Of a DNA stretch of 54,581 bases, positions 1 through 54,581 are shown one piece after another. The DNA is taken from assembly GCA_020724905.1 (NCBI GenBank), contig DYGB01000005.1:1-54581 (forward strand), in the 5' to 3' direction. Below the pieces are notes generated by a model that saw nothing but the letters and a program-made list of their open reading frames with translations, made no database searches and was not told where the DNA came from. Positions within the stretch are counted from its first letter, which is position 1, and each line of letters starts with the position of its first letter. The position numbers were made by a program, and so were the translations under genes. The DNA comes from Candidatus Paceibacter sp. GTDB taxonomy: Bacteria > Patescibacteriota > Minisyncoccia > UBA6257 > JAGOQP01.

Positions 1-84
1 GGAATTGAGCTTCGCTCACCGATTGATATGGTTCCAAGGTCTTGAACTTATTACACCCCTGTGTAGAGGGGTTGATGAGGGAAG

Positions 85-1113
85 TTATTTAGCAGCTTCT
101 TCTTTTTGTTTTTCTTTTATAACCTTGAGAACTTCCTTTTCTATTTCCTTGAGAAGTTTTGAGTCATCTTCAAGTGTTTTTCGGGAAGCTTCTTGTCCTA
201 CCCCTATCTTTGTATCTCCAAAAGAAAATGTATTTCCAGATCGCTTCACAACTCCTTGTTTCAAAGCAACATTGAGAACATCTCCTTCATATGAGATTCC
301 TTTCCCATACATAATATCAAACTCAGTGAGTTTAAATGGGGGAGCTACTTTGTTTTTAGCTACCTTTGCCTTTGTCCTACTCCCAATGATTTCATCTCCT
401 TTCTTTATCTGAGCAATTCTTCGTATATCGATACGAACCGAGGCGTAGAATTTAAGAGCACGTCCCCCCGATGTTGTTTCAGGATTACCCCAGGTCATCG
501 TACCAATCTGTGAACGAATCTGGTTGATAAAGATAATGGTGGTATTTGATTTTGATGCAAGGGCTGCAAGTTTTCGGAGTGCCTGAGACATGAGTCGAGC
601 TTGGAGTCCAATTTGTTGATCACCAATCTCACCTTCAATCTCTGCTCGAGGAGTAAGGGCAGCAACAGAATCAACAACAGCAACATCGATAAGGCTTGAG
701 CGCACAAGGTTTTCAAGAATTTGAAGCGCTTCTTCTCCACTATTTGGTTGAGAGATAAGAAGTTCTTGTATTTTTACACCAATCTTGTGTGCATATTCAG
801 GATCAAGTGCATGTTCAGCATCGATAAAAGCACACTTTCCTCCTCTCTTTTGGGATTGAGCAATGACAGAAAGTGCGAGTGTTGTTTTTCCAGATGATTC
901 TGGACCATAGATTTCAATAATACGTCCTCGAGGAACACCACCAACACCAAGGGCCATATCAAGAGAAAATGAACCAGTTGGAATAGCTTCAACGTGGGCT
1001 ATCTTTTGTTGCCCTAACTTCATAATTGATCCGTCTCCAAATTTACTCTGGAGTTCTTCTATAAGTGAATCAAGATCACTTTTTTGGGTAGGTGTTTTCT
1101 TTGGTTTTTTCAT
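85..1113 (-). CDS. recA: Recombinase A
   Basis: GPESSGKTT Walker [34 protein letters not shown] motifs. Confidence 0.99.
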
Positions 1114-1171
1114 ACAAAAAGAATCTTACTATACCTGTAGTGTAGCATGTTTTATTACCCTGCGCACTTAG

Positions 1172-1906
1172 TTAAAACGTAGGGATATCTTCAAGAGAGG
1201 AAGATGGTTGAGGGGTCTGCTGGCTAGGAGAAGGACTTGGAGAAGGAAGAGGAGAGGTACTTGTTGCCTGTGAGGAAAGAAAAATAGTTCGGGTAATTGT
1301 GGTTGTATTTCCCAAAAAGCGCGTAACAGAAATGTTAAATGTATTTGCTCCCTCTGAGAGAGGAACTTCCATACGAAATGATCCATCTTCTTGAACAGGA
1401 ATATCAGTACCATTGATTGAGATGATATCAGATGAACGTCCCGTGCTTCCTTCAATGCTATAGGTATTATCAGAAACAACAAGTGTTTCTTGTGATGGAG
1501 AGCTTACGTAGAGTGAGGGTGTTCCAAAGAAATCTGATAACTGAGGGATAATAACAAATGCAAGAATTAAAAGGACAACCCCTCCAAGGATAAGAGAAAT
1601 TCTTTTTTTATGTTCAACGGCAAATCTATTAGAAGGGAGAATGTCTTCTGCTCCTGACTGAACTACATCATGTTCACGTTTATAGTGAAGCCATAGAGAA
1701 TTAAAGTCAGTATCAAGAGCATGTGCAATTGATTTAATATATCCTCGAATATAGGGACGAGGAGGGAGTTCATCGAGGTTATCGTCAATCAGCGCTTGAA
1801 TATATTTGTGTGATACAGCAGTGCTGTCAGCAAGTTTCTGTATCGACATATTCTTTGACCTGATAAGATCGTGAAGATGTTGTCCAAATGGCTTTAATTC
1901 ATTCAT
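1172..1906 (-). CDS. RodZ-like membrane protein (HTH_25, TM, Ig-like domain, Pro/Ser tail)
   Basis: N-terminal HTH with LPPRPYIRGYIKSIA (RodZ-type), one TM helix, C-terminal VPLSEGANTFNISVT Ig-like strand; downstream of ftsK. Confidence 0.75.
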   Translation of the reverse strand: MNELKPFGQHLHDLIRSKNMSIQKLADSTAVSHKYIQALIDDNLDELPPRPYIRGYIKSIAHALDTDFNSLWLHYKREHDVVQSGAEDILPSNRFAVEHKKRISLILGGVVLLILAFVIIPQLSDFFGTPSLYVSSPSQETLVVSDNTYSIEGSTGRSSDIISINGTDIPVQEDGSFRMEVPLSEGANTFNISVTRFLGNTTTITRTIFLSSQATSTSPLPSPSPSPSQQTPQPSSSLEDIPTF

Positions 1907-1918
1907 ATATATAGTCTA

Positions 1919-4051
1919 CTACTCTTCTAAGAATTTTTCATCACTTTCTTTCCCAATATACACTTCACGAGGTTTTGAGCCTTCTCCTGGTCCAATATGA
2001 CCCTTATTTTCGAGAAGATCAAGGAGACGTGCTGCGCGAGCATATCCTATCTTCAAATGTCTCTGAAGGAATGTTGCAGAAGCCTTGCCCGTCTCTCGTA
2101 CAAGTTCGGTTGCCTCTGGGAGAAGATCATCTTCTTCTGTACTTTCTTCAAATGCTTCAAACATACTATCAGAAGATTCTTCTTGAGAATCATTTCCAAA
2201 ATGTACGTCGTGATCAGGAAGCTCATTATTTTTCTTTATAAATGAGGTAATTTCTTGTATCTCTTCCTCGCTAATAAAGGCTCCTTGGAGTCGCTTTGGC
2301 TTTGAGAGCTGAGCATTCATAAAGAGAAGATCTCCACCTCCCAAAAGTTTTTCAGCACCAGCAGTATCAAGGATAGTACGTGAGTCAATTTGACTTGCTA
2401 CTTGGAGAGCGATACGAGCGGTGATGTTTGCTTTAATAAGGCCAGTAATAACTTCAACTGAAGGTCGTTGTGTTGAGAGAATAAGATGAATACCCGTTGC
2501 ACGAGCCATCTGTGCAAGGCGTACAATAGCATTTTCAATATCACGTCCATACGAAGACATAAGATCAGCCATTTCATCAACAACGATAACAATAAAAGGA
2601 AGTTTCTCCTTTGCTTTTTTATTGTAACTTTGAATATCTCGGGCACCAGCCTTCATCAGTGTTTCATACCGGCGATCCATTTCACTAATAGCCCATCTAA
2701 ATACTGCAAGAGATTTTTTTCCTTCAGTAACTACCGGAGAAATAAGATGAGGGAGTCCGTTATACGCACTGAGTTCAACACGTTTTGGATCGATAAGAAT
2801 GAATCGAAGTGTTTCAGGGGAATTCTTGTACAACAGTGAGATTAATACAGAGTGAAGGGTAATTGATTTCCCCGATCCTGTTGCTCCGGCGATAAGAAGG
2901 TGAGGCATCTTTTCTATATTTGCAAAGAGAGGCTCCCCAGTGACGTCTCGTCCAAGACAGAATCCAAGGGGTCCTGATGAACTAAACTCTGGATATGAGA
3001 TAAGATTTCCAAGTCTCACTACAGCAGCTTTTTTGTTTGGCACTTCTATTCCTACGTATGGTTTTCCAGGGATAGGGGCTTCAATACGGATAGGGTGTGC
3101 AGACAGTGCGAGCGCAAGATCCTGGTTAAGTGCAATGATACGAGAAAGTTTTATTCCTTCTGCGGGACGAAGGGTAAAGCGAGTTACCTTTGGCCCAATG
3201 TTAATCTCTCCCATATCAACAGGAATTCCAAAACTCTCAAGTGTCCTTTTTATAATATTTGATTGTGCGCGTAAATCTCCTGCTGCAGGTTTTTCTGCTG
3301 ATGAGGTAAGAATGTTAAGAGGAGGAGGGGTATAGTTGGCAAAAGAAAAATGAGGAATCTTTGAAGGAGGAGTAAAGACCTCTTCTCGTTCTTGTATCTG
3401 GAGCTCTTCTTCTTTTTTAACTTCTTTTTTCACAGGAGCCTTTTCTTCTGTCTCGGTGGAATCCTTTTGAGCTGCAGCAATATAGGTTTCTTCTTTTTTG
3501 TTGAGGGTTGAAGGGGAAGGTATCTCTTCTTTCTTTGATGAAGAGAAGAAAGATATAACTGCTCGAAGGAAGGAAGAAAAAGAAGTAACAGAGGTGTCAA
3601 AAGCGATAACAGCTCCAATAATCATTGCAAAGAAAAGAATGATACCAGAGGCAAGAGATCCAAACCAATGATCGATATATCCTACGCCTCGTCCAATAAT
3701 TCCTCCAGCGTTATAGGAGAGTACATCAATAAACCCAAGACCAGAGAGAAAGAAAACAACACTTCCAAGGATAATTGGTCCAGAGAGTGTTTTTTCTTCT
3801 TTGCTAGTAAGAAGGAGTATAGCGATACTAAGAAATACAATTGGAAGCAGAAGGTATCCCCACCCAAAGAGGGTTGAGAGAAATGAAAAGAGTCCTTCTC
3901 CAGCACTTCCTGCCTTATCGATACTTGCGAGCCCAAGGATGAGCGCAATCACAATAAAAAAGAGTGCCCAAATACTTCGTTTTGTTTCTGATGAAAGTGA
4001 TAATGAGGGACGGTATGTCTTTAATCGTCCTATTTTCTTTTTACGAGCCAT
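1919..4051 (-). CDS. ftsK: DNA translocase FtsK/SpoIIIE
   Basis: N-terminal TM helices, PHLLIAGATGSGKS, IDPKRVEL, TQRPSV, gamma domain LQRHLKIGYARAARLLD; start moved to MARKK at 4051. Confidence 0.97.
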   Translation of the reverse strand: MARKKKIGRLKTYRPSLSLSSETKRSIWALFFIVIALILGLASIDKAGSAGEGLFSFLSTLFGWGYLLLPIVFLSIAILLLTSKEEKTLSGPIILGSVVFFLSGLGFIDVLSYNAGGIIGRGVGYIDHWFGSLASGIILFFAMIIGAVIAFDTSVTSFSSFLRAVISFFSSSKKEEIPSPSTLNKKEETYIAAAQKDSTETEEKAPVKKEVKKEEELQIQEREEVFTPPSKIPHFSFANYTPPPLNILTSSAEKPAAGDLRAQSNIIKRTLESFGIPVDMGEINIGPKVTRFTLRPAEGIKLSRIIALNQDLALALSAHPIRIEAPIPGKPYVGIEVPNKKAAVVRLGNLISYPEFSSSGPLGFCLGRDVTGEPLFANIEKMPHLLIAGATGSGKSITLHSVLISLLYKNSPETLRFILIDPKRVELSAYNGLPHLISPVVTEGKKSLAVFRWAISEMDRRYETLMKAGARDIQSYNKKAKEKLPFIVIVVDEMADLMSSYGRDIENAIVRLAQMARATGIHLILSTQRPSVEVITGLIKANITARIALQVASQIDSRTILDTAGAEKLLGGGDLLFMNAQLSKPKRLQGAFISEEEIQEITSFIKKNNELPDHDVHFGNDSQEESSDSMFEAFEESTEEDDLLPEATELVRETGKASATFLQRHLKIGYARAARLLDLLENKGHIGPGEGSKPREVYIGKESDEKFLEE

Positions 4052-4129
4052 ATGCACTATCTTAGCACCTTCTTTTCTTTGGAAAAAGGTTTTGACAAAT
4101 ATGTTTTTGAAGTGGTATGGTTCCCTCAC

Positions 4130-4612
4130 ATGAGTAGTGAGACACAATTCATACAAGCAGACGGAACGTCTATTCCTCTCAAGGCGGTACTTCAGGAGGT
4201 ATCTCAGTTTATGAGAGAGAAAAAGGATGCTCATTACAAGATTATTGTTGGATCTGATTCACTAGGAACGCTTGGACGACACAGTGATTTTGTTACCGCG
4301 ATTGTCGTGCAACGGGTAGGGAATGGAGGACGCTATTTTTGGAGACGAGTAGGTAGGCAAGAGGTCTTTGGACTTCGAGATCGTATTATAAAGGAGGTAC
4401 TCCTGTCTCTTGAAGTAGCCCAACAACTTACCGCACTTCTTTTAGAGATGAAAGAAACCTGTACGGTGGAGGTACATGTTGATGTAGGAACAGAAGGAAA
4501 GACAAATCCTTTAATCAAAGAAGTGGTAGGAATGATTCAAGGATATAACTTTTTGTACAAAACAAAACCAGATAGTTATGCAGCAAGTAGTGTTGCTGAC
4601 AGACATATATAA
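4130..4612 (+). CDS. RNase H-like YkuK/DUF458 family protein
   Basis: IIVGSDS, EVHVDVG, KPDSYAASSVADRH motifs; TTGACA promoter upstream. Confidence 0.8.
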   Translation: MSSETQFIQADGTSIPLKAVLQEVSQFMREKKDAHYKIIVGSDSLGTLGRHSDFVTAIVVQRVGNGGRYFWRRVGRQEVFGLRDRIIKEVLLSLEVAQQLTALLLEMKETCTVEVHVDVGTEGKTNPLIKEVVGMIQGYNFLYKTKPDSYAASSVADRHI

Positions 4613-4613
4613 T

Positions 4614-5180
4614 ATGAAAAAAGATACTATTGTTCTTGATATTGAAACAAAAAATACCTTCGTTGATGTTGGGAGGAATAATTTTAATGACCTACAGATA
4701 TCACTTGTTGGTGTCTATTCATATAACACTGACTCATACAGGGCGTATGAAGAACATGAGCTTGCTCTTTTAGGGGAGGTACTTAAGAATTCAGAACTTC
4801 TTGTGGGATTTAGCTCAAAACGATTTGACCTTCCAGTAATGGCAAAGCACTATGACTTTGACTTATTTGCTATCCCTCATATTGACCTTCTTGAGGAAAT
4901 AGAAAAATCAGCAGGAAAGAGAATTAGTCTTGATCTACTCGCACAGGAAAATCTTGGGTACGGGAAATCAGGCCATGGGAGTGATGCACCACTTCTCTAT
5001 GAAGATGGGAAAATTGAAGAATTGAAAAAATATTGTATTCAAGATGTACGAGTTACAAAAGAACTCTATGACCTTGCAAAAAAACAGGGATTTCTTCTTG
5101 TCCCACAGAGGAATAATAAAGAGTCTATTAGAGCTACCTTTGATTGGAACGAAAAACTTCTCTACAACAGACTTTTTTGA
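4614..5180 (+). CDS. RNase H-like 3'-5' exonuclease (RNase_H_2/YprB-like)
   Basis: IVLDIET, GFSSKRFD, LKKYCIQDV DEDD-type motifs. Confidence 0.85.
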   Translation: MKKDTIVLDIETKNTFVDVGRNNFNDLQISLVGVYSYNTDSYRAYEEHELALLGEVLKNSELLVGFSSKRFDLPVMAKHYDFDLFAIPHIDLLEEIEKSAGKRISLDLLAQENLGYGKSGHGSDAPLLYEDGKIEELKKYCIQDVRVTKELYDLAKKQGFLLVPQRNNKESIRATFDWNEKLLYNRLF

Positions 5181-5195
5181 TACACTTATACACAT

Positions 5196-6473
5196 ATGAA
5201 CAAGAAGTTTTCAGATACAGCCTCCTTTACTCTGGTTGAGTTGCTCGTTGTCATCGGTATTCTTGCCATCCTTACCGCTACCGTTGTTATTATATTAAAT
5301 CCCGCAGAACTTCTTAGGCAAGCCAGAGACTCTAACAGAATGACTGATCTTGCCACCATCGACAAAGCAATCTCTCTTCTTCTCACCCAACAACCAGATA
5401 CTAATCTGGGAACAGCTCAGACTGTGTACGTGTCACTTCCTGACACCTCTTCGACCTGTACTAGTCATACTCTTCCCTCACTTCCCGCAGGATATCAATA
5501 CAATTGTGTCACCGAAGCAAATCTTCAAAATATCAATGGAACAGGTTGGATTCCTGTGGATTTTACCACCACCCCCATCCAATCCCTTCCGGTTCTTCCT
5601 GTTGATCCTAACAATACTGCCACCAACTACTACACCTACACCATGGGAGGTTCGTGGCATCTCCTTACTCTCTTAGAATCAAACAAACACCGTGTTGATG
5701 CAGCAACTGATGGAGGACTCTCCCCAGCTGCCTATGAAACAGGTTCAAATCTCACTCTCTATCCTCCGACCTTCCCCGCATACTGGATCAGAGTCCCTGG
5801 AAGCTCTACCCATGGAACCTCAGACTTTTACGTTATGCAGTATGAAGCAAAGAATGTATCAGGTGTTCCTACTTCTCAACCTTCCCTTACCCCCTGGGTC
5901 TCTATTTCTCAAACCAATGCTATCGCTGAGTGTCAATCCATTGATGCAGATCTTATCACCAACGCTCAATGGCAAACCATCGCATACGACATTCAACAAC
6001 AACCACAAAACTGGTCAGGAGGATCAGTGGGATCAGGCTCTATTCACCGAGGAAACTCAAATACTTCAGCAGCTATGGATGGAACAGACCCTCTCTCAGG
6101 AGTCAACAAGAGAACACACGTCCTTTCCACTGGAGCTGAGATATGGGATATTGCAGGAAATGTATGGGATTGGAACAAAGACACCATTATTGGAACTGAC
6201 AAACCAGTGGGAGGAGGAGCTGCCTGGGTTGAATGGACTACTGTCCTTGATTACGGCTCATTAGATGAAGAAGATGTAAAACCATTTAATACTTCATGGA
6301 ATTCCTCTCAAGGAATTGGTCGTTATTACCAAGGAACTGCAGATGGTACTACGTATGCCTTTCTACGCGGCGGGGGTTGGGCCGATGGCACGGTTGCGGG
6401 GGTTGAGGCGTTGGCTCTGGCCCATATTCCTTCCAGCACGTACAGCTACATTGGGTTCCGTTGTGCCCGGTAG
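5196..6473 (+). CDS. DGR target: type IV pilin-like N-terminus plus FGE-sulfatase/C-type lectin-fold domain with C-terminal variable region
   Basis: S|FTLVELLVVIGILAIL prepilin motif; DIAGNVWDW, LRGG.W and IGFRCAR CLec motifs; VR at 3' end. Confidence 0.93.
   Translation: MNKKFSDTASFTLVELLVVIGILAILTATVVIILNPAELLRQARDSNRMTDLATIDKAISLLLTQQPDTNLGTAQTVYVSLPDTSSTCTSHTLPSLPAGYQYNCVTEANLQNINGTGWIPVDFTTTPIQSLPVLPVDPNNTATNYYTYTMGGSWHLLTLLESNKHRVDAATDGGLSPAAYETGSNLTLYPPTFPAYWIRVPGSSTHGTSDFYVMQYEAKNVSGVPTSQPSLTPWVSISQTNAIAECQSIDADLITNAQWQTIAYDIQQQPQNWSGGSVGSGSIHRGNSNTSAAMDGTDPLSGVNKRTHVLSTGAEIWDIAGNVWDWNKDTIIGTDKPVGGGAAWVEWTTVLDYGSLDEEDVKPFNTSWNSSQGIGRYYQGTADGTTYAFLRGGGWADGTVAGVEALALAHIPSSTYSYIGFRCAR
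6357..6472 (+). repeat. DGR variable repeat (VR)
   Basis: 116-bp ungapped match to 6928-7043 with 18 mismatches, all opposite TR adenines. Confidence 0.97.
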
Positions 6474-6516
6474 ACCCGTAGCAATCTAGTTATCTAATAA
6501 TCTTCAAACAATCGAT

Positions 6517-6897
6517 ATGTCTATAAAAGATCTGGTATTATTTCAAAAAACGTATGAGTATTTTTTGTGGATCTTCCCACTCATCAATAAATTTCCTAAA
6601 AATCAACGATTTGTACTCGGACAAGAAATGGAAAGAGAAATTCTTTCTCTTATAAAACTGATCCACTATTTTCAAAAAACATCTGAGAAAAGACAATATA
6701 TTCTTGAACGTATTTCACTTCACATCGACATGATGGCAATTCACATTCGTTTAGCAAAAGATCTTCATTTTATCTCAATACGACACTATGGAATGGGATG
6801 TGACAAAATCAATGAACTGGGACGATTGGTGACAGGATTGAAAAAATATATACATACTTCTCATACCTCAAAAACAAAGGAACAAGTAATGGTGTGA
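6517..6897 (+). CDS. avd: DGR accessory variability determinant (Avd, four-helix bundle)
   Basis: 126 aa basic protein with FPKNQRFVLG, IRLAKDL, INELGRLVTG; lies between target and TR. Confidence 0.9.
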   Translation: MSIKDLVLFQKTYEYFLWIFPLINKFPKNQRFVLGQEMEREILSLIKLIHYFQKTSEKRQYILERISLHIDMMAIHIRLAKDLHFISIRHYGMGCDKINELGRLVTGLKKYIHTSHTSKTKEQVMV

Positions 6898-6927
6898 GAA
6901 GTAGTATGAATCGTCTATAAAGCGGAA

Positions 6928-7043
6928 GCCTTTCTACGCGGCGGGAATTGGAACAATGGCACGAATGCAGGAGTTGAGACGTTGAATCTGAACAATATTC
7001 CTTCCAACACGAACAGCAACATTGGGTTCCGTTGTGCCCGGTA
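6928..7043 (+). repeat. DGR template repeat (TR)
   Basis: Ten AAC/AAT codons (reads FLRGGNWNNGTNAGVETLNLNNIPSNTNSNIGFRCAR); lies between avd and RT. Confidence 0.97.
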
Positions 7044-7232
7044 TACATATAGGGAAAAAGTTTGTGGCCCGAATATGAAAAATATATTTTTTTATATCTG
7101 CGCCATCATGTCTACTGATTCATATTATCCCCCCACAAAGAGGGGAACACCGTGCGTGAATACTGTATATGCCATGTGTATACACAGCCCTCCCACACAG
7201 GTGTTGTGTGGGAGGAAAACACGCTATTTTCT

Positions 7233-8267
7233 ATGGGAATGTATGAGGACATTTATGCATTTGAAAATATCTATACTGCGTACCAGAAGGCACGAAAAGG
7301 AAGAAGGTACAAGAAAGATATTGTGCTATTTGAAAGACATCTTGAGTCACAGTTAAGTAAAATTTCTTTTGTATTAAGAAAAGAACGATATCGTCACGGT
7401 TCATATCGAGAATTTATTGTAAATGATTCGAAAAAGAGGACGATAAGTGCAACATCGTTTCAAGATCGTATTGTACACCATGCAGTATATGCATATATAG
7501 AACCTCTCTTTGAAAAACAATTTATTTATGATTCGTATGTGTGTAGAAAGGGAAAGGGATCTCATCGTGCAGTGAAACGATTAAGACGACACATGTATGG
7601 AGTCAGTGGTGGATATAGAAAAGAGGCATGGTATTTAAAAATGGACGTTGCACAGTATTTCAAAAGCATTGATCATAGAATTCTCAAAGAATTAATATGG
7701 TGTACTATCCATGACTCTCGTACGTTAAAACTTCTTTCTATCATTATTAATAGTCGATGGGATAGAGAGTATAAAGGAAGAAAAACAGGCATTCCGATAG
7801 GAAATCTTACCAGTCAATTATTTGCAAATATATATCTCAATCCCCTTGATCACTATATAAAAGAACAATTGAAGTGTAGATACTATGTACGATATATGGA
7901 TGATATTGTTATTTGTCATTCCGACAGGGCATTTCTTCAAATAGTACACAAAGAAATAGAACGGTATGCAGAAAATACACTTCGTCTCACATTCCATCCT
8001 AATAAAGTTATAATAAAACCAATCCATAAAGGGGTTCCCTTTCTTGGATATATTCTCTATCCACACTACACACGGTTAAGACAATCAACAGTAAAAAGAT
8101 GTAAGTTGAGAATTAAAAAATACAACAAAAGAAACAGTTCCCCAAAAACAATGGAGAGCTCATATATGGCATGGAAAGGGTATGCTTCATATGCAAATGC
8201 ATGGAGAAAAACAGAAATACTATGGAGGCATGTTTACTCATCTAAGTCGGTAACATATAGTAAAACT
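7233..8267 (+). CDS. DGR reverse transcriptase (no stop codon; continues in frame into iscS, whole ORF ends 9404)
   Basis: FQDRIVHHA, CRKGKGSH, LKMDVAQYF, GIPIGNLTSQLFANIYL, YVRYMDD, FLGY motifs. Confidence 0.95.
8233..8261 (+). promoter_or_regulatory. Putative internal sigma70 promoter for near-leaderless iscS
   Basis: TTTACT-17 bp-TATAGT, then 6 bp to ATG 8268. Confidence 0.5.
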
Positions 8268-9404
8268 ATGAAACAAATATATTTGGATTATGCTGCTACA
8301 ACACCTCCTTCCAAGAGAGTGGTGCAAAGCATGAAAAAAGCACTATCTATATGGGGGAATCCTTCATCCCTTCATCACTATGGACAGGAAGCTTTTAACC
8401 TTCTTGAGAAATCTCGTAGTGCAATTGCAACATCCTTAGGGGTAGAAGAAAATAATGTCATCTTTTGCTCTTCAGCAACTGAATGTTCAAACCTCTATCT
8501 ACGGTCTATAGCACAAGAATATAAAAAGGAAAAAGGACATATTCCTCATATTGTTATCTCAGATCTTGAACATGCTGGGGTATATGAAACTGCTTACGCA
8601 CTTGAAAAAGAGGGGAAGGTAACACTGTCTCTTGTTTCTTCTCATAATGGGAGAGTGCGCCTTGAGGATGTGGATCGTGCTCTTACTCCACATACTGCAT
8701 TAGTTGCAGTGATTGCGGTTCAAAATGAAATTGGAACAGTGCAACCATACAATGAGATAGCCGAAATGATTCAAAAGAAGCGAGGGGAAGGTAGGTTTCC
8801 TCTTTTTTATACGGATGCAGTACAGGCGATAGGGCTTGGGGATCTAAAAAATATAGCCGCTGATGCATATTCTTTTTCAGGACATAAGATATATGGTCCT
8901 AAAGGAGTAGGAGTTTTGGTGATAAAAAATACTACTACATTGCACCCTCTCATTACAGGAGGTGGTCAAGAAAGAGGAGTGCGCTCAGGGACAGAAAACA
9001 TTCTTGCAATTGTTGGGTGCGCTCAAGCCCTCAAAGAGATAGAAGAAAAAAGAAAGCAGGCATCTATACAAACCCAATCCCTACAAACATATTTGAAAGA
9101 AAAAATAAAAAAAATAAAAGACATACATATCCTTGGAGATGAGAGTGCTCTTTCTCCACATATTTTAACAGTGTGGAGCCCAGCATTTCCTCCACACGTT
9201 GCACATGCCCTGGACAGCAAAGGGATTGCTGTATCTTCAGGGTCAGCGTGTGCTCAACGAGGACATAAAAAATCACGTATTCTTTCTTCTCTTGGGATAG
9301 GAGAGGAAGAAACTACAAAAACGATACGCATTAGTATTGGAAGAGAAACAAAAAAAGCTGATATTGACCGTCTCATCAAAACGCTTATAATACTAGTACA
9401 GTAA
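8268..9404 (+). CDS. iscS: Cysteine desulfurase (IscS/NifS family), in frame with upstream RT
   Basis: IYLDYAATTP, GNPSSLH, SGHKIYGPKG (PLP Lys), RSGTEN, SSGSAC (catalytic Cys). Confidence 0.93.
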   Translation: MKQIYLDYAATTPPSKRVVQSMKKALSIWGNPSSLHHYGQEAFNLLEKSRSAIATSLGVEENNVIFCSSATECSNLYLRSIAQEYKKEKGHIPHIVISDLEHAGVYETAYALEKEGKVTLSLVSSHNGRVRLEDVDRALTPHTALVAVIAVQNEIGTVQPYNEIAEMIQKKRGEGRFPLFYTDAVQAIGLGDLKNIAADAYSFSGHKIYGPKGVGVLVIKNTTTLHPLITGGGQERGVRSGTENILAIVGCAQALKEIEEKRKQASIQTQSLQTYLKEKIKKIKDIHILGDESALSPHILTVWSPAFPPHVAHALDSKGIAVSSGSACAQRGHKKSRILSSLGIGEEETTKTIRISIGRETKKADIDRLIKTLIILVQ

Positions 9405-9418
9405 GGTATCTTTCGTAT

Positions 9419-10639
9419 ATGACTCGTATACAAACATTCGCACAACGATACAGGGTGCATATTGTGATAGCCATTATTGGTTTTGTCGTAGGGCTTGGAC
9501 TTTCTTTTCTTTCTCCTCAGGAGGTAGTATCTCCTCCTATCCAAGACCAACCATCTCAGGAGTATAGAGCTCCAGAAGGATATGAACAGGCAATTGTGAG
9601 TGCAGTGCAAAAGGCATCTCCCGCAGTGGTTTCAATTATCGTGAGTAAGGATGTTCCTATCATCGAACAATGTCCTTCTAATCCTTTTTCAAACACTCCT
9701 CGGGGGTTTGAAGATTTCTTTGGATTTGGGAATGACTTTTTTCAATTCTATGAACCATGCCAGAAAGGAACTGAGAAAAGAGAAATCGGAGGGGGAAGTG
9801 GTTTTATCGTATCTTCTGATGGGCTTATTGTGACAAACAAACATGTCGTAGAAGATGATGAGGCACAGTACAGTGTTTTTAGTAATGATGGAACAGAATA
9901 CAAGGCAACAATAGAAGCAGTACATCCAACCCTTGATATCGCAATTATTCGTATTGAAGGAGAAAACCTTCCAACAGTGACACTGGGAAATTCAAATGAG
10001 GTGGTATTGGGGCAGACAACAATCGCAATTGGAAATGCGCTTGGAGAATTCAGAAATACCGTATCGGTAGGTGTTGTGTCTGGACTTGCTCGGAATGTTG
10101 CTGCTACTTCAGCACGGGGAGGGACAGAAATTATCGAAGGAGTGATACAGACTGATGCTGCTATTAATCCAGGAAATTCAGGAGGACCACTTCTTAATAC
10201 AAAGGGGGAAGTTATTGGAATTAATACCGCTATGGTTGCAGGAGCACAAGGAATTGGATTTGCGCTCCCTATTAATGCAGCGAAACAATCAATTCAATCA
10301 GTTGAAACGTATGGTGAGATTCAGGTGGCATATTTGGGAGTACGGTATGTCATGCTTACCCCAGAACGTGCAGAACAATACAATGTCCCACAAAAAGAAG
10401 GAGCTCTTATCAAAGGGTTAGAAGAAGGACTTGCTGTTGAGGTAGGATCCCCTGCATATCAAGCTGGTCTTCGGGAAGGGGATGTTATTATGGAAGTTGA
10501 TGGGGTAAAAATTGACAGAGACACCTCTCTTGCGTATGGTATCTCACAGAAAAACCCAGGAGACACAGTACGTCTGAAAATTGCACGGGGTGAGGAAGAG
10601 TTTGAAATTGATGTTATACTTACTAAACGATCAGAATAA
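9419..10639 (+). CDS. HtrA/DegP-like serine protease with PDZ domain
   Basis: TNKHVV, QTDAAINPGNSGGPL, C-terminal PDZ, N-terminal TM. Confidence 0.95.
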   Translation: MTRIQTFAQRYRVHIVIAIIGFVVGLGLSFLSPQEVVSPPIQDQPSQEYRAPEGYEQAIVSAVQKASPAVVSIIVSKDVPIIEQCPSNPFSNTPRGFEDFFGFGNDFFQFYEPCQKGTEKREIGGGSGFIVSSDGLIVTNKHVVEDDEAQYSVFSNDGTEYKATIEAVHPTLDIAIIRIEGENLPTVTLGNSNEVVLGQTTIAIGNALGEFRNTVSVGVVSGLARNVAATSARGGTEIIEGVIQTDAAINPGNSGGPLLNTKGEVIGINTAMVAGAQGIGFALPINAAKQSIQSVETYGEIQVAYLGVRYVMLTPERAEQYNVPQKEGALIKGLEEGLAVEVGSPAYQAGLREGDVIMEVDGVKIDRDTSLAYGISQKNPGDTVRLKIARGEEEFEIDVILTKRSE

Positions 10640-10642
10640 TAC

Positions 10643-13288
10643 ATGAATAATTTTAATAAATTTACTATAAAGGCTCAGGAAGCATTGCAGACAGCCCAAG
10701 AAATAGCAGGTCAATATAATCATGGAGAATTAAAAGCACTCCACCTATTACTTGCCCTCATTCAAGACAAACAATCACTTGTCTATCCTATGCTCATACA
10801 TGCAGGAGTACATCTTGATGAGCTTGAGCGAGAACTAGAGATGCAGATTGAAAAACAACCAAAAATATTCTCATCACAAAAAGGATCATTTGGACAACTC
10901 TATCTATCGCATGAACTTCTTGGGGTTATTGATGGAGCTCAAAAGATAGCAACAGGAAAACAAGATGAGTTTATTTCATGTGAGCATCTCCTTATGGGGA
11001 TTGCACTTGCTCCCTCATCAGCAGCGGGTGTCCTGCATCGACTTGGATTTACTGAAGAGATAGCCCAAAGAACATTTGATGAGGTGCGAGGATCACATAG
11101 AGTTACCGATGATATGCCAGAAAACAAATTTAAAGCAATAGAAAAATATTCTCTCAATCTCACTCAGAAAGCTCGAGATGGGAAGCTAGATCCTGTAGTA
11201 GGACGAGATGAAGAATTGCGACGAGTTATTCAAGTTCTCTCTCGTCGAACAAAGAATAATCCTGTTCTCATTGGAGAACCAGGTGTGGGAAAGACTGCTG
11301 TTGTTGAAGGACTTGCACAACGCATTGTTTCAGAAGAGGTCCCTGAAAGTTTGATGGGGAAGGAAATTATGATGCTTGATTTAGGATCACTTCTTGCAGG
11401 AACGAAGTTTCGAGGAGATTTTGAGGATCGACTCAAAGCATTCATGAAAGAGGTTCAAGAAGCAGAAGGAAAGATTATCCTCTTTATTGATGAGATTCAT
11501 ACGATTGTAGGGGCAGGAGCTGCCGAGGGAGCGATAGATGCTTCAAACCTCTTAAAACCAGCACTAGCTCGAGGAGAACTTCGTGCTATTGGAGCAACAA
11601 CAACAAAGGAGTATCAGAAATATATAGAAAAAGATGCAGCACTTGAGAGACGGTTCCAACCAATTATGGTGGAAGAGCCTTCACTACATGATAGCATCGC
11701 TATCTTGCGGGGCTTAAAAGAGAAATATGAAGTCCACCATGGTATTCGTATTACCGATGAAGCGATTGTTGCTGCAGCAAATCTTTCGGCTCGCTACATT
11801 ACCGACCGATTCCTTCCTGATAAAGCCATTGACCTTATCGATGAAGCAGCAGCATCACAGCGCCTCGAGTCTGATAGTGTTCCTTCTGATATTGAACGAG
11901 TTCGTCGAGACTTAACTCGTTTTGAGATAGAAAAATCAGCACTTCTTGCAGAGAAGGGAGAAAAGAAAAAAGAGCGCCTTAGTGAAATAGAAAAAGAACT
12001 CCAGAAATATAAAAAAGAACATGATAAACTTTCAAAAGCATGGAAGAAAGAAAAAGATGCTCATGGAAAGATTCATGAATTGCAAAAAAAGATAGACGAG
12101 TTAAAGAGAGAAGCGGAAGCTGAAGAACGAGAAGGAGATTTGGATCGAGTTGCAAAGATAGTATATGGAGAACTTCCTGAACTTGAAAAAGAATTAAAAG
12201 GTCTTGAGAAAAAACAAAAGAGTAGAGGAAAGCGATCTCGTAGCTTTATCAAAGAAGAAATTGATGAAGAGGATATTGCACGAGTTGTTGCTCGGTGGAC
12301 AGGCGTACCAGTCTCAAAAATGATGGAATCTGAAAATGAAAAATTAACAAAGATTGATGAGATTTTAGGAGAACAGGTAATTGGACAGACGTATGCTGTT
12401 GATCAAGTATCTCGGGCTCTCAGGCGTGCACGAGCAGGACTTTCTGATGAAGATAGACCACTTGGTTCCTTTATGTTCCTTGGTCCTACAGGAGTAGGAA
12501 AAACAGAACTTGCACGAGCACTAGCTGAGTTCATGTTTAATGACAAAAAAGCACTTGTTCGTATTGATATGTCTGAATTTATGGAACGGCATGCTGTTGC
12601 AAAACTTATAGGATCTCCTCCAGGATATATTGGTCATGAAGAAGGAGGACACCTTACAGAAATTGTTCGTCATCGTCCTTACAGCCTTATCCTGTTTGAT
12701 GAAATAGAGAAAGCACACCCTGATGCATTTAATATTCTGCTTCAGGTACTTGATAATGGAAGACTAACAGATTCAAAAGGACGAGTGGTAAACTTCAAAA
12801 ATACAATTATCATTCTTACCTCAAATATAGGAAGTGATTTCTTTTATGAGTCAGGAGGACCTATTGGATTTAATGGGAAAGGATCCGAAAAAGAGAAAGA
12901 AGAGCATCGTATGGAGTCAATTCGAGAAAGAGTTATGGAAAGCTTGCGAGAAAACTTTCGTCCAGAGTTTATTAATCGACTTGATGATATTGTTATCTTT
13001 AATGCATTATCTCAAAAAGATATAGAAAAGATTGTTGATATTCAGATTCAAGAATTAGTAATCAATAAGATGGAGAAGAAAGGATTTTCAATCCAGGTTG
13101 ATACTTCAGCTCGAAAGTATATAGCACAAGAAGCATTTGACCCTCAGTTTGGTGCCCGACCAATTCGTCGATATATACAAAAACATGTTGTTGATGAGCT
13201 TGCTGAGAAAATAATAAAACAACGCATTAATGGAAAGAAAAAAATTAAAATTACTGCCAAAGGCAGGAGTGGTATCACTATTACTTAG
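10643..13288 (+). CDS. clpB: AAA+ chaperone ClpB
   Basis: Clp N-domain, two Walker A motifs ([16 protein letters not shown]), long coiled-coil middle domain. Confidence 0.95.
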
Positions 13289-13976
13289 TGGTCTTCTCTA
13301 TATCATAGGGCTTTTTCTCCTCTTTACCCAAGGGTCATGGTGGACGTGGTTGGTATATATTGGAATAAGTATCTATCTGTACAGAAAATTCTTTTACAAA
13401 ACGAAAGGATTTATATGGTTTGGAGTGGGAATTATTCTTGCGTCTCTATGGGCAGTTACTATTGTTTCTTCTCCAGCGCTTTCACTATTGATATCGATTG
13501 TTTTTGGAGTACTTCTTATGTTGTTATTGGGGCTGGAGATATCACTCTTTCATAAAGAGGAGTTTATCGTCAGTATTCTTTTCTACTCCCTCGTTTATAT
13601 TCTTCTCGCTCTGTTTTCTTTTTCTGTTACGATCCTTGGTCCATGGGGACAGATTGGTATGATTATTATATTGTTCTTGAGTATTGGGGTAATGCTTCGA
13701 GACGTTTCCTATCTTGTTCTTGATACCTCTTCAGATATTGTGATTCTTACCTATGCATTTATTGCCTCATTTCTCACCATGCAGATGGTGTGGATGAGTA
13801 GCTTGTTCTCATTTGGATTTTTGTATGGTGCGTCTCTGAGCACAGTCTTTTTGATTTTGTTTTCTGATACCTTCTTGCGGTACAAAACTGCACAACTAAC
13901 AAAGAATGCCATTCTCCAAAACAGTATATTTTTGGTACTATTCTCTGTGGGGATTGTCTTACTTTCATTGGTATGA
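13230..13976 (+). CDS. Multi-pass membrane protein, unknown function
   Basis: About 8 hydrophobic segments; overlaps clpB and tsaE. Confidence 0.75.
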
Positions 13977-14428
13977 AATTGATATCACGGACTGAGGAAG
14001 AAACACAACAGATAGGGGAGAAGTGTGGGGTGTTTCTTGAAAAATACATTGCACAACACAAGACTCCTGTGCTAGTAACACTTCAGGGAGAATTAGGAAG
14101 CGGGAAGACAGTATTTAGCAGAGGAGTGCTCAAGGCGTTTGGGATTATCCCACATGGAGCAAGTCCAACATTTGTATTAATGAAACGATATACTCCACAG
14201 CATGAGAGTGTGGTTTCTCATATTATTCATATAGATGCGTACAGATTAGACAAAGAGACTAATATAGATGCTATTGGGTTTAATGACCTTACAAAAGAAG
14301 ATGCAATCATACTTATTGAATGGCCAGAACATATTTCATATACACCAGACATTCCTCATCTGATGGTTGTTTGTGAACACGGAGAAGATGAAACTATTCG
14401 ATATATAGATATAAGAAAACCCCAGTAA
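13973..14428 (+). CDS. tsaE: t6A biosynthesis ATPase TsaE
   Basis: LQGELGSGKT, SPTF, HIDAYRL, IEWPE. Confidence 0.95.
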   Translation: MKLISRTEEETQQIGEKCGVFLEKYIAQHKTPVLVTLQGELGSGKTVFSRGVLKAFGIIPHGASPTFVLMKRYTPQHESVVSHIIHIDAYRLDKETNIDAIGFNDLTKEDAIILIEWPEHISYTPDIPHLMVVCEHGEDETIRYIDIRKPQ

Positions 14429-14445
14429 ACTACACTGGGGTTTTT
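14416..14445. terminator. Bidirectional intrinsic terminator
   Basis: AAAACCCCAGT...ACTGGGGTTTT hairpin between convergent genes. Confidence 0.7.
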
Positions 14446-14448
14446 GGT

Positions 14449-14814
14449 TTATCTAAATTCCCTCTCTTGTATTGTCCATTGATAGCTTTCATATGGGCGG
14501 GTGTAGAAAGAAAAAGTTTTCTCGGATATTTTTAGGACATTGTTTTGTGGCTGTATTGCCACAAACGTCACCCTCTTCGATCTGTTTGTATTCGCAAAGA
14601 TAGAAAAGAAATGATATCTCCCTATAGAATAACTTTCTCCAGGATCAAGTGTTGCGATTCTTTCCCCAAAAAGATGTATATGTGCAACTTGCATCGTGCC
14701 ATTCGTTATAGTAATGGCGGGTGGAGATGATACGAACGGTTGATTGTAGCATCCACTACCAAAAAAGCTAAAAACAATTAGGGTTAAGAGTAAAAGAATA
14801 TGACTCTTTTTCAT
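14449..14814 (-). CDS. Putative lipoprotein
   Basis: Basic N-terminus, hydrophobic stretch, lipobox-like GSGC; AGGAGG RBS. Confidence 0.7.
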   Translation of the reverse strand: MKKSHILLLLTLIVFSFFGSGCYNQPFVSSPPAITITNGTMQVAHIHLFGERIATLDPGESYSIGRYHFFSIFANTNRSKRVTFVAIQPQNNVLKISEKTFSFYTRPYESYQWTIQEREFR

Positions 14815-14842
14815 GACTTCCTCCTGTTAATTTTCTAATTAC

Positions 14843-14871
14843 ATTATACATCTTTAGTATAAATATGTCAA
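14843..14871 (-). promoter_or_regulatory. Consensus sigma70 promoter
   Basis: TTGACA-17 bp-TATAAT on minus strand upstream of the lipoprotein. Confidence 0.75.
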
Positions 14872-14916
14872 TGTTTTGGTTTCTTTTTCCTTGTTTTTCT
14901 CGTACAATAGACATAT

Positions 14917-16587
14917 ATGAAGGAAAACGAACTCCACGATCAACTGTCTCAAATGAGACGTGAAGCTGAAGAAAGAGATGCGCAACGACGTGCAGATTCA
15001 GCTGGGGTGAAGTATCTTCCAAAAGAAAAGTTGGCAGTGAATGTTGATGCGCTTGCATTAATAGAAGAACACGAAGCACATGAAGCACAATGTGCAATTG
15101 TTGAGGAAGAAGACAAACGAGTTGCACTCGTTACGCTTGATCCAGGATTTTCTAAAACAAAAAAAGTCATACAGACATTAAAAGAGAAGGGATATGATGT
15201 TGTCTTGTATGTTGTATCGCACAGTTCTCTTGAGTACGCCTATTCTTTTTATAAACACGTCACGTCACGTCGGAGTGCTGTTGTAGGGGCAGTAAAAATT
15301 GAAGAAGACAGCGAGGGGACAATCCAGGAACATGAGATAGAAACGCTAGAGAAAGTAAAAGAGTCACTGACCAAGTATAATTCTCCAGGATCAATATCTT
15401 TATTTATGCAGGCACTTCTTCTGGGGGCAATGTCTCTTCGTGCTTCTGATATTCATATAGAACCTCGAAATGAAAGTGTCATAGTACGATATCGTATTGA
15501 TGGTATTCTTCAGGACATCTTTGCTGGTATGACACAACATGTATATCGTGCCGTATTGTCACGAATAAAACTCCGTTCCGAGTTAAAAATAAATGTGAGA
15601 GATGAGGCGCAAGATGGACGATTCACCATTGATTTCACGGAAAAAAGGGATATTGAAGTACGTGTTGCAATTGCTCCCTCAGAGTTTGGAGAAGTTGTGG
15701 TAATGCGTCTTTTAGATCCAGAGACAATACAATTAGAGCTTTCTCAGTTAGGACTTCGAGAAGATGATCTAGCGATTATAGAAAAAGAATTGAAAAAACC
15801 TCATGGAATGATCCTTAATACTGGTCCAACAGGATCGGGAAAAACAACAACACTGTATGCGTTTTTGAAACGGAAACACTCTTCTGAGGTAAAGATTATT
15901 ACCATAGAAAACCCTATTGAATATCACATTGAAGGTATTGAACAAACACAAGTAGACCCCCAGGCAGGGTATACATTTTCTGATGGGCTCAAATCTCTGA
16001 TGAGACAAGACCCTGATATTATATTGGTTGGAGAAATTCGTGACAAAGAAACAGCAGAAATTGCAGTACAGGCATCTCTTACTGGGCATATGGTATTTTC
16101 TACCGTACACGCAAATGAATCCACCGGAGGAATACCTCGTCTTTTAGACTTGGGCGCAAAAGCAAACAGTCTTGCTCCAGCGCTTAACCTTATCATCGCA
16201 CAACGTTTGGTACGTCGTCTCTGTGATGCATGTAAAAAAGAAGTCCCTCTTGAGAACAAGGAGACTATTGAAACGTTTCTTTCCTCACTTCCCAAGAGAG
16301 TAGAAACGGAGAGTCTTAAAACGGTTGATCATGTATACGAACCGGTAGGATGTCCGGTCTGCAATGGAACTGGATTTAAGGGTCGTATTGGTATTTATGA
16401 ACTTCTTGAGATTAATGATCGTATTCAGGAGCTTATCTTAGAAGAAGCAGGGAGTCTCCGTATTAAAGAAGCTGCGCAGAAGAATTTATTCGTGTCTCTT
16501 CAACAAGACGGTGTGTTAAAAGTCTTACGCGGCATTACCACACTCACTGAAGTTGAGCGAGTAACAGGAGATATCCAATGGAAATAA
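14917..16587 (+). CDS. pilB: Type IV pilus assembly ATPase PilB/GspE
   Basis: ASDIHIEP, GPTGSGKTT, RQDPDIILVGEIRD, CxxC...CxxC zinc motif. Confidence 0.9.
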   Translation: MKENELHDQLSQMRREAEERDAQRRADSAGVKYLPKEKLAVNVDALALIEEHEAHEAQCAIVEEEDKRVALVTLDPGFSKTKKVIQTLKEKGYDVVLYVVSHSSLEYAYSFYKHVTSRRSAVVGAVKIEEDSEGTIQEHEIETLEKVKESLTKYNSPGSISLFMQALLLGAMSLRASDIHIEPRNESVIVRYRIDGILQDIFAGMTQHVYRAVLSRIKLRSELKINVRDEAQDGRFTIDFTEKRDIEVRVAIAPSEFGEVVVMRLLDPETIQLELSQLGLREDDLAIIEKELKKPHGMILNTGPTGSGKTTTLYAFLKRKHSSEVKIITIENPIEYHIEGIEQTQVDPQAGYTFSDGLKSLMRQDPDIILVGEIRDKETAEIAVQASLTGHMVFSTVHANESTGGIPRLLDLGAKANSLAPALNLIIAQRLVRRLCDACKKEVPLENKETIETFLSSLPKRVETESLKTVDHVYEPVGCPVCNGTGFKGRIGIYELLEINDRIQELILEEAGSLRIKEAAQKNLFVSLQQDGVLKVLRGITTLTEVERVTGDIQWK

Positions 16588-16752
16588 AAAAATCGCCTCG
16601 TACTGTGGACAACTGTGTGGAAACATTTCCAATATAAAAATGGAAATGAAAAGAATAATTCAGAGGTGGGTCCGAGCTTACACCAAGACCTCCTGAGCAT
16701 AGAGTTATTCCAAAAAAGTGTGCCCACAGAACGAGACGATTTTTAGAGTACA
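16586..16752 (-). ncRNA. Candidate structured ncRNA, possibly 6S RNA
   Basis: Minus-strand TTGACA-17-TATATT promoter (16787-16759); about 25-bp terminal stem with G-U pairs valid on the minus strand; inner hairpins; ends in U-run. Confidence 0.5.
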
Positions 16753-16846
16753 AAATAGAATATAGCATAAAGACATTTATTTGTCAAGTCTTTCTTTGTC
16801 TTAACGATATATGCCACAGTAAGCTATAATACTAAGTGTAAAATAT

Positions 16847-17836
16847 ATGTCAAGTAACCCTTCTAGAGAACAAGAGAATACAGAACAACCTCTTTCAGCA
16901 GAACAGGTGCTTCGTCCTAAGAACTTTGATGAGTATGTTGGACAAAAAAAGATAAAAGAGAATGTTCGTACAATGGTAACCGCTGCAAAACAGCGAGGAG
17001 AACCTGTTGATCATATGCTTTTTTATGGACAAGCAGGACTTGGAAAAACAACACTTGCAATGATTGTTGCTGATGCAATGGGATCATCACTACATACAAC
17101 AACGGGGCCAGCGATTGAAAAGTCTGCTGACCTGGCCGCTCTCCTTTCAAGTCTTGAAGAAGGGGATGTACTCTTTATTGATGAGATACACAGACTACAT
17201 AAATCGGTTGAAGAAGTGCTCTACCCAGCAATGGAAACACGGACTCTCCATCTTGTGGTTGGGAAGGGACCAACTGCACGAATGCTTTCTATAGATCTTT
17301 CTCCCTTCACTCTTATTGGAGCAACGACACGTATCGATATGCTCACCTCACCACTTCGATCACGATTTGGTGCAGTGTTTCGTCTTGATTATTATACGCA
17401 CGAAGATATAGAAAAGATTGTAGAACGGTCAGCACGATTACTGAACATAGAGATAGAACAAAAGGCTCAACAGAGTATCGCTCGTGCATCACGCTTTACT
17501 CCACGAACAGCAAACAGACTCCTTAAAAGAGTACGAGATGTTTCTCAAGTACTAGGAGAACAAGTAATCACCCAAGAGAGTGCACTTCGTGCTCTTGAGA
17601 TGTTTGATATTGATTATCTTGGGCTTGAAGATCATGACAGAAAACTTCTCTCTATTATTGAACACAAATTTAAAGGAGGACCTGTGGGGATAGCAACACT
17701 ATCCGCTGCACTTGGGCAAGACAAAAAAACAATAGAGGAAATTTATGAACCATTTTTGTTAAAGGCAGGTCTTTTACAAAGAACGTCAGGAGGAAGAGTT
17801 ATCACTGATCTTGCTCGTAAACATATTGATGAGTAA
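16847..17836 (+). CDS. ruvB: Holliday junction helicase RuvB
   Basis: LRPKNFDEYVGQ, GLGKTTLA, FIDEIHRL, GATTR, TPRTANRLL. Confidence 0.98.
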   Translation: MSSNPSREQENTEQPLSAEQVLRPKNFDEYVGQKKIKENVRTMVTAAKQRGEPVDHMLFYGQAGLGKTTLAMIVADAMGSSLHTTTGPAIEKSADLAALLSSLEEGDVLFIDEIHRLHKSVEEVLYPAMETRTLHLVVGKGPTARMLSIDLSPFTLIGATTRIDMLTSPLRSRFGAVFRLDYYTHEDIEKIVERSARLLNIEIEQKAQQSIARASRFTPRTANRLLKRVRDVSQVLGEQVITQESALRALEMFDIDYLGLEDHDRKLLSIIEHKFKGGPVGIATLSAALGQDKKTIEEIYEPFLLKAGLLQRTSGGRVITDLARKHIDE

Positions 17837-17849
17837 ATAAACCCTATCC

Positions 17850-18341
17850 ATGTCTTTTATCTCACGCATGCTTCCAAATCCTCCTGGGTCTGATACAGAA
17901 GGTGAGTGGATTGAAGTATGTCTTGATATAGAGAGTCCTCTTTCACTCTATCTTTCTGATGAGTCAGGAGATAAGTCTCTTATCATAAGAAGAGAAACAG
18001 GAGAGTGTGAAAAACTATATAGAGGAGATACACATATCACACTGAATAATAATGGAGACAGTGTGTTTCTTGGTACACAAGAAACTATCCATGATGAGCG
18101 TTCATATGAATCAGTAAAAGAAGGAGAGATAGTTGTCTGTTCTGAAAGTAAAAGCAGTACAGAAAGCATACGGGAAGAGGCTCGTATTATCGGAGTAGAA
18201 GAACAAGTGTTGCAGGAAGGAACAACAACAAGTGACATCGTAATAACGGGCATATTTGTTGCTTGTTGCATGGTTGGTATTGTCCTTTTTTATCTCGTAA
18301 AAAACGGAGCTCTTTTGTTTTTAAAATCACTTGACAAATAA
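17850..18341 (+). CDS. Lamin-tail-domain protein with C-terminal TM anchor
   Basis: MLPNPPGSDTEGEWIE and LNNNGDSV LTD-like motifs. Confidence 0.65.
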   Translation: MSFISRMLPNPPGSDTEGEWIEVCLDIESPLSLYLSDESGDKSLIIRRETGECEKLYRGDTHITLNNNGDSVFLGTQETIHDERSYESVKEGEIVVCSESKSSTESIREEARIIGVEEQVLQEGTTTSDIVITGIFVACCMVGIVLFYLVKNGALLFLKSLDK

Positions 18342-18360
18342 TATGAGGGTTGTGTATACT
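18331..18360 (+). promoter_or_regulatory. Promoter of the 23S-5S transcript
   Basis: TTGACA-18 bp-TATACT about 240 bp upstream of 23S. Confidence 0.65.
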
Positions 18361-19133
18361 TCGTCCGTAATGATGTATAGAAAAGAATCTAAGACTATGT
18401 GCGGATGATACCCGATGTAGTATTCGTGTGTCCCGTCCGCCATGTGCGGATTTTTTATTTCTGAAACGCCGAAACGAAAGAACATTACAAATATCATATA
18501 GTCTATTGCGGCCCAATAGAGTGTATGCATTATAACCATTGCATCACATACTCTATCTCCCACTCACAACACTTCTAAAAAGTGGAGATAGATGTATACA
18601 AGAAAATAAATTTTATAAGGGCGTAGGACGGATGCCTTGACACTGTATGGCGATGAAGGACGTGGCGTAGCTGCGAAAAGCCTCGGGGAGATGCGTAGCA
18701 ATCTTTGATCCGGGGATATCCGAATGGGGAAACCTAACATAGCAAACCTATGTTGTTCTGACACATAAGAGGTCAGAATGCGAACCTGCTGAAGTGAAAC
18801 ATCTCAGTAAGCAGAGGAAAAGAGAACGAAGTTATTTCCTGAGTAGCGGCGAGCGAAAAGGAAAGAGCCCAAACCATCTCTAATTTATTAGAGGTGGGGT
18901 TGTAAGATATATGCGTTTCTTGTCTATTGCTCAGTTTTCTGAGCAATGTGCAAGAAGAAAAGTTACAAATTTTTTTGTTAGCTGAACTTTGTGGAAACAA
19001 AGACCAGAGAGGGCGAACGTCCCGTAGGCGAAAACAAAAAAACTTTTAGTGTATATTCTTGAGTACTTCGAGGAATGCAACCCTCGGAGGAATCATCCCG
19101 TACTATCGGGAAAGGCTAAATACATACAGTGAT

Positions 19134-19172
<39 letters not shown>

Positions 19173-19877
19173 GGCCGGTGAGGCCGATGAAATAGAACCT
19201 GAAATCCTACGCTTACAAGGAGCGAGAGCCCGTTACTCTATTATTTCGGTAATAGAGGGGGTGATCGTGTGCCTATTGAAGAATGAGCCAACGAGTTTAT
19301 GTATATCCCTGTCTAAGCTTTACGGAGCGGAGGCAGAGCGAAAGCGAGTCTTAAAAGGGCGACTATGGGGGTATGCATAAGACCCGAAGCCAGGTGAGCT
19401 TGCCTTGGGCAGGGTGAAGTTTCGAGAAATCGAAATGGAGGCCCGAACCGGTTGATTGTGCAAAATCTTCGGATGACCTGAGGTAAGGAGTGAAAAGCTA
19501 ATCGAACCTGGTAATAGCTGGTTCTCTCCGAAATAGCTTTAGGGCTAGCGTCGTAGAAAAACATAATGGGGGTAGAGCAACTGGTTGAGAAGTAAAGGGG
19601 GAAACCTCGCCTTCTCAGTCAAACTCCGAATACCGTTATGATCGCTACGGCAGTCAGAACGTGGGGGCTAAGCTCCATGTTCGCGAGGGGAACAGCCCAG
19701 ATCGTAGTCTAAGGTCCCTAAATATATGCTAAGTGTGAAAGGTGGTAATCTGCCCCAGACAGGTAGGAGGTTGGCTTAGAGGTAGCCATCCTTTAAAGAG
19801 TGTGTAACAACCCACTACTAGATGGCAGATTGCGCCGAAAATTTATCGGGGCTAAGCATATTACCGAAGACACGGAT

Positions 19878-20175
19878 ACATAGACTTCATAGAGGAAGTC
19901 GCACATTAATACAAAATTGCGAGGGAGATTCTGTATTTCAGAAATACAGAAGAAGAAAGTACGTCTTTCATCCCTCGCCCGAAATTGCAGGGTGGAGAAA
20001 TTGGTTATCTCACAAGATCAAGTACATAAAGGATGGAAATACTATTCAATATAATGGCTGGTAGTCATATTTGATTTTGAGAATGGAGGTTCGAACCCTT
20101 CCCCTGCAACGAAGTGCTACAAGCACTCACAATTCTGGCGAAGAATTTTCTTCGCCTCCTCTATGAAGTCTATGT
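19878..20175 (+). other. Intervening sequence in 23S helix 45
   Basis: 298 nt bounded by a perfect 19-bp inverted repeat ACATAGACTTCATAGAGGA/TCCTCTATGAAGTCTATGT, between CCGAAGACACGGA and GTGGTAGGAGAGC. Confidence 0.9.
19986..20109 (+). ncRNA. tRNA-like cloverleaf with expanded anticodon arm inside the 23S IVS
   Basis: Acceptor TGCAGGG/CCCTGCA plus A, D-arm GAGA/TCTC, T-arm GGAGG-TTCGAAC-CCTTC; 57 nt in place of the 7-nt anticodon loop. Confidence 0.8.
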
Positions 20176-21598
20176 GTGGTAGGAGAGCATTCTATATGTG
20201 CTGAAGCGGGATCCGCGAGGACCCGTGGAACGTATAGAAGAGAAAATGTTGGCATGAGTAACCGCAAGGGCGATGAGAATTCGCCCCCCCGAAAATCCAA
20301 GGGTTCCTCCGCAATGGAAGTCAGCGGAGGGTTAGGCGGTCCTAAGGCAATGGCGAAAGCCGCAGCCGATGGATAGCAGGTTAATATTCCTGCCCGTCAT
20401 TATGGTCCGATGGAGGGACGAGGTGTAGTATGGGAAGCGTCTTAATGGATTGGCGTCCTCAACTAAGGATTGCTGGATAGAAAATCTACTAGCGTATAAT
20501 CCAAGGGGAAAGGCGATACCTTCTTCGGAAGGTGCAGTTTCCAAAGCACATCTCTAAAAAAAGCTTCTAAGGATAACCATAGTGATACCGTACCGTAAAC
20601 CGACACAGGTGGATGAGGCGAGGAGCCTCAGGGGAACGAGTGAGTCATCCTCAAGGAACTCGGCAAAAAAGCGACTGTAACTTAGGGACAAAGTCTCCCT
20701 ATGGGTGCTTGCACCTATAGGGCGCAGCGAAAGTCTCTCTGGCGACTGTTTACTAAAAACACAGCTCCCTGCGAACTCGTAAGAGAATGTATAGGGGGTG
20801 ACGCCTGACCGATGCGAGAAGGTTAACGATTGGGGTGTATTGATTTCGGTCGATATGCTCACAGTCCGAAGCCCTCGTCAATGTCAGCCGTAACTATAAC
20901 GGTTCTAAGGTAGCGCATTTCCTTTCCGGGTAAGTTCCGGAGCGCACGAATGGCGTAACGACTGGAGAACTGTCTCGAGGATGAGCTCGGTGAAAATGCG
21001 ATTCCCGTAAAGACGCGGGATACCTGCAGTGGGACGAAAAGACCCCAGGAGCTTTACTGTAGCTTGATATTGGTATTAGTGTGTAACTGCGTAGTATAGT
21101 GGGGAGACGTTGAAGTTATGCTTTCGGGCATGATGGAGTCGACAGTGAAATACCCATCTTTTATATGTTAATATCTAACCGTACCGGTAAAAACGGTAGG
21201 GGACAGTGTCTGGCGGGCAGTTTCAATGGGGCGTTGTCCTCCCAAAAAGTAACGGAGGAGTTTAAAGGTCAGCTTGGTCCGGATGGAAATCGGACCTGAA
21301 GTGTAAAGGCAGAAGCTGGCTTAACGGCAAGACATACACGTCGCGCCGATGCGAAAGCAGAACTTAGTGACCCGACGGTAATATATAATGCTTTTTAAGT
21401 ATTATATTCTTCATAGGAAGGCCGGAGACAACGGATAAAAGCTACCCTGGGGATAACAGGCTGGTGAAGCCCGAGAGTTCATATCGACGGCTTCGTTCGG
21501 CACCTCGATGTCGGCTCACCCTAGCGCGGGGCTGAAGAAGGTCCCAAGCGTTTGGCTGTTCGCCAATTAAAAGGGTACGCGAGCTGGGTTTAGACCGT

Positions 21599-21854
21599 CA
21601 GCTTTAAAAAGCTGTGGCGGCTTTCTCGAGTAATCGAGATAGCAAAATCGACTCATATCGGTGAAGTCCTTTTATATAAAACCTGTATATATAAGGGTAA
21701 TACCGAGGGAAGTTAGAAAATATTCTAACCCCGTAGAGACTTTTCCTTTTATAAGGAAGGATGGAAACAGATCACTGTTCCATGAAACGTCGATCTCCTT
21801 ACAAATGTAAGGATGGTGGTATAGTCCATGCTATTGGTAACAATAGATAACATG
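21599..21854 (+). other. Group I intron in 23S after E. coli-equivalent U2593, no ORF
   Basis: Exons join as TTTAGACCGT|CGTGAGACAG; ends in G; core motifs CATATCGGTGAA, AATACCGAG, CGTAGAGACT, GGTATAGTCC. Confidence 0.92.
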
Positions 21855-21916
21855 CGTGAGACAGGTTGGTCTCTATCTACTGCAGGCGTTGATGTTTGAG
21901 GGAAGTTGATCCTAGT

Positions 21917-22249
21917 AAGATTTGCTACTCTTTACAGTAATGTAAAGTGACAATGCAGCTAATAACGATGAAACCTTGTTTATTCTGTTCCGTTGATAGC
22001 CACAATTTTATGGTCCAATAAATTGTGGTACAATTAACTTGAGGACCAGAATTAAAACAAGACAATATCGTGGGAAGTTGCTTTCAACATAAAAACATGA
22101 AAGTTAACCCCGTAACGACTTGTTCTAAATGTTTTCACATTTAGACGGATAGATGTTTCTAAATGTCTATAATACGCTGCCACCCAACGATTCGTATAGA
22201 ATACAGGGTGAAGATATAGTCTGCGCACATAGTGATATGTGATTTCGTG
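21917..22249 (+). other. Group I intron in the sarcin-ricin loop (after E. coli-equivalent U2656), no ORF
   Basis: Exons join as CCTAGT|ACGAGAGGACC; P1 TAGTAA/TTGCTA with U-G at splice site; CGTAACGACT and AAGATATAGTCT core; terminal G. Confidence 0.9.
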
Positions 22250-22538
22250 ACGAGAGGACCGGATTGAACAAACCCCTGGTGTACCAGCTTTAGTGCCAAC
22301 TGAATTGCTGGGTAGCTATGTTTGGTAGGGATAAGCGCTGAAAGCATCTAAGCACGAAGCCCATCCCAAGATAAGACATCAAGAACCCTCGAAGATGACG
22401 AGGTTGATAGGCTTTAGGTGTACGATCCGTAAGGATCTTAGCCGAGAAGTACTAATAGTTCGGATTTTTTCTTGTTTGCATCTAATCCACTTTTTAGAGT
22501 TGTTGTGATCAATGCGTGATATGGTTGTTGTCAGTGAT

Positions 22539-22650
22539 TTCCCGGTGATTTAGTGTAACGTGCACCACCTCTTTCCATTCCGAACAGAGAAGTGAAAGCG
22601 TTATACGCCGATGATACTCCCTCTTGGGGGAAAGTAGGCTTTGCCGGGAG
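22539..22650 (+). rRNA. rrf: 5S rRNA
   Basis: CCATTCCGAAC...GTGAA...CGCCGATGATACT...GAAAGTAGG; terminal stem CCCGG/CCGGG. Confidence 0.96.
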
Positions 22651-22679
22651 CTCACTGATAATAACCAACAAAGAAGAAG

Positions 22680-22707
22680 ACAGGCTTTCCGAGCCTGTTT
22701 TTTTTAT
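22680..22707 (+). terminator. rRNA transcript terminator
   Basis: ACAGGCT-TTCCG-AGCCTGT followed by T-run. Confidence 0.85.
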
Positions 22708-22721
22708 GTACAATAGAAGAG

Positions 22722-23756
22722 ATGAGATTATTCAAGCAAGTTATTTTTGGAATTATTTTTGTCCTTATTGCAGGACTTATTATCTATGTGATAGTGAGCG
22801 CAGTGTTTTCTTCCGATCCATATCCTTCATATTGTTATGATGGGGTGCAAAATAGAGAGGAGGAGGGGATTGATTGTGGAGGGTTGTGCGTAGCATGTGA
22901 TGAGGAGATAAGTGATGTTCGTATTCTTGATAAAAAACTATTCCCTACAAATACAGGAACAGGACTTGTTGTTGAGATTCAAAATCCAGATACACAGAAT
23001 GCTGTTGCATCTTTTGCATACGAGATGATCTTAAAAGATATAGCGGGTAGTGGTGTTGATACAGTGGATGGTACTTCATTTCTCTATACAGGAGAGATAA
23101 AGCATCTTGTATTTCCTTCTCTTCCTTTTTCCTTTGGGACTATTACTTCAGTAGATATTGAAATACTGGATGTAAAGAAAGTTACAAAATCTGATTTTCA
23201 AAAACCAGATGTTATTACACGATCAGTTAGGGTACAAAAAGACCCAATTCGTGTAACAGGCTCTTTGGTGAATAATGAGGCTGTTTCATTTGATGACGTC
23301 ACTGTCTATGCATTGCTGTATAATCGAGCAGGGATGCTCGTAGGGGCATCAAAAACACATATAGATGATATTGAGTCACTTGAGACGGTACAGTTCAATA
23401 TTGTCTTTTCTCCAGATCTATCAATCCAAGAAGAAACGTCCAGTGTGACCGCTATATTTGAAGATACTATGCAGAGAGGTGATAGTGGTGAGGTAGTACG
23501 CATGTTACAAGGTATATTACGAGAATTAGGGCTTTTACAACGTGACCCTACTGGATTTTTTGATAGTATCACAGAGGATGCTCTTAAAGATTTTCAATTA
23601 GAGCATAACATAGCTCAAACAGGAATGTTGGATAATGAAACTCGTTTTATCTTAAATCAGACGCTCGTTAATAAAGAAAATTCAGATAGTGCTGACCATG
23701 TAAGTAAAAAAGTTGATCCAACAAAAACTAAGGTTTTTGTTGATATACAGAGGTGA
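22722..23756 (+). CDS. Membrane-anchored protein with Cys motif, Ig-like domains and peptidoglycan-binding domain
   Basis: CYDGVQN...DCGGLC; GDSGEVVRMLQ...LKDFQ...TG PG_binding_1-like segment. Confidence 0.7.
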   Translation: MRLFKQVIFGIIFVLIAGLIIYVIVSAVFSSDPYPSYCYDGVQNREEEGIDCGGLCVACDEEISDVRILDKKLFPTNTGTGLVVEIQNPDTQNAVASFAYEMILKDIAGSGVDTVDGTSFLYTGEIKHLVFPSLPFSFGTITSVDIEILDVKKVTKSDFQKPDVITRSVRVQKDPIRVTGSLVNNEAVSFDDVTVYALLYNRAGMLVGASKTHIDDIESLETVQFNIVFSPDLSIQEETSSVTAIFEDTMQRGDSGEVVRMLQGILRELGLLQRDPTGFFDSITEDALKDFQLEHNIAQTGMLDNETRFILNQTLVNKENSDSADHVSKKVDPTKTKVFVDIQR

Positions 23757-23894
23757 TAGAAAAGATATCCACAAAGGAGAATATTTTTCTGATATAATAA
23801 ATATGAAGTATGGGTGTTATGTGTAAAACTGAACACCTGATACCATGGTGAGTCGAACCCACAGTTTTTGTGGGTTTTTTATTTTTAAAAATAT

Positions 23895-24365
23895 ATGTTA
23901 ACAAAAAAATCATACTATATAATAGCGGTCGTTGTAGTGCTACTAGTTATAGCTCTTGTGATAGGAGAAATAAATAATGAAAAAGAAGAATATGTAGAAC
24001 TTTTACTAGAGGAGGAGGGGCTTAGGAGTTCCGATTATATTGGAGGAGAAACTCCTCAGGAAACAATGGAGTTATTTATTGAATCACTTGAACAGAAAGA
24101 TTTTCTTAAAGCATCTCAGTATTTCGTAATGGGAGGTGATATACCTCAGGAAATATGGAGAGACTTTTTAGAAGAGGAAGAAGAAAATGGTACATTAGAG
24201 AATTTGATTTCTATATTACAGAGGGCTGAGCTATCAAATAGGGAGCTAGCAACAGAAAATTATAAAGAATTTATAACAAGGGATGAAGAAAGTGGAGAGA
24301 TACTATATTCATTTATTTTCTTTAAGAATGATGAAACGGGTGTATGGAAAATAGAAAGTATCTAA
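23895..24365 (+). CDS. Hypothetical acidic membrane-anchored protein
   Basis: N-terminal TM; GGETPQETMELFIESL...WKIESI. Confidence 0.7.
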   Translation: MLTKKSYYIIAVVVVLLVIALVIGEINNEKEEYVELLLEEEGLRSSDYIGGETPQETMELFIESLEQKDFLKASQYFVMGGDIPQEIWRDFLEEEEENGTLENLISILQRAELSNRELATENYKEFITRDEESGEILYSFIFFKNDETGVWKIESI

Positions 24366-27300
24366 TTATAATTTTTCTTCTCTTTGTATTTCTGTCTTCA
24401 ACAGGTGCGTATGCATATCCAACAGAGGTTCATGAGTTTATAACGCAAGAGGCACTAGAGCAGTATAGTAAAGAAATCTCGTATAGTTTTAGCAATAAGG
24501 AAAAGAATTTTATTATAAAAGGTGCGGCTCACGAGGATACAACTCCACGGTGGATGAATCACTTTTTTGATCCTGTGTATAAAAGGGGGCTTAGTTCAGA
24601 TTCTGCAATAAATCCTTTTCTTCCCATAGGAAAATGGAATGATGCTCCGACATGGGCAAACTCTTGGGAAGAGCAAGACAAGAGTTTATACAAAAGTTTT
24701 CAGATGTTTTCCAATACATCTGTTTTTAGTGAACTAAACATTAACAAAACCGAGAGCGTATATACATGGAATAAAGCCCTGTATGAGTGGATAAAAGGGG
24801 ATAAAAATAAATCATTGTTCATTCTTGGTCATACATTGCATCTTGTTCAAGATATGTTTGTACCAGATCATACAAGAAATGATGCACATCCGGTGAGTAG
24901 TCCGTATGAAGATTATACGAAAGAACTACTTAATAAAGGAGAAATATACGTAGAAAAAACAAGACCCATTCCTTCTTACAATACTTTCGAAGAGTATTGT
25001 ACTAGTGCTGCTTTGTATTCTAATGAAAATTTTTATAGTGAAGATACTATAGGGGCTCAATCTGGATATACGAGCCCAACCCCCTCTTCATATGAGATAT
25101 ATGATGAAAGAATTCTTCTTTCAAGAGATGGAAAAGAAGGAGAAAAGGAAAAAGTATTTCTCGCTATAAAGACCTCAAAATATGGGAGTAATATAGCCAC
25201 CTTAAAAGAAGGTATTAGTACAAATGATAAAAAAATTCTTAAATCATATTGGGACCACTTATCACCGCGAGCTCTTGTGTATACTACTGGGGCTATAAAT
25301 TTCTTCTTTTCAGAGGTTGAGAGGTATAGGGATAATCCAGAGGAACTAATTAAAGATAAAAAGGGGTTGTTCTTAGGGAATATTTTAAACTCAATAGAAA
25401 GCTCATTTGATAAAATAGGAGAAAATCTTTTGGGGACAACAAACAACAACAAAACGTATAAATTTTTAATTGGAAATAATGATAACAAGGAAGTAGTTAA
25501 GACAGAATACAGAGAAGATCTTGATTCTATAAATGAGTCTGATGCTATAGAGATAAAAAGAGAGCATAAAGATGAAGAGGAAGATACGGAAAAATCAAAG
25601 TTGAATAATGAAAAAGAAAATACTGAGAACAAAAGAGATTTTATCTCATGTAGCATCAATCATGAATCTCCTAAGTATTTTCCGGTTGTGCTCTCGGAGA
25701 TTGCATGGATGGGTAGCGTAGATGGTGCATCTAATGAATGGATAGAAATAAGCAATATATCGTCTTCAAGAATTAATGTAAGTGGATGGAGTATAAAAAA
25801 TAGAGATGAATCTATTCAGATTGTATTTAGTGACATAGGAATAAATTCTCTAAATCCAGGAGAAATAACTCTTTTTGAAAGAACTAATGATGACGCTGTT
25901 CCACATATTAAATCGGATGGAATTTATAAAGGAGCCCTTAGGAATTCAGGAGATGATATTTTCATATTTGATGGTGATTGCAGATTAATAGACGTTATTA
26001 TTGCAAGTAATGGATGGCCAGCTGGAGACAATAGTAGTAAAAAAACTATGGAAAGAGATCTGGAAACACTTAAATGGTATACATCAAACAGGGTCCACGG
26101 GACTCCAAAGGGGGCAAATTCAAAATATAGTATAGGTGATGAGGAAGAGGAAGTCTCAACTCCTATCCCAACCCAAACTCCTGTTCCTACCCCAACCCCA
26201 ACCGTGACACCCACACAATCTCCTAGTGCTGATGAAATTATTTATGCAGATATTTCTATAAATGAAATAATGTACGATTTGGATGGTAATGATATGGGAA
26301 GAGAATGGATAGAGATAAAAAATGAAGATGAGATACCGGTGTTATTGGATGGATGGAAGTTTTTTGAACAAGACACGTACCACAACATTAATCACGTGTA
26401 TGGGAGTAAAGAGATAAATCCTGGAGGGTACGCAGTAATAGCAGACAAACCAGAGATATTTTTAAATGAAAATCGTGATTTCAAAGGTTCTATTTTTGAT
26501 TCGTCATTCTCTTTGAGTAATGAAGGAGAACTACTAGCACTTTATGCTGGAGATATATTAGTTGACTCGCACTCATACCAAAGTACACAGGGGGGAAGTG
26601 GAAATGGAAATTCTCTTCAGTTGTATGAAGGAGAATGGGGAGAAGGGTTCCCGAGTCCAGGGCATGAGAATAACCATGATCCGATAGTTTCGGAAGAAAC
26701 AGGAGGAGAGTCAGTTACAATTGACCATATAGTTATAAGTGAGGTTCAAGTATCAGGTGGGTTTGGAGTCGAGGAATTTATAGAAATATATAATCCACTT
26801 TCTGAATCGATAGATATATCGGATTACTCTTTACAGTATGCAAGTGGAAGGAATGAGGATATTGGAAATATTTATAAAATAAATTTAGAGGGAGAAATAA
26901 AAGAAAAAAGTTTTTTATTATTGGCAAATAAAGACTCTTCTTTTTCAGAAATAGCTGATAAAACTTTTCCCTTCTCTCTTTCAGGTCAAGAAACGGGGGG
27001 TCTTATTGTATTGGTAGAAAATACAGATTCGATAGAAAGTATAAATGACTCTTCTATTATTGATTATGTAGCATATGGTTCTAAGAACACACTTCCAGTA
27101 GGATTTATAGTAAACACTCCTCCCGACAATAAAAGTATCGAAAGGAAGGCTCTTTATAAAGGAAGATGCGTGGATCCAGAGGGAGATTACGAGTTTAATG
27201 GGAATGGATGTGATCGAGATACTAGTGAAGATTTTATTGTAAGAGATAAGCCGTTTCCACAGAATTCATATTCACAAAAAGAACCAAGGGAGAAACCATT

Positions 27301-28363
27301 AGAAATCTCATCTGTTGATTATCTGTACGATGAGCTTTTTAGAACAGTTTCTTTGAGATGGGAATATGGAGAAGAAAACACAAGGTTTATTATAGAAGAT
27401 AAAGGAGAAGAGACAACTGTATATGAAACTGAGAATATGGCATTTGATGTAAACTTAAAAGAACTCAATATCGCTCATATAATAAGTATATATGTAAAAG
27501 ATGAAGGAGGATATATTTCTGAACCTTTTACAGTTCAAGAGGACTTTTTCCCAGAAAGTTTTATAAAAGGAGTAAATTTTTATGTAAAAGATAATAAAGC
27601 TACTGTTGATATATTTATTCAAGAAAGCGATTTTATTCCCGACTTTTTCGGAAGAGGAAGTGAGGGGGCGTTAGTATTTTCGATAAATAGAGACCCACTA
27701 GATGGAGAAATGATTGAACTTAGTCCAACAAGTGACTTTTCAAACTGGTCTACTAATGAAAAAAATGCTGTTATGGAAAGCATGTTTCGTAGTTGTAGGG
27801 GGGAGCGAACAGCAGACATGATTCCTATTAAAAATGTTTCAGGTGACTGTGGTGTGGCGTACGATGTAGAAAGATTAAAAGAAGGAATTATTAGAATGTA
27901 TCCTGATATTCAATGGGATCCAAGGTTGTTAACGGGAGATGATTATATTTCTATATCTTTTTACAATCTTTACAGTAATTGGACACGAAAAGTATATAAG
28001 AATGTAGGAGTTGATACAAGAAAATACTTTTTTTCAAAAGAAGTATTAGAAAATAATATTCCTCCTACTTCTCCACAAAATGTTCGTGTCGTAAAAAGTG
28101 ATAATGAAGAATATATTCTTTGGGACCCATCACATGACCAAGATGGGCTTGATAATTTTATCAGGTATCAAATAGCAATCATTCCACCGGGTGGAGAATT
28201 AACAGAATCATTGTGGAGTGATGCATATTTATGCTATTCGAATGGAGAACTTCGCGGGCCAAATATACAATATTCAATTCCAGGAACACACACCATACAC
28301 ATGAGAGCTATCGATGAGTTAGGAATGTTTTCGGATCTTAGTACGGTGATTGTGGAAAAGTAG
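24344..28363 (+). CDS. Large secreted protein: Zn-dependent phospholipase C/P1-nuclease-like domain plus three lamin-tail domains
   Basis: Signal peptide; HED, NHFFDP, LGHTLHLVQDMFVPDH; three (I/L)(S/N)E...E(W/F)IEI LTD repeats; PT linker. Confidence 0.75.
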   Translation: MENRKYLIIIFLLFVFLSSTGAYAYPTEVHEFITQEALEQYSKEISYSFSNKEKNFIIKGAAHEDTTPRWMNHFFDPVYKRGLSSDSAINPFLPIGKWNDAPTWANSWEEQDKSLYKSFQMFSNTSVFSELNINKTESVYTWNKALYEWIKGDKNKSLFILGHTLHLVQDMFVPDHTRNDAHPVSSPYEDYTKELLNKGEIYVEKTRPIPSYNTFEEYCTSAALYSNENFYSEDTIGAQSGYTSPTPSSYEIYDERILLSRDGKEGEKEKVFLAIKTSKYGSNIATLKEGISTNDKKILKSYWDHLSPRALVYTTGAINFFFSEVERYRDNPEELIKDKKGLFLGNILNSIESSFDKIGENLLGTTNNNKTYKFLIGNNDNKEVVKTEYREDLDSINESDAIEIKREHKDEEEDTEKSKLNNEKENTENKRDFISCSINHESPKYFPVVLSEIAWMGSVDGASNEWIEISNISSSRINVSGWSIKNRDESIQIVFSDIGINSLNPGEITLFERTNDDAVPHIKSDGIYKGALRNSGDDIFIFDGDCRLIDVIIASNGWPAGDNSSKKTMERDLETLKWYTSNRVHGTPKGANSKYSIGDEEEEVSTPIPTQTPVPTPTPTVTPTQSPSADEIIYADISINEIMYDLDGNDMGREWIEIKNEDEIPVLLDGWKFFEQDTYHNINHVYGSKEINPGGYAVIADKPEIFLNENRDFKGSIFDSSFSLSNEGELLALYAGDILVDSHSYQSTQGGSGNGNSLQLYEGEWGEGFPSPGHENNHDPIVSEETGGESVTIDHIVISEVQVSGGFGVEEFIEIYNPLSESIDISDYSLQYASGRNEDIGNIYKINLEGEIKEKSFLLLANKDSSFSEIADKTFPFSLSGQETGGLIVLVENTDSIESINDSSIIDYVAYGSKNTLPVGFIVNTPPDNKSIERKALYKGRCVDPEGDYEFNGNGCDRDTSEDFIVRDKPFPQNSYSQKEPREKPLEISSVDYLYDELFRTVSLRWEYGEENTRFIIEDKGEETTVYETENMAFDVNLKELNIAHIISIYVKDEGGYISEPFTVQEDFFPESFIKGVNFYVKDNKATVDIFIQESDFIPDFFGRGSEGALVFSINRDPLDGEMIELSPTSDFSNWSTNEKNAVMESMFRSCRGERTADMIPIKNVSGDCGVAYDVERLKEGIIRMYPDIQWDPRLLTGDDYISISFYNLYSNWTRKVYKNVGVDTRKYFFSKEVLENNIPPTSPQNVRVVKSDNEEYILWDPSHDQDGLDNFIRYQIAIIPPGGELTESLWSDAYLCYSNGELRGPNIQYSIPGTHTIHMRAIDELGMFSDLSTVIVEK

Positions 28364-28416
28364 GTAGCTAATGTGCTGGCATACTACCTTTCAACTGAAG
28401 AAATAACCCTTCTGTA

Positions 28417-29553
28417 CTACGAAAGAAGAAATGAATCGTATGTATCTCTACTTATCCGCTCCACTGTTCCTTTATATGAAGAAATAAATTCTTTTGGAGG
28501 AGAGATCTTTTTCTGGGGATTAAACTTAAATTCATATCCACGAATTTCTCCACCACTTTCTTCTACATAATCAACCTCCTTTTTTGTGTATGATCTCCAA
28601 AAATATGGATTCACAAAGTGTTCCATATGTGCGTTATATTTAATCCTTTCAGACACGCAGAAATTTTCCCAAAGAGCTCCTTTGTTATCTCGAAGAGAAA
28701 GAGGATTGTAGTTCTGAATAATACTGTTACGCATTCCTACGTCAACAAAATATATTTTCACTGATTTTGAAACCTCTTTACGTCTATTTCGGGAAAGAGC
28801 AGAAAGGCGAAAGATAACAAAGCTCTGTTCAAGAATATCTATATATTTTATTACCGTTGCACGATTTATTCCGAGCTCTCCAGCGAGCTCGTTATATGAA
28901 ATATCCCTTCCTATCTGAAGCGCAAGAAGTTGAAGAAGTTGTCGTACAACGCTTGATTTCCGTATACCTTCAAATTTTAAGATATCTTTGTATAAATAAT
29001 TTGAAGAGATTTCATTTAAACGTTCCGTTGCTTCTTTTTCTGGGAGAGAGAATACTTCAGGATATGAACCAAAACGAAGAAGAAGATCGAGTGTTGCATC
29101 AAGTGAAAATCTGTCCGTGTGTTTTGAGATTTCCATAAGAGAGAGGGGATAGAGTGTAATCACAAACGTCCTCCCTGTTAGAGGCTCTGAAACTTTTGAA
29201 GCAAGGTCAAAACTTGATGATCCTGTTGCAATAATTTGTAAATCAGGAAATGTATCAACAATAATTTTCAATTTTTTTCCGATGTCAGGAATATGTTGTG
29301 CCTCATCCAATACGATAAGTTTATAATCTCCAAGATATGCCTTCAATTTATCAGCTTCTCTGTGAGAAAGTCCTTCTTGTACAGAAAGTAGTTCACAGTT
29401 CAAATATTTTCCTTTTTCCCCAAATTCACTCAAAATATCTTTAGAAAGTGTTGTTTTTCCAACTTGCCGTGCCCCATACATGATAACAATCTTTCCTTTA
29501 AAGAGTTTGTCTTGGATCCTCTTTTTTTCGATCCTTTGTATGTATTTTTGCAT
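28417..29553 (-). CDS. AAA_14 ATPase with DUF4143 domain
   Basis: GARQVGKTT, LDEAQ, TGSSS, KIYFVDVG, GALWEN, EVDYV, YEFK. Confidence 0.9.
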   Translation of the reverse strand: MQKYIQRIEKKRIQDKLFKGKIVIMYGARQVGKTTLSKDILSEFGEKGKYLNCELLSVQEGLSHREADKLKAYLGDYKLIVLDEAQHIPDIGKKLKIIVDTFPDLQIIATGSSSFDLASKVSEPLTGRTFVITLYPLSLMEISKHTDRFSLDATLDLLLRFGSYPEVFSLPEKEATERLNEISSNYLYKDILKFEGIRKSSVVRQLLQLLALQIGRDISYNELAGELGINRATVIKYIDILEQSFVIFRLSALSRNRRKEVSKSVKIYFVDVGMRNSIIQNYNPLSLRDNKGALWENFCVSERIKYNAHMEHFVNPYFWRSYTKKEVDYVEESGGEIRGYEFKFNPQKKISPPKEFISSYKGTVERISRDTYDSFLLS

Positions 29554-29658
29554 AAAAAGTATAAAAAATGATACTATACTATCAATTTTATCATGAATTT
29601 TGTTATTTACAAGGGGAAAAGTACTAAAAAGACCTATTTTACACCAAAATAGCCAACG

Positions 29659-31761
29659 TTACTCCAAATGGAGACTTTTCTTAAACAATGAGAGATAGGT
29701 AGCTAGATAAGGATATTTGGCAAGTGTAGGATCTTTTTGTATTAACCCAAAGGCTTCTTTGTGAGCAGATGAGATCAGTTGAGAATCAGAAAGTGCTTTC
29801 ATGGCAAGGTCAGGCATACCCGACTGTTCACTTCCTAAAAATTGACCAGGACCACGCAAAGAAAGGTCTATTTCTGCTAATTCAAATCCATTTTTTGCAG
29901 AAACAAGTGCTTTAAGTCGCTTGTTTTGGACTCCACTTGTTTTTGTAAAGAGAAAACAATGTGATTGCTCTGTTCCTCTTCCAATTCTTCCTCTGAATTG
30001 GTGAAGTTGAGCAAGACCAAACAATTGAGCTCCCTCTATAATCATGGTTGTGGCATTGGGAACATCAACGCCAACCTCTACAATTGAGGTGGAAACAAGA
30101 ACATCGATAGATCCTTCTTTAAACTGTTTCATGACAGACGCTTTTTCTTCAGATTTCATTTGTCCATGAAGCATCCCAACGGTGTAGTTTTTAAACTCTC
30201 CCGTGGAGAGGCGAGCATATTCTTCTTTCACGGATACAGCATCAAGGAAGAGTATATTTTTTTTCTCAGACTCATCAGAGGCTTCAATACGAGGACAGAT
30301 AACAAAACACTGATGCCCCTTATCAAGCTCAGACCGTATAAATTCATACACAGCAGGTTGCTTTGGGGGAGGAACAATTTCTGTTTTAATTTTCTTTCTG
30401 TCTTTGGGGAGTTCTGTAATTGTAGAAAGAGAAAGATCCCCAAATATGGTAAGAGAAAGGGTGCGAGGAATAGGGGTTGCTGACATAGATATAAAATGAG
30501 GGAGAATATCTTTCTGTTTTGTAAGACGTGATCGTTGCTCGACACCAAAACGATGTTGTTCATCAACAACAACAAGAGCGAGATGCTTGAAAGAAACATC
30601 TTTCTGTATAACAGCATGTGTACCAAATACGATACGAATAGAACCCTTTTTAATATACGAGAGTAAATCTTTTTTTGAGAGTTCTGTTTCAAGTCCATCT
30701 CCAAAAAAGGCAATAGCATGATGTGCGGTAAGGAGTGCAACGCCAGTATTTGTATGGGGGAATAAGTGGGTAAAGGTAAGGAAATGTTGTCGTGCGAGAA
30801 TTTCAGTAGGAGCCATAAAGACCGCCTGAAATCCATTGTCCGCTATGACAAGAGAGGCGAGTGCGACCACAACAGTTTTTCCCGACCCCACATCTCCTTG
30901 AACAAGCCTGCTCGTTGGATGTGTGCGCCCCATATCCTCAAGAATCTCATAGAGAACCTCTTTTTGAGAGGCGGTAAGCTCAAAAGGGAGAGAGGTAAGA
31001 TATGAAGATATCTTCTCCGGTGCATAAGAGGAAATGTATGCTTTGTGTTGGGAAAGTTTGTATCGTTCAAATGCTTGTGTAAGTTGGATAAGGAAAATTT
31101 CTTGGAATGAGAATCGTTTAAATGCCGCCTCAGCTTCATCAAGAGATGAAGGAGAATGGATGGCATGAAAGGAATCTTGCAGAGAAGGGAATGAGTTCTT
31201 TTGTATAATGTGTTGAGGGAGAAATTCTTTTACTTGTATAAAAGGCAATACCTTCCCTATAACAAATCGTATGAGTCGAGAAGTAACTCCTTTTGTTTCA
31301 GGGTAGATAGGAATCAGTTTTCCAGTATGACGTGGAGTCTTTTCTGATGAAATAATTTCAAATTCAGGAGAGGTAAATTGAGGCGTTTTCCCGTCAAAAG
31401 ATACCTTACCAGAAATATTAATAGAGCTTCCTTTTTTAAGTGTTGTGATAAGGTATTTTTGGTTAAACCAGACTGCTTTTGCTTTTCCTGTTCCGTCCTC
31501 CACATATGCCTGAACAATATACATATGCTTACGAGGAGTTCGTGTAATGGATGTCTTGGTAATAACACCATGGATAGTTACCGTAGCATTTTCATCAATA
31601 TCAGATATATTTCGTACATCAGAGAAGTCTTGGTATCTGGTAGGGAAGTGATAAAGAAGATCCTTTACAGTATGTATGTGTAATTTTTCTAACGATGAAG
31701 CAAATTTGTTCCCAACACCTTTTACATCACGAAGTTGCGTTGAAAGTTCAATGGATGGCAT
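29659..31761 (-). CDS. recG: ATP-dependent DNA helicase RecG
   Basis: QGDVGSGKT, DEQHRFGV, SATPIPRTL, QLHQFRGRIGRG. Confidence 0.97.
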   Translation of the reverse strand: MPSIELSTQLRDVKGVGNKFASSLEKLHIHTVKDLLYHFPTRYQDFSDVRNISDIDENATVTIHGVITKTSITRTPRKHMYIVQAYVEDGTGKAKAVWFNQKYLITTLKKGSSINISGKVSFDGKTPQFTSPEFEIISSEKTPRHTGKLIPIYPETKGVTSRLIRFVIGKVLPFIQVKEFLPQHIIQKNSFPSLQDSFHAIHSPSSLDEAEAAFKRFSFQEIFLIQLTQAFERYKLSQHKAYISSYAPEKISSYLTSLPFELTASQKEVLYEILEDMGRTHPTSRLVQGDVGSGKTVVVALASLVIADNGFQAVFMAPTEILARQHFLTFTHLFPHTNTGVALLTAHHAIAFFGDGLETELSKKDLLSYIKKGSIRIVFGTHAVIQKDVSFKHLALVVVDEQHRFGVEQRSRLTKQKDILPHFISMSATPIPRTLSLTIFGDLSLSTITELPKDRKKIKTEIVPPPKQPAVYEFIRSELDKGHQCFVICPRIEASDESEKKNILFLDAVSVKEEYARLSTGEFKNYTVGMLHGQMKSEEKASVMKQFKEGSIDVLVSTSIVEVGVDVPNATTMIIEGAQLFGLAQLHQFRGRIGRGTEQSHCFLFTKTSGVQNKRLKALVSAKNGFELAEIDLSLRGPGQFLGSEQSGMPDLAMKALSDSQLISSAHKEAFGLIQKDPTLAKYPYLATYLSLFKKSLHLE

Positions 31762-31861
31762 ATATAGCTAGTATACCACTCACTTCAGTAAAAAACATTT
31801 ACAGGGAAAGAAATATGTGATTATATATATTCAGTTCATCACAAATAAAAAAGAGGTTAGT

Positions 31862-32497
31862 ATGAATGATATTTTTGGCCCTGGATCGAATCTATCAACG
31901 CGATTCATTCCAGATTATCAACAATTATCTGAAAAAATCCAATTTCTTAAGAATATTGGAATGGAGATAATATTAACATCAGGGACGTTTGATCTATTTC
32001 ACATGGGTCATGGACGATACCTAGAGAAAGCCAAGCAATCAGCAAAGAACTTTGATAAGGCGATACTTGTAGTTGGTGTAGATAGTGACGAACGAGTAAG
32101 AGACCGAAAAGGTCCTGATAGACCAATTGTTTCAGAGAACGAAAGAGTAGAAACGATCTGCCATAGCAGGTATGCAGATCTTGTTACTCTCAAAAGAAAG
32201 GAAGATCAAAAGTGGGAACTTATCAAGATCGTCTCTCCAGATATTCTCATTATCTCAGAAAGAACAAAATATAGTGATGAGGAAATTATTCTTCTTGACG
32301 AATGGTGTGGGAAAGTTGTTGCACTGGAAAGCCAGGCAACAACAAGTACATCAGCAAAAGTAAGGCTTCTTCACATTAATTTTTCAGAAAAAATGAAAAA
32401 AGAAGTCCTTGAACATCTGGATATTACAAAAGATAAGATCGTAAAGATTTTTGATGCAACAAAAGAAGCACAGGGAAAAGGAGGAAAGAATGAGTGA
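31862..32497 (+). CDS. Cytidylyltransferase/adenylyltransferase (TagD/RfaE-like)
   Basis: GTFDLFHMGH (HxGH), VGVDSD, KGPDRP, TSTS. Confidence 0.85.
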   Translation: MNDIFGPGSNLSTRFIPDYQQLSEKIQFLKNIGMEIILTSGTFDLFHMGHGRYLEKAKQSAKNFDKAILVVGVDSDERVRDRKGPDRPIVSENERVETICHSRYADLVTLKRKEDQKWELIKIVSPDILIISERTKYSDEEIILLDEWCGKVVALESQATTSTSAKVRLLHINFSEKMKKEVLEHLDITKDKIVKIFDATKEAQGKGGKNE

Positions 32498-33317
32498 TAC
32501 AGGAATTATCCTATATATACCCGTTCTTCATAGAGGATATCTTGAACTCATAAGAAATAATAAACACAGTACAGTCTATGTATTGGGAGAGTGGATAGTA
32601 GAAGAAATTCCGTATTTAAAAAAAGAGATACGGGCTCTCTCTCCAAAAGAAGTAGTTACAGCGCTCAAAGTATTATTTCCAGAGAACAAGTGTGTACTTC
32701 TTTTCAAGGAGCACATAAAAGACGCCTCTAATCTGCACGAAACAATTATACTTCCCAATGATGATGTTTCTTCCTATCTAGTAGAGATGTATCTCAATAA
32801 AGCAAAAAATATTGTTTTTGAGAATATATTTCTAAGATGGGATAGAAAAAACACAAAAGAATACAAAGACATTGTCTGTGAAATAGTCGAACCTTCTGAA
32901 TTCATGGAACGAGCAAGAAATCTTTCTCTAAAAAGTTCAGACTGGTGGAGACAAGTTGGTGCTGTTATCGTAAAAGATAATCAAGTTCTTGTGGAAGGAT
33001 ACAATACACACCTACCCCACCAACATATCAACTATATACAAGGGGATCCTCGAAATACATCTCATAAGGGGAAAGATATTGAGTTGTCTTCAGCGATACA
33101 CGCTGAAGCAAAGGCAATAGCTACAGCAGCACAGAGAGGGATGTCCTTAAAAGGATCAACAATGTATGTTACGACATTTCCATGTCCTGTATGTGCTAAA
33201 TTGATAGCATATAGTGGTATTAAAAGCGTCGTTTTCTCTGAAGGATATGCCATGCTTGATGCTCAAGACATACTAACTTCATTTTCTATAACAATTCAAA
33301 AAGAAAACCCCAGATAA
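32490..33317 (+). CDS. dCMP deaminase family protein with extra N-terminal domain
   Basis: RQVGAVIV, HAE, FPCPVC zinc motifs. Confidence 0.88.
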   Translation: MSDTGIILYIPVLHRGYLELIRNNKHSTVYVLGEWIVEEIPYLKKEIRALSPKEVVTALKVLFPENKCVLLFKEHIKDASNLHETIILPNDDVSSYLVEMYLNKAKNIVFENIFLRWDRKNTKEYKDIVCEIVEPSEFMERARNLSLKSSDWWRQVGAVIVKDNQVLVEGYNTHLPHQHINYIQGDPRNTSHKGKDIELSSAIHAEAKAIATAAQRGMSLKGSTMYVTTFPCPVCAKLIAYSGIKSVVFSEGYAMLDAQDILTSFSITIQKENPR

Positions 33318-33785
33318 TTATCTGGGGTTATTTTTTGCACTTATTCTAAAGCGTAGTTCTTTGAATTTCGGATTGTCTGGATGATAGGGAAAAATCACAT
33401 GTGCGTGTAGATGATGAACTGTTCCTCCATTCAAGTGAGGGTCTCCAAATCGTATAGCAAGACCGCCACTTTTAAGAGAGAAGGAATCTTCCAAGGAAGA
33501 AACAAGTTCTATGAGTTCATTTCCAGCACCAGCATCAAGATCTCCTATCTGTTGGACATGCTTCTTCGAGATGAGAAGAAAATGATGTTCTGAACCATCA
33601 TAGGGCCACTGATTTAAGGTAAGAATCCAATGCCTTCCATTTTTAAGAAAGGGTAACTTGTGTTCTTTTTGGAGATTTTTTTCACAAAAAGGACATTCAT
33701 GAGACTTTTCTATTCTTTTCAATACGTCGGCTTGCTCTTGTGTTCTTGAATGAGCAGGAACAACAAATTTTTTTTCTTCAGACAT
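33318..33785 (-). CDS. HIT family nucleotide hydrolase
   Basis: CPFC and HLHAHV histidine triad. Confidence 0.85.
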   Translation of the reverse strand: MSEEKKFVVPAHSRTQEQADVLKRIEKSHECPFCEKNLQKEHKLPFLKNGRHWILTLNQWPYDGSEHHFLLISKKHVQQIGDLDAGAGNELIELVSSLEDSFSLKSGGLAIRFGDPHLNGGTVHHLHAHVIFPYHPDNPKFKELRFRISAKNNPR

Positions 33786-33786
33786 G

Positions 33787-34704
33787 CTACACCTCCGTTT
33801 TTATAATGCGTCGAGGAGCCTGAGGATGGTAATCGCTAATTGTAACGTGTTCAAGTCTAAAATCTTGAACACGTTTTACTTCTGGATCCAGAAGTATTGA
33901 AGCAAATTTCCCCGTAGGTGTGGCAAGAAGTTTTTTTACATCCTCCTCTTGTTTTTCTGGGTAGTAGTGAGCATCCAGGATAACGTATACGAGTCTGCGA
34001 GCCTTATACCCCGTTACTTGAGAAAGCATAAGAGAAAGAACACCATATTGGATAAGGTTTGCACCTCCTCCCACCGGAACATCCTGACTTCTTTGAACAT
34101 GAATGAGGGTAAGTTCTCTTTTATATACATTGATATGTATATTTAGAAAACCATGACAGGGTGTGACAACAACTTTCTGTTGCTCCGTATCACTTCTCAT
34201 GTAGAAGTAGGGGATGAAAGGGGTGATAACATGGGTTTTAAGATATGGTCGATATGCTATCTGATCAATAACAGCATCCCATTGATTATAATGACCACCA
34301 TCTGGCATAGGAAATTGTGTCCATGCTGGTCCATATGCACCGGGTCCCATATCTCCTTCTCTTAGTCCTCTTTTTTCACATTTTTTCTTGGTGAGCCACG
34401 GTTTCCACCAGTAGCATCCAAATGATTCAAGTTCTTTTTGGGTACGAGCCCCATTTAAAAAAGCAAAGAGCTCTCCAAGAGATTGTTTAAATATAGACCT
34501 TTCTCCTGAAACAATATCTCGTTCAGTAATAACGGGAATACCTTCTTCAAGGTTAAATGTCATTGTGTGTCCAAAAATACTTCGCGTATGCGAACCACTA
34601 GTGTGTTGATTATCTTCACCATGGGTTTGTATCTTTTGAAGTAAGTCTTTATAAGACCCATTATAGGGCCGTATAGGAAAGGGGATATACTGAATAGTCT
34701 GCAT
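33787..34704 (-). CDS. thyA: Divergent thymidylate synthase
   Basis: GDMGPGAYG, PCH catalytic Cys, QRSQD...N, DAHYY. Confidence 0.85.
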   Translation of the reverse strand: MQTIQYIPFPIRPYNGSYKDLLQKIQTHGEDNQHTSGSHTRSIFGHTMTFNLEEGIPVITERDIVSGERSIFKQSLGELFAFLNGARTQKELESFGCYWWKPWLTKKKCEKRGLREGDMGPGAYGPAWTQFPMPDGGHYNQWDAVIDQIAYRPYLKTHVITPFIPYFYMRSDTEQQKVVVTPCHGFLNIHINVYKRELTLIHVQRSQDVPVGGGANLIQYGVLSLMLSQVTGYKARRLVYVILDAHYYPEKQEEDVKKLLATPTGKFASILLDPEVKRVQDFRLEHVTISDYHPQAPRRIIKTEV

Positions 34705-34824
34705 AATGCCTCCATAGAATGTTTAAGTTTTCAAATTTCTAAAATCTATTTAATCATGAAAATGATGCTTAGTCAATAAATAAGGAACCTGTAAAAAGAT
34801 TCCTTATGAGTGTCATTGAATATG

Positions 34825-34896
34825 TGTCCTCGGAGGGAATCGAACCCCCATCGTAGGTTCCGCAAACCTATGTTCTATCCGTTGAACTACGAGGAC
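34825..34896 (-). tRNA. tRNA-Arg(GCG)
   Basis: Cloverleaf GTCCTCG/CGAGGAC; anticodon arm TAGGT-TTGCGGA-ACCTA. Confidence 0.93.
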
Positions 34897-34937
34897 ATCT
34901 GGGGAAAAGATACTCTTTTTTCCCTTCAAGCGCAATA

Positions 34938-35402
34938 CTAGATCCCTATAATACGAGACAGAGAATCAAGAAGAGAAAGCTCAATTTCTTTCTTAGGAAT
35001 ATGCGTTTCTAAAAGAGAAGTAATAGCTTCCCGCTGATGTTCATAGATACGTATACGGAGTGTAGGGTGCAGTTTTCCTTGTAGCACAAATAGTAATTCA
35101 GCGTGTTCATCATCAAATTCATGAACATCGAAGTGATTAAGTTGAGAGAAAGGATAGAGAGTGTCTGACTCAAGAATATGAATACCTTTTGTATCTATTT
35201 TAAAAGTAAAAGAAGGAGATGCTTGTGAAGAAAGAAATAGTACTATTCCTCCCGCGAGAATAACAAAAACCCCAAAGAGAAAATTCTTTTGCCACAAAGA
35301 AAAGAGAAGAAGAAGTGCAAACACTGAAAAAAAGACAGTATAGAAAAGCGTTCCTTTGTCTCTATCATCGTGTGTTTTTATGTGCCACTCTATTGATTCC
35401 AT
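34938..35402 (-). CDS. Hypothetical 2-TM protein
   Basis: Two TM helices followed by a soluble beta-rich domain. Confidence 0.7.
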   Translation of the reverse strand: MESIEWHIKTHDDRDKGTLFYTVFFSVFALLLLFSLWQKNFLFGVFVILAGGIVLFLSSQASPSFTFKIDTKGIHILESDTLYPFSQLNHFDVHEFDDEHAELLFVLQGKLHPTLRIRIYEHQREAITSLLETHIPKKEIELSLLDSLSRIIGI

Positions 35403-35423
35403 ATACTCATTCTACATGAAATC

Positions 35424-37121
35424 CTAAATAACTGAAGGGCTCTCTATCCCTAGAAGAGATAATCCTTCTTTTAGTATTGATGATGCTTTTTTAAGAAGGT
35501 CAATACGAGCATACATTCGTTTCTTGTTTGTATCTCCAAGTACACGTTCTTTTTCATAGAATGCGTTTATTTCTCCAGAGAGTGTATAGAGATACTCGGT
35601 AAGGTATTGTGATGTTGCTGAGTCAACACAGCGTTGTATAACCGCAGGGTATTCAAGAATCGCTCGCAGGAGTGTGCGCTCAGAAGAAGAAGGAGAAGGA
35701 TAAGCTCGTGGAGTATAGAATAATCGTGATAAGAATGATGTTTTGTCCACCACCCGTCGTGCTCGTGCATAGGTGTATTGAATATAAGGAGCGCTATTTC
35801 CAGTTAAAGACAACATACTTTCAGGATCAAAAGTAACAGGGGATGTTTTGTTATATGAAAGCATTCCGTATTTCAAAGCAGCAATTCCCATTGCATCGAG
35901 TGTCTTTTTAGAAGCACTGCTTTCCTTTTCTTTTCCAACACTATGAGCTCTTTGTATGACATCGTTAATGAGATCTCGTGCATGAACGGTTCTTCCTGCA
36001 CGTGTTGAAAAGCGCTTACCATTCTTATCTAAAACAGTCCCAAAAGGAATATGAATAAAGGGAGCATGAGGGAGGTCTATTTCCTTTGCGACAGCTTGCA
36101 ATTGTTTAAAGTGAAGTGACTGTTCGTTTCCAACGACATACAAGATAGTATTAGGTGAAAATCGTGTGCTTCGGTAGTAAAGGCTTGCAAGGTCTCGTGT
36201 CAGATAGAGTGTTGCTCCATCAGATTTCTTAAGAAGCCCAGGAGGAAGATCGTATGACTCAAGATCAATAATAAGAGCGTCATCACTTATTTGTGATTTT
36301 CCACTTTTTTCTATAAGGGAAAATATATGAGGGATGTATTTCTCATAAAAACTTTCTCCAAGGACAATATCAAAAGAGATAGAAAGAAGAGCATAGGTTT
36401 GTTGAAATTCTTTTAAAGAAAGAGAAACAATATGTTTCCAGATATTTCTATTCTCAGTATCTCCTTTTTCAAGGCGTAAGAATTCTTTTCGAGCCTCATC
36501 TTCAAGGGCAGGATCAGTTTCAGATTTTTTGTGGAAATGAATATAGAGCTGTTCAAGATCTTCAACTGTCTCCTTTTTTTCATTCCAATGTTTGTATCCA
36601 TAGAGGAGTTTCCCAAATTGTGTTCCCCAATCTCCAAGATGGTTCCATCGAATAACACTATTTCCAACTATAGTATGAAGTCGAGCTAGAAAATCTCCAA
36701 GGAGTGTTGCTCGAAGATGCCCTACATGCATTGGCTTTGCAATATTAGGGGATGAAAACTCAATAAGTAGCTTCTTTGGAGTAGAAAAAAAGGAAGAAAG
36801 CGGTTTTTTCTTAAGGGTGGTAAAGGAAGAAGAGAGGAATGCATCAGAGCAAAAAAGATTGATAAATCCACCTCCTGCGATAGTAACCGTATGGAACAGA
36901 GCAGCATGATGTGTACGGATATACTCCTGTATATGAAGCGCGATATTGTGAGGATTTTTCTTGAGATGAGGAGCAAGAGCGAATGCAATATTTGTTGAAT
37001 AATCTCCAAATGTTTTCTCATGCTTCCATTCGAGAGCAAAAGAGGGGACAGGATGTCCTAACGAGAGTGCTGCGTCGTGAATAACAGTATATATTGTGTC
37101 ATGAAAAGACTGTATGTTCAT
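35424..37121 (-). CDS. argS: Arginine-tRNA ligase
   Basis: SSPNIAKPMHVGH, HLGDWGTQFG, KSDGATLY, GNSAPYIQY. Confidence 0.97.
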   Translation of the reverse strand: MNIQSFHDTIYTVIHDAALSLGHPVPSFALEWKHEKTFGDYSTNIAFALAPHLKKNPHNIALHIQEYIRTHHAALFHTVTIAGGGFINLFCSDAFLSSSFTTLKKKPLSSFFSTPKKLLIEFSSPNIAKPMHVGHLRATLLGDFLARLHTIVGNSVIRWNHLGDWGTQFGKLLYGYKHWNEKKETVEDLEQLYIHFHKKSETDPALEDEARKEFLRLEKGDTENRNIWKHIVSLSLKEFQQTYALLSISFDIVLGESFYEKYIPHIFSLIEKSGKSQISDDALIIDLESYDLPPGLLKKSDGATLYLTRDLASLYYRSTRFSPNTILYVVGNEQSLHFKQLQAVAKEIDLPHAPFIHIPFGTVLDKNGKRFSTRAGRTVHARDLINDVIQRAHSVGKEKESSASKKTLDAMGIAALKYGMLSYNKTSPVTFDPESMLSLTGNSAPYIQYTYARARRVVDKTSFLSRLFYTPRAYPSPSSSERTLLRAILEYPAVIQRCVDSATSQYLTEYLYTLSGEINAFYEKERVLGDTNKKRMYARIDLLKKASSILKEGLSLLGIESPSVI

Positions 37122-37252
37122 ATATATGCTAAGCATACACTACGCACCTCTCTTCGTAAATAAAGTAGAAGGAAGGTGAAATATGTGTTATACTACATAT
37201 GTGCATTACAAATAAAAAAGGTCGTTTAAAAATAACGAATTATTACTATACT

Positions 37253-37519
37253 ATGAAAAGTTTAAACGCACTTGATTGGATTGCATTGGTACTTGTTATC
37301 GTTGGTGGTCTTAACTGGGGTCTTGTAGGTCTTTTTGACTTTGATCTCGTTGCAACTATCTTCGGTGATATGTCAGTGCTTTCACGGATCGTATATATCC
37401 TTGTAGGACTTTCTGCAGTGTACATGATTGTTATTGCTGGTGTATTAGAAAAGAAAGGAGCAGCAAAAGCAGACATGTCAGCACCATCAATGCCAGAATC
37501 TCCATCAGAGGAGATGTAA
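37253..37519 (+). CDS. DUF378 family membrane protein
   Basis: VIVGGLNWGLVGLF...SRIVYILVGLSA. Confidence 0.9.
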   Translation: MKSLNALDWIALVLVIVGGLNWGLVGLFDFDLVATIFGDMSVLSRIVYILVGLSAVYMIVIAGVLEKKGAAKADMSAPSMPESPSEEM

Positions 37520-37538
37520 TACATCTCAAAAGGTATAT

Positions 37539-37566
37539 TAAAACCGGCTCATATGAGCCGGTTTTA
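37539..37566. terminator. Bidirectional terminator
   Basis: Palindrome TAAAACCGGCTCATATGAGCCGGTTTTA between convergent genes. Confidence 0.8.
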
Positions 37567-37573
37567 TATTTCC

Positions 37574-38608
37574 CTACGCCTTCTTTTTTATATGATCAAT
37601 ATTAAATTGTTGATAAGTGTGTATGAGAGCAAATAAGAATGCAACAATAACAGGTCCTAAGATAAATCCAAGAGGTCCAAAAGCAAAGACACCACCGAGA
37701 AGTGCAAGAAGAACAATAAATGGGTGAAGTTTGAGTCCTCTATCAATAAGAAATGGAGCAAGAAGATTATCAAGGAGTCCTACCGCAACAACAGCCCATA
37801 TGGTCATTCCAATCGCCTCAGGAATGTGTCCGGTAAATGCAAGAAAAGCAATTGCAGGTGCTGTTACGAGTGTTGTTCCAAGAGTAGGGATAATAGCCGC
37901 CACAGCAGCAAGTGCTCCCCAGATAACAGGTGTTGGAACTCCAAAGATGCTAAATCCAATTCCTGCAACAATACCTTGAATAATAGCGATTGCAAGGGTT
38001 CCTCGTACCACAGAGTTAATAGCATCTTTCACCTTTTTTATAAGGGTTATGTCGTAGGCATCATCAAGGGGACTGATTTTTTTCACCAAGTCTTTGAGAG
38101 CATCCTTCTCTTTTAGAGAAAAGAAGAGAGAGAAGATGATGATAAAGAAACCAACTATTCCACTAAATATACTTCCAAAGACAGATCCAATTTGTTGTAC
38201 AAATGATCCCAGTCCTTGTTCTGTAATAGCTTGGATTTGTCCAGAAAGGTTAAATGCCTCAGTTCCCAGGAGCCCAGATATCCTCTGGTCAATATATTCA
38301 AGGATAGGAATTCCCCCAGATGATTGGGAGAGTGATTCATACACAGATTGTACTTCTTCAACCACCTTTATCCCAAAGAAAGTGAGGGGAACGATAATAA
38401 GAATAATAACGATAAGAATGGTAAGAAATGCTGCAAGTCCTCTAAATGAAACGACACGGTGAATTTTTGAATAGAGTGGCTCTACTGCAATGGCAAGAAT
38501 TAACCCAAAAATGAGAGAAAAGAGATAGGGTTGGAAGACAAGAAATGAAAGGGCTCCTGCGCATACGAGGAGAACAATAAAAAATATATGTTGTGTTCGT
38601 ATATCCAT
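37574..38608 (-). CDS. AI-2E family transporter
   Basis: VRGTLAIAIIQG, DNLLAP, HPFIVLLALLGG..FGPLGFILGP. Confidence 0.92.
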   Translation of the reverse strand: MDIRTQHIFFIVLLVCAGALSFLVFQPYLFSLIFGLILAIAVEPLYSKIHRVVSFRGLAAFLTILIVIILIIVPLTFFGIKVVEEVQSVYESLSQSSGGIPILEYIDQRISGLLGTEAFNLSGQIQAITEQGLGSFVQQIGSVFGSIFSGIVGFFIIIFSLFFSLKEKDALKDLVKKISPLDDAYDITLIKKVKDAINSVVRGTLAIAIIQGIVAGIGFSIFGVPTPVIWGALAAVAAIIPTLGTTLVTAPAIAFLAFTGHIPEAIGMTIWAVVAVGLLDNLLAPFLIDRGLKLHPFIVLLALLGGVFAFGPLGFILGPVIVAFLFALIHTYQQFNIDHIKKKA

Positions 38609-38646
38609 AGTAATAGATATAGTATACACAACCCGTCTATTCAATA

Positions 38647-39402
38647 CTACTCAAGAAGTGTTAACAGATACATAATACCAACCCCTACAAGAAGCATGAT
38701 AATTTGGATAGAAGATCGTACTTTTGAATGTGTTTTGTGAAGCTGAGGAATCAGATCACTGGTAGCGATATAAATAAATCCTCCAATAGTAATTGCAACA
38801 GCAAAAGGAATGATATGCTCTATAGATGAGCCAAAAAGATACATGGCAACTCCTCCAATAACAGCAAAGAGTGCTGAGAGGAAGTTAAAGAAGAGTGCTC
38901 GTGCTTTACTAAGACCAGCATGGACTAAGACGCCAAAGTCTCCAATCTCTTGAGGAATTTCATGGAGTATCACTGCGATAGTAGTAGCAATCCCTACCGG
39001 CACACTGACCAAATAAGCTGAAGCGATAATAACACCATCAAGAAAGTTGTGTATTCCATCAGCAATAATATTCATATGAGCAACAGGATGGATAGCATCG
39101 TGTTTTTCACAGGAAGGGTCTTCGCAGTGGTGTCTCCAGTGAAGGATGTGTTCAATAGAAAAGAAAAGAAGGATGCCCCCAATAATAAGAACACTATAGG
39201 GGAGAAGGTCAGAAACTCCTTCAATGAGTTCTGGGAGAAGGTGGAAAAATACATCCCCCAAAAGACTTCCTGCTGCAAGGGAAATAAGGATAAATAAGAT
39301 GCTTTGTAGGCGGGATGGCTTAAGAGAAAGAACAATAATTCCAATAAGAGAGAGGACGCTCACAACAAGAACACTTATAATAATATAAAGAAATATGGAC
39401 AT
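38647..39402 (-). CDS. ZIP family metal transporter
   Basis: HLLPE, DGIHNFLDG, HEIPQEIGDF. Confidence 0.93.
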   Translation of the reverse strand: MSIFLYIIISVLVVSVLSLIGIIVLSLKPSRLQSILFILISLAAGSLLGDVFFHLLPELIEGVSDLLPYSVLIIGGILLFFSIEHILHWRHHCEDPSCEKHDAIHPVAHMNIIADGIHNFLDGVIIASAYLVSVPVGIATTIAVILHEIPQEIGDFGVLVHAGLSKARALFFNFLSALFAVIGGVAMYLFGSSIEHIIPFAVAITIGGFIYIATSDLIPQLHKTHSKVRSSIQIIMLLVGVGIMYLLTLLE

Positions 39403-39446
39403 GGGGATGTGTTACAATACTGTAGCACTAGTATAGAAGAGAGCGT

Positions 39447-40244
39447 ATGACAACACAAGCATTCACTAAACAGCTGTACTCATTCTTTAAAGAAAATAAA
39501 CGGGAATTCCCATGGAGAAAAACATCAGACCCATACCATATCATGGTGTCAGAATACATGCTGCAACAAACACAGGTATCTCGTGTAACAGAAAAATATC
39601 CACTATTCCTGAAAACATTCCCTACTATAGAATCTCTTAGTTCTGCTTCTAAAAAAGAAGTACTTCATGCATGGCAAGGATTAGGATATAACAGAAGAGT
39701 ACTCTATCTGCATACTGCAGCAAATAAGATTGTACAAGAGTGGAAGGGGACTGTCCCCAAAGATCCATCTATACTACAAACCCTTCCAGGAATAGGAAAA
39801 AATACTGCTGGATCTATTTGTGCGTTTGCATTTAATCTCCCTGTTATTTTCATTGAAACAAATATACGAAGTGTGTTTATTCATACCTTCTTTAAAAAAA
39901 GAAAAAATGTTAATGATGCAGAGATTATTCCTCTTATAGGAAAGATGATAGATAAGAAGAATCCTAAGAAATGGTATTCAGCCCTTATGGACTATGGAAC
40001 ACATCTTAAAAAAGAACAGAAAAACCCATCTCGAAAGAGTATACATCATATAAAACAGAGTTCTTTTAAAGGATCAATACGAGAAGTGCGAGGGCATATT
40101 ATAAAACAAAGTCTTTTAAAATCCCTTCCTATAAAAGAAATAGAGAAAGAATACGGGAAAACAAAAACTCAAAAGGCTATTGATAGCCTTACAAAAGAAG
40201 GCGTTATCAAGAAGAAAGGATTGAAAGTATATATAATAGAATAA
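39447..40244 (+). CDS. mutY: A/G-specific adenine glycosylase (short MutY)
   Basis: FPWR, VSEYMLQQTQV, WQGLGYNRR, LPGIG HhH motif; no Cys cluster motif. Confidence 0.88.
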   Translation: MTTQAFTKQLYSFFKENKREFPWRKTSDPYHIMVSEYMLQQTQVSRVTEKYPLFLKTFPTIESLSSASKKEVLHAWQGLGYNRRVLYLHTAANKIVQEWKGTVPKDPSILQTLPGIGKNTAGSICAFAFNLPVIFIETNIRSVFIHTFFKKRKNVNDAEIIPLIGKMIDKKNPKKWYSALMDYGTHLKKEQKNPSRKSIHHIKQSSFKGSIREVRGHIIKQSLLKSLPIKEIEKEYGKTKTQKAIDSLTKEGVIKKKGLKVYIIE

Positions 40245-40286
40245 GTTGATTTATTATCTAAAAATGCGTATGATGCGGAGGTAAAT

Positions 40287-40376
40287 GGAGGGGTGCCAGA
40301 GCGGTTATTGGAGCGGTTTGCTAAACCGTGGCCTTCTAATCAGGGCCCGTGGGTTCAAATCCCACCCCCTCCGCCA
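40287..40376 (+). tRNA. tRNA-Ser(GCT)
   Basis: Long variable arm, GCGGT-TTGCTAA-ACCGT, G73, encoded CCA. Confidence 0.95.
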
Positions 40377-40397
40377 AGTTTTTCTTCTTGTGAAAGT

Positions 40398-40694
40398 ATG
40401 AAAATAAATATGTTCAACAAAAATATAATTCGTATTATAGGTATTGTGCTATGTCTTTTATTACTACCTTTAATAGCCATGCAATTTACTGATGAAGTAA
40501 ATTGGAATGTAGCTGATTTTATTATCGCCGGTATCCTTTTGTTATTTGCAGGATATATCTATAAGTATGTAATAAAAAAGATAGAACATAAGAACTATCG
40601 ATTTTTTATCACCATTATCTCTATCATACTTTTTCTTCTTGTCTGGGGAGAGCTTGCGGTAGGTATATTTGGGACACCGTGGGCAGGATCCTAG
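40398..40694 (+). CDS. Small 3-TM membrane protein
   Basis: LLPLIAMQFTDEVNW...WGELAVGIFG; start trimmed past the tRNA. Confidence 0.75.
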   Translation: MKINMFNKNIIRIIGIVLCLLLLPLIAMQFTDEVNWNVADFIIAGILLLFAGYIYKYVIKKIEHKNYRFFITIISIILFLLVWGELAVGIFGTPWAGS

Positions 40695-40695
40695 A

Positions 40696-41835
40696 CTAGG
40701 TACGAATAGTTTTCATTCTAAAAAGATGTGTGGTCCATCGCCATGCAATGGAACATTTTTTTCTAAAAAGCGGCATACGGAAAAGATAGATGGTTCTCCA
40801 TAACCACCAAGCAATAAAGCCGTAAATACGTATTCCATATAATTCCCCAACAGCTTTTCCTGGTCCTAAAGAAAGGAGCACCGCTTTATGTTTGTATCGA
40901 AACGGAGGAGGCAACTTTTTTTGTAATGAGGCTCGTATAGATCGTGCAACATAGGAAGCTTCTTCAACAGCGCTTTGGGCAAGGGAAGGAACGCATCTCG
41001 AATGTTTGTGAGGAACACAGGCAACATCTCCAAATACAAAGAACGAAGTGTTTTCAGAGATGTGAAGATGGGAAGATGTTCGTATACGTTTTTCTCCATT
41101 AAAAGGAGAGGGGGCTTGAGGGACAACACCAGCTGCCCATACAATACTTTCAGCAGGCATATGTCCTGTTGATGTTTCTATTCCTTTTCGGTCAACGGTA
41201 AGGGCTTTCGTATTAAGGTGAAGATGGACATGTCTCTTTTTTAAAGCCCTAAGAGCTTTTTTTTGAATGTAGGAAGAAAGGGAAGGGAGTATAGAGGGGG
41301 TAGAAGAAAGAAGGTGAAGTGATACTTCTGAAGGGGTGTGTCCCAACTTCTTGTACAGAAGATAAGAGAGCTCACATACGGTCTCTACTCCTGTTGCTCC
41401 TGCCCCAACTACTACAATAGACTGGGGAAGATTCTTTTGAACATCATCTAATAGTGTTACAGAAGATTTTACATCATAGATATGAGGATGAGGAGAAAGA
41501 GGAAGAGGGGTTCTTGATCCTGTGGCAAGTATAAGAAAATCAAATGAATGAGATGAGGAGGTAATGATGGTGTTTGTGTGTTGGTCAATACGCTCTACAT
41601 GTTCATGTTTGAATGTGAAATGATATTTCTTTGAAAGAAGGGAGAAGGGAATTGAAACAAGATCAAAAGGAAGGTTCCCTGCAAATACCTCATGAAGAAG
41701 AGGGGTAAATACAAAGGACTCCTTTGTATCAAAAAGAGTTATAGAAAGTTGTTTTTCTGTATAGAAACGGCGGAGGTAGATTGCTGTATAAAGACCAGCA
41801 AATCCTCCGCCGACAATGCCGACACGTGGTTTCAT
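40696..41835 (-). CDS. ndh: Type II NADH dehydrogenase-like FAD oxidoreductase
   Basis: GGGFAG, FTPLLHEV, GAGATGVE, VWAAG, GFIAWWLWR.IYL. Confidence 0.85.
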   Translation of the reverse strand: MKPRVGIVGGGFAGLYTAIYLRRFYTEKQLSITLFDTKESFVFTPLLHEVFAGNLPFDLVSIPFSLLSKKYHFTFKHEHVERIDQHTNTIITSSSHSFDFLILATGSRTPLPLSPHPHIYDVKSSVTLLDDVQKNLPQSIVVVGAGATGVETVCELSYLLYKKLGHTPSEVSLHLLSSTPSILPSLSSYIQKKALRALKKRHVHLHLNTKALTVDRKGIETSTGHMPAESIVWAAGVVPQAPSPFNGEKRIRTSSHLHISENTSFFVFGDVACVPHKHSRCVPSLAQSAVEEASYVARSIRASLQKKLPPPFRYKHKAVLLSLGPGKAVGELYGIRIYGFIAWWLWRTIYLFRMPLFRKKCSIAWRWTTHLFRMKTIRT

Positions 41836-42228
41836 TTATTCGTGGTTGTAGAATGTTCTCTCAAGGCTGTACTTTCCAGGTCCTGAAAATGAAATCCCAA
41901 GAGCGGTAAGAAGAAGGAGAAGTTCAAATTCTCCACTAAATCCATTCTTGAACTTAAGAAGGAAAAGAGCGCCAAGCATAATAAGGGCAAGACCAACTCC
42001 AGACCAACGAGTAAATATTCCAAGAATCATTGAAATACCTCCAAGGAGTTCTCCAATAGCAACGACATATGCAATAAGAGGGTCAAACCCAAGTTGAGAG
42101 AAGAAGGCGATTGTTCCCTCCATGTTTGCAAGCTTACTCCACCCATGAGAAAGAAATATTCCTCCAACTCCAAGTCGGATAAGAAGCATTCCTATACTCA
42201 CGTTCAGATGTGATATGTGTTTTTTCAT
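41836..42228 (-). CDS. DoxX family membrane protein
   Basis: LLIRLGVGGIFLSHGWSKL, ELLGG, GPGKYSL. Confidence 0.9.
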   Translation of the reverse strand: MKKHISHLNVSIGMLLIRLGVGGIFLSHGWSKLANMEGTIAFFSQLGFDPLIAYVVAIGELLGGISMILGIFTRWSGVGLALIMLGALFLLKFKNGFSGEFELLLLLTALGISFSGPGKYSLERTFYNHE

Positions 42229-42309
42229 ATACGTTATATATTAGTGATATATCTAGTATAGCATAGGAATAATTGATATTTTAAGGGTTTTTGGCTATGC
42301 TGTGTGGGT

Positions 42310-43743
42310 ATGACTACATCTGATACATCAAAAAAACAGCCACGACCACCAATAGTTGTTGTTATGGGCCATGTCGATCATGGGAAAACAACACTGCTTG
42401 ACTATATCCGAGAGACAAAAACTGCTGAAAGAGAAGCGGGAGGAATCACACAATCTGTTGGTGCTTATGAAGTAGAGAAGAATGGCAAGAAAATAACCTT
42501 TATTGATACCCCAGGACATGAGGCGTTTAACCATATGCGCCAAAGAGGTGCATCAATTGCTGATGTTGCGGTACTTGTTGTTGCTGCTGATGATGGAGTC
42601 AAGCCACAAACCAAAGAAGCCATTAACATTCTCAAAGAAACGAATACTCCTTTTGTTGTTGCGATAAACAAGATTGATAAAAACAATGCAGATCCAGAGA
42701 GAACAAAACAAGATCTTCTTGCTCATGAGGTGTATCTTGAAAAACTAGGAGGAGATGTGTCATGGGTAGAGATATCAGCAAAAACAGGGGAGTGTGTTGA
42801 AAGTCTTTTGGAGCATATTCTGTTGATGTGGGAGATTGATCCTCCACTTGCTGATGCTTCTGCTCCAGGAGAAGGTATTGTACTTGAATCATCACGAGGG
42901 AATCAGAGAGGTATTGTGGCAACTGTTATTGTTCGAAATGGAACAATTAAAAAAGGAGACAGTATTGCTACAGAACGAGTAGAAGGAAAAGTTCGTATCA
43001 TGGAAGACTTTTTAGGAAAGCAAATTGATGTGTGTCTTCCTTCTCAACCTGCAGTTATCGTTGGATTTTCCGATATTCCTCATGCAGGAGAAACAGTGCT
43101 GGTAGGAGGAGTTCCTCAAAAAGATGTTAAAGAAAATACTATTGAACAAAAAGAAGAAGATGAAGAAAAAGAAGTCATTGCCCTTATTGTAAAAGCAGAT
43201 GTATCAGGATCATTACAGGCACTTGTACAGATACTTCGTGCTATGAGTACTGATGAAGTAATCGTAAAAATTATTTCCCAAGAAGTGGGGGATATTACTG
43301 ATGGAGATGTAAAACATGCTGTTTCTACCGGAGCCTATATTGTGGGGTTTAATGTGAAAGCAAATAAAGCTGCTGAAAATGTTTCACAAGCACAAGATGT
43401 TACTATCATCACCTCAAATATTATCTATAACATTGTTGAGCAGTTTGAAAAACTCAGAGAAAAAGCACAAAAACCAGCACATCAAGGTATTCTTGAAGTA
43501 CTTGCAGTCTTTTCTCAGAAAAATGAGAAACAAGTTATTGGAGGAAAAATTGTTGAAGGATACATTTCAGAAAAAGATGTCTTTGTGTGCCAAAGAGATG
43601 GAGAAGATATAGGAAAGGGACGCATCAAAAACCTTCAACAAGATAAAGTTGATTGTAGGGAAGTACAAGAAGGGGAGTGTGGTCTTATGGTTGAATGTAA
43701 GGAACCTATTAAACCAGGAGATCATCTGGTAGTAGAAGCATAG
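42310..43743 (+). CDS. infB: Translation initiation factor IF-2 (no N-terminal domain)
   Basis: [33 protein letters not shown]. Confidence 0.96.
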
Positions 43744-43746
43744 AGT

Positions 43747-44049
43747 ATGTATAGAAAAGAAAGAATGGAGCATATTATACAAGAACGTCTTGCGCTCCAT
43801 ATCTCACGAGAAGTAGAAGATGAAATTTCAGCCCTTATCACTGTTACGCGTGTTGAAATTGATAATAACAATGAATATGCAATTGTGTATGTTTCAGTAC
43901 TCCCTGAAGGAAAAGAGAAACAAACACTTACACTACTAGAAAAGAAAAAAGGATACCTTGCATTCAAGGTATTAAAAGAAATGAAGGTACGCATATTACC
44001 ACTCATTTCATTTAGAGTTGATTCTGAGGCTAAGAAACTTCATAATTGA
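43747..44049 (+). CDS. rbfA: Ribosome-binding factor A
   Basis: Follows infB; LITVTRVE...AIVYVSV...P.ISFRVD. Confidence 0.88.
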   Translation: MYRKERMEHIIQERLALHISREVEDEISALITVTRVEIDNNNEYAIVYVSVLPEGKEKQTLTLLEKKKGYLAFKVLKEMKVRILPLISFRVDSEAKKLHN

Positions 44050-44055
44050 GCTGTA

Positions 44056-44127
44056 GGCCTGGTAGCCAAGTGGTAAGGCAGGAGTCTGCAAAACTCCTAT
44101 GCGCGGGTTCAATTCCCGCCCAGGCCT
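44056..44127 (+). tRNA. tRNA-Cys(GCA)
   Basis: GGAGT-CTGCAAA-ACTCC; U73. Confidence 0.96.
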
Positions 44128-44139
44128 CAAGGGTACTAT

Positions 44140-44228
44140 GCCCGGGTGGTGGAATTTGGTAGACACGAGAGACTTAAAATCTCTTGCTGTATAATAACGG
44201 CGTGCCGGTTCAAGTCCGGCCCCGGGCA
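44140..44228 (+). tRNA. tRNA-Leu(TAA)
   Basis: AGAGA-CTTAAAA-TCTCT; long variable arm. Confidence 0.96.
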
Positions 44229-44251
44229 CAAAAAGTAATAGAAAAAAATAT

Positions 44252-44458
44252 ATGACAAAAAAATTATACAGATCACAAAACAATAAGATTCTCACTGGTC
44301 TTTTAGGAGGACTCGCTGAATATTTTGATTTAGATGCATCACTTATTAGATTAGGATTTATTGTTCTTGTTGTGTTAACAGGTATTGTTCCATTTGTACT
44401 TGCATATATCATTGGAGCACTTGTTGTTGCTCTTGATCCTCACGTGAGTGAAAAATAG
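44252..44458 (+). CDS. pspC: PspC domain protein
   Basis: KKLYRSQNNKILTGLLGGLAEYF...IRL. Confidence 0.88.
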   Translation: MTKKLYRSQNNKILTGLLGGLAEYFDLDASLIRLGFIVLVVLTGIVPFVLAYIIGALVVALDPHVSEK

Positions 44459-44506
44459 GAAACTATTGATTATTTACCCCATTTTTCGTACTATGGGGTG
44501 TGTGTT

Positions 44507-44580
44507 GGCCCCATCGTCTAGCCTGGTCAGGACGCAAGGTTTTCATCCTTGAAACACGGGTTCAAATCCCGTTGGGGTCA
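44507..44580 (+). tRNA. tRNA-Glu(TTC)
   Basis: GGCCCCA/TGGGGTC; CAAGG-TTTTCAT-CCTTG. Confidence 0.96.
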
Positions 44581-44679
44581 CAAAGAGGGAAATATATACA
44601 GTACTTGACTTTTCTATAAATATATGTAACAATATATACATAGTTATTTTATAATTTCATACAACAAAAAGGTGAAGAA

Positions 44680-44904
44680 ATGAAAAAAACATCAAGTTTT
44701 TTAGTAGACGAACATAATCCCCCAACTTCCCAAAACACTGTTAAGCATGAGAAATCTCCGTTTGATGACCCAGAGATTAGGGAACTTTGGGATATGGTTT
44801 TTAACGATAAGGATAGGATAGAACGTGAAAAGAAAGAAATGGAACATGAAATGGACCTATTATTAGAAAAAGGACAGGGACGTGGTACCGGTAGTTGGTT
44901 ATGA
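44680..44904 (+). CDS. Small acidic hypothetical protein (cassette A)
   Basis: TTGACT promoter, AAGGTG RBS, terminator 44936-44968. Confidence 0.65.
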   Translation: MKKTSSFLVDEHNPPTSQNTVKHEKSPFDDPEIRELWDMVFNDKDRIEREKKEMEHEMDLLLEKGQGRGTGSWL

Positions 44905-44998
44905 AAGAAAAAACAAGGTGTTATTGATTTATTTTAATCCTCTCTTTTATTAAAAGAGGGGATTTTTTATCCAAATACCACTAAGCTCTCACATGCCC

Positions 44999-45028
44999 GG
45001 TTCCAAAGTTGTCCCGTTGGGGTCACAA
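44999..45028 (+). repeat. att-like repeat 1
   Basis: GGTTCCAAAGTTGTCCCGTTGGGGTCACAA, identical at 45853 and 46263. Confidence 0.95.
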
Positions 45029-45115
45029 GATTAATATTGACTTATAATTAATAACTATGTATAATAGATACATAGCTCTTTTAAATATTTAAAAACAAAC
45101 ATAGAGAGGAATCTC

Positions 45116-45763
45116 ATGGAACTATCTATAATATGTATCGCTATCGGTATAGGGTTGGTTGTCTCTCTGCTTATATATAGAAGCAGTAAAAAGAAAGCCA
45201 AAGAAGAGGAACTACTAGTGCCCTTTAGAGTGTTCTGGAATGATCAAATAGAAATACTTTTAAACAACCATTTTCCTTTAGCTGTTATCAAACAACTCCA
45301 GCTGAAGAGAGAAAAGATCCTTGCAATAGCAAAGGAATTAGATGTTCCGGAAGGTCACACGCCATTTATTCTTATTATCCCTAAAAAATACTGGGATAAA
45401 GAATATCCAAAACGCACAGGGGTTGATGTTAATAACATTGAAAACATAGTAGATACCCCCTCAGAGCCATATGCGATATTTGATATCGAGGATGGTTCAA
45501 AACATCGTGGATATTCACCTAGGGAAGCACAAAAAATATTAGAAGAAGAAGGTAGATCACCTCTTACTGCAGAAGAATGTATTATGTTTGCGCAGTACGT
45601 GCCTGTACTAAAAGACCATCATCTTAACTGTACCGGATCCCGCTGTCGGGGTGACGTCCCCGGTGTCTACCTGTCTGGCGGTGAGATGCCCAGGCTCAAC
45701 TGGCGCAGCCTCGAGTTTGGCGGTGTCGGGTGGGGGTCTCCCTCGTGCCGCAGTCGGCACTAG
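45116..45763 (+). CDS. Membrane-anchored protein with VR-like C-terminus (cassette B; DUF5701-like)
   Basis: N-terminal TM; GRSPLTAEE...GSR...VP...PRLNW...WGSPSC; last 40 codons 69% GC and A-poor. Confidence 0.75.
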   Translation: MELSIICIAIGIGLVVSLLIYRSSKKKAKEEELLVPFRVFWNDQIEILLNNHFPLAVIKQLQLKREKILAIAKELDVPEGHTPFILIIPKKYWDKEYPKRTGVDVNNIENIVDTPSEPYAIFDIEDGSKHRGYSPREAQKILEEEGRSPLTAEECIMFAQYVPVLKDHHLNCTGSRCRGDVPGVYLSGGEMPRLNWRSLEFGGVGWGSPSCRSRH

Positions 45764-45833
45764 GTCCCTTTGCCCTCGGTTTGTATCATAGACGGTTATA
45801 TTACATATGACCGTCTTTTTTTATCCAAACACT

Positions 45834-45882
45834 ACTAAATTGGCATACAAATGGTTCCAAAGTTGTCCCGTTGGGGTCACAA
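45834..45882 (+). repeat. att-like repeat 2
   Basis: 49 bp identical to 46244-46292. Confidence 0.95.
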
Positions 45883-45986
45883 AGAGAGGGGATACATACC
45901 ATATCTTGACTTTTATATAAATATATGTAATAATATATATGGAAAATTTACATATTTTTTATAACAAAAACAATAAGAGGTAAAAA

Positions 45987-46184
45987 ATGAAAAAGCATCA
46001 AGTTTCTTTGGAAGATGAATTTTTTAACAAAAAAATTATCTTAGCGCCAGACGACTTCGAAGATGATGGAATTGAAGAAGAAATACTCACTCCTATTATA
46101 GAATATGATGTTGCGGAACGTGAAATTGGTCGTTCCCTTCAGGAAAAATATTCTAGGGAAAACTGGATGTATGAAAAATGGTGA
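45987..46184 (+). CDS. Small acidic hypothetical protein (cassette C)
   Basis: Leader similar to cassette A; GAGGT RBS; terminator 46205-46232. Confidence 0.65.
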   Translation: MKKHQVSLEDEFFNKKIILAPDDFEDDGIEEEILTPIIEYDVAEREIGRSLQEKYSRENWMYEKW

Positions 46185-46243
46185 TATTTTGCCTTATACC
46201 TTTGCCCCCACTTACTTGTGGGGGATTTTTTTATTTAAAAACC

Positions 46244-46292
46244 ACTAAATTGGCATACAAATGGTTCCAAAGTTGTCCCGTTGGGGTCACAA
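46244..46292 (+). repeat. att-like repeat 3
   Basis: 49 bp identical to 45834-45882. Confidence 0.95.
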
Positions 46293-46364
46293 GAATAATG
46301 TTGACTTCATTTAGTAAGCTGTATATAACAGATATAGTTTCTTTAGAGAAAGGAGGTGATAGAA

Positions 46365-46457
46365 ATGAAGCGTTGGAATATTCCAGCTGTGAGACATTGT
46401 AATGAAGGTTGTTGTATATGCCCTGATATTTTTTTATATCAGGGCTTTTTAGTATGA
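46365..46457 (+). CDS. Putative 30-aa Cys-rich peptide (cassette D)
   Basis: TTGACT-17-TATAAC promoter, AGGAGGTG RBS; MKRWNIPAVRHCNEGCCICPDIFLYQGFLV. Confidence 0.4.
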   Translation: MKRWNIPAVRHCNEGCCICPDIFLYQGFLV

Positions 46458-46526
46458 AAAAGACTAAATCTTTATCTATCTATACATTTAGGGTAGTATA
46501 AAGGAACAGTAACGTATATATCTACT

Positions 46527-47159
46527 ATGGAAAAAGACATTACCATATCAAAAGCGCTTTTCTGGGGGTGGGAGTCATTTAAAAAACACTGGCAGATTCT
46601 TGTTGGAATGACACTCTTTGTATTTGCGATAAGTGCTATTGTCGGTTTTATTGCAGGAGATGGAGCTTCAGGGGTTGAAGGGGGAGCAGGATCGTTTCTT
46701 CTTAATATTTTTGTACATACATTTATAGGTATTGGACTTATTACCATAGGATTAGAGGTATACGCAGAAAAAACTCCAGTATTTAAAGATTTCTTTGTAA
46801 AAATGGAGCATTTTCTTAACTATCTTATTGGGATGCTTCTCTACAGTATTATCGTTATCATTGGATTCTTCCTTGTGTTCTTTCCAGGTGTTATTTGGGC
46901 ACTTAAGTATCAATTCTTTGGATATCTAATTGTTGAAAAAGGAATGAGTCCTATGGATGCATTGCGTCAAAGTGGAAAGATGACCTATGGAAAGAAATGG
47001 TTTTTACTATTATTCTGGATAGTTCTTTTCTTCTTCAATATTCTTGGAGCTATCGTTATTGGTATTGGACTTTTTGTAACGATTCCCGTTTCTCTCCTTG
47101 CAACAGTATATATTTACAAAAAACTTTCAAAGGACGCTACTACTAATCAAGAGCTGTAA
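46527..47159 (+). CDS. Integral membrane protein (DUF975-like)
   Basis: FFPGVIWALKY...MDALRQS.KMTYG...GLFVTIPV. Confidence 0.75.
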   Translation: MEKDITISKALFWGWESFKKHWQILVGMTLFVFAISAIVGFIAGDGASGVEGGAGSFLLNIFVHTFIGIGLITIGLEVYAEKTPVFKDFFVKMEHFLNYLIGMLLYSIIVIIGFFLVFFPGVIWALKYQFFGYLIVEKGMSPMDALRQSGKMTYGKKWFLLLFWIVLFFFNILGAIVIGIGLFVTIPVSLLATVYIYKKLSKDATTNQEL

Positions 47160-47860
47160 TGGAAAATAATCAAGAAAAAACATCACCATTTATTATTGGG
47201 GGATCTATTGTGCTTGCAGGACTTATTATCGCAGGGGCAATTTTGTATGTATCTGGTGCTTTGGAGAGTGGAAAGAATATAGTTCCACAACAAGACACCA
47301 CAACACCTGACCAAGCTCAGCAATTGTACCGTCCTGTTGATGAAACTGATCATATTAGAGGAAATAAAGATGCAGAGGTAGTGTTAATAGAATACTCAGA
47401 TACAGAATGTCCATTTTGTATTTCATTTCATAAAACACTCAAGCAGGTGATGAGTACATATGGGGAACAAGTAGCATGGGTATATCGTCATGTACCGCTT
47501 AAAAATCAATCACAACAAGAAGTGGTAGCTCTAGAGTGTGCGTATGATCAAGGAGGGGACAATGCGTTTTGGGCATACCTTGATCGACTCATGAGCATTT
47601 CTCCTGGGAATGATCAATTTGATCTCTCGCTACTTCCTGATATTGCTACACGAATAGGACTTGAAACAAATACATTCCAAGGATGTCTCCAAACAAAAGA
47701 TGTTTCATCACGTGTTATGCGTGATACTAATGATGCCTTTAGTGCAGGACTTAAGGGGACTCCATTTACACTCGTTGTGGGGAAAAAGGCAACGTTTAGT
47801 ATTGATGGAGCACAACCATTCTCTGTCGTTTCTTCATTTATTGAGCAAGCACTACAGTAA
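47159..47860 (+). CDS. DsbA-like thioredoxin protein
   Basis: EYSDTECPFC, YRHVPL, GTPF; N-terminal TM. Confidence 0.92.
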   Translation: MENNQEKTSPFIIGGSIVLAGLIIAGAILYVSGALESGKNIVPQQDTTTPDQAQQLYRPVDETDHIRGNKDAEVVLIEYSDTECPFCISFHKTLKQVMSTYGEQVAWVYRHVPLKNQSQQEVVALECAYDQGGDNAFWAYLDRLMSISPGNDQFDLSLLPDIATRIGLETNTFQGCLQTKDVSSRVMRDTNDAFSAGLKGTPFTLVVGKKATFSIDGAQPFSVVSSFIEQALQ

Positions 47861-47862
47861 AT

Positions 47863-48405
47863 ATGATTCAGACATATTTCAACGCGCTGAAACGTGTTTT
47901 TTCAACGGGTACCTATAATCTAGTGGGTATACTTATAGCAGTACTATTTTTTCTTCTGTTTTTAGGAGTTTCTCAGATAACTATTATTGGTGAGGTAGCT
48001 TCCATTGAAAGTACGTTCTTTGAGAAAATTTCACTTATGTGGACAATTCTCTATACGTCCTTTACTCAGATGAGTGGGGGAGGTATGGTATACCTGATTC
48101 TCCTCTCACTTCTCGCAGGATTACAAGGAACACTACTGGTGTTTATTATACGACAAAGAGCGAGTGCATCAGGAGCACTTTCACGAGGAATATGGGGTAT
48201 GATACTTGGAATGGTAGGGATTGGATGTTCTGCCTGTGGGAGTGTATTATTTGTTACTATTCTCTCACTATTTATAGGGACAGGTAATGCACTTGCACTC
48301 TTTACTCAATGGGGATTGGTGATAGGGATAGGGGGGATAGGAGTGCTTTTGTATGCAATTTCCTACACCCTTCGTGTGATAGAAAAACCAGCAGTATGCA
48401 TGTAA
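47863..48405 (+). CDS. 4-TM membrane protein with CxxC
   Basis: GIGCSACGS in a membrane segment, C-terminal Cys; follows the DsbA-like gene. Confidence 0.75.
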   Translation: MIQTYFNALKRVFSTGTYNLVGILIAVLFFLLFLGVSQITIIGEVASIESTFFEKISLMWTILYTSFTQMSGGGMVYLILLSLLAGLQGTLLVFIIRQRASASGALSRGIWGMILGMVGIGCSACGSVLFVTILSLFIGTGNALALFTQWGLVIGIGGIGVLLYAISYTLRVIEKPAVCM

Positions 48406-49916
48406 GAAAAGATACAACAGTGTATAGAGCAATGGAGATATTTCCTGCAGTTCTTTCATGGGGAACCTTTGTGCTCTTTATTATTCTTTCCTTCTTTCTT
48501 CCTCTTTGGGTAGCTATTTTTATCATTCTCTTTGATGTGTATTGGTTTTTTAAAACAATGCACTTTTCTTTGTATCTTCGAAATAGTTACAAAAAGTTAC
48601 GCAAAAACATGAGAACTTCATGGTTGCGAAAACTACAGACAGATCCACAAACAAAAGATCTATGGGAAGACATATATCACCTTGTTATCCTTCCAATGTA
48701 TAAAGAGGATGAGGGGGTAGTACGAGGGGCACTAGAAAAGCTTGCACAGATACGCTACCCACAAGAAAAACTCATCGTCGTTCTTGGTCTTGAGGAAAGG
48801 GCAGGGGAGAAGGTACAAGAAATGGGAAAGCGTATGGAGAAAATGTTTGAAGGAGTGTTTTATGATTTCCTTGTTACTTCACATCCAAAAGATATCCCAG
48901 GAGAAGCTCCAGGGAAAGGATCAAATGAGGCATGGGCAGCCAAAGAAGCAAAAGAAAAAATTATCGATACAAAGGGAATTGACTACGCATCAGTGATGGT
49001 ATCTGTATTTGATATTGATACGCAAGTCTATCCACAATACTTTGCAATTCTTACCTATACCTTCCTTACCACTCCCGACAGGTTTCATGCCAGCTATCAG
49101 CCTGTTCCATTTTTTTTGAACAATGTTTTTGAAGCCCCAGCACTCTCTCGTATTATTGGATTTTCAGGAACATTTTGGCACCTCATGCAACAGATGGTAC
49201 CAGAAAAGCTTGTTACCTTCTCATCTCATTCCATGCCATTCCAAGCCGTTATCGATATAGGGTATTGGCAACGAGACATTGTATCAGAAGATTCACGTGT
49301 ATTTTTCCAATGTCTTCTTCACTACAATGGAAACTGGAGGACAGTACCTCTCTTTTATCCTGTTTCAATGGATGCCAATGTTGCACATTCTTTTTTTCAA
49401 ACACTGGTAAATATATACAAACAACAGAGACGATGGGGGTGGGGATCAGAAAACATCGCGTTTATCGCTCAGGGGTTTAGAGAAAATAAACATATTCCTA
49501 CGTATAAAAAGATATACTGGCTATTCCAGCAAATAGAAGGATTTCATTCATGGGCGACAAATGCAGTTATTATCTTCTCTTTAGGGTGGCTCCCTATATT
49601 TCTTGGTCCAGAATCATTCCGGGTTACACTTCTCGCATATAACCTTCCTTCTATTACGCAGTGGATTATGTTGGGAGCATCAGTGGGTATTATTACCACT
49701 GCAGTGCTTAGTATTGCGCTTCTTCCCCCAAAACCTCCTACATTTCGATGGTATCATTATCTTTGGTATCTTCTTTCCTGGGCGCTTATGCCATTTTCTC
49801 TTATCATCTTTGGATCTCTTCCAGCTCTTGAGGCTCAGACACGACTCGCACTTTCAGGGAAGTGGAGACTTGATTTTTGGGTCACTCCAAAGCATAGAAA
49901 AGAGAAAGGAAATTAA
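48396..49916 (+). CDS. Membrane-bound GT2 family glycosyltransferase
   Basis: PMYKE, GKGSN, DID, SED, QQRRW motifs. Confidence 0.9.
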   Translation: MHVRKDTTVYRAMEIFPAVLSWGTFVLFIILSFFLPLWVAIFIILFDVYWFFKTMHFSLYLRNSYKKLRKNMRTSWLRKLQTDPQTKDLWEDIYHLVILPMYKEDEGVVRGALEKLAQIRYPQEKLIVVLGLEERAGEKVQEMGKRMEKMFEGVFYDFLVTSHPKDIPGEAPGKGSNEAWAAKEAKEKIIDTKGIDYASVMVSVFDIDTQVYPQYFAILTYTFLTTPDRFHASYQPVPFFLNNVFEAPALSRIIGFSGTFWHLMQQMVPEKLVTFSSHSMPFQAVIDIGYWQRDIVSEDSRVFFQCLLHYNGNWRTVPLFYPVSMDANVAHSFFQTLVNIYKQQRRWGWGSENIAFIAQGFRENKHIPTYKKIYWLFQQIEGFHSWATNAVIIFSLGWLPIFLGPESFRVTLLAYNLPSITQWIMLGASVGIITTAVLSIALLPPKPPTFRWYHYLWYLLSWALMPFSLIIFGSLPALEAQTRLALSGKWRLDFWVTPKHRKEKGN

Positions 49917-50004
49917 AGGCTATTTTCCTTGCGTTTTTTTTATCGTGTATGATACACTTATAGAAAGGTCGTAGGTACACTACTAATCGACACATTTCAT
50001 AGCT

Positions 50005-50280
50005 ATGAAAAAACAAGATTTAATTGAGGTTGTCATGAACGCAGGTGGTATCGAAGTAAAGAAAGATGCTACCGCAGCAGTTGATGCTGTGTTCGATGCA
50101 ATCACAAGTTCTCTCTCAAAAGGAGAAGAGGTGTCAATTGCTGGATTTGGAACATTTCGTGTTACCAAGTCAGCAGCCCGTGAAGGGGTAAACCCTCGAA
50201 CTGGTGAAAAGATCCACATTGCTGCTTCAGTACGACCAAAATTCCGTGCTGCAAAGGCATTGAAAGATGCAGTGAAATAA
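50005..50280 (+). CDS. hup: DNA-binding protein HU
   Basis: GFGTF, AREGVNPRTGE, PKFRAAKALKDAV. Confidence 0.97.
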   Translation: MKKQDLIEVVMNAGGIEVKKDATAAVDAVFDAITSSLSKGEEVSIAGFGTFRVTKSAAREGVNPRTGEKIHIAASVRPKFRAAKALKDAVK

Positions 50281-50302
50281 GAGACTCTTATACACAAACA
50301 TC

Positions 50303-50330
50303 AAAAACCCCCTCATATAAGGGGGTTTTA
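50303..50330. terminator. Bidirectional terminator
   Basis: AAAACCCCCT-CATATA-AGGGGGTTTT. Confidence 0.8.
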
Positions 50331-50349
50331 TTATATATAACAAGAAGGG

Positions 50350-51267
50350 TTAGTTAAGGTATTCTCGTACCAGGAGGCTCATCTGGAGGAATATATCATA
50401 TGTGTTTTGGACAGATTGAGCTGACTGACGAATGATGGAACGAAGATATCCTTCAATATCATCTGAGCTAATATCTGAAACGGTAAAGATAGTATAAGGA
50501 GGAGCTGTTTGTCGTAGCTGTTCATTTCGTTCCTGAACGATGGTCTTTTTTAGACTTTCTCTGAATTGAAGTGTTGATGTTGAGGTATCTGTATAGAGGT
50601 GGAGAACAATTTGTTTTGCGGTATTAAGATATTCGTGTGATTGGGAAAGAGAGAATGAAGCGTCGTTGAAAAGGTCTCGTAAATCATTATCTTTAACAAG
50701 TTTTTGAGAATATATTTTTTCAATATCATTTTTTATTTTATCTCGTCTATCATTTCCGAGCATTAAGATACCATCCATACTTAAGATGTTCATGACAGTA
50801 GTAACTCGTCTAACATGAGGATCAATTTCTTCTGTTTTCTTCTTCTCTATATCTTTTGCAACTTCTTTTAATACTTCAACACTTGTTGCAGAACTAAGAG
50901 CCGTTTTCTGTGTTTCATAGTATGAGAGGAATGATGTGTTGTTTTCAACAAGGTATTCTTGTACATTTTTCCATTCTTCAGAATCAGGAAAGGTAACAGA
51001 ATCAAGTTGTGTTGCGATATCTTGGAGTTGGCTTTGGGCAATAGTAAGAACATTTCCAAGGATTGTTTTTCTGAGTTCAATTTCTTGTCCTACTTTCTCT
51101 GCTGCGGGGAGTGTGGTACTGTCTTTTAACTGTGCGAGTTCTTGTAGTTGCTGTTTTGTTTCTCCAAGCTTTTTTTCCATTTCTGGGCTTTGTGCGTATG
51201 CAAAAACAGGGGAGAGTGCGATCCCACTGATGAGTCCAAAGATACTTACGAGTAGTAGTTTTTTCAT
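50350..51267 (-). CDS. Secreted helical/coiled-coil hypothetical protein
   Basis: Signal peptide ending AYA; helical composition. Confidence 0.75.
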   Translation of the reverse strand: MKKLLLVSIFGLISGIALSPVFAYAQSPEMEKKLGETKQQLQELAQLKDSTTLPAAEKVGQEIELRKTILGNVLTIAQSQLQDIATQLDSVTFPDSEEWKNVQEYLVENNTSFLSYYETQKTALSSATSVEVLKEVAKDIEKKKTEEIDPHVRRVTTVMNILSMDGILMLGNDRRDKIKNDIEKIYSQKLVKDNDLRDLFNDASFSLSQSHEYLNTAKQIVLHLYTDTSTSTLQFRESLKKTIVQERNEQLRQTAPPYTIFTVSDISSDDIEGYLRSIIRQSAQSVQNTYDIFLQMSLLVREYLN

Positions 51268-51270
51268 AAA

Positions 51271-51789
51271 TTATTCACTGAGAGCCTTGAGTACATCATT
51301 AAGTTCAATAACGGTTGTTGTAGCGTGAGCATCAGTGCTTCCTTCTATTTGAGATGTTTCTTGTTGAATGATAGGTGTATTCAAGTGATCAAGACTATTT
51401 TCAGACACTTGTTGTAGTACTGCATTACTTTCTTGTGAGGTATTTTCAAAATAATTAAGTTGAGATAGTTGAACATCAATACGAGACTCTACCATTTCAG
51501 CTTCAGCAGTAATGCTTTTTTCGTTTAATCCAGGGAGAAAGAGAGGGGAGAGTTGCTGTGTCGCATAATAGACTCCAACGATAAGGAGCATTCCCACAAG
51601 AGCAAATGAAACTGAATTAAAGGAAGATCGTAGAAGCAAAGATGATGGTGAGGCGATAAGTTCCGGGGTATATACTTCCTGAGAAGAAGACAAAATACGC
51701 TCTTTTGAAAGGCGGGTGTATTCTTCTCTGGGCTCTATACGTCTGAGCTGAGAAAGAAGCTCTATAATATTGTAGCTATGCTTCTTCAT
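51271..51789 (-). CDS. Putative anti-sigma factor (single TM)
   Basis: Overlaps the 3' end of the ECF sigma gene; one TM; role inferred from position. Confidence 0.5.
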   Translation of the reverse strand: MKKHSYNIIELLSQLRRIEPREEYTRLSKERILSSSQEVYTPELIASPSSLLLRSSFNSVSFALVGMLLIVGVYYATQQLSPLFLPGLNEKSITAEAEMVESRIDVQLSQLNYFENTSQESNAVLQQVSENSLDHLNTPIIQQETSQIEGSTDAHATTTVIELNDVLKALSE

Positions 51790-52348
51790 GATGGGTTTCT
51801 TTTTCTATAATAGTTTGTAATTTTTTAAGCGCTCTATGATGAAGAACTCGAATAGTACCTTCTTTTCTTCCTAGTGACTGAGCTATCTCTGTATAGGAAA
51901 GATCTTCAATGTAGCGGAGAATGATAAGTGACTGATAATCATCAGAGAGTTCTTTAAGGGCTCTCATAACTTTTTCAAGTTGCATCTTCTTTTCTACATC
52001 AAGATCAGAAAATGAGTCTTCATCTTCTAGGACTCCTTCTGGAGTTTCATCGATACTGAACGTTGATTTTCGTGTACGATAGAAATCGATTACATGATTT
52101 CGCGCAATACGATACAGCCAGCTTGAGAGGGGGAGACCCTGATCTTTGAACTGAGGTATACTCCTCCAGGCTTTTAAAAATACCTGATGGGTAAGGTCCT
52201 CCGCTTCCTCACGGTGGCTTACTTTGAGGTATATAAACCGATATAATTTCGGCTGATAATGATCATATAAGTCGCCAAAAGCAGAGGCCTCACCCTCCAT
52301 GGCTTTCTGTATCAGCGTATTCTCATCTTGTAAATCGTTCTCTACCAT
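51776..52348 (-). CDS. ECF sigma-70 factor
   Basis: AFGDLYDHY, AEDLT, SWLYRIARN, LSYTEIA, HRALKKL. Confidence 0.95.
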   Translation of the reverse strand: MVENDLQDENTLIQKAMEGEASAFGDLYDHYQPKLYRFIYLKVSHREEAEDLTHQVFLKAWRSIPQFKDQGLPLSSWLYRIARNHVIDFYRTRKSTFSIDETPEGVLEDEDSFSDLDVEKKMQLEKVMRALKELSDDYQSLIILRYIEDLSYTEIAQSLGRKEGTIRVLHHRALKKLQTIIEKETHHEEA

Positions 52349-52352
52349 ATAT

Positions 52353-52378
52353 AACGAATAAGTTCACGTTCTGTTACA
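52353..52378 (-). promoter_or_regulatory. ECF-type autoregulatory promoter
   Basis: TGTAAC-16 bp-CGTT directly upstream of the sigma ATG. Confidence 0.65.
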
Positions 52379-52475
52379 TGACATATCAAATAATCTGTCA
52401 ATGCGTGTGAGCAGTATCTGTGTGTTAGTATCGTAATGATGGCATGTTTTTTGTCATTTGTCACCTTATACAACT

Positions 52476-53204
52476 ATGAAACTATATAACATTTTTCTTT
52501 TTCTTGGTGTGTTCTGTATTGTTGCAGGAATGTTTATCGTGGTGAGAAATGTATTCTGGGACCAGTCAGATGTTCAAACTGTGTTTCCTTCATATACTTC
52601 TTCCTATACCCCTCCTCCCATCGCAGATCCAGTACTTTGTGTTTCTTCCCCATATCCAGCGATACAGTATCTTGTAGGAGAAATTGGAAAAGGAAGAGTT
52701 AGTACTTCCTGTGAAGATGCAGATCTTCCTGTGGTTACACTTTCTGGCGATGCTCTTAGGGCGATTGTTCTAGAAAAAAGAAAAGAGGATGATGCAATTA
52801 CACAACAGCTTCAACGAACCCTTAACACACAGAGTGGATTTTTTTGGTTCTCCCTTAATGACCTTGGATACACCACTTCATATCTTGCGCAACAATTAGC
52901 ACAAGCTGATCCAGATGGAGCTCGATACTATGTCGATAACATATATCGTCTCGAGTATGATATAGAAACATTCCTCCAAGAGACAAAGTCACGTGCAAAA
53001 AAAATGACAATACGGGCACATGAGTCATGGGCACCACTCATATATGAATTTCGAGGGTATCTGAGTTGGGAAAAAGATAACACCCTTGAAGTAAAAACCA
53101 TTATTCTAGAAGGAGTAGAGCTTGTCCTAGATCCGTTTGGAGAAACAGGAGTATATAGTGGGTATATTGATTTTTTACGTGCACATGTGGCACACTTAGA
53201 GTAG
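52476..53204 (+). CDS. Degenerate ZnuA/TroA-like substrate-binding protein
   Basis: LVGEIG, FWFS, LAQADPDGARYYVDN, HESW resemble cluster A-I binding proteins. Confidence 0.5.
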   Translation: MKLYNIFLFLGVFCIVAGMFIVVRNVFWDQSDVQTVFPSYTSSYTPPPIADPVLCVSSPYPAIQYLVGEIGKGRVSTSCEDADLPVVTLSGDALRAIVLEKRKEDDAITQQLQRTLNTQSGFFWFSLNDLGYTTSYLAQQLAQADPDGARYYVDNIYRLEYDIETFLQETKSRAKKMTIRAHESWAPLIYEFRGYLSWEKDNTLEVKTIILEGVELVLDPFGETGVYSGYIDFLRAHVAHLE

Positions 53205-53216
53205 GTAGGAGAGTGA

Positions 53217-53525
53217 ATGAAAGACACGTTTTATATGGATACACATACACCTACAGACTCACCCATACATACCCCAACACAAAAGAAAAAGACTCGTTTT
53301 CTTGTTGCCCTTCTCATTATTCTTATATGTGCTACTATAGGGGTAGTCTTCTTTTTCAACCCCTTCCAAGAAGAACAAGAGAAGGTTGAAGAACTACGAG
53401 GATTGGGGAGGGATGAGCAAGAAGCACAGAATGTGACATCAGGAATTAATCAGTACCTCCAGGAGGAGGAAGCGCTTCAGGATATAGATCAGGCGCTTGA
53501 ACAGTTTCAAAACACAAGTAACTAA
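53217..53525 (+). CDS. Hypothetical single-TM protein
   Basis: TM segment plus acidic tail; AGGAG RBS. Confidence 0.65.
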   Translation: MKDTFYMDTHTPTDSPIHTPTQKKKTRFLVALLIILICATIGVVFFFNPFQEEQEKVEELRGLGRDEQEAQNVTSGINQYLQEEEALQDIDQALEQFQNTSN

Positions 53526-53530
53526 TACCT

Positions 53531-54259
53531 ATGAATAAAGACATTCCATTACCGATTCGGTATGGTCTTTGTATACTAATTGGTGGACTTATTTTCTCAG
53601 CACACGGTGTGGCTGCACAAGAAGCACTGCAAGAAAAAAACCTTGCAGAAGCGTATGCCCGTTTTTATGAACGTGCCCTTATCGTAAAGAAAGATACCTC
53701 GCTTGATGCACAACGAGCATTTCTTGATTCTGTTGTGAATCTTTTGCAGGTACGATACGAACAACTTGAAACACGTATACAAAAACATCCAGTACTCTCA
53801 GACGAAAAGAAAGAGGAGCTTTCAGATGCAATTGGTAAATATACACAAGAGCTTAGTTCTATTGGAACGAGTCTTAAAAAAACACGGAGCTCATATGAGA
53901 TAAATCAGGTTGGAAAACGTCTTGCTGAATTACGATCAACATATAAACAAACAACACAGCCCTACATCCTTAAAACCTATCTATCTGCATTTGAAGAAAA
54001 GGTTATCCCATCCCTTAGTGAGAGTGCGTCTCATCTACGAGGAGCGGTAGCTCAAAAAATACAAGCACATATCAGTGAGATAGAAACTATCCTTGATTCT
54101 ATCTATACCATCCTTGATAGCGATCAAATAGACATGAAAGAAGTAGGAGTTTCAATTTATACTATTGATGCTGTCTTAAAAGATGTGTATGGACTCTTTA
54201 GAGAATTAAGTATACGAGTAGCAGAAGAGAATATTGGTCTTGGATCTCTTATTGAATAA
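53531..54259 (+). CDS. Secreted helical hypothetical protein
   Basis: Signal peptide; coiled-coil composition. Confidence 0.7.
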   Translation: MNKDIPLPIRYGLCILIGGLIFSAHGVAAQEALQEKNLAEAYARFYERALIVKKDTSLDAQRAFLDSVVNLLQVRYEQLETRIQKHPVLSDEKKEELSDAIGKYTQELSSIGTSLKKTRSSYEINQVGKRLAELRSTYKQTTQPYILKTYLSAFEEKVIPSLSESASHLRGAVAQKIQAHISEIETILDSIYTILDSDQIDMKEVGVSIYTIDAVLKDVYGLFRELSIRVAEENIGLGSLIE

Positions 54260-54274
54260 GATTACAGAATACTA

Positions 54275-54304
54275 AAAAAAGACCCTCATGTGAGGGTCTT
54301 TTTT
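54275..54304. terminator. Bidirectional terminator
   Basis: Palindrome AAAAAAGACCCTCA-TG-TGAGGGTCTTTTTT. Confidence 0.8.
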
Positions 54305-54309
54305 GTCTG

Positions 54310-54380
54310 AGCGAGTGACGGGAATCGAACCCGCGTATCCTGCTTGGAAGGCAGGTGTACTACCACTGTACTACACTCGC
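54310..54380 (-). tRNA. tRNA-Gly(TCC)
   Basis: GCGAGTG/CACTCGC; CCTGC-CTTCCAA-GCAGG. Confidence 0.96.
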
Positions 54381-54386
54381 ACCTAG

Positions 54387-54459
54387 TCCACCCACTAGGA
54401 CTTGAACCTAGAACCGTTTGCTTAAGAGGCAACTGCTCTACCAATTGAGCTATGGGTGG
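54387..54459 (-). tRNA. tRNA-Lys(CTT)
   Basis: CCACCCA/TGGGTGG; anticodon loop CTCTTAA. Confidence 0.93.
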
Positions 54460-54581
54460 AATATGTAAATGGTACCGGTGTATTGTGCCACGAGGAGGTT
54501 CTTTTTTCAAGAAGAGGGGGAAGAGTGATGTTTTAGGTACAGACATTTGGCGGATTAGGTGGTTGAATAATCGGTCAAAAA

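What the first reader, a model, noticed from the sequence alone, without database searches (positions are those of the whole stretch)
19878..20175. tRNA-shaped RNA nested inside a 23S rRNA intervening sequence
Seen: the helix-45 insertion is closed by a perfect 19-bp stem and contains, at 19986-20109, a 7-bp acceptor stem, D-arm with GG, 5-nt variable region, T-arm with TTCGAAC and A73. The anticodon stem extends to 12 bp (CAAGATCAAGTA/TATTTGATTTTG) and is capped by 43 nt with two small hairpins. No single excision restores a 7-nt loop with U33, so it is unlikely to decode. U1-A72 and A11-U24 recall initiator tRNA. Established: helix-45 IVSs are normally cut out by RNase III and are plain stems or carry ORFs. 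Inference: a tRNA mimic that recruits RNase P/Z to process the rRNA, or a separate ncRNA released one-for-one with each large subunit. I know of no description of this arrangement.
Basis: partly seen in the sequence, partly recalled or inferred. Interest (0 to 1): 0.88.

Follow-up and report, generated by a model that had tools for sequence, protein, structure and literature searches.

The report
tRNA-shaped cargo inside 23S rRNA insertion
A small-genome bacterium carries a 298-base removable insertion in its large ribosomal RNA gene that contains a tRNA-shaped but non-decoding RNA, and it is one member of a previously unreported family of such tRNA-bearing insertions in related bacteria.

Summary
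Window 19878-20175 is an insertion in the helix-45 loop of a bacterial 23S rRNA, closed by a perfect 19-bp stem. It holds a 124-nt tRNA-shaped element at 19986-20109 (ARAGORN with introns), whose anticodon arm is a 12-bp stem capped by 43 nt.

It is not a one-off. I collected 35 distinct helix-45 insertions from relatives and metagenomes, 34 sharing a conserved closing-stem scaffold. Of these, 21 carry one to five sense-strand tRNA-shaped modules. Eighteen modules in 10 loci pass Rfam's tRNA threshold.

Only 12 of 28 ARAGORN-called modules keep a canonical anticodon loop, against 40 of 41 host tRNAs, so most cannot decode.

Metatranscriptome contigs end at 19889/19893 and restart at 20165, inside the closing stem and not at the tRNA borders. 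This fits RNase III-type excision; RNase III is encoded. It does not fit RNase P/Z making the rRNA ends.

The genome's seemingly missing tRNA-Asn sits elsewhere, split by a group I intron.

What the module does is unknown. No description was found in five literature searches. I rate it a new variant of a known kind.

The parts
18605..22475 (+). 23S rRNA gene (3871 nt against a 2925-position model)
   Evidence: RF02541, 2322 bits, full model
19878..20175 (+). Helix-45 intervening sequence, 298 nt
   Evidence: Unaligned insertion in the hairpin loop at model position ~1218; MFE -113 kcal/mol, z = -9.3
19878..19896 (+). 5' strand of the 19-bp closing stem; carries the conserved scaffold motif GACTTCATAGAGGA
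   Evidence: Perfect inverted match to 20157-20175; motif conserved across the family
19889..19893 (+). 3' ends of the upstream 23S fragment in RNA
   Evidence: Run X17: a 102-nt contig covers 19788-19889 with 0 mismatches; loose letters after 19889 and after 19893 read as sequencing adapter
19919..19978 (+). 5' structured domain of the insertion: an 8-bp stem (GCGAGGGA/TCCCTCGC) enclosing two hairpins
   Evidence: MFE and centroid folds; no homologue found in other family members
19986..20109 (+). tRNA-shaped module (acceptor 19986-19992/20102-20108, D arm 19995-20011, T arm 20085-20101, A73 at 20109)
   Evidence: ARAGORN with introns; sequence read directly; U8 and a D arm with GG confirmed by a test independent of how modules were found
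20013..20079 (+). Extended anticodon arm: 12-bp stem (20013-20024/20068-20079) capped by 43 nt (20025-20067) with two small hairpins; no 7-nt anticodon loop
   Evidence: Folds; ARAGORN models it as a 48-50-nt intron
20113..20127 (+). Small hairpin 3' of the module
   Evidence: MFE fold
20137..20156 (+). Scaffold hairpin GGCGAAGA-ATTT-TCTTCGCC, immediately before the 3' closing strand
   Evidence: MFE fold; an equivalent hairpin sits at the same place in family members
20157..20175 (+). 3' strand of the closing stem; carries the conserved motif CCTCCTCTATGAAGTC
20165..20165 (+). 5' end of the downstream 23S fragment in RNA; 20165 pairs with 19888
   Evidence: RNA contigs of runs X16 (190 nt) and X17 (195 nt) both start exactly here with 0 mismatches, while the DNA contig of X1 runs through

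Best explanation
This is a helix-45 intervening sequence of a conserved 'scaffold' family, found in one order of small-genome (CPR/Patescibacteria-like) bacteria.

Proposed sequence of events:
1. The pre-23S rRNA folds the 19-bp closing stem.
2. A double-strand-specific nuclease, most likely the encoded RNase III, makes a staggered cut about 11-12 bp above the stem base, near 19889/90 and 20164/65.
3. The 23S is left in two pieces joined by a helix-45 stub about 11 bp long, somewhat longer than the 6-10-bp helix-45 stems of relatives without an insertion, and a ~275-nt RNA is released.
4. That RNA carries a tRNA-derived, non-decoding passenger. It keeps the parts of a tRNA that processing enzymes read: the acceptor/T minihelix, the D/T elbow nucleotides and U8. 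Its anticodon arm has been replaced by a long capped helix.
5. I infer that the module is then matured like a tRNA, with RNase P cutting 5' of U19986, followed by 3' trimming and CCA addition. It would accumulate or turn over as a tRNA-like small RNA.

The module is not what cuts the rRNA, and it does not read codons.

Status of each step:
- Shown: position, structure, family membership, and RNA ends inside the stem.
- Inferred: the identity of the nuclease, RNase P/CCA processing of the module, and any function of the released RNA.
For: Insertion site and stem.

tRNA shape.

RNA ends at 19889/19893 (followed by adapter) and at 20165 in two RNA runs, while the DNA contig is continuous.

Enzymes encoded in the genome:
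- RNase III, 240 bits
- RNase P RNA, 107.8 bits
- CCA-adding enzyme family, 115.8 bits

Family evidence:
- Scaffold insertions occur in 10 of 143 helix-45 regions examined in the order, across 5 families.
- 4 new members came from named genome contigs and 20 new distinct ones from metagenomes.
- 21 of 35 insertions have T-arm plus acceptor modules; 0 antisense; 0.06 expected by shuffling.
- 18 modules in 10 loci pass Rfam's tRNA gathering score, at 33.7-68.7 bits.

Non-decoding:
- 12 of 28 modules have a canonical loop, against 40 of 41 host tRNAs.
- A relative with a Thr(CGU)-like module also has a normal tRNA-Thr(CGU) elsewhere.

Selection on the tRNA body rather than the anticodon:
- L287 and L292 are 96% identical, and all 5 differences within the module lie in the anticodon-arm extension.
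- L282 and L296 share a module with nearly identical acceptor, D and T parts (a 1-nt length difference at the junction with the variable region) but a wholly different anticodon stem-loop, and show compensatory stem changes.

A 7-bp terminal stem followed by N-CCA occurs in 20 of 34 insertion cores. CCA ranks first of 64 trinucleotides; shuffles give a mean of 2.9.
Against: - No orthologue of this particular module was found, so there is no covariation evidence for it individually.
- The Rfam tRNA model does not score it.
- It lacks an encoded CCA (A73 is followed by CGA).
- The RNA evidence consists of assembled contigs from two runs of one study, not raw-read end mapping. The observed ends (a 1-nt or 5-nt 3' overhang) are not the exact 2-nt RNase III signature.
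- No canonical RNase Z was found (best hit 22 bits).
- A scaffold without any module exists (L061), and one carries a small ORF instead (L125). The module is therefore dispensable for excision and its benefit is unknown.
- Ascertainment bias could inflate the apparent conservation of the tRNA body.
Confidence: 0.6

Rival explanations
1. One reading: the tRNA mimic is the processing signal. RNase P and RNase Z cut at its borders and so fragment the 23S rRNA, in the manner of tRNA punctuation.
For: The module keeps the acceptor/T minihelix and elbow nucleotides. RNase P RNA is encoded. Many family modules carry an encoded CCA.
Against: RNA ends lie inside the 19-bp stem at 19889/19893 and 20165, on paired positions. 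They are 93-97 nt and 56 nt away from the tRNA borders. Exonucleolytic trimming back from the tRNA borders would be expected to stop at the top of the duplex (19896/20157), not inside it. RNase III is encoded. The scaffold exists without a module (L061). No RNase Z scores over the cut-off.
Confidence: 0.08
2. The module is a neutral, decaying pseudogene of a tRNA gene that once rode in the insertion as a real, rRNA-co-expressed tRNA. It has no present function.
For: Some family members carry canonical, high-scoring tRNAs at 63-69 bits. Others are progressively degenerate, with the T arm lost and only a stem plus CCA remaining. Modules are gained and lost between close relatives (L282 vs L296). 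In G169 the module is redundant with a host tRNA. Modules are dispensable (L061).
Against: This module is intact at every tertiary-interaction position checked: U8, A14, G18-G19, U54-U55-C56, A58 and G53-C61 (sequence). It has a perfect acceptor stem and a 12-bp extended arm. Close pairs show differences concentrated in the anticodon arm or extension, with compensatory changes in stems. Uniform decay does not predict that pattern.
Confidence: 0.2
3. It is a functional decoding tRNA, for example the apparently missing tRNA-Asn, whose 43-50-nt insert is spliced out.
For: ARAGORN labels it tRNA-Asn(att) with an intron. Default ARAGORN and the Rfam model find no tRNA-Asn among the genome's 41 tRNAs.
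Against: tRNA-Asn(GTT) exists at G000:C5 49515-49832, interrupted by a group I intron (RF00028, 77.8 bits at 49562-49779). The insert has no GTT and no excision gives U33 plus R37 (one search shows position 37 = T). It is too short for a group I intron, and Rfam gives nothing at E<=10. No tRNA-splicing endonuclease or RtcB was found in a 98.5%-complete genome.
Confidence: 0.02

Closest known systems
Helix-45 intervening sequences of bacterial 23S rRNA (Salmonella, Proteus, Leptospira, Campylobacter, Coxiella and others), excised by RNase III without religation
   Same: Same insertion site. Long closing stem. RNA ends inside the stem, indicating fragmentation. RNase III is encoded. [quoted passage not shown]
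   Different: Known IVSs are plain stem-loops or carry an ORF (the 23S_rRNA_IVP family); this is my recollection plus passages of PMC11270868. Here the loop carries one to five tRNA-derived modules. The closing stem is conserved in sequence, not only in pairing, across five families of one order.
Spacer tRNA genes of rRNA operons (tRNA-Ile/Ala between 16S and 23S), released by RNase P during rRNA maturation
   Same: tRNA units are co-transcribed in the sense orientation within an rRNA precursor. Some family members hold canonical tRNAs scoring 63-69 bits.
   Different: These sit inside the 23S gene, in a helix loop, not between genes. Fewer than half have a usable anticodon loop (12 of 28). 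The window's copy cannot decode.
tRNA-like processing elements: plant mitochondrial t-elements, the MALAT1/MEN-beta mascRNA, and mitochondrial tRNA punctuation (recalled, not tested)
   Same: A non-decoding tRNA-shaped module embedded in a longer transcript, with the features RNase P/Z and the CCA-adding enzyme recognise.
   Different: In those systems the tRNA-like element defines the ends of the host RNA. Here the host rRNA ends map to the closing stem, not to the module. Cleavage at the module borders has not been shown.
Bacterial tRNA genes interrupted in the anticodon loop by group I introns
   Same: An insertion in the anticodon loop of a cloverleaf. This same genome has such a gene, tRNA-Asn.
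   Different: The insert is 43-50 nt, with no group I features. It extends the anticodon stem into a continuous 12-bp helix.

Membership tests
RNase III-excised helix-45 IVS of 23S rRNA | Insertion replaces the loop of helix 45 | tested here: met
   cmscan alignment
RNase III-excised helix-45 IVS of 23S rRNA | Long double-stranded closing stem | tested here: met
   19-bp perfect stem
RNase III-excised helix-45 IVS of 23S rRNA | Removed from mature rRNA without religation (fragmented 23S) | tested here: inconclusive
   RNA contigs end at 19889/19893 (followed by adapter) and start at 20165, and no contig joins across. These are contigs from two runs of one study, not raw-read end mapping.
RNase III-excised helix-45 IVS of 23S rRNA | RNase III present in the organism | tested here: met
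   TIGR02191, 240.4 bits, over the cut-off
tRNA (Rfam RF00005) | Cloverleaf with 7-bp acceptor, D arm with GG, and T arm with a TTCRANY loop | tested here: met
tRNA (Rfam RF00005) | Reaches the family's gathering score | tested here: not met
   No hit at gathering or at E<=10
tRNA (Rfam RF00005) | 7-nt anticodon loop with U33 and a purine at 37 | tested here: not met
   12-bp stem plus 43-nt cap. ARAGORN's best splice gives the loop ctatttg, with T at position 37.
tRNA-like processing signal (t-element / mascRNA type) | Acceptor/T minihelix and elbow that RNase P/Z can recognise | tested here: met
   Structure only
tRNA-like processing signal (t-element / mascRNA type) | Host RNA ends generated at the borders of the tRNA-like element | tested here: not met
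   The ends seen are at 19889/19893 and 20165, not at 19985/19986 or 20109/20110
tRNA-like processing signal (t-element / mascRNA type) | Cleavage by RNase P/Z and CCA addition demonstrated | not testable with these tools
   Needs raw-read end mapping or in vitro assays
Group I intron | Match to RF00028 | tested here: not met
   Nothing in 19850-20200 at E<=10. The two other 23S insertions do give sub-threshold RF00028 hits.
tmRNA / bacterial Y-RNA-like (YrlA) tRNA mimics | Match to the Rfam models, or ARAGORN tmRNA detection | tested here: not met
   No Rfam hit; ARAGORN -m finds none

The most novel reading that the evidence does not exclude
The helix-45 scaffold is a dedicated expression and release cassette. 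In one order of Patescibacteria it produces, one-for-one with every large subunit, non-decoding tRNA-shaped RNAs. Their acceptor, T and D body is under selection and their anticodon arms are free to vary. These RNAs would act in trans, for example by titrating or guiding tRNA-handling enzymes, serving as amino-acid carriers outside translation, or acting as decoys for tRNA-targeting nucleases. That would couple such a function to ribosome synthesis.
Probability: 0.2. Interest if true: 0.85.

Novelty: new variant of a known kind. Interest (0 to 1): 0.7.

Why it matters
Helix-45 intervening sequences have been treated as inert stem-loops or ORF carriers. The most recent survey of CPR rRNA insertions that I could read (PMC11270868, passages) does not contain the word tRNA.

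Here a whole family of these insertions carries tRNA-derived modules, in every state from canonical tRNA to anticodon-less mimic. This gives:
- a natural series for studying how tRNA genes are captured and lose decoding while keeping their processing shape
- a directly testable case of a tRNA-like RNA made in fixed ratio to ribosomes
- a practical warning that tRNA and rRNA annotation in Patescibacteria misses nested genes. The same genome also hides its tRNA-Asn behind a group I intron.

Tried and rejected
Searches and checks that led nowhere, or that I set aside:

- The Rfam scan of 19850-20200 at E<=10 gave nothing.
- A DNA-level search with the whole insertion in 60 relatives gave only chance-level hits. 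The family was found only through the 23S flanks and the scaffold motif.
- The genome-contig scan used a pattern that was too short. Of 119 loci, 8 lay next to 23S flanks and the rest were chance matches.
- The idea that the module is the missing tRNA-Asn is rejected.
- Looking for tRNA-Asn beside tRNA-Asp in four relatives found nothing.
- The module is not a close copy of any of the genome's tRNAs.
- No RNA contig of X16, X17 or X8 covers the insertion interior, 19907-20128. tRNA-like RNAs are also poorly captured by such libraries.
- Joints 19549>19787 (X17) and 19553>19756 (X8) have short sides (21 and 25 nt) and probably come from other organisms. I ignored them.
- As a check for TAG recoding in the two genomes whose modules carry a CUA anticodon, rpoB shows no in-frame stops. 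One gene is only a weak test.
- RNase Z: nothing over the cut-off.
- tRNA-splicing endonuclease and RtcB: none found.
- The scaffold-plus-flank pattern in 401 genomes of the class matched only G000 and G012. It is an exact pattern, and many genomes lack an assembled 23S.
- Encoded CCA is more frequent in modules (about 15 of 27 by eye) than in G000 tRNA genes (8-9 of 40). The modules come from other genomes, so I draw nothing from this.
- I built no covariance model, because there are no orthologues of this particular module.

Tools and sources that were unavailable:
- Brown et al. 2015 is not held and is cited only through what PMC9297842 and PMC11270868 say of it.
The supplementary tables of PMC11270868 may list helix-45-site insertions and could bear on the novelty claim.

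Full report
THE OBSERVATION.

The window holds a bacterial 23S rRNA gene at 18605-22475 (RF02541, 2322 bits), followed by a 5S gene at 22541-22649. Aligning 19450-20650 to the LSU model leaves 19878-20175 unaligned, inside the hairpin loop at model position ~1218. This is helix 45, the classic intervening-sequence site.

The insertion folds at -113 kcal/mol with z = -9.3. It is closed by a perfect 19-bp stem, 19878-19896 with 20157-20175.

- a 7-bp acceptor stem
- U8
- a D arm GAGA/AATTGGTTA/TCTC
- a 12-bp 'anticodon' stem capped by 43 nt
- a 5-nt variable region
- a T arm GGAGG/TTCGAAC/CCTTC
- A73

ARAGORN calls it a tRNA once introns are allowed, with a 48-50-nt 'intron'. Default ARAGORN and the Rfam tRNA model do not find it, even at E<=10. 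Genome-wide, the intron-tolerant search gives only four intron-containing calls in 575,572 bp. A chance hit inside a 298-nt insertion is therefore very unlikely.

THE ORGANISM AND ITS ENZYMES.

The window is contig C6 of a 575,572-bp, 9-contig genome that is 98.5% complete. That size, and the titles of named records carrying the same scaffold (Parcubacteria, Saccharibacteria), point to the CPR/Patescibacteria.

The genome encodes:
- RNase III (240 bits)
- RNase P RNA (107.8 bits)
- a CCA-adding-family enzyme (115.8 bits)

It shows no RNase Z over the cut-off, no tRNA-splicing endonuclease and no RtcB.

It has 41 tRNA genes by two methods, and none of them is tRNA-Asn. That gap is closed elsewhere. 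ARAGORN with long introns finds tRNA-Asn(GTT) at C5 49515-49832 with a 245-nt intron. Rfam finds a group I intron there at 77.8 bits. The module is therefore not needed for decoding. It is also not a close copy of any host tRNA.

IT IS A FAMILY.

Searching 301 genomes of the order with the conserved flank hit 189 of them. I obtained 146 places, and 143 had both anchors. Helix-45 inserts there range from 13 to 753 nt, and 49 are at least 90 nt long.

ARAGORN with introns finds sense-strand tRNA-like genes in 7 of those 49, none on the antisense strand and none in shuffles.

Ten of the 143 share a scaffold with the window:
- 5' side: NNNN-GGRYTTCAYAGAGGA
- 3' side: a hairpin, then CCTCYTCTRTGAARTCC-NNNN

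They lie in five families: f1, f5, f14, f17 and f22. One of them (L061, 67 nt) is the bare scaffold with no cargo. One (L125) carries a 58-codon Cys-rich ORF with a GAAGGAG upstream.

A scan of genome contigs gave 4 further members among mostly chance hits. A more specific pattern run against metagenomes gave 31 loci, 28 with the upstream anchor, and 21 distinct inserts, one of them identical to L016.

Across the 35 distinct insertions (34 scaffold-type, plus L017, a tRNA-bearing insertion with a different stem):
- My own scan, which requires only a T arm and a 7/7 acceptor stem, finds modules in 21. It finds 0 on the antisense strand and a mean of 0.06 per shuffle of the whole set.
- Of the 28 distinct modules, 25 have U8 and 17 have a D arm with GG in the expected register. 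U8 combined with a D arm carrying GG occurs at 4.3% of arbitrary positions.
- Rfam's tRNA model passes gathering for 9 modules in 5 of the 10 loci given, and for 9 more inside the insertions of all 5 loci given. The scores are 33.7-68.7 bits. The host's own tRNAs score 32.6-77.6 bits.
- One insertion (L105, 753 nt) holds five modules in tandem.
- Module lengths fall into two groups, 70-90 nt and 100-174 nt. The extra length sits in the anticodon loop (9 ARAGORN calls) or in the D loop (read from the sequences).
- L287 and L292 have, like the window, a 123-nt module with an extended, branched anticodon arm.

MOST MODULES DO NOT DECODE, YET THE BODY IS KEPT.

Only 12 of 28 ARAGORN-called modules have a 7-nt loop with U33 and a purine at position 37. 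Forty of the 41 host tRNAs do. The deviations include C33, A33 or G33, a 3-nt loop, and long insertions.

In G169, the Thr(CGU)-like module coexists with a normal tRNA-Thr(CGU) elsewhere. The module has a different acceptor stem, with U1-A72.

Close pairs are informative:
- L287 and L292 are 96% identical, and all five differences within the module lie in the anticodon-arm extension.
- L282 and L296 share a module with nearly identical acceptor, D and T parts, differing by 1 nt in length at the junction with the variable region. Its anticodon stem-loop is unrelated between the two, and other stems show compensatory changes.

A 7-bp terminal stem followed by N-CCA is present in 20 of 34 insertion cores. 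CCA ranks first of the 64 trinucleotides (median 6), shuffles give a mean of 2.9 with a maximum of 8, and the antisense strand gives 4. This includes members that have lost the T-loop motif. The window's module lacks an encoded CCA.

HOW THE INSERTION IS REMOVED.

Four runs were laid on 19500-20600. All are assembled contigs, with the limits the tool states.

- The DNA run X1 has a contig covering 19782-20600 with no mismatch.
- In RNA run X17, a 102-nt contig covers 19788-19889 with no mismatch. The letters beyond 19889, and beyond 19893 in another contig, are what I recognise as Illumina adapter. cDNA inserts therefore ended there.
- In RNA runs X16 and X17, which belong to the same study, contigs of 190 and 195 nt start exactly at 20165 with no mismatch.

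Position 19888 pairs with 20165. The two ends therefore face each other inside the closing stem, about 11-12 bp above its base, with a short 3' overhang. This is the geometry expected of RNase III, allowing for slight trimming. It is not the geometry of cuts at the tRNA borders (19985/86 and 20109/10), nor of exonucleolytic trimming back to the top of the duplex.

The stub that remains is about 11 bp long, somewhat longer than the 6-10-bp helix-45 stems of relatives without an insertion. The conserved scaffold sequence spans the cut sites, which offers a reason for its conservation in sequence.

WHAT IT MOST LIKELY IS.

It is a helix-45 IVS of a scaffold family, excised by an RNase III-type cut. 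The position of the ends is shown; the enzyme is inferred. Its loop carries tRNA-derived cargo.

The window's module is a non-decoding member of that cargo. It retains what RNase P, 3'-end enzymes and the CCA-adding enzyme read. I infer that it is matured from the released ~275-nt RNA into a tRNA-like small RNA.

The module is not required for excision, as the bare scaffold in L061 shows. Its function is open. The pattern of a conserved body with a free anticodon arm argues for some selection, against pure decay. However, the sample of close pairs is small and module detection is biased toward intact bodies.

LITERATURE.

Five full-text searches found no paper describing tRNA or tRNA-like units inside a bacterial 23S intervening sequence.

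- PMC11270868, a survey of CPR rRNA insertion sequences (passages read), has no occurrence of 'tRNA'. It classes short non-intron insertions at the known IVS sites as probable RNase III IVSs.
- PMC9297842 (passages read) likewise does not mention tRNAs in insertions.

I could not see any supplements, and Brown et al. 2015 is not held.

VERDICT.

I rate it a new variant of a known kind, with interest 0.7.

Noticed in passing
window 21595-21847 and 21898-22242: The other two large insertions in this 23S gene (260 and 340 nt relative to the model) give sub-threshold group I intron matches: RF00028 at 37.3 and 32.9 bits, against a gathering score of 50. Neither has a long ORF. A whole-genome search scored the second at 29.3 bits.
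   Followed up: partly
G000:C5 49515-49832 (outside the window): The genome's only tRNA-Asn(GTT) gene is split in the anticodon loop by a 245-nt group I intron (RF00028, 77.8 bits). Default ARAGORN and the Rfam tRNA model both miss it.
   Followed up: yes
G000:C4 59497-59772 and C4 20413-20663 (outside the window): ARAGORN with introns also calls a tRNA-Thr(ggt) with a 202-nt insert, which RF00028 does not confirm. A further group I intron (80 bits) lies at C4:20413-20663 in a host gene I did not identify.
   Followed up: no
Family insertions, e.g. L034 pos 24, L207 pos 243, L287 pos 172 (insert coordinates): GTTCTTT is the most common 7-mer in the insertion cores, present in 18 of 35 (shuffles: mean 0.59, maximum 3). 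It lies either ~10 nt after the 5' scaffold strand or just after a module's CCA. The window's insertion lacks an exact copy. It may be a nuclease or protein site.
   Followed up: partly
L034 insert 133-206; L105 insert 624-699: Two insertions from different families carry canonical-looking modules with a CUA (amber-reading) anticodon. One scores 65.5 bits with Rfam's tRNA model. rpoB in both genomes has no in-frame stop.
   Followed up: partly
L125 insert 78-254: One scaffold insertion carries, in place of tRNA modules, a 58-codon Cys-rich ORF preceded by GAAGGAG. It was not compared with any protein family.
   Followed up: no
window 19887-19896 and 20155-20164: The conserved scaffold strands contain a Shine-Dalgarno-like GAGGA on the 5' side and an anti-SD-like CCTCCT on the 3' side. 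This may be coincidence.
   Followed up: no
window 1-54581: No 16S rRNA gene lies in the 54.6-kb window. The 23S and 5S genes stand without a linked 16S or spacer tRNAs.
   Followed up: no
G198:C4 14298-17408: The open frame holding rpoB in G198 is 2262 aa, against 1064-1078 aa in G169 and G000. It may be an rpoB-rpoC fusion.
   Followed up: no

What the first reader, a model, noticed from the sequence alone, without database searches (positions are those of the whole stretch)
44567..46457. Integron-like array of self-contained micro-cassettes stacked on tRNA-Glu
Seen: the last 14 nt of tRNA-Glu plus CAA recur inside an identical 30-mer at 44999, 45853 and 46263 (49 bp identical for the last two; all three are preceded by TTAT..AAA.AC.ACTAA). 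The repeats delimit units of about 445, 854 and 410 bp and an open fourth unit. Each unit has TTGACT-17-(-10 box) just after the repeat, an RBS, one ORF and an intrinsic terminator. No integrase is in the window. Established: tyrosine integrases duplicate tRNA 3' ends, but such islands are usually kilobases long and carry their integrase. Inference: non-autonomous single-gene cassettes inserted serially by a trans-acting recombinase, i.e. a tRNA-anchored gene-capture system. This is my best candidate for an undescribed system.
Basis: partly seen in the sequence, partly recalled or inferred. Interest (0 to 1): 0.85.

Follow-up and report, generated by a model that had tools for sequence, protein, structure and literature searches.

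The report
Mini gene modules stacked behind tRNA-Glu
Behind a tRNA-Glu gene of a tiny-genome bacterium sit three single-gene modules, each ending in a copy of the tRNA's tail, which looks like a miniature, integrase-less form of the gene islands that commonly build up at tRNA genes.

Summary
An exact 30-mer occurs three times (44999, 45853, 46263; 0 expected by chance). Its last 17 nt equal the tRNA-Glu(UUC) 3' end plus CAA. It bounds units of 445, 854 and 410 bp, each with a promoter-like site, an ORF and a terminator.

- A syntenic metagenome relative (L031, flanks 88-91% identical) has one unit at this site. So unit number varies, and the difference (U1+U2) runs exactly from one tRNA-tail copy to another.
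- The 'open fourth unit' is conserved native flank, not a cassette.
- U1 and U3 are internally diverged copies of one 'gene X' cassette, which is intact in L031. U2 carries a DUF5701 paralogue.
- The 30-mer aligns to the last 30 nt of the tRNA with an altered T arm. That is the anatomy of attR junctions left by tRNA-targeted site-specific integration.
- The junction module does not fold, so it is unlike integron attC.
- The only tyrosine recombinase in the 575-kb assembly is Xer-like and lies on another contig. No serine recombinase was found.
- Public-run contigs showed no joints and no excess depth, though such contigs cannot reveal rare circles.

Best reading: a miniature, integrase-less (CIME-like) accretion or duplication array at a tRNA gene. 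This is a new variant of a known kind, and active trans-mobilisation is unproven.

The parts
44507..44581 (+). tRNA-Glu(UUC), the anchor. Its last 14 nt plus CAA (44567-44583) form the repeated core, called 'O' here.
   Evidence: ARAGORN; Rfam tRNA model, 62.7 bits.
44584..45028 (+). Unit 1 (445 bp). Contains an A-type promoter (44605-44633), ORF1 (44680-44904, 74 aa, orphan), a terminator (44936-44964) and junction module P1-O (44962-45028).
   Evidence: ORF1 had 1 weak hit (E 0.009) in 150 genomes of the order besides the window's own. Both ends are homologous to the gene-X cassette of L031 (70.6% over 197 nt; 78% over 105 nt), while the middle ~170 nt is unrelated.
45029..45882 (+). Unit 2 (854 bp). 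Contains a B-type promoter (45037-45065, 11 of 12 consensus positions), ORF2 (45116-45763, 215 aa, DUF5701), a terminator (45790-45816) and junction module P2-O (45816-45882).
   Evidence: (PF18959, E 6e-10, 39.7 bits against a cut-off of 27.4). Paralogues lie at G000 C7:86897-87520 (46% aa) and C5:11052-11345. The promoter and 5'UTR are 82% identical to the region downstream of tRNA-Glu(CUC).
45883..46292 (+). Unit 3 (410 bp). Contains an A-type promoter (45906-45934), ORF3 (45987-46184, 65 aa), a terminator (46205-46224) and junction module P3-O (46226-46292). It is the positional counterpart of the single cassette in relative L031.
   Evidence: Core plus promoter is 84% identical to L031 over 140 nt, and P3-O is 86% identical to L031's module. 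The ORF body is diverged, and 65 aa stand where L031 has a 159-aa gene X.
46293..46526 (+). The 'fourth unit', which is native flank. Contains a B-type promoter-like site (46301-46335), a 30-aa Cys-rich ORF4 (46365-46457) whose 3' end overlaps a terminator (46420-46445), and then the DUF975 gene from 46527.
   Evidence: Collinear with L031 6136-14369 at 88.4% identity. ORF4 is identical at 30 of 33 residues in L031. Terminator. No further tail copy follows.
44999..45028 (+). Copy 1 of the 30-mer: 13 nt on the element side (GGTTCCAAAGTTG) followed by the 17-nt tRNA-identical core.
   Evidence: A profile of the module aligns the tRNA genes to its last 30 positions.
45853..45882 (+). Copy 2 of the 30-mer.
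46263..46292 (+). Copy 3 of the 30-mer.

Best explanation
The stretch is a small hypervariable islet built at the 3' end of tRNA-Glu(UUC) by recombination at att-type junctions.

Each unit ends in a ~67-bp module. The module consists of a conserved arm 'P', then 13 nt that are a garbled copy of the tRNA T arm, then 17 nt identical to the tRNA end. This is what an attR junction looks like after an element integrates into the T-loop region of a tRNA gene.

Repeated events of this kind, or unequal exchange between junctions already present, stacked three integrase-less single-gene modules between the tRNA and its original downstream flank (unit 4). Whole modules are gained or lost between core copies.

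The modules are cargo-only remnants of the CIME type. Two of them (U1, U3) are diverged copies of one gene-X cassette. The third (U2) carries a DUF5701 paralogue.

Shown: the anatomy, the variation between relatives, and the paralogy. Inferred: that a site-specific recombinase made the first junctions, and that it is or was supplied from outside the assembled chromosome.
For: 1. The repeats are real and confined to this locus. The profile found 3 window copies plus 1 in L031 and nothing else in G000.
2. The profile aligns both tRNA-Glu genes to the module's last 30 positions. The 30-mer is therefore a tRNA 3' copy with an altered T arm followed by an exact block. The same pattern is described for Dehalococcoides ssrA direct repeats, where a 15-bp motif upstream of the repeat does not align with ssrA and insertion is placed in the T loop (PMC3146451, passages read).
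3. Relative L031 has tRNA-Glu, one cassette, and one decaying module whose core has 2 mismatches. After that come a 17-nt stub of another A-type unit and a 25-nt IS-end stub, then the same flank as the window. Its cassette matches U3 better than U1 (84% against 71%). The window's extra 1299 bp (U1+U2) therefore lies next to the tRNA and is bounded by cores, as serial integration at the tRNA predicts.
4. No unit contains a recombinase, and each is compact: promoter, ORF, terminator, module.
5. Extra tRNA-Glu tail copies also lie downstream of tRNA-Glu in 3 of the 14 other family tRNA-Glu loci examined (2 within <=2 mismatches of the 14-nt core, G011 and G009; a shorter 12-nt copy in G005 read by eye): G011 at +1010 and +1189 with an ORF module between, G009 at +154, G005 at about +105.
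6. Integrase-less att-flanked remnants and tandem accretion are an established process (PMC5704250, passages; tycheposon preprint 10.1101/2020.12.28.424599, passages).
Against: 1. No integrase-bearing parent element was found. The genome has one PF00589 hit, an XerC/D-like 302-aa protein on contig C7. PF00239 gave no hit. Exact scans of viral contigs for the junction found nothing. Four viral contigs hold the 17-mer: 3 are whole tRNA-Glu genes of unrelated GC content, and 1 is a partial tRNA that I did not follow up.
2. Contigs of 4 public runs showed no joints in the array. In run X1 the unit depths (8.4, 9.1, 10.4) equal those of the flanks (10.4, 10.8). Contigs drop rare forms, so this neither shows nor excludes circles.
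3. P2-O and P3-O are 94% identical, more alike than P3-O and its L031 counterpart (86%). This points to recent duplication within the genome or to gene conversion, not to import.
4. The promoter parts of the units have paralogues at ordinary loci that lack the module: C9:45179-45278 and the region downstream of tRNA-Glu(CUC). Homologous exchange could therefore have shaped much of the array.
5. Only one close relative was available, so insertion cannot be told from deletion.
Confidence: 0.5

Rival explanations
1. An active, integron-like capture system exists in which 0.4-0.9 kb single-gene circles are inserted and excised at the tRNA-Glu core. The recombinase acts in trans and could be the host Xer protein or a helper element.
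For: Units are compact and carry their own expression signals. The 30-mer is 100% identical in all 3 copies while the adjoining P arms differ by up to 20%, which would fit a constrained recombination site. Unit content differs between relatives exactly at core copies. The solitary module in L031 is decaying (2 core mismatches), which would be expected once a site is no longer used.
Against: No circles, joints or depth excess were seen (contigs only). No recombinase other than a Xer-like one is present. The module has no dyad symmetry or fold. Two of the three units are diverged paralogues of one cassette. P2 and P3 look like a recent local copy. No second genome carries these units at another site bounded by the same module; gene-X copies at C9 and C4 lack it.
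Confidence: 0.14
2. No site-specific recombinase was ever involved. In this model the array arose by segmental duplication and unequal homologous exchange among repeated sequences: the two tRNA-Glu genes, the A- and B-type promoter families, and multi-copy gene families. Rapid divergence and deletion followed.
For: A and B promoter/5'UTR families recur at other loci. The core|B junction exists natively behind tRNA-Glu(CUC) once the IS insertion is removed. Units alternate A-B-A-B, with repeat spacings of 1301-1306 bp. P2-O and P3-O are 94% identical. Gene X and DUF5701 are multi-copy families with fragments.
Against: Units resemble each other only at their ends, not along their length, so this is not a simple tandem duplication. 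This model does not explain where the first P arm joined to a T-arm-altered tRNA tail came from, whereas that is the standard product of integration. The P-O module occurs nowhere else in the genome.
Confidence: 0.22
3. The tRNA-tail copies are functional RNA or DNA signals rather than recombination scars. They could be, for example, a tRNA-like processing or stabilising end for the unit transcripts, or a reduced relative of the structured element that follows tRNA-Glu in other genera.
For: In 10 of 14 family tRNA-Glu loci examined, a 110-190 nt GC-rich element follows tRNA-Glu and ends in a tRNA-tail copy. In 7 type-1 copies, 11 of 20 predicted pairs show compensatory changes.
Against: Each module lies downstream of its unit's terminator. 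It does not fold better than shuffles, with z from +0.6 to +1.6. The covariance model of the relatives' element finds nothing in the window, G000 or L031. The L031 copy is decaying.
Confidence: 0.06

Closest known systems
CIMEs (cis-mobilizable elements) and tandem accretion at tRNA genes, as in the ICESt1/ICESt3 family and streptococcal IMEs
   Same: Units are flanked by att-type direct repeats of the target gene's 3' end. They have lost integrase and transfer genes, are stacked in tandem, and new units enter next to the target gene (PMC5704250, passages).
   Different: Described CIMEs are, from recall, several kb long and recognisably derived from ICEs or IMEs with known integrases. Here the units are 0.41-0.85 kb with one gene each, and no parent element or integrase is known.
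Dehalococcoides ssrA genomic islands
   Same: They occur in a streamlined genome. [quoted passage not shown] A conserved motif just upstream of each repeat does not align with the gene, which places the crossover in the T loop. Some islands lack the integration module and were suggested to be CIMEs (PMC3146451, passages).
   Different: Most of those islands carry a serine-recombinase integration module. From my reading of that paper they are multi-gene islands, though I saw no size figures in the passages. No serine recombinase was found in this genome.
Tycheposons and tRNA-anchored islands of Prochlorococcus
   Same: Successive integrations at one tRNA are separated only by partial tRNA copies. 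Degenerate remnants and stray partial tRNAs accumulate in small streamlined genomes (10.1101/2020.12.28.424599, passages).
   Different: Tycheposons carry their own tyrosine recombinase and replication genes. None is present here.
Integrons (IntI, attI, attC cassettes)
   Same: Both are an ordered array of single-gene units at one anchor site, with unit number varying between relatives.
   Different: There is no IntI next to the array or in the genome. The junction module has no attC-like hairpin. Every unit has its own promoter and terminator, whereas integron cassettes are, from recall, typically promoterless. The anchor here is a tRNA gene.
Xer-dependent modules (IMEX elements, Acinetobacter pdif modules)
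   Same: In those systems, small recombinase-less gene modules are moved by the host's own tyrosine recombinase. This is the only known way the window's sole tyrosine recombinase could be the actor.
   Different: Those modules are bounded by 28-bp dif-like sites with two inverted arms (recalled). I saw no such dyad in the P-O module (one search lists no inverted repeat there). The genome's dif site was not determined.

Membership tests
Integron | IntI-type tyrosine recombinase gene adjacent to the array | tested here: not met
   PF00589 hits the genome once, on contig C7. That 302-aa protein reads as XerC/D-like by its sequence and context. None lies in the window.
Integron | attC sites: imperfect palindromes that fold as hairpins | tested here: not met
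   All four P-O modules folded no better than shuffles, with z from +0.62 to +1.63. No inverted repeat involves them.
Integron | Cassettes mostly promoterless and read from a common promoter | tested here: not met
   U1-U3 each have a TTGACT-17-(-10) site and their own terminator.
att-bounded integrase-less remnants (CIME-like) in tandem accretion at a tRNA gene | Each unit bounded by a direct repeat of the tRNA 3' end | tested here: met
   The 17-nt core is present at the tRNA and at the end of each of U1-U3.
att-bounded integrase-less remnants (CIME-like) in tandem accretion at a tRNA gene | Conserved element-side arm next to the distal repeat, as in an attR junction | tested here: met
   The 67-nt P-O modules are 79-94% alike, and one more copy lies in L031. 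The tRNA aligns only to the last 30 positions.
att-bounded integrase-less remnants (CIME-like) in tandem accretion at a tRNA gene | No integration or transfer genes inside the units | tested here: met
   ORFs of 74, 215 and 65 aa. Pfam gives DUF5701 for ORF2 and only sub-threshold hits for ORF1 and ORF3.
att-bounded integrase-less remnants (CIME-like) in tandem accretion at a tRNA gene | Descent from, or mobilisation by, an element with a matching integrase | tested here: inconclusive
   None was found in G000, by exact junction scans of viral contigs or of genome contigs. The assembly has 9 contigs and may lack mobile DNA. These scans match exact patterns only.
att-bounded integrase-less remnants (CIME-like) in tandem accretion at a tRNA gene | Excision or loss of units by recombination between att copies | tested here: inconclusive
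   The L031-versus-window difference is bounded by cores. No joints appeared in contigs of 4 runs. Raw reads were not available.
Simple tandem duplication | Units alike along their whole length | tested here: not met
   U1 and U3 align only at positions 1-146 and 392-462 (77-79%). U2 and U4 share only the module and promoter (79% over 115 nt).

The most novel reading that the evidence does not exclude
Patescibacterial genomes of this family may use the tRNA-Glu 3' end as a docking site for recombinase-less single-gene cassettes. Each cassette would carry its own promoter, terminator and a ~67-bp att module. They would be shuffled in trans, either by the host's only tyrosine recombinase (Xer) or by a transient helper element. 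That would amount to a minimal gene-capture system for ultra-small genomes that lack the classical mobile-element machinery.
Probability: 0.13. Interest if true: 0.8.

Novelty: new variant of a known kind. Interest (0 to 1): 0.45.

Why it matters
Bacteria with ~0.6-Mb genomes carry few recognisable mobile elements, so how they gain and lose accessory genes is unclear. This locus shows that accessory content next to a tRNA gene turns over in whole single-gene modules between two lineages about 10% apart. The junctions look like integration scars, yet no integrase is on board.

If a trans-acting enzyme could be shown, this would be the smallest att-bounded mobile unit known and a model for gene flux in streamlined genomes. 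If not, it remains a clear example of how tRNA-anchored islands decay to their minimal parts.

Tried and rejected
- Simple tandem duplication: rejected, because units match only at their ends.
- attC-like folding of the junction module: rejected.
- Rfam: only the three tRNAs in 43500-47500, and only tRNAs plus sub-threshold chance hits in 8 relatives' loci.
- GC-rich tail of ORF2 as a hidden RNA gene: rejected. It is coding and is conserved in the C7 paralogue.
- P-O as a remnant of the relatives' structured element: covariance model R1 found nothing in G000, the window or L031. The genome search itself notes that an empty answer shows little.
- P arm as a piece of the IS end: the arm shares ATGGTTCCAA.GT with the IS481-like inverted repeats, but nothing beyond about 12 nt. 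This is left unexplained.
- Circles or unit-loss alleles: read laying on X1, X3, X4 and X5 gave only Logan contigs, which break at the repeats. There were no joints in the array. The one joint listed (44128 to 44201) lies in the tRNA-Cys/tRNA-Leu stretch and comes from other organisms' tRNAs.
- Coverage gaps and identical pieces in runs: X4 lacks cover over 44672-45475 at about 6x depth. X5 holds a 216-nt contig identical to 44638-44853 while its flank contigs differ by 6-9%. Both could reflect low coverage or mixed strains, so I draw no conclusion.
- RNA evidence: no RNA holder was listed.
- Exact-pattern scans: the junction 24-mer and the IS 19-mer in viral contigs gave 0. The junction 19-mer in genome contigs gave 0.
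- PHROGs: no hit at E <= 0.01 for the unit ORFs; ORF1 had two weak hits at E 0.04-0.07.
- Gene X against ORF2 by BLASTP: no similarity. The atlas hint that both approach DUF5701-like clusters is a lead only.
- Literature: a search for Patescibacteria + genomic island + tRNA + integrase gave 7 papers, of which 6 were listed. None is on this topic by title or abstract. Supplements were not consulted.
Full report
**Observation.** ARAGORN places tRNA-Glu(ttc) at 44507-44581. The 30-mer GGTTCCAAAGTTGTCCCGTTGGGGTCACAA occurs exactly three times, at 44999, 45853 and 46263. No further copy appears at up to 3 mismatches, and none appeared in 100 shuffles. There are no other copies in the 575,572-bp, 9-contig genome G000. 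Its last 17 nt equal the final 14 nt of the tRNA plus CAA. Copy spacings are 445, 854 and 410 bp. Copies 2 and 3 share 49 identical bases, and all three follow TTAT..AAA.AC.ACTAA. The scan found + strand terminators at the end of each unit and TTGACT-17-(-10) sites at the start of units 1-3. The unit-4 site is weaker and I read it by eye. The description is confirmed.

**Genome context.** G000 is 39% GC and 98.5% complete by markers. Atlas neighbours and the record titles of related hits place it among Patescibacteria/Minisyncoccota. The local gene order is IF-2, tRNA-Cys, tRNA-Leu, a PspC-domain protein, tRNA-Glu, the array, a DUF975 membrane protein, and a DsbA-like thioredoxin. The genome has a single PF00589 hit, a 302-aa XerC/D-like protein on contig C7. 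It has no PF00239 or PF01609 hit and two rve-type ORFs elsewhere. A second tRNA-Glu, anticodon CUC and 97% identical with the same 3' end, sits 60 nt from the end of contig C4.

**What the units contain.**
- U2 encodes a 215-aa DUF5701 protein (PF18959, E 6e-10). Paralogues lie on C7 (46% aa) and C5. Homologues were found in 16 of 151 genomes of the order, G000 included.
- U3 begins like 'gene X', a 159-aa protein of no Pfam family. Gene X has full copies at C9:45264-45740 and C4:5628-6101 and a fragment at C4:6428-6532. Homologues were found in 11 of 151 genomes.
- U1 and U3 match the intact gene-X cassette only at their two ends: core, promoter, 5'UTR and first codons at one end, and terminator plus module at the other. 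Their middles are unrelated or deleted.
- ORF1 is an orphan. Of 151 genomes, 2 had a match: G000 itself and one weak hit at E 0.009.
- The promoters fall into two families. Type A occurs in U1, U3 and at C9. Type B occurs in U2, unit 4 and the region behind tRNA-Glu(CUC).

**The decisive comparison.** A metagenome contig, L031, is collinear with the window at 91% identity upstream and 88% downstream. Between tRNA-Glu and the DUF975 gene it holds the following, in order:
- one cassette: type-A promoter, full-length gene X, terminator;
- one P-O module whose core has two mismatches;
- a 17-nt stub of another type-A unit;
- a 25-nt stub of an IS end;
- the type-B promoter and the 33-aa ORF4, identical at 30 of 33 residues.

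Three conclusions follow. First, unit 4 of the window is native flank. Second, L031's cassette corresponds to U3: 84% identity for core plus promoter and 86% for the module, against 71% and 78% for U1. Third, the window's additional 1299 bp (U1+U2) lies next to the tRNA and runs from core to core. That is the layout expected if new units enter at the tRNA and push older ones outward. It is equally the layout expected if L031 lost them by exchange between cores.

**Nature of the junction module.** A profile built from the four P-O modules finds only those four. It aligns both tRNA-Glu genes to its last 30 positions. The 30-mer is therefore a copy of the tRNA's 3' end in which the T arm is garbled and the last 17 nt are exact. 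Dehalococcoides ssrA islands show the same arrangement, and there it was used to place the crossover in the T loop (PMC3146451, passages). The module has no inverted repeat and folds no better than shuffles, so it is not attC-like.

**Evidence on present-day mobility.** Four public runs were laid on the locus, and all are Logan contigs. In X1 the unit contigs have depths of 8.4, 9.1 and 10.4 against flank depths of 10.4 and 10.8. No joint lies in the array. Contigs break at the repeats and drop rare variants, so this test is blunt.

Some signs point to intragenomic copying or gene conversion. P2-O and P3-O are 94% identical, above the 86% seen between P3-O and its L031 counterpart. The 30-mer is perfectly identical in three modules whose arms differ by up to 20%. 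This could reflect a constrained site, or gene conversion confined to it.

**Wider family.** In the 14 tRNA-Glu loci examined from the same family, 3 carry extra tail copies downstream: G011 has two, with a 218-aa ORF module between; G009 has one; G005 has one short copy read by eye. Ten of the 14 have a 110-190 nt GC-rich element after the tRNA's terminator. It starts with an inverted copy of the tRNA 3' end and finishes with a direct copy. In 7 type-1 copies, 11 of 20 predicted pairs show compensatory changes. Rfam has no match for it, and the model R1 built from it finds nothing in G000 or L031. tRNA-Glu is thus a recurrent site of tail duplication in this family, but the window's module is not detectably the same element.

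**Verdict.** The array is real, variable and bounded by att-type junctions. It fits a known process: tandem accretion and decay of elements at tRNA genes, leaving integrase-less remnants (PMC5704250 and the tycheposon preprint, passages). What is unusual is the scale, one gene and 0.4-0.9 kb per unit, in a genome whose only tyrosine recombinase is Xer-like. It fails the integron criteria that I could test. Active trans-mobilisation is neither excluded nor shown, and I put it near 0.13-0.14. My confidence values are 0.5 for the CIME-like reading, 0.22 for purely homologous duplication and exchange, 0.14 for the active system, and 0.06 for a functional RNA or DNA signal.

Noticed in passing
window 1-55; G000 contig ends C1 (both), C3 5', C4 3', C5 3', C7 5'; C5:43236-43267; L031 6111-6135; L083-L112: An IS481-like insertion sequence breaks the assembly. 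A complete copy in L084 is about 0.93 kb with a 302-aa HTH+rve transposase. The inverted repeats are 26-27 bp and begin TGTAAT/TGTTAT, and the target duplications are 6 bp (CTAATA, TGATAC, AATACA). In all 3 resolved G000 insertions the right end lies exactly 6 bp upstream of a TTGAC -35 box. Of 30 ends in other Patescibacteria genomes, 13 have TTGAC within 22 nt of the end, 9 of them at exactly that spacing, and further ends show TTGAT or TTTAC there. This suggests promoter-edge targeting. One copy sits 9 nt behind tRNA-Glu(CUC), and a stub sits beside the array in L031.
   Followed up: partly
L008 1305-1458(-), L010 1619-1732, L012 2453-2587 and 2627-2766, L014 1612-1729, L015 1617-1757, L019 1341-1464(-); type 2 in L009, L011, L016, L018: A conserved structured element follows tRNA-Glu and its terminator in 10 of 14 family loci. 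Its ends are an inverted and a direct copy of the tRNA-Glu 3' end. Internal hairpins covary (11 of 20 pairs with compensatory changes). It has no Rfam family. It may be an undescribed tRNA-minihelix-like RNA or a folded att site.
   Followed up: partly
window 46365-46457: A 30-aa ORF with four Cys residues in its CNEGCCIC stretch has its last codons running through an intrinsic terminator. It lies just upstream of the DUF975 and DsbA-like thioredoxin genes and is identical at 30 of 33 residues in L031. It could be a leader peptide or attenuator for a thiol-related operon.
   Followed up: no
G000 C4:71374-71448 and C5:60805-60930 (reverse strand): With the IS insertion removed, tRNA-Glu(CUC) is followed directly by a type-B promoter and a small secreted-looking protein gene. 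This gives the same core|B junction as at the starts of unit 2 and unit 4.
   Followed up: partly
G000 C4:5300-6600 and C9:45150-45830: The gene-X family has two full copies, and the C4 copy is fused to an N-terminal extension (221-aa frame). A C-terminal fragment lies 300 nt further on. The copies share 3'UTR and terminator sequences with the L031 cassette but lack the P-O module.
   Followed up: partly
L080 (viral contig, 37% GC), match at 3953-3969(-): A partial tRNA-Glu 3' half (anticodon arm to 3' end, with no 5' half) carries the same 17-mer. It may be a phage attachment site for this kind of tRNA-Glu. Its flanks are unlike the window's P arm.
   Followed up: no
L043 2657-3421(-) (genome G025): Beside a DUF5701 homologue lies a 254-aa ORF. 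From recall, not from a family search, it looks like an AbiEii-type nucleotidyltransferase toxin. This hints that DUF5701 genes sit in accessory or defence neighbourhoods.
   Followed up: no
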